32,000 bases of DNA from Candidatus Saccharimonadota bacterium (GCF_965196625.1 NZ_OZ239769.1:1020001-1052000); one strand, 5' to 3'. Positions 1 through 32,000 are shown, counted from the stretch's first letter. The notes: a model not told the origin generated them from the sequence alone. A program made the numbers and translations.

Positions 1-1
1 T

Positions 2-3000
2 TGGTATGGGTGCGCCTTGATCTACACATGGTATAGGTTCTTGCTTAGGGCGCTCCCATGGACCTACTATAAAATCTTCAGAAATAGCCATATCGCCTAT
101 GCTGCCATGACGCAATTTAACAGCAGCATCGAATTTATCCACCACAGATATTTTATGATTTTTTGAAGAAACCATAACCGACCATGGATAACCGGCAAAC
201 AAATGACTATCATAAGTTGTTACCTTATCCAGCTTTAAATCTGGAGCGTTACCAGAATACTTCAATATAGAAAAATTTCCTATGCCTTCTATATAATAAC
301 GGTTATTAATGAAGTCTATAATCTTAGAAGTAGGTATATTTCCACCTAACTGTACATCCACTGATGGGTTTAATACCCAAGGAGAAAAAAAGTTGTGTAA
401 ATCCTGGTATAACAAATTTAAGAATAATCCTTTTTCATACCCGGGTTTAAACTTAACGGTAACGTTAACTTTAACATCTTCATAAATAGGATTTATGACC
501 TCGCACTTTATAAACGGTGTACTAACACTTTGAATATAGGTTTTAATTTCAGTTAAAAGCTGTCTGCTCACAAAAGGGATACCCGAACTAGGATCTGCTT
601 TAGCCATGACCACAATGGTTATATGACCAGGTTGTGCCATATTATTTGTGCTTTTTGAGGTATGGTTGATACACTTTACTTTGAAAACTTCTGGAAATTT
701 TTCAAGAACGATTCGTTCATAATCCCACACTGATATGGCTCTATTTTTATGCCTCAAACGTTCACTAACCCGCCTATAGAAGGCTTGATGATTTTCAAAC
801 TGCCTTCCACCAAAAGTGGGAAAAGGTTGTAGGACCCATTCAATACCCTCTATAGGGTTCTGAAGTTCTTGAATTGCTTTTTCAGGTAATACCGGAGCAG
901 AAAATACACCATTTCTATCCATCACCCTGGATACAGCAACGGCTTGTGTATAGACTCCAACTATAGTGGCCAATGCACCTTTTTTATCCATAAACTGTGC
1001 CTTAATCCAAGTTAACCCTGGCGTCATACGGGTATTGTTTCTATTTACCTCACTGGGTAAACTAGATAAATCAAAAATGATAATGCCAGATTGAGATAAT
1101 CCATTGGTTCCATCTACAACAATCGCTTCCTCGAAGGGCAGCCAAATATTGTCAGACAAATAAAACCACTTGGGTTGCTGGGTTTCTTGATCCGAACTGT
1201 TTTCACCAATAGCTATATGCATAGAAAGATGGGTGCTATTTAGATCTTCTATGCCAAAAGCGATAAATGATTCTTTCTGTTCTATCAATGGCAATAATGT
1301 AGGCGGGGCAGTTAGCTTGCTTGGAAAGGTCTTTAAATAACCAAAAGAAGAAATATGAAAAAAGCTGTTTAAATATTTTTCTTCCTCTTCTCCAGGAGGA
1401 GAGGTGAGTACCATAGATTCCTCCGCCTCGTAATCAACAGTAATCGATTTGATGCGGGGGGTATAGGGTTCATTCAAGACCGTTATGGTTTCTCCTTTCT
1501 TTTTCTGGGCATTTTTAACGAGTATACTGCTCATCAGGCTGGGATAGATGGCATGACCAAAAGCTTGCTCTGGTGCACATAATTGTAATTTTAAAAAACC
1601 AGCTACTGTTTTGGGGCCATAGACGTTAACCTCTAATGGATGGTTTGTTTTAGTGACCCGTAATGCAGCTACGTCAATGTCGTTAATGGTTCTCAGGTAA
1701 TCTAACTGTTCACTACCTTTATTATTTTTTATAACCTGAAAAAGAGGCACAACTTGTCTATTTTGGACATAAGATGGATTCCAGTGCTGATGATTTAAGT
1801 AAGAAATGTTTACCTTAAAATCATCGTTGCTTACCTTAATAGGATAGGCATCATAATAAGACTTAAATCCTCCTTCTATGGTAGGAATGCTATCCCATTT
1901 AATATTTATTTTTAAATCCGTTAGATTTTTAGAGAAGATTTCTCCACTACCTATATAAAAGCTACTATCGAGTTTGGCTAATGGCCCAAAAAGCTCAAAA
2001 ATTTGACTATTATCAATAATACCCAATTGATTCTGAAGGACCAATCCACGATATCCCTGCACACTAACTTTTAAATCTATGGTTTCAAGCACCAAACCAT
2101 TTAAGAGATACAAACCAGTAAGTGATGCTTTATCACGTATGCTAACAGATACCGTCGGGGTACCAGGATTCACTATTTCACCCTGGTATTCAGGAGGTAA
2201 CATTTCTACTGGAGGTGCTTCTGCATTTAAAGATATGGTCATGTGCAGACAACGCGTTGCATCCACAAATTCCAATGCTACAGACTCTTCTGGTATAGTC
2301 AGCCATCCATCTTTAGTAGTAATTTGTACCCGTGCAAGGGTAGAAAGCATACCGGACAATTGTTTTAAAAATGCTGCAGTAGGGATCTTTTTATTTGGAT
2401 TACGATTGACTAATATTTGAAAGGATTCAAAAGTAAGTTTCCATTTTATATGGATGGTGCGTATGCCTTCAGCAAGGTGAAATAAGGGTGAGCCAACCAA
2501 TACAGCCAATTGTTCGTTCGATTGCGTTTTGGCCATTTCATTATTTTCTGGCATAGGAAACAATTGAAAAGGAAACATTTGTAAGAGCTTGCTATCATAG
2601 GTAGTAGTAGACAACTCAACTGTTTTATAGCCTTCTTTATCAACCTTTTTAGTAATCAACAGGGTGTTGATCTGAGCAACCTTAGCTTTATTGACTGTTA
2701 TATTTCTTTTGGTTTCAAACAAAATATCTGCACCATTAACTGGATTTTTTGCAACCAAAAGGCTCCCCTCTGGCACAAAAGCGAAGGAATGATTGGGGCT
2801 AAGCAAAAAATGCACATAAGACTGATCTGGAATGGAAGGATTATTATTAAATTTTAGTACATGTCTGTAGTAGTGCTCTAGCGTTCTTTGTGGAATGTAA
2901 TTAAGATGGGCATCTGCATACTGTAACAGCTGTAAAAAAGCGATCAAAAGCGCCACATGAGGCGCTTTATTTTGAGCATAAAGGGTATCAAAATAATCAC

Positions 3001-3712
3001 TAGCAGAGAGTTCCTTTAATTTATAAATCGTATTAAAAACAGCATCAAAAAAATCATCAAAAAAATCAATAATTTGCTCATCATTAAGCTCTATACCATT
3101 TACTTCATCATAAACCAGATCAACTCTTAATTGCCATAAGGAACCATTATGACACTTCTCATAAAGAAAAACAGAAAAGTTTATAAAAGATTGAATAGAA
3201 CTGACCCTACGATGCTGTTGGAGCATTTTGTATATTTTACTAATATGGGTATTGATTTCTTCATGTATAATGGCATCTAACTTGGCTCGAACCACATCCT
3301 CATTAGATAGGTTTTTATACCAATAATCTAATAGTATGATCAATTCTTGGGCCACGACCAAAATATTATTCATCAAGTTGCTATCTGCAATCCCTGTAGA
3401 GCTTCTGCGTAGGGTTAAAAAATCTTTATGAATGTTTTTTTTTAAACCATCAATATTGGTATGTAGAATGAGGGAACGTATAACAGTATCATCTTGCTCT
3501 AAAAACTTTCGCCAGACATTTTGATCTATGCGTTGATTGTTGTTATCATAATAGGCCAATAAGTCGGTGTATAAATAAAGGAAGCGGAGGTGATCGCTAA
3601 ATTGTCTATCACTAATCAATAAATTGTTTTCTACCAATTCAGGTAGCAATCGTTCAGCGTGGGAGGTGCCTCTTCCAGCAAATAAAATATTAAGTTTTTT
3701 TTCAATATTCAT
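2..3712 (-). CDS. Baseplate J / T4 gp6-like wedge protein of a contractile injection system (Afp11/Cis11-like); C-terminus lies beyond the left edge of the window
   Basis: Translated by hand, line by line. ATG at 3712-3710 is preceded by an in-frame TAG (plus-strand cta at 3722-3724). There is no tta/cta/tca in this frame (codon low ends = 2 mod 3) down to position 2, giving 1,237 codons. It is absent from the ORF track because it has no stop in the window. N-terminus: MNIEKKLNILFAGRGTSHAERLLPELVENN. Residues ~249-295: KAPHVALLIAFLQLLQYADAHLNYIPQRTLEHYYRHVLKF. Residues ~965-1017: PTFGGRQFENHQAFYRRVSERLRHKNRAISVWDYERIVLEKFPEVFKVKCINH. The last fits the GG..E...R...R.RA[IV][ST]..DYE signature I recall for Baseplate_J (P2 gpJ / T4 gp6) proteins, including eCIS Afp11/Pvc11 homologues. 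Confidence 0.7.
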   Translation of the reverse strand, partial: MNIEKKLNILFAGRGTSHAERLLPELVENNLLISDRQFSDHLRFLYLYTDLLAYYDNNNQRIDQNVWRKFLEQDDTVIRSLILHTNIDGLKKNIHKDFLTLRRSSTGIADSNLMNNILVVAQELIILLDYWYKNLSNEDVVRAKLDAIIHEEINTHISKIYKMLQQHRRVSSIQSFINFSVFLYEKCHNGSLWQLRVDLVYDEVNGIELNDEQIIDFFDDFFDAVFNTIYKLKELSASDYFDTLYAQNKAPHVALLIAFLQLLQYADAHLNYIPQRTLEHYYRHVLKFNNNPSIPDQSYVHFLLSPNHSFAFVPEGSLLVAKNPVNGADILFETKRNITVNKAKVAQINTLLITKKVDKEGYKTVELSTTTYDSKLLQMFPFQLFPMPENNEMAKTQSNEQLAVLVGSPLFHLAEGIRTIHIKWKLTFESFQILVNRNPNKKIPTAAFLKQLSGMLSTLARVQITTKDGWLTIPEESVALEFVDATRCLHMTISLNAEAPPVEMLPPEYQGEIVNPGTPTVSVSIRDKASLTGLYLLNGLVLETIDLKVSVQGYRGLVLQNQLGIIDNSQIFELFGPLAKLDSSFYIGSGEIFSKNLTDLKINIKWDSIPTIEGGFKSYYDAYPIKVSNDDFKVNISYLNHQHWNPSYVQNRQVVPLFQVIKNNKGSEQLDYLRTINDIDVAALRVTKTNHPLEVNVYGPKTVAGFLKLQLCAPEQAFGHAIYPSLMSSILVKNAQKKKGETITVLNEPYTPRIKSITVDYEAEESMVLTSPPGEEEEKYLNSFFHISSFGYLKTFPSKLTAPPTLLPLIEQKESFIAFGIEDLNSTHLSMHIAIGENSSDQETQQPKWFYLSDNIWLPFEEAIVVDGTNGLSQSGIIIFDLSSLPSEVNRNNTRMTPGLTWIKAQFMDKKGALATIVGVYTQAVAVSRVMDRNGVFSAPVLPEKAIQELQNPIEGIEWVLQPFPTFGGRQFENHQAFYRRVSERLRHKNRAISVWDYERIVLEKFPEVFKVKCINHTSKSTNNMAQPGHITIVVMAKADPSSGIPFVSRQLLTEIKTYIQSVSTPFIKCEVINPIYEDVKVNVTVKFKPGYEKGLFLNLLYQDLHNFFSPWVLNPSVDVQLGGNIPTSKIIDFINNRYYIEGIGNFSILKYSGNAPDLKLDKVTTYDSHLFAGYPWSVMVSSKNHKISVVDKFDAAVKLRHGSIGDMAISEDFIVGPWERPKQEPIPCVDQGAPIP

Positions 3713-3845
3713 ACATTTAAACTATGATCTTTTTCCAAAAATTAAGATATTGAGCAAGAGCGCGCGCCCAAATAGCGCATCGCCATGCTTTGACATCAAT
3801 CTAACCTAAAAACCACTTATAAAAAAGTAATTAAGCTTAAAATTT

Positions 3846-4469
3846 ATGCGCTTCTTATCCTATTTGCTGAGTATGGTTGCCTGTATAGCGACAAGTTTTA
3901 AATGGAATGATGCGGTTGCATCTTGTTACAAGGGGAATGTGATCTTCCAAACTTTGCAGGCTACAGGATCGGATGCTACAAAGGAAACAGAAGCGCATAC
4001 AGTGGCCGCAGATTTGCAGGATACAAACCCAGATACTCCAAACGAACCAGATGCGCCTTCTGATGCACTAGATGAGATACTTAAAAAAGATACCCATTCA
4101 GAAGGAGCCATTCAAAATATATTAGGTGGTTTGGCCGTTTGCTACAATTTTTTAGCCAATCTTCTTTTATACCCTATTTTTTCCTTTTTACTATTGTTGC
4201 TGTCATTGGGTGCCATCTTATTGGTTGGGTTTTGGATAAAGAAAATAAAAGATGAAAAATCGATTTCCACAACTTGGATTTTATTTACTTGTCTCTATCT
4301 GCTTTTTTACTTGGATCTATTTTTAGTAGTCTACCAGAAAAGAGAGGTGCTTTTTTTATTTCTAGAACTAGAAAAGGATCTGTTTTTAACGGTAGCGGCA
4401 GCATCTATTGGTTATATAGTAGGCAAGTTCTTTTCTAGCAAAATTTTTGAAGAAAAAAAATTGCCTTAG
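3846..4469 (+). CDS. Hypothetical membrane protein: signal-like N-terminus, acidic low-complexity segment, 3-4 C-terminal TM helices
   Basis: Track ORF of 207 aa. MRFLSYLLSMVACIATS is a hydrophobic leader. TNPDTPNEPDAPSDALDE is acidic and Pro-rich. Long hydrophobic stretches follow (LLLYPIFSFLLLLLSLGAILLVGFWI, WILFTCLYLLFYLDLFLVVY). No recognisable family. Transcribed divergently from the CIS baseplate gene. Confidence 0.5.
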   Translation: MRFLSYLLSMVACIATSFKWNDAVASCYKGNVIFQTLQATGSDATKETEAHTVAADLQDTNPDTPNEPDAPSDALDEILKKDTHSEGAIQNILGGLAVCYNFLANLLLYPIFSFLLLLLSLGAILLVGFWIKKIKDEKSISTTWILFTCLYLLFYLDLFLVVYQKREVLFLFLELEKDLFLTVAAASIGYIVGKFFSSKIFEEKKLP

Positions 4470-4853
4470 TTAAAATAAAAATGACCTATCCATTTGCCCT
4501 GCATCTATAGAGGTGGGGTATAATTTAAACAAGAACCATCTGTTTAAATCAGTTGAAAAAGCTGCAATATGGGAACTTGTTAATATACTCGACATATCCA
4601 TGTTTGGTCATCCATTCTTCGAACCATTTATTGACTGCATCTTCAAGATAATGTTGTTTCCTATATCTTCTAGTAACGTTGTAATAATAGCTTCTTTGTC
4701 CATATTTTTGAGATTAACGGTTTAAAACCACTGTAGCTAGTGTTAAATATACTGCCTCTCTTCATATGAATCAAGGCACTTGTCTGTCTTTATATCATCA
4801 TATAAAAAGTCGTATCCTGCATAGGCAAGTGAAAAAACAATGGGGCCCTGGTG

Positions 4854-5537
4854 TTAACCTACAGAAGAGTCATTGATTTGCAATAATCTTTCTAGGGTAT
4901 ACGCCTGATCTAAACCATAATGGCCTATTTGGGTTCGACATAGCGCATGGAGGTAGCCTCCAACGCCTAATTTTTCTCCTAAGTCATGGGCAAGGCGCCG
5001 AATATAGGTTCCTTTGCTACAAACGACTTTAAAAGTAATAACTGGCAGCTCAATGGCTGTAATGCAAAAGGAATGGATCACAATAGAACGGGGGCTCAGC
5101 TGCGCCTTTTCTCCTTTTCTAGCCATTTTATAGGCGCGTTGCCCCCCTATTTTAACGGCTGAATAGATAGGAGGTATTTGCGTGATAGGTCCAACAAAAG
5201 TAGCAGCAGCAGCGCGTACCATCTCTTCAGTGATATGGTCATAGCTAGATAGGCGATCAAAGGGGGTTTCTAAATCCATAGATGGTGTAGTCTTGCCAAG
5301 CACAATTTGGCCGGTATAGACCTTATCCAGTGCTTGCAGGCTACTAATTTTTTTAGTTTCCCTGCCACTACATAACAAAAGCAATCCTGTTGCAAGAGGG
5401 TCTAAGGTACCTGCATGGCCTATTTTTTTTATTTTTAAGGCACAACGGACCTTTTTTACCACATCAAAGGAGGTCCAACCCAAGGGTTTATCTACCATTA
5501 AAATAGCCTCAGAAAGGTCATCTTGTAATTGGTGCAT
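4854..5537 (-). CDS. truB: tRNA pseudouridine(55) synthase TruB
   Basis: 227 aa. KPLGWTSFDVVKKVR...IGHAGTLDPLATGLLLLC contains the catalytic-Asp motif. YSAVKIGGQRAYKMARKG is typical of TruB. Confidence 0.93.
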   Translation of the reverse strand: MHQLQDDLSEAILMVDKPLGWTSFDVVKKVRCALKIKKIGHAGTLDPLATGLLLLCSGRETKKISSLQALDKVYTGQIVLGKTTPSMDLETPFDRLSSYDHITEEMVRAAAATFVGPITQIPPIYSAVKIGGQRAYKMARKGEKAQLSPRSIVIHSFCITAIELPVITFKVVCSKGTYIRRLAHDLGEKLGVGGYLHALCRTQIGHYGLDQAYTLERLLQINDSSVG

Positions 5538-5573
5538 ATGAGATAATTATATTGATCATTCGTATACGCCTTC

Positions 5574-5733
5574 GCCTATGGCCGACGATAAAAGCTTTTA
5601 TCTCTTGCTTCCATCCTAGAGGATGCCAAACTCTAAAATGTGAGATATACATTATCCCTGATGTATAGGAAAGAGGGAATTAAACCCTCACTCTTTCGTG
5701 ACTTCGGATCGCACTAAGTTGACGCCATTAGGC
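5574..5733. repeat. Degenerate palindromic intergenic element, possibly a diverged family-B repeat
   Basis: Left end gcctatggccgacgataaaag (5574-5594) resembles the family-B terminus ctaatggccgctgataaaaa (15794-15813). Right end gacgccattaggc (5721-5733) is its imperfect inverted complement. Internal short hairpins: catcctagaggatg, atacat..atgtat, gaggg..ccctc. Confidence 0.3.
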
Positions 5734-5768
5734 TGAACCGGTCTTTCTAGTTCTTTAAATTTTTCTCG

Positions 5769-6464
5769 TTAGATTGATTCCATGCGTAAGGCAACTCTCT
5801 TCATTAGGTAGGCAGTTAGGCGATAATATACATATAATGAAACTATTATTAAAAGTAACATTGAAAATAAACTACTAGTTAAAGCAGCATCACTACCCTC
5901 TTGACTCAGCACAAACCAAACCCTCCAATAGGCAAATAAATAAGGCAAATAGATAATATAGATGAGTAAAGAACCTAATGGAATATACTTTCCAATAAAA
6001 CGAGTGGTCAGCATTTTTAACCCCAAACGAATTTTTGACTGTTCAGGAAATGTCTGATAAAACATTCGTACTCCATCATGCAAAACGATACAACGGGAAG
6101 TGATCCATGCCCATGCTAGTCCTTCCCCTAATACATTTTTCACATAAGGATTAATCTGTGCCAGTATACAAAACTGGATTACATTGCAACAAAATATTAC
6201 ATTAAATCTGCTTTTAGCTATTTTTTTTAGACTTTTATCATCTAATTTCACATTTACATCATGGTTGAAGCATAAGTTTTCTTTAGTAAAGATATTACAT
6301 GCTAGTATAGAAAAAATTAATTGGCTCAACAGATTAAATGGAAATACCTCATGAGGCACAAGACAAATAAATGCAATAAAAGTAATAACTACCTGAAATG
6401 CAGCAGAGGGATTTTGTTTATATAAAATTATGGCTTCTCTAATAGCATATTTATTGAATAACAT
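5769..6464 (-). CDS. Hypothetical polytopic membrane protein
   Basis: Track ORF of 231 aa with several hydrophobic helices (VVITFIAFICLV, LLSQLIFSILACNIF, LLIYIIYLPYLFAYW, LFSMLLLIIVSLYVYY). No family recognised. Confidence 0.55.
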   Translation of the reverse strand: MLFNKYAIREAIILYKQNPSAAFQVVITFIAFICLVPHEVFPFNLLSQLIFSILACNIFTKENLCFNHDVNVKLDDKSLKKIAKSRFNVIFCCNVIQFCILAQINPYVKNVLGEGLAWAWITSRCIVLHDGVRMFYQTFPEQSKIRLGLKMLTTRFIGKYIPLGSLLIYIIYLPYLFAYWRVWFVLSQEGSDAALTSSLFSMLLLIIVSLYVYYRLTAYLMKRVALRMESI

Positions 6465-6542
6465 GTTATGCTTGTTTATTGATTTATTCTAACCGTTTGT
6501 AAGGCTCATTCGATTTAAGTGTCGTGTAAATTATTTTTTTGT

Positions 6543-6695
6543 TTATTGAATTCGATTTTCAAATTTAATTAAAAAATGTGCCATACCTACACACGCCCCA
6601 CCCTGATCACTGTGAACTTGATCCATATTATTTGAAGTAGACTTCCCCAATCCATTACAGGATGTAATAAGTAAATAAAGAAAATACTTTTTCAT
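6543..6695 (-). CDS. Possible 50-aa small lipoprotein (below the track size cut-off)
   Basis: Hand translation: MKKYFLYLLITSCNGLGKSTSNNMDQVHSDQGGACVGMAHFLIKFENRIQ, with stop at 6543-6545. A K-rich n-region, hydrophobic core and lipobox-like LITS|C are present. No other support. Confidence 0.25.
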   Translation of the reverse strand: MKKYFLYLLITSCNGLGKSTSNNMDQVHSDQGGACVGMAHFLIKFENRIQ

Positions 6696-6862
6696 AATGG
6701 ATAATTTTAGATAAAAAGAGAAATATATTAAGATATGTATAACGTGTATCTTTATAGCTATACAATTTTTTAATAAAAAGCAAACACATTAACACAATAA
6801 TTTGAACCATACACCAGCTATATAAGGTACAGATTCGTTATAGGCATATGAAAACTGCGCAT

Positions 6863-7645
6863 CTATACAAAAACAATCTCTTTGGCTTTATAGCTATATT
6901 GGGTGCCATTGCGCGCTGCTACAACCAATTCCCCTAGCCTATTCACGGCTACAATACGCCCTTCCAGTAATCCATGCATCGTTTCAAAGCGATGGAACCC
7001 TTTGTTTCGGTAGAGTATAGCCATATACTTTTTCCAAAGCAAATGATGCATGCCATTTTGTAGCTGTGCATAATAATGACCCAACGCATCGATAATCTGG
7101 GTAAGTAGTAAGGATCGATCCCATGCCCTTCCTTTTTGGATCGCTAAGGAAGTAAATTTCGAAGATTCAAAATGTAGCTGATTCACATTTAAGCCAATAC
7201 CAATTACAGCGGCTTTGAGCTTATCCCCTATATGGGTTTCAATTAACATACCACCTAGTTTCTGGTCGAGGTAGTAGATATCATTGGGCCATTTTATAGC
7301 AATCTCCTTGGGAAAGCAGCCTATTAGCACCTCATAAATCGCCAAACTCGTAATAATATTCAAGGCAAAAACAGCATCTATCGGTAACCATTCTGGATAT
7401 ACAATAAAAGAAAAAAGAAGATTTTTACCTGCTTCTGATAGCCAAGTATGCCCACGTTGTCCCCTTCCTTTATATTGATGCTCTGCAACAAAAACGGTTC
7501 CTTCTGCTGCATGTAGCAAATGTTGTTGGGCCATATCATTGATAGAAGCACAACTTTTATAATAAAATGAAGCCCTATCAAATGGTGCATCAGCCTGAAT
7601 AGCAGTATCGAATAGATAATCCATGGGAATATGATCTATATGCAT
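6863..7645 (-). CDS. birA: Biotin--[acetyl-CoA-carboxylase] ligase, group I (no N-terminal HTH domain)
   Basis: 260 aa. The GRGQRGHTW biotin-binding loop, KWPNDIY and GIGLNVN are classical BPL motifs. Confidence 0.9.
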   Translation of the reverse strand: MHIDHIPMDYLFDTAIQADAPFDRASFYYKSCASINDMAQQHLLHAAEGTVFVAEHQYKGRGQRGHTWLSEAGKNLLFSFIVYPEWLPIDAVFALNIITSLAIYEVLIGCFPKEIAIKWPNDIYYLDQKLGGMLIETHIGDKLKAAVIGIGLNVNQLHFESSKFTSLAIQKGRAWDRSLLLTQIIDALGHYYAQLQNGMHHLLWKKYMAILYRNKGFHRFETMHGLLEGRIVAVNRLGELVVAARNGTQYSYKAKEIVFV

Positions 7646-7662
7646 TACTTTTACCTACAAAT

Positions 7663-7826
7663 TTAGAGACTTCTATTGGAAACTCGCTTATGCTGTGGAA
7701 TTTGTAGGAGAGACGGCGTGCAAAACCAGAGCGTACTAAATGTACGTGAGGATTTGAGCACCAGATCGACGCGCAAATTACCAGCAGAAGTTAGCGTTTC
7801 AAAAGAGGTATAATAGAGACCTAAAT
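7663..7826. repeat. Family-A long palindromic (MITE/REP-like) element, copy 1, in the birA/radA divergent intergenic region
   Basis: Arms ggaaactcgcttatgctgtggaatttg (7678-7704) and caaattaccagcagaagttagcgtttc (7774-7800) are imperfect inverted complements. Central hairpin: cgtac-taaat-gtacg (7732-7746). The core is about 75% identical by eye to 15045-15118. Confidence 0.7.
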
Positions 7827-7835
7827 AAAACCTAT

Positions 7836-9173
7836 ATGGCATATGTCTGTACAAACTGTGGCCTTGAATATGTTAAATGGCAAGGCAAATGTGACGCTTG
7901 TAAAGAATGGAACAAGCTAAGCGCATTTGCTACAAAAAGCAATACCAAACGTGATATAGCTGAAAATAAATTAAATATTAAATATCCTAAAAGGTTAGAC
8001 GAGATTCAAGCGGCTACTAGCAAACGGCTGCTATCTGCAGATGCAGAGTTCAATAGGGTACTGGGTGGGGGGATTGTTCCAGGCTCGTTGGTGCTATTGG
8101 GTGGTGAACCTGGTATTGGCAAATCAACGCTTTTGCTCCAAGTGGCGTTACAGCTAAAAGCGGTTAAAATATTATATGTATCTGGAGAAGAAACAGAGCA
8201 TCAAATTAAACTCCGCGCTGCGCGCTTAGGATTATCTTCACCCAACTGCTTTCTATTACAGGAATGTGCACTTGTACAGATCCTCAAGCATGCCAATGAT
8301 TTGGCACCCACTTTATTGGTGATAGATTCGATTCAAACCTTATATGCTGAGGAAGAAGAAGGGGTAATAGGTAGCATCAATCAGATTAGATCTTGTACTA
8401 CACGGTTGTTGGATTACGCTAAAAACACAGACGTAGCGATATTTTTAATAGGGCATATCAATAAAGATGGGGCTTTAGCAGGCCCTAAACTATTGGAGCA
8501 TATGGTGGATACGGTATTACAGTTTGAGGGAGATAAACCATGCTTATATCGAATGGTACGGACGATAAAGAATCGATTTGGCCCTACCTCAGAATTAGGT
8601 ATATATGAAATGAAAGTCAGTGGACTACATGGTGTTACCAATCCTTCTTCGATGTTGCTTTCTGGGAAAGACTATATTTTAAGTGGCATAGCAATTGGAG
8701 CCTGTTTAGAGGGTACTAGGCCACTAATGCTTGAAATTCAATCATTGGTAACCGCAACCCGGTATGGAAACCCGCAACGAAATGCTACAGGCTACGACCC
8801 AAGGCGATTGAACATGCTGCTAGCTGTACTGGAAAAGCGAACGGGTGTGCGTTTACATGACCGTGATGTATTTTTAAATATTACAGGGGGGCTTAGGGTA
8901 GATGATACGGCATTGGATTTGGCCATTTGTATGGCCATTATAAGCGCGCTCAAGGATAAGGTTATTTCAAATTTTAAATGCTTTATAGCAGAAGTAGGAT
9001 TAGGGGGTGAATTGAGAGGCGTACACAGAATGGAACATAGAATAGCAGAAGCGGAAAAACTGGGATTTAAAGAGGTATTTATAGCAGCGCAACATGAAGG
9101 GTTTTCTAAAGCTTTTAGTATAAAAATTAACCTGATTAAAAACCTAAAAGAGCTGATCACACAACTCAACTAA
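7836..9173 (+). CDS. radA: DNA repair protein RadA/Sms
   Basis: 445 aa. N-terminal zinc finger CTNCG..GKCDACKEWN, Walker A GGEPGIGKST, the KNRFG motif and a Lon-like C-terminal domain. Confidence 0.95.
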   Translation: MAYVCTNCGLEYVKWQGKCDACKEWNKLSAFATKSNTKRDIAENKLNIKYPKRLDEIQAATSKRLLSADAEFNRVLGGGIVPGSLVLLGGEPGIGKSTLLLQVALQLKAVKILYVSGEETEHQIKLRAARLGLSSPNCFLLQECALVQILKHANDLAPTLLVIDSIQTLYAEEEEGVIGSINQIRSCTTRLLDYAKNTDVAIFLIGHINKDGALAGPKLLEHMVDTVLQFEGDKPCLYRMVRTIKNRFGPTSELGIYEMKVSGLHGVTNPSSMLLSGKDYILSGIAIGACLEGTRPLMLEIQSLVTATRYGNPQRNATGYDPRRLNMLLAVLEKRTGVRLHDRDVFLNITGGLRVDDTALDLAICMAIISALKDKVISNFKCFIAEVGLGGELRGVHRMEHRIAEAEKLGFKEVFIAAQHEGFSKAFSIKINLIKNLKELITQLN

Positions 9174-9258
9174 AAGGCACGTTTTTCTTTTTTTTAAGGT
9201 AATTCTGCCATGCAGTTGAATGGATACGTAATGAATAGATTACCACTTAATCTAAACG

Positions 9259-9330
9259 TAGCCCGTAGGGGAATCGAACCCCTGTTTCCAGGATGAAAAC
9301 CTGACGTCCTAACCCCTAGACGAACGGGCC
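9259..9330 (-). tRNA. tRNA-Glu (anticodon UUC)
   Basis: Minus-strand sequence GGCCCGTTCGTCTAGGGGTTAGGACGTCAGGTTTTCATCCTGGAAACAGGGGTTCGATTCCCCTACGGGCTA folds as a cloverleaf. It has a 7-bp acceptor stem, D stem GTCT/GGAC, anticodon loop TTTTCAT (TTC), and T arm AGGGG-TTCGATT-CCCCT. CCA is not encoded. Confidence 0.9.
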
Positions 9331-9340
9331 ATAAAGCAAT

Positions 9341-9365
9341 AGCTAGCTGTATATACCAGCTAGCT
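9341..9365 (-). terminator. Perfect 9-bp hairpin between the OMP gene and tRNA-Glu; candidate intrinsic terminator or processing site
   Basis: agctagctg-tatatac-cagctagct, followed on the minus strand by attgctttat. The U-tract is weak. Confidence 0.35.
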
Positions 9366-9429
9366 GCTACTAAAATGAAATGAAATGAAACAAAAAGGTA
9401 TGCAAACGCTACTTTTCTTTACTTTCAGA

Positions 9430-10182
9430 TTACTCAGAGAACAAAGATGCAAGGTTATAATTTATACCGATAGTTGCACATTGCAAACCGAGTTCTTTAA
9501 GTCCAGCAGTACTACTGTATATAGTTTGATTTTTACCTTCTTCTATTTTAAGCTTATTCATGAAAAACCAGTCATATTTTAGCTCAATACCAAGTCCAAT
9601 ACTGGTGAATTGATACCCAAGAAGACCCGAAACACCTAGATCAAATCCAGAGATCTCTTTTTTCTTAGTATCATCAAGGTTAATATCTTTACTATCTTCT
9701 GTGCAAGTTGTTTTGAATGGAATATAAGGAGCAACACCAACAGAAACTTTTAACATACCTGCTTCTTCTTGGCGACCAAGCGGATACCAGAATAGACGTA
9801 CTGCACCATTAACACCATGGCTAACCATACTAATAGATGGTTTTGTAGCGTTACTTGAACTGCTTTGATTGTTTGCATTTGAATTTTCCTCAGTTTCTTT
9901 CAAAGTAGCTCCTTGCTTCATATATCTGAGATCTATGCCAAGTCCAACCTGATCTGCAAATGCATATTCAGCATAAAGACCAGCAGCAACCCAAGGGTGA
10001 CCAATTAAACTGCTATCTGCTTTTTTACTACCAAACTTAACATCATCACCATATCCTTTAGCAGAGGATACGCTTAGGGCAGCATTAAGACCATACTCGA
10101 ACGGACTTACTTCTTCTGCCTGTGCATTGAATGTAGCGCAAGCTAAGAGGCCTGCCATCAAACTTCTTTTGATTCCTTTCAT
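9430..10182 (-). CDS. Outer-membrane beta-barrel protein (porin / OMP_b-brl-like)
   Basis: 250 aa. Signal peptide MKGIKRSLMAGLLACATFNAQA|EE. Alternating hydrophobic beta-strand pattern with aromatic girdles (GLYAEYAF, GIDLRYM, GIELKYDWF). One Ser/Asn-rich loop. Confidence 0.6.
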   Translation of the reverse strand: MKGIKRSLMAGLLACATFNAQAEEVSPFEYGLNAALSVSSAKGYGDDVKFGSKKADSSLIGHPWVAAGLYAEYAFADQVGLGIDLRYMKQGATLKETEENSNANNQSSSSNATKPSISMVSHGVNGAVRLFWYPLGRQEEAGMLKVSVGVAPYIPFKTTCTEDSKDINLDDTKKKEISGFDLGVSGLLGYQFTSIGLGIELKYDWFFMNKLKIEEGKNQTIYSSTAGLKELGLQCATIGINYNLASLFSE

Positions 10183-10351
10183 ACTATTAAAATTATTTTC
10201 TGTTATTAACTTCTTTTATTACTTAATTAACTGCTACTATGCAGAAACAGGCCCACTTTATTACAAGCCAAGCCGCCCCCGCTAAATGACTTTAATAGCA
10301 GCAATATTAAGGTTAATTTAAAAAAAAACCAAATAAATATTACCTATTTCT

Positions 10352-11029
10352 TTATTTGTCTTGAAACTGGCTTAAATAGCAGGGTGTATAACTGGCCAGA
10401 TCTTCCCAAAGCTGCTTTTGAAACTTAGCAAAAGCCAAATAGCCTATCTGTATAGCAGAAGGAACTACTTGCTCTATGAACTGGATATTTTTATTTCCCA
10501 TAAAAAATAGCTTCGTTTTTGGAACACCATCTCCAAAAAAGAGCAAAGGCCCACCCGGTAGCCCATCTCTGTATAACTTACTATCTAATAAAGCCACATG
10601 GGCAGAACGTTTGATCTGACCTGATGCATCAACTATAAGCGTATAAATAGCATTACGCCGGGCATCAATGGCAGGACATAGTAGGGTATCCATTGAAAGA
10701 GATCTAATAAACGGACAGATGCCATATGCCATGGCCTCTAATGTGCCCACTGAGATAAGTGGAATATCTAATCCATAACAAAGACCTTTTGCTACTGCAG
10801 TGCCAATCCGCAAGCCAGTGAAAGAACCAGGACCACCAGAGATGGCTACAGCAGCCAACGACCTGCGCTTAAAGTTACTATTTTTTAATAAATCTTCTAT
10901 AATGGGCATGAGGTATTCTGAATGGGAACGATCCATTAAAAGTGTGGTATGGGCCACCTGTTTACCACTATGGTGTAACGCAACGGAACAAGCAGCTGTA
11001 GCGGTTTCAATGCTTAAAATAAGGGACAT
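10352..11029 (-). CDS. tsaB: tRNA t6A37 threonylcarbamoyl-transfer complex dimerisation subunit TsaB (YeaZ)
   Basis: 225 aa. ILSIETATAACSVAL and GPGSFTGLRIGTAVAKGL are typical TsaB/YeaZ motifs. Confidence 0.88.
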   Translation of the reverse strand: MSLILSIETATAACSVALHHSGKQVAHTTLLMDRSHSEYLMPIIEDLLKNSNFKRRSLAAVAISGGPGSFTGLRIGTAVAKGLCYGLDIPLISVGTLEAMAYGICPFIRSLSMDTLLCPAIDARRNAIYTLIVDASGQIKRSAHVALLDSKLYRDGLPGGPLLFFGDGVPKTKLFFMGNKNIQFIEQVVPSAIQIGYLAFAKFQKQLWEDLASYTPCYLSQFQDK

Positions 11030-11089
11030 ATAGAAAAATTTGGTGCAGTATGAATAGATTTTGCATAGTTCAGTATAGCCATGCTTGGC

Positions 11090-11992
11090 TTATTGCCATG
11101 ATCTACTATGGGTATGACAAAGAAAACTGCTGATTAGGTCAAAATACAACATAGGCCAGGTGCCACTTGCTTTAAAAACATATGCATTGGCATGTAAGAA
11201 ATTAAGCTTTGTTTTCAATGTAGCCTTTGGTATATATGCTTTTAACTGACGATAAGCCAATGACTTTTTTTCAATCGATCCACCCACCAGTAAGGCACAA
11301 GAAGTAGGCTCTAAACGCATAACCTGGATGACAGCTGATAGGTAACTCAAAAAGTCATCAGATGTTGTATAAGTAAAAAGATTACAATAGCTTAGTTTGC
11401 CTTTATTATACACCACTATGTACAAATAATCTTCTGTCAACCAAACAAATAATTCTGTTTTAGGTAGGCACTCTACTTGGCATCCTTCTATAATGGCATT
11501 AGCCTGATGGATAATATGAAAATTACTACCAGTATAGCGTTTTCTAAACCAATCCAATACAGCCGCATTTTCTGAAAAGACCACAGAGATTTTTGCCAAT
11601 AGATGGGTAAAAGAGATGACTTCATCGTTTGGATCTACACCGCAAGCAACATGCATATAGCTCAACAAATCTTTTGTGCTGAGCAACAAATGGGGCAACA
11701 GGGTAAACTTTTGATTTGAAATAGATAAGGTAACAGAGCGCCAATTCTTTTTAATCAGAAAAAAATCTTGATTATAAAATTGCTCCAAGCTTTTAATATA
11801 GCTTGGGTGGTTTTTATCGAGGGGAAGTGCATATATACCCAACAGTAAACATTCTTGCGTAGCATGTTCTATACAGCATACTTTAATCAAACCATGTCCG
11901 ATATTAATAGACAAGTGGTAGTTGATGCTTTTATCAAAGTTAAATTTGCCTGGATGAACAACAGAAAGAATTTTTTTCGGGAAGACTTCCAT
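11090..11992 (-). CDS. Conserved hypothetical protein, tentatively DUF3822-like (Bacteroidota-specific)
   Basis: 300-aa track ORF. YHLSINIGHGLIKVCCIE resembles, from memory, the N-terminal pattern of DUF3822 proteins. Not verifiable without an HMM search. Confidence 0.5.
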   Translation of the reverse strand: MEVFPKKILSVVHPGKFNFDKSINYHLSINIGHGLIKVCCIEHATQECLLLGIYALPLDKNHPSYIKSLEQFYNQDFFLIKKNWRSVTLSISNQKFTLLPHLLLSTKDLLSYMHVACGVDPNDEVISFTHLLAKISVVFSENAAVLDWFRKRYTGSNFHIIHQANAIIEGCQVECLPKTELFVWLTEDYLYIVVYNKGKLSYCNLFTYTTSDDFLSYLSAVIQVMRLEPTSCALLVGGSIEKKSLAYRQLKAYIPKATLKTKLNFLHANAYVFKASGTWPMLYFDLISSFLCHTHSRSWQ

Positions 11993-12107
11993 AATTAATC
12001 TTTATATGAGCTATCGTTACTTACATAAAAATTTTCCTTCACATTTACCTAATATAGGGGTTTTTACTTAACTTTATATGAAATACATTACTTAACCTTT
12101 TGTTTGT

Positions 12108-12464
12108 ATGACAAAAAAAATAGCGGCTATTTTTTTAGCATCGTTACTCTTATACTGGGGGGGAAAGCCAGCCTTCACAAAACTCTTTACTAGTCATAGG
12201 CCCACTACTATAATCAATGAAGCCGTTTTTATCCATGTAGTAAGGGATCTAGAACTGTTAAACAGTTGGTTGCTCAATAGGTATTTTCCCCAAGAAATGG
12301 CAGATAGATTGCGTCACCAAAACCATCAAAAAATATTAGCATCATACGGAGTAGATCCAAAAGCTTTTGAAGAGAGCTTAAAGTATTATTTAGATGATTC
12401 GCTCGAAAGGGCGCTAAAGATGTATGATAAAGTTTACCTAGCTTTAGAGGAATGTGCGATTTAG
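12108..12464 (+). CDS. Small exported or membrane-anchored protein, tentatively DUF4296-like
   Basis: 118 aa. N-terminal hydrophobic segment KKIAAIFLASLLLYWGG. The C-terminal SYGVDPKAFEESLKYYLDD...MYDKVYLALEE resembles the DUF4296 pattern from memory. Confidence 0.5.
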   Translation: MTKKIAAIFLASLLLYWGGKPAFTKLFTSHRPTTIINEAVFIHVVRDLELLNSWLLNRYFPQEMADRLRHQNHQKILASYGVDPKAFEESLKYYLDDSLERALKMYDKVYLALEECAI

Positions 12465-12483
12465 TTTTTAATTTTTTGATATA

Positions 12484-12936
12484 ATGCCCATTCCAATTGG
12501 TAGCTATGTACGGATTAAAAATCAAAAGGCTATAGGTCAAGTCGTAGCCATAGAGCTCCATAAGCTATTGATTGCTGTTGGAAAGCTGCACTTGTATCTG
12601 CCGCTTCAGGCCGTTGAAGTCGTAGAAGCGCCTCTACCTATTCAAACCAAAGGTATCCAAGCCAAAGGTATTGCGGTGCGTGCACCCTATACAGTAGCTG
12701 ATCCAATACTTGACCTGCACGGTTTCAACAAAACGCAAGCACTTCCTGTAGTAGAAAAATTTTTAGACCATTCATTGCTATTGGGCCACAGTCGATTAAA
12801 AATCATTCATGGACAGGGAAAAGGCATTTTGCGTAGCGCCATACGGAGCTATTTAAAAGCCCACCCGTTCGTAAAAAAAGTAATCTTACAAAGCCCAATA
12901 TACTGTATGAACGGTATGACAATAGTTGAAATATAG
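12484..12936 (+). CDS. Stand-alone Smr-domain protein (resembles the MutS2 C-terminus)
   Basis: 150 aa. LDLHGFNKTQALPVVEKFLDHSLLLGHSRLKIIHGQGKGILRSAIRSYLKAHPFV is a canonical Smr domain (LDLHG...HG.G.G.L). It is preceded by a short beta-rich segment (GSYVRIKNQKAIGQVVAI). Confidence 0.8.
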   Translation: MPIPIGSYVRIKNQKAIGQVVAIELHKLLIAVGKLHLYLPLQAVEVVEAPLPIQTKGIQAKGIAVRAPYTVADPILDLHGFNKTQALPVVEKFLDHSLLLGHSRLKIIHGQGKGILRSAIRSYLKAHPFVKKVILQSPIYCMNGMTIVEI

Positions 12937-12966
12937 TGTAATGTTCGGTTAAACCTATTATCTTGA

Positions 12967-14949
<1,983 letters not shown>

Positions 14950-15002
14950 AGCCGAACCGATTTTTTGAGTGGCCGTACTTTCAAGCTATTATATTGTATC
15001 TT

Positions 15003-15156
15003 TATAATAGACCTCTTGCATAAGCTATTTATGATCAGCAATTTTTAGAAGAAACGCAGTCGAGAACCGCAGAATACTAAATATATTTGAGGAGCGTAGA
15101 CAAGTTTCGACAACAAAATGACCATTAGAAATAGGTTATGCAAGAGGTCTAATAGC
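15003..15156. repeat. Family-A long palindromic element, copy 2, downstream of gyrB
   Basis: The left arm starts at tagacctcttgcataagctattt (15008-15030). Its inverted partner is aaataggttatgcaagaggtcta (15129-15151), with 16/16 identity in the tagacctcttgcataa stretch. The core agaagaaacgcagtcgagaaccgcagaatactaaatatatttgagga is homologous to the 7706-7752 core. Confidence 0.7.
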
Positions 15157-15249
15157 TTTTTTAACTTAAAATGTATACATTGAGCTTGTATCTGTTTAGG
15201 CAGCCGTTCATTTTTTGAACTTTTAAACACTTTAAAGTAAAGTAAAATT

Positions 15250-15447
15250 ATGTGCAGAAACATCTATTACTTAGTATTAGGCGTAGTATTGGGAACTATA
15301 TTGGGTTTTTTGGTCTGCGATGATACGAAGAAAAAAATCACTAAAGCGATCCAAAATAAAGCGAAGCGGTTGTCTGGTTGTGTGCGATCATCTTCTGAAA
15401 AAGCTGAAGAAGTAATGGATGCGGTTAAAAACGCCGTTAAGGGATAA
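15250..15447 (+). CDS. Small membrane-anchored protein, YtxH-like (tentative)
   Basis: 65 aa. One TM segment with a Gly zipper (YYLVLGVVLGTILGFLV) followed by a charged helical tail. A strong hairpin terminator lies 33 nt downstream. Confidence 0.45.
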   Translation: MCRNIYYLVLGVVLGTILGFLVCDDTKKKITKAIQNKAKRLSGCVRSSSEKAEEVMDAVKNAVKG

Positions 15448-15479
15448 GCTTAGCTGGTTGAGTAGCATTAGCATACATT

Positions 15480-15516
15480 GGCTAAAAAAGCTGTTTGCTT
15501 TTTTAGCCGGTTTTAC
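15480..15516 (+). terminator. Intrinsic terminator
   Basis: Perfect 12-bp stem ggctaaaaaagc / gcttttttagcc with a 5-nt loop (15480-15508), followed by ggttttac. Confidence 0.55.
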
Positions 15517-15548
15517 AGCTTATTTTGTTTGTTTAATCCCTGTAATAT

Positions 15549-15740
15549 ATGTCTAAAAAATTATGGTTGGGTTGGGGCGCCCTGTTAAGTAGCCTTTTTA
15601 TATGGTTTTTTATCTCTAATAAAGACCATATAAAAGTTAAAAAAAAGCTCTATGGCGCTCTGCAGCGGGCTTCTTTATCAATTATCACCAAACGTTTATT
15701 AAAGCCTTGGGTAAAAAAGATTATTCCCTTGCTGTTTTAA
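15549..15740 (+). CDS. Possible small membrane protein
   Basis: 63-aa track ORF. One hydrophobic helix (LWLGWGALLSSLFIWFFI) and a basic tail. No homology recognised. Confidence 0.3.
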   Translation: MSKKLWLGWGALLSSLFIWFFISNKDHIKVKKKLYGALQRASLSIITKRLLKPWVKKIIPLLF

Positions 15741-15751
15741 GTAGTATGCTC

Positions 15752-16174
15752 CGCCGCTAATGGCTGCTCAATAAGCCGTTCGTATGACGTGCTCTAATGG
15801 CCGCTGATAAAAATTTGGCACACAATAAAATACTGTAACGAGCTGCTTTGCATCGGGAAAGTTATAAACGCAACCTGCTGCGCGGGCTTCAGACGACGCT
15901 GGTTAAGTGGGCTAAAAACTTGTCTCTTTTGTTGCGTATTGTGTAAAAGACGTTTTACGGAGGTTCCTATGCTCCCTCGCTTGCGGCCCTCGATAAATGA
16001 ATTTGGCACACAGTAAAAATAATGAAACGAACTCTTTTTCAACGGGAAAATCAGACCTTGCCCGCTACGCGGGCTTCAAACAAAACTGATTTTCTGATCC
16101 GCTGAAAAAGAGTTTGTTAAAAGGCTACTATTTTACTGAAAGCGCCAAATTCCTTTATCGGCGGCCATTAGCAC
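15752..16174. repeat. Family-B composite palindromic repeat: two tandem units bounded by ~30-bp terminal inverted repeats, plus a partial extra terminus
   Basis: Left TIR gctctaatggccgctgataaaaatttggc (15791-15819) matches the reverse complement of gccaaattcctttatcggcggccattagc (16144-16172). Both units start aatttggcacaca[a/g]taaaa (15812, 15999) and share cgcgggcttca (15881, 16068). Unit 2 is a ~150-nt hairpin: 16001-16055 pairs with 16084-16150. An extra partial terminus gctaatggctgctcaataa is at 15756-15774. Confidence 0.75.
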
Positions 16175-16356
16175 CTTAAGTTGGCGCAATGGGAACAACC
16201 GCCCATTAAAATGATGGTTTATCTGATAATCAATAAAATATATTCCTTACGTTAACACCATTGAAGCTGAATGCAATTAATTATGATAAAGCGTTTGGCA
16301 CTTTCAGTAAAACGGTAATCGTTGAGCGACGAATAGATTAAAAAAGCAATAAAGCA

Positions 16357-16977
16357 ATGCTCTACTCCAATAAATTTCATTTCCGGTTAAAAACCAGTAG
16401 AGGATTGGTTATGCTCCTAATAACTGCGATGTTGGGTCTACTAGGTTTTTGGGTGAATGGTTATTTTAAGCAAGGCAACCTATCCAAAGGGAATCACCTA
16501 CCAGCGCAGCACTATCAACCCCTTAAAAGTGGGTTCCCTTATCAATTTGAGTATTCGATACATGCGCATCTATTGCCCGCTACAAGTAGGCATACAATGG
16601 ACTACTGGGTTAACCTCTATTATCCTGATTTCGATGCCACGATTTACCTCTCCTATCAATCCGTTACAGATAACCAAGCCCTCCTAAACGATTGGTGTAA
16701 AAACGCCAGCGCACTAGCCTTCCAGCACCAAGTAAAGGCTTCCTCTATAGAGGAAAGCATTATTCAAACCCCAAAAGGCCATCAGGCACATGTTATAGAA
16801 CTCTTTGGTGAAGTGGCTACACCTTTTCAATTTTATACTACAGATGGCAAAAAACACTTTTTACGCGCCGCCCTTTACTTTAAAACCGCATCGCAAAATG
16901 ATGCTTTAGCACCAGTAATCGCCTATATCAAAAAAGATATGATACATATGCTCAATACGCTAGAGTGGAAAGCATAA
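16357..16977 (+). CDS. GldD-like gliding-motility/T9SS-associated protein (tentative)
   Basis: 206 aa. N-terminal TM or signal segment LVMLLITAMLGLLGFWV. WVNLYYPDFDATIYLSYQSV ... FQFYTTDGKKHFLRAALYFKTASQNDALAPVIAYIKKDMIHMLNTLEWK matches my recollection of the GldD family pattern. The true start may be the internal ATG at 16411. Confidence 0.5.
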   Translation: MLYSNKFHFRLKTSRGLVMLLITAMLGLLGFWVNGYFKQGNLSKGNHLPAQHYQPLKSGFPYQFEYSIHAHLLPATSRHTMDYWVNLYYPDFDATIYLSYQSVTDNQALLNDWCKNASALAFQHQVKASSIEESIIQTPKGHQAHVIELFGEVATPFQFYTTDGKKHFLRAALYFKTASQNDALAPVIAYIKKDMIHMLNTLEWKA

Positions 16978-17009
16978 AAAAATGGACGTTATACTTTTAT
17001 CTGCCCCTA

Positions 17010-17225
17010 TTAAACTGATCGCTCATTATCTTTAAGAGCAGTTAGCTCATTTTCAATATATTTTTCTAGTGCTTTGGTTTTTTCTATCTCTTCTGATATT
17101 TTTGCTATAGCCTGAGTTATTATTGGCCTAATTTCTCCTATATCTCTCTCTAACCCTTCTATTGCTATTTTTACTTTTTCTTTTTCATTTTTTTGTATAA
17201 TCCAGTACTTTTTCGCCCTTTTTAT
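17010..17225 (-). other. Start-less open frame that continues the coiled-coil gene in another frame
   Basis: Hand translation of the frame with codon low ends = 0 mod 3. It is open from just below the TAA at 17226-17228 to the TAA at 17010-17012 (71 codons). It contains no ATG, GTG or TTG. It encodes ...NEKEKVKIAIEGLERDIGEIRPIITQAIAKISEEIEKTKALEKYIENELTALKDNERSV. Confidence 0.45.
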
Positions 17226-17874
17226 TTACCTCTGTTACAAATTCTAATACATCTTTTCCTTGACTTACCATTTGAGCTTTCTTAACTGCCTCAGGCTTCA
17301 TATTTATCTGGCCTATAGCAAATGTAGATGCTTGTACAGCTTTTTGAGCAGTTTCTACTGCTTTGACTGCGACTGGCCTAAGGTCTTCGCGCACTTTTTT
17401 TACTATTGCTAGCTTCTCATTGAACTTTTCCAAGAATTGCTTGTCACAGACTATACTATTTTTTACATCTTGGACAATTGACATCATATCATTTACCATT
17501 TTTTCTTTAACAGATATAACGTCATCTGATGCGTCAGCCCTGTCAGCTATATCTATTTCTTCGACAATTGTTTGTACATCTCGACTTGCTTGTTGAGCTA
17601 TTCTATATTTTTCTTCTGATTTACAAGATACAAATTGTACATGCTTACGTAGTTCATGTAAAACGCTCATGCCCTTTTGGAGTTTATCCAATTCTGAAAT
17701 TACCACTTTCAACCTTTGGGAGACTATTTTGTCTGATTCATTTACTGAAAATTCTGCTTCATCTGCTAGCTTCCGTACTGTTCTTATCGCTTCGCTATTT
17801 CCTATTCTTGAAACGCCTACTGGTTTAACTACTTTACTACTATCGCTACTATTGGGCATAGGGCCACTGATCAT
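17185..17874 (-). CDS. Coiled-coil protein of unknown function, no signal peptide; apparently truncated at an A7 run
   Basis: 229-aa track ORF rich in E/K/Q/V heptad-like sequence (VISELDKLQKGMSVLHELRK, EKFNEKLAIVKKVREDL). The TGA stop at 17185-17187 follows directly after AAAAAAA (plus-strand T7 at 17188-17194). Confidence 0.55.
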   Translation of the reverse strand: MISGPMPNSSDSSKVVKPVGVSRIGNSEAIRTVRKLADEAEFSVNESDKIVSQRLKVVISELDKLQKGMSVLHELRKHVQFVSCKSEEKYRIAQQASRDVQTIVEEIDIADRADASDDVISVKEKMVNDMMSIVQDVKNSIVCDKQFLEKFNEKLAIVKKVREDLRPVAVKAVETAQKAVQASTFAIGQINMKPEAVKKAQMVSQGKDVLEFVTEVNKKGEKVLDYTKK

Positions 17875-17952
17875 GGCGCCACTCCCTTATATTTTGCGTT
17901 TAAAGAAGGTTTAGGCGTATGAATAGAATGGCTGCTGACAATATCTGGTAGT

Positions 17953-18010
17953 GGAGCCACTCCTTATTTTTACTGCGCGCCAACTTTTTATCGGCGGGCC
18001 ATGAGCAATC
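17953..18010. repeat. Solo right-end fragment of the family-B repeat
   Basis: ggagccactccttatttttactgcgcgccaactttttatcggcgggccatgagca aligns with 16121-16174 (aaggctactattttactgaaagcgccaaattcctttatcggcggccattagca). Confidence 0.5.
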
Positions 18011-18141
18011 GAGAATGTAGATATTTCTTAAAAAACTATTTGTAAATTTGCGTTGGACGTAATCTTGAATAATTTATTCATTGCATCTTATCGTTTAACC
18101 GTAGCCGTTATAGGCTATTGTATATCCCTTTTTAAGGGTCT

Positions 18142-32000: not shown

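What the first reader, a model, noticed from the sequence alone, without database searches (positions are those of the whole stretch)
2..3712. Unlisted 1,237-codon ORF encodes a contractile-injection-system baseplate (gp6/J, Afp11-like) protein at the window edge
The supplied track shows only two short ORFs in the first 3.7 kb. Hand translation of the minus strand gives one uninterrupted frame from ATG 3712 to position 2.

It carries the Baseplate_J-type signature (FGGRQFENHQAFYRRVSERLRHKNRAISVWDYERIVLEKFPEV). It also carries an N-proximal ALLIAFLQLLQYADAHLN..R.LEHYY block that I associate with Afp11/Pvc11/Cis11 proteins of phage-tail-like particles.

The surrounding genes are pure housekeeping with no other phage genes. 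That fits a domesticated eCIS / T6SS-iv-type apparatus, as described for Amoebophilus, rather than a prophage.

The gene is the first of a leftward transcription unit. Partners such as an Afp12/gp7-like protein, fibres, sheath, tube or ATPase would lie off-window. The protein is long for the family, so it may carry extra domains.
Basis: partly seen in the sequence, partly recalled or inferred. Interest (0 to 1): 0.8.

Follow-up and report, generated by a model that had tools for sequence, protein, structure and literature searches.

The report
Known Cardinium injection-system baseplate gene
The long open frame is real and encodes the Afp11/Cis11-type baseplate and "spike cage" protein of the phage-tail-like secretion machine of the insect symbiont Cardinium, but this gene is already annotated and its orthologues were described in 2012, so the finding is correct but ordinary.

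Summary
The minus strand from 3712 to 2 is one open frame of 1,237 codons. It was "unlisted" only because it runs off the window edge. It is 100% identical to the NCBI protein [quoted passage not shown] (1,257 aa); the window lacks the last 20 residues.

It is a long-form Cis11/Afp11 baseplate wedge protein. It matches Anabaena Cis11 (7b5h, 2e-84) and AlgoCIS Alg11 (7aeb, 5e-81) over nearly its whole length. The N-terminal domain, spike-cage domain and Baseplate_J core are each confirmed separately, so the extra length is explained by known domains.

It is the orthologue of CAHE_0037/Aasi_0557, published components of the Afp-like/T6SS-iv system of Amoebophilaceae. That system is known to be split over five genome regions.

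In nine orthologous loci only one partner follows, a 246-aa Cis13/Afp13-type fibre protein, and then housekeeping genes. dN/dS of 0.12–0.21 shows the gene is not decaying.

One side observation may be new. A small three-helix membrane protein (3846–4469, +) is divergently linked to cis11 in every Amoebophilaceae-type locus examined. It is a candidate inner-membrane anchor, and this is untested.

The parts
2..3712 (-). cis11/afp11-like gene, codons 1-1237 of 1257 (orthologue of CAHE_0037 / Aasi_0557): baseplate wedge and spike-cage subunit
   Evidence: Open frame. 100% identical to NCBI 'baseplate J/gp47 family protein [Cardinium endosymbiont of Nabis limbatus]'. PDB phmmer: 7b5h All3317 2e-84, 7aeb Alg11 5e-81, 9rce 1e-65, Pvc11 2e-31, Afp11 1e-21. 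dN/dS 0.12-0.21.
3218..3712 (-). N-terminal domain (residues ~1-165) shared with long-form Cis11 proteins
   Evidence: A profile of 11 homologues matches All3317 residues 9-164 (1.4e-24), Alg11 4-108 (1e-10) and 9rce 2-130 (4e-8). The single sequence alone gave no hit.
   Evidence: Aligned with high posterior probability to the equivalent blocks of All3317, Alg11 and 9rce.
1298..2470 (-). putative spike-cage domain (residues ~415-805; boundaries approximate, transferred from Alg11 domain IV 278-643)
   Evidence: Segment 400-830 searched alone: 9rce 7e-24, All3317 546-714 2e-8, Alg11 323-491 3e-6. Cage domain defined in Xu et al. 2022 and Weiss et al. 2022.
386..889 (-). Baseplate_J (gp6/J-like) core, residues 942-1109
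   Evidence: Pfam PF04865 3.5e-10, 40 bits against a cut-off of 21.1. PHROG baseplate wedge families phrog_6 and phrog_219.
2..385 (-). C-terminal extension (residues 1110-1237, continues 20 residues off-window); by analogy the docking site for the fibre-like partner
   Evidence: Marginal matches to Alg11 951-1042 (0.003) and All3317 1126-1165 (0.009). In Anabaena the Cis11 C-terminal extension contacts the Cis13 trimer. The docking role here is inference.
3713..3845 (.). 133-bp divergent intergenic region with sequence blocks conserved across Cardinium and Amoebophilaceae MAGs
   Evidence: Alignment A4. The promoter scan found no more sites than in shuffled sequence, so no promoter is assigned.
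3846..4469 (+). divergently transcribed 207-aa membrane protein (signal peptide, acidic disordered linker, three hydrophobic helices, invariant C-terminal FEEKxLP tail); syntenically linked to cis11; candidate accessory or anchor protein (hypothesis)
   Evidence: Conserved adjacency in window, L001, L002, L003, L005, L006, L010, L012, L013, L014, L018 and L019 while outer flanks differ. Family restricted to 32 representatives among 1.84e9 proteins. dN/dS 0.10-0.26. Topology. Low-confidence all-helical model.

Best explanation
The ORF is the cis11 (afp11-like) gene of the Cardinium endosymbiont of Nabis limbatus. Its product is the long-form gp6/J-type baseplate wedge subunit of the Afp-like contractile injection system of Amoebophilaceae, called T6SS subtype iv in Amoebophilus.

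By homology to the solved Anabaena and Algoriphagus machines, six copies pair with the Cis12 subunit to form the iris-like ring around the VgrG/PAAR spike. The large inserted domain (residues ~415-805) from the six copies closes into a cage around the spike. The C-terminal extension holds trimers of the small fibre-like protein encoded immediately downstream (Cis13/Afp13 position).

In this symbiont family the ancestral single operon has been broken up. cis11 and the fibre gene survive as a two-gene island among housekeeping genes, and the sheath, tube, spike, gp25, Cis12 and ATPase genes lie elsewhere in the genome.

Shown here: the ORF, the homology of each domain, orthology and synteny, purifying selection, and the intact ancestral-type operons in free-living relatives. 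Inferred: stoichiometry, cage formation and fibre docking in Cardinium itself, and the presence of the other components in this particular genome.
For: The open frame is identical to an annotated protein. Pfam Baseplate_J scores above threshold. Homology to solved Cis11s covers nearly the full length: 7b5h 2e-84 over residues 15-1149, 7aeb 5e-81. Segment-wise searches confirm the N-terminal domain, the cage and the C-terminal extension (marginal).

Orthologues at 59-90% identity occur in all Cardinium/Amoebophilaceae loci, always with the same downstream 242-246-aa partner. Penz et al. 2012 Table S5 lists CAHE_0037 as Afp11-like with Baseplate_J and CAHE_0036 as Afp13-like, as one of five regions. 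Aasi_0557 and Aasi_0556 are labelled T6SS-iv genes and are co-regulated. CAHE_0037 is among the highly expressed Cardinium genes.

In the distant relatives L015 and L020 the homologue sits in a complete operon after gp25. In L020 it is followed by the partner and then a Cis12-like gene, the same cis11-cis13-cis12 order as in Anabaena.

The partner models as a fibre: pLDDT 81, with Foldseek top hits to Bdellovibrio fibres, phage tailspikes and T4 gp9, and a fibre repeat matching Bd2133 at 1e-7. dN/dS is 0.12-0.21 for cis11 and 0.07-0.14 for the partner.
Against: The rest of the Nabis limbatus Cardinium genome could not be read, so the presence of sheath, tube, spike and ATPase genes in this genome is inferred from other Cardinium genomes. 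The partner gene of this genome itself was not seen either (one search failed); its presence is inferred from nine orthologous loci.

The NCBIfam equivalog TIGR02243 is not reached (32 bits against 155.8). That model describes a different, shorter subfamily.

The partner's match to the Cis13 N-terminus is not significant by sequence (E 0.49). Its Cis13 assignment rests on gene position and fibre fold.

No assembly or structure has been determined for any Cardinium particle.
Confidence: 0.93

Rival explanations
1. A lone, decaying remnant of a prophage or eCIS cluster with no current function. The frame would be open only because decay has not yet hit it.
For: No other contractile-system gene lies within the 32-kb window. 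Only one lies within 10 kb downstream in orthologous loci. Cardinium genomes are reduced and rich in mobile elements: a transposase and a group II intron reverse transcriptase sit next to the locus in L001.
Against: The ~1,257-codon frame is intact in every lineage examined, from Cardinium to Amoebophilus. dN/dS is 0.12-0.21. The orthologue is highly expressed in cEper1. The Amoebophilus orthologue is co-regulated with the other T6SS-iv genes. The system is published as conserved in all Amoebophilaceae genomes.
Confidence: 0.02
2. Part of a released, extracellular particle (eCIS, as in AFP, PVC or AlgoCIS) rather than a cell-anchored T6SS-iv. On this reading the downstream 'adhesin' is a true target-binding tail fibre, and the neighbouring small three-helix membrane protein acts as a holin-like release factor.
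For: The closest solved homologues include true eCISs: AlgoCIS 7aeb and the Salmonella salamae eCIS 9rce. The partner has a fibre fold and NCBI names it 'adhesin'. The membrane protein has three hydrophobic helices and a short charged C-terminal tail, which resembles class I holins (the resemblance comes from general knowledge and was not tested).
Against: In Amoebophilus, which carries the orthologous module, the system is described as membrane-anchored arrays acting from inside the cell. Cardinium shows intracellular fibril and tube arrays. The partner is 68% identical between amoeba and insect symbionts and has dN/dS of 0.07-0.14, which is unlike host-range-determining receptor-binding fibres. 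The membrane protein has a signal peptide and a ~70-residue N-terminal extension that are atypical for holins. Intact clusters of free-living relatives have no homologue of it nearby.
Confidence: 0.05

Closest known systems
CAHE_0037 of Cardinium hertigii cEper1 and Aasi_0557 of Candidatus Amoebophilus asiaticus (Afp11-like baseplate proteins of the Afp-like / T6SS-iv system; Penz et al. 2012, Böck et al. 2017)
   Same: Orthologous gene. Length is the same (~1,256-1,265 aa). The downstream Afp13-like partner is the same. It is isolated from the other system genes in the same way. Identity is 79% to C. hertigii strains and 41% to Amoebophilus.
   Different: Only the host strain differs (symbiont of the damsel bug Nabis limbatus), along with ordinary sequence divergence. 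The outer flanking genes are rearranged.
Cis11 (All3317) of the Anabaena thylakoid-anchored CIS, PDB 7b5h
   Same: Best solved homologue (2e-84, residues 15-1149 aligned to 16-1165) with nearly equal length. It shares the N-terminal domain, cage domain, Baseplate_J core and C-terminal extension. The gene is followed by a small fibre-like gene.
   Different: Identity is low. Anabaena Cis13 is 154 aa with a C-terminal transmembrane helix that anchors the machine. The Cardinium partner is 246 aa, β-rich and has no transmembrane helix. The Anabaena genes lie in one cluster, and the crown protein Cis19 has no identified counterpart here.
Alg11 of the Algoriphagus eCIS (AlgoCIS), PDB 7aeb
   Same: Six-domain long Afp11 homologue whose domain IV forms the spike cage. 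The match is 5e-81, and the cage segment matches within domain IV.
   Different: AlgoCIS is a released extracellular particle encoded by one cluster. Alg11 is ~200 residues shorter, mostly at the N-terminus.
Afp11 (6rao) and Pvc11 (6j0n), the short-form eCIS baseplate proteins
   Same: Same Baseplate_J/gp6-like wedge core (1e-21 and 2e-31 over residues ~845-1148).
   Different: About half the length (607 and 728 aa). They lack the cage and the other extra domains.

Membership tests
Pfam PF04865 Baseplate_J (gp6/gpJ-like wedge proteins) | Domain score above the curated gathering threshold | tested here: met
   40 bits against a cut-off of 21.1, E 3.5e-10, residues 942-1109. PHROG baseplate wedge families also hit.
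Long-form Cis11/Afp11 (Alg11 / All3317 type, with spike cage) | Homology to solved long Cis11 proteins over nearly the full length | tested here: met
   7b5h 2e-84 over residues 15-1149. 7aeb 5e-81, with its significant aligned stretches covering residues ~249-1200. 9rce 1e-65.
Long-form Cis11/Afp11 (Alg11 / All3317 type, with spike cage) | Presence of the inserted cage domain (Alg11 domain IV, residues 278-643) | tested here: met
   Segment 400-830 alone matches Alg11 323-491 (3e-6), All3317 546-714 (2e-8) and 9rce 623-898 (7e-24). This is sequence homology only; the fold was not modelled.
Long-form Cis11/Afp11 (Alg11 / All3317 type, with spike cage) | Conserved N-terminal domain | tested here: met
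   Profile match to All3317 9-164 at 1.4e-24 and Alg11 4-108 at 1e-10.
Long-form Cis11/Afp11 (Alg11 / All3317 type, with spike cage) | Encoded within a CIS operon between gp25 and Cis12 / fibre genes | tested here: not met
   In Cardinium/Amoebophilaceae the gene is flanked by housekeeping genes, with only the fibre-like partner retained. The feature is met in the distant homologues L015 and L020. The fragmentation is a published trait of this family, so this does not argue against homology.
Long-form Cis11/Afp11 (Alg11 / All3317 type, with spike cage) | Assembles as six Cis11-Cis12 heterodimers around the spike | not testable with these tools
   Requires purification or cryo-EM. Inferred from 7b5h and 7aeb.
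Afp-like / T6SS-iv system of Amoebophilaceae | Orthology and synteny with Aasi_0557 / CAHE_0037 and their Afp13-like neighbour | tested here: met
   79-90% identity to Cardinium orthologues and 41% to Amoebophilus sp. 36-38, with the same partner (68% identical). Table S5 of Penz 2012.
Afp-like / T6SS-iv system of Amoebophilaceae | The remaining ~14-17 components (sheath, tube, VgrG, PAAR, gp25, Cis12, ATPase and others) present in the same genome | not tested
Published for other Cardinium genomes.
Afp-like / T6SS-iv system of Amoebophilaceae | Apparatus anchored to the inner membrane and firing from inside the cell | not testable with these tools
   Known from cryo-ET of Amoebophilus, as cited. 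Only thin-section EM fibrils are reported for Cardinium.
NCBIfam TIGR02243 (putative baseplate assembly protein, equivalog) | Score above the curated cut-off | tested here: not met
   32 bits against 155.8, matching the Baseplate_J part only. Not a member of that equivalog.
Functional prophage | Capsid, portal, terminase or integrase genes nearby | tested here: not met
   None in the 32-kb window or in the 10-kb flanks of orthologous loci.

The most novel reading that the evidence does not exclude
The conserved unit is a three-gene module, not a two-gene one. The small membrane protein at 3846-4469 has a signal peptide, a disordered acidic linker, three helices and an invariant, probably cytoplasmic FEEKxLP tail. 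It is absent from the published Cardinium table of AFP genes, and no searchable paper mentions it. It could be the missing inner-membrane anchor of the Amoebophilaceae T6SS-iv.

On this reading it would receive either the Cis11 cage or the six trimers of the fibre-like partner. [quoted passage not shown]

This would be a third solution to membrane anchoring in this CIS lineage. The other two are the transmembrane helix fused to Cis13 in Anabaena and the trans-envelope complex in Aureispira. It would also parallel the proposed CisA-Cis11 contact in Streptomyces.
Probability: 0.3. Interest if true: 0.55.

Novelty: already known. Interest (0 to 1): 0.15.

Why it matters
The finding as stated adds nothing new. 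The gene is annotated, and its orthologues were described in 2012, shown to be highly expressed, and placed in the T6SS-iv. Its "extra" length is explained by the published cage architecture of long Cis11 proteins.

Its value is as a positive control for the first-stage reader, which identified a remote phage-tail-like baseplate protein and the right biological context from raw sequence alone.

The by-product is modestly useful. The cis11 island carries a strictly linked membrane-protein gene restricted to Amoebophilaceae-type symbiont genomes. This gives a concrete, testable candidate for how this T6SS subtype is fixed to the inner membrane without a TssJLM-like complex. The structural papers leave that question open.

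Tried and rejected
(1) Retrieving the true off-window sequence failed. The downstream content is therefore inferred from nine orthologous loci.

(2) Böck et al. 2017 (PMC6485382) is not held. I could not check whether the membrane gene is among their 18 structural genes. Aasi_0558 is absent from the Amoebophilus expression tables, and a search for the T6SSiv labels was uninformative.

(3) The AlphaFold model of the membrane protein was too poor (pLDDT 60, pTM 0.32) for a meaningful fold search, so none was run.

(5) A single-sequence search of the N-terminal 250 residues found nothing. A family profile resolved it.

(6) The promoter/terminator scan of the divergent intergenic region found no more sites than in shuffled sequence, so no promoter is claimed.

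(7) The partner's sequence match to the Cis13 N-terminus is not significant (E 0.49). The Cis13 assignment therefore rests on gene order and fold only.

(8) The prophage and decaying-relic readings were considered and rejected (see rivals).

(9) The membrane family's most remote members (L016, L017) show no adjacent cis11 on their very short contigs. Linkage is demonstrated only in Amoebophilaceae-type (Cardinium/Amoebophilus-like) loci.
Full report
**Observation.** Translating window 2-3712 on the minus strand gives 1,237 codons with no stop, from the ATG at 3712 to the window edge. The ORF list shows only a 113-aa ORF in this stretch, because the tool does not list ORFs that run off an end of the source. 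"Unlisted" is therefore an artefact of the listing. The translation is 100% identical over its full length to a 1,257-aa NCBI protein named [quoted passage not shown], on a 1.16-Mb contig. The window misses only the last 20 residues. The neighbouring ORF at 3846-4469 is likewise 100% identical to a hypothetical protein of the same organism. So the window comes from this Cardinium genome, and the gene is already annotated.

**What the protein is.** Pfam finds Baseplate_J at residues 942-1109 (40 bits, cut-off 21.1). PHROGs finds baseplate wedge families. The NCBIfam equivalog TIGR02243 is not reached. Against solved structures, the best hit covers nearly the whole protein:
- Anabaena Cis11/All3317 (7b5h): 2e-84, residues 15-1149 aligned to 16-1165.
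- AlgoCIS Alg11 (7aeb): 5e-81.
- The Salmonella salamae eCIS protein (9rce): 1e-65.
- Pvc11 (2e-31) and Afp11 (1e-21): these match only the C-terminal third.

Searching segments separately gives the following:
- The N-terminal domain, as a family profile, matches All3317 9-164 (1.4e-24) and Alg11 4-108 (1e-10). The single sequence alone found nothing.
- Residues 400-830 match 9rce (7e-24), All3317 546-714 (2e-8) and Alg11 323-491 (3e-6). The Alg11 match lies inside its domain IV (278-643), the "spike cage" domain.
- Residues 1110-1237 match Alg11 951-1042 only marginally (0.003).

Weiss et al. describe exactly three extra domains in Anabaena Cis11 relative to Afp11 and Pvc11: the cage, a Cis12-contacting domain, and a C-terminal extension that holds the Cis13 trimer. 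The protein is therefore long only compared with Afp11 and Pvc11. It is a typical long-form Cis11, and I found no part of it that lacks a known counterpart, except possibly the variable helical stretch at ~165-250.

**Context.** The rest of the window is housekeeping: truB, a birA-like ligase, radA, an OMP barrel, tsaB, DUF3822, smr, gyrB, gldD, mfd, gpsA, an acyltransferase, ybeY, rnr, priA and yebC, plus one tRNA-Glu. I could not read the true off-window sequence.

Nine orthologous loci from Cardinium and Amoebophilaceae genomes were recovered, at 59-86% identity. Those I read downstream, and further loci reached through other proteins, show the same arrangement. The ~1,256-1,270-aa gene is followed by a 242-246-aa ORF that overlaps its stop or starts within a few bases of it, and then by unrelated genes (rpmE, holB and rnr in L001). 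No sheath, tube, spike, gp25, Cis12 or ATPase gene lies within 10 kb.

This matches the literature:
- Penz et al. 2012 reported 16 AFP-like genes in five genome regions of C. hertigii cEper1. One region is CAHE_0037 (Afp11-like, Baseplate_J; orthologue of Aasi_0557) plus CAHE_0036 (orthologue of Aasi_0556; Afp13-like "virus fibre protein").
- CAHE_0037 is among the highly expressed Cardinium genes.
- Aasi_0556 and Aasi_0557 are labelled T6SS-iv genes and rise and fall with the rest of the system.
- The system is described as common to all Amoebophilaceae genomes, with conserved sub-clusters.

**Origin of the island.** In two more distant, free-living-type relatives, the homologue sits in an intact operon.
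- L015: Pvc16_N, sheath, two tubes, DUF5908, CIS_tube, VgrG, PAAR, gp25, Cis11, a 989-aa Cis12-like protein, a 1,335-aa protein, tape measure, AAA ATPase.
- Mangrovivirga cuniculi L020: sheath, tube, DUF5908, CIS_tube, VgrG, PAAR, gp25, Cis11 (1,239 aa), partner (247 aa), a 64-aa ORF, a 935-aa Cis12-like protein, tape measure.

The L020 order is the cis11-cis13-cis12 order of Anabaena (all3317-all3316-all3315). The Cardinium pair is thus a fragment broken out of an ancestral single operon.

**The partner.**
- It is very conserved: 71-88% identity within the family and 68% between Cardinium and Amoebophilus, with dN/dS of 0.07-0.14.
- It is widespread in Bacteroidota, where NCBI calls it "adhesin".
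- It has no transmembrane helix.
- It has a fibre-type N-terminus. The match to the Cis13 N-terminus is not significant (E 0.49).
- It has a GNVGIGTTNP..KLTVNG repeat that matches the Bdellovibrio fibre Bd2133 at 1e-7.
- Its AlphaFold model (pLDDT 81) finds only trimeric fibres, tailspikes and T4 gp9 in the PDB. Foldseek probabilities are ~1. TM-scores are low, as expected for a monomer model of an intertwined trimer.

I therefore call it a Cis13/Afp13-position short fibre protein. Its high conservation between symbionts of amoebae and of insects argues for a structural role inside the bacterium rather than host-receptor binding (inference).

**Not a relic.** cis11 has dN/dS of 0.12-0.21 across six lineages, and its frame is intact in every lineage examined.

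**Side observation.** The divergently transcribed 207-aa ORF at 3846-4469 lies 115-135 bp from cis11 in all Cardinium lineages and in the Amoebophilaceae MAGs examined. In Amoebophilus sp. 36-38 it lies ~215 bp away (30% identity, E 1e-21, same C-terminal FEEKxLP). L018 also has the divergent arrangement. In the reduced-genome MAG L019, one gene is inserted between the two. The genes beyond this module differ from lineage to lineage.
- The family has only 32 representatives among 1.84 billion proteins.
- No homologue was found within ±10 kb of the intact operons of L015 and L020.
- It is under purifying selection (dN/dS 0.10-0.26).
- It has a signal peptide, an acidic disordered linker and three hydrophobic helices. 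The loop after the first helix is positively charged, which would place the invariant tail in the cytoplasm. The model is low-confidence and all-helical.
- CAHE_0038, which I take to be this gene from its locus-tag adjacency, is transcribed at about a tenth of the CAHE_0037 level. It is not in the published table of AFP genes, and no searchable paper mentions it.

[quoted passage not shown] No proteins are assigned to those densities. Anabaena anchors through a transmembrane helix on Cis13, and Streptomyces CisA is predicted to bind Cis11. A reasonable but untested hypothesis is that this membrane protein is the inner-membrane receptor for the cage or the fibre trimers.

Points against: there is no direct evidence; its expression is lower than that of cis11; the two most remote family members show no adjacent cis11 on very short contigs; and a holin-like or unrelated function cannot be excluded.

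**Verdict.** The family assignment and the "Amoebophilus-like domesticated CIS" reading are right. The predicted off-window gene content is mostly wrong. The gene itself is already known and annotated, so the finding is of low interest. The linked membrane gene is a modest, testable lead.

Noticed in passing
window 3846-4469 (+), with homologues in L001 9304-9867, L005 9245-9868, L006 4769-5338, L010 10001-10603, L014 9158-9784, L019 3961-4608: A small three-helix membrane protein with an invariant FEEKxLP C-terminus is always divergently linked to cis11 in Amoebophilaceae-type loci. Its family is tiny (32 representatives in 1.84e9 proteins), and it is not in the published Cardinium table of AFP genes. 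It is a candidate inner-membrane anchor.
   Followed up: yes
window 16357-16977 (+): A GldD gliding/T9SS lipoprotein gene (PF25593, 9.6e-53). A 2019 comparison reported GldD only in strain cCpun and A. asiaticus among the Amoebophilaceae genomes known then, so this Cardinium strain retains a T9SS/gliding remnant.
   Followed up: partly
window 30157-30846 (+): A 229-aa ORF hits Pfam DUF1609 (31.9 bits against a cut-off of 25). From memory, that family is described from microsporidian (Encephalitozoon) proteins. This could be a eukaryote-like or horizontally acquired protein, perhaps an effector candidate. It has no solved homologue.
   Followed up: partly
window 17185-17874 (-): A weak, sub-threshold match to a PD-(D/E)XK transposase family (PF12784, 17.4 bits against 27.4). 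Probably a degraded mobile-element gene between gldD and mfd.
   Followed up: no
window 14950-16350: About 1.4 kb after gyrB holds only short ORFs (82 aa or less) and no Rfam or tRNA hit. It may be a decayed gene or a non-coding spacer.
   Followed up: partly
L001 7468-8845 (+) and 21875-22525 (-): In the Oedothorax Cardinium, the locus is flanked by a group II intron reverse transcriptase/maturase split into two overlapping ORFs (apparently frameshifted) and by a Mutator-family transposase fragment. Such mobile elements may have driven the break-up of the CIS operon and the rearranged flanks. For example, rnr lies next to the module in L001 but 21 kb away in the window.
   Followed up: no
L019 (CP136537.1, labelled Roseivirga sp., 1.45-Mb contig): A genome labelled Roseivirga carries the Amoebophilaceae-type isolated module (membrane gene, cis11, partner at 67% identity) on a small 1.45-Mb replicon. 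It may be a reduced-genome symbiont that is misclassified or is a new lineage.
   Followed up: no
window 3713-3845 and alignment A4: The divergent intergenic region has two sequence blocks conserved from Cardinium to the distant Amoebophilaceae MAGs, for example AATATCTTAATTTTTGGAAAAAGATCATAGTT just upstream of the cis11 start. These are possibly shared regulatory elements. The sigma-70 consensus scan was uninformative.
   Followed up: partly
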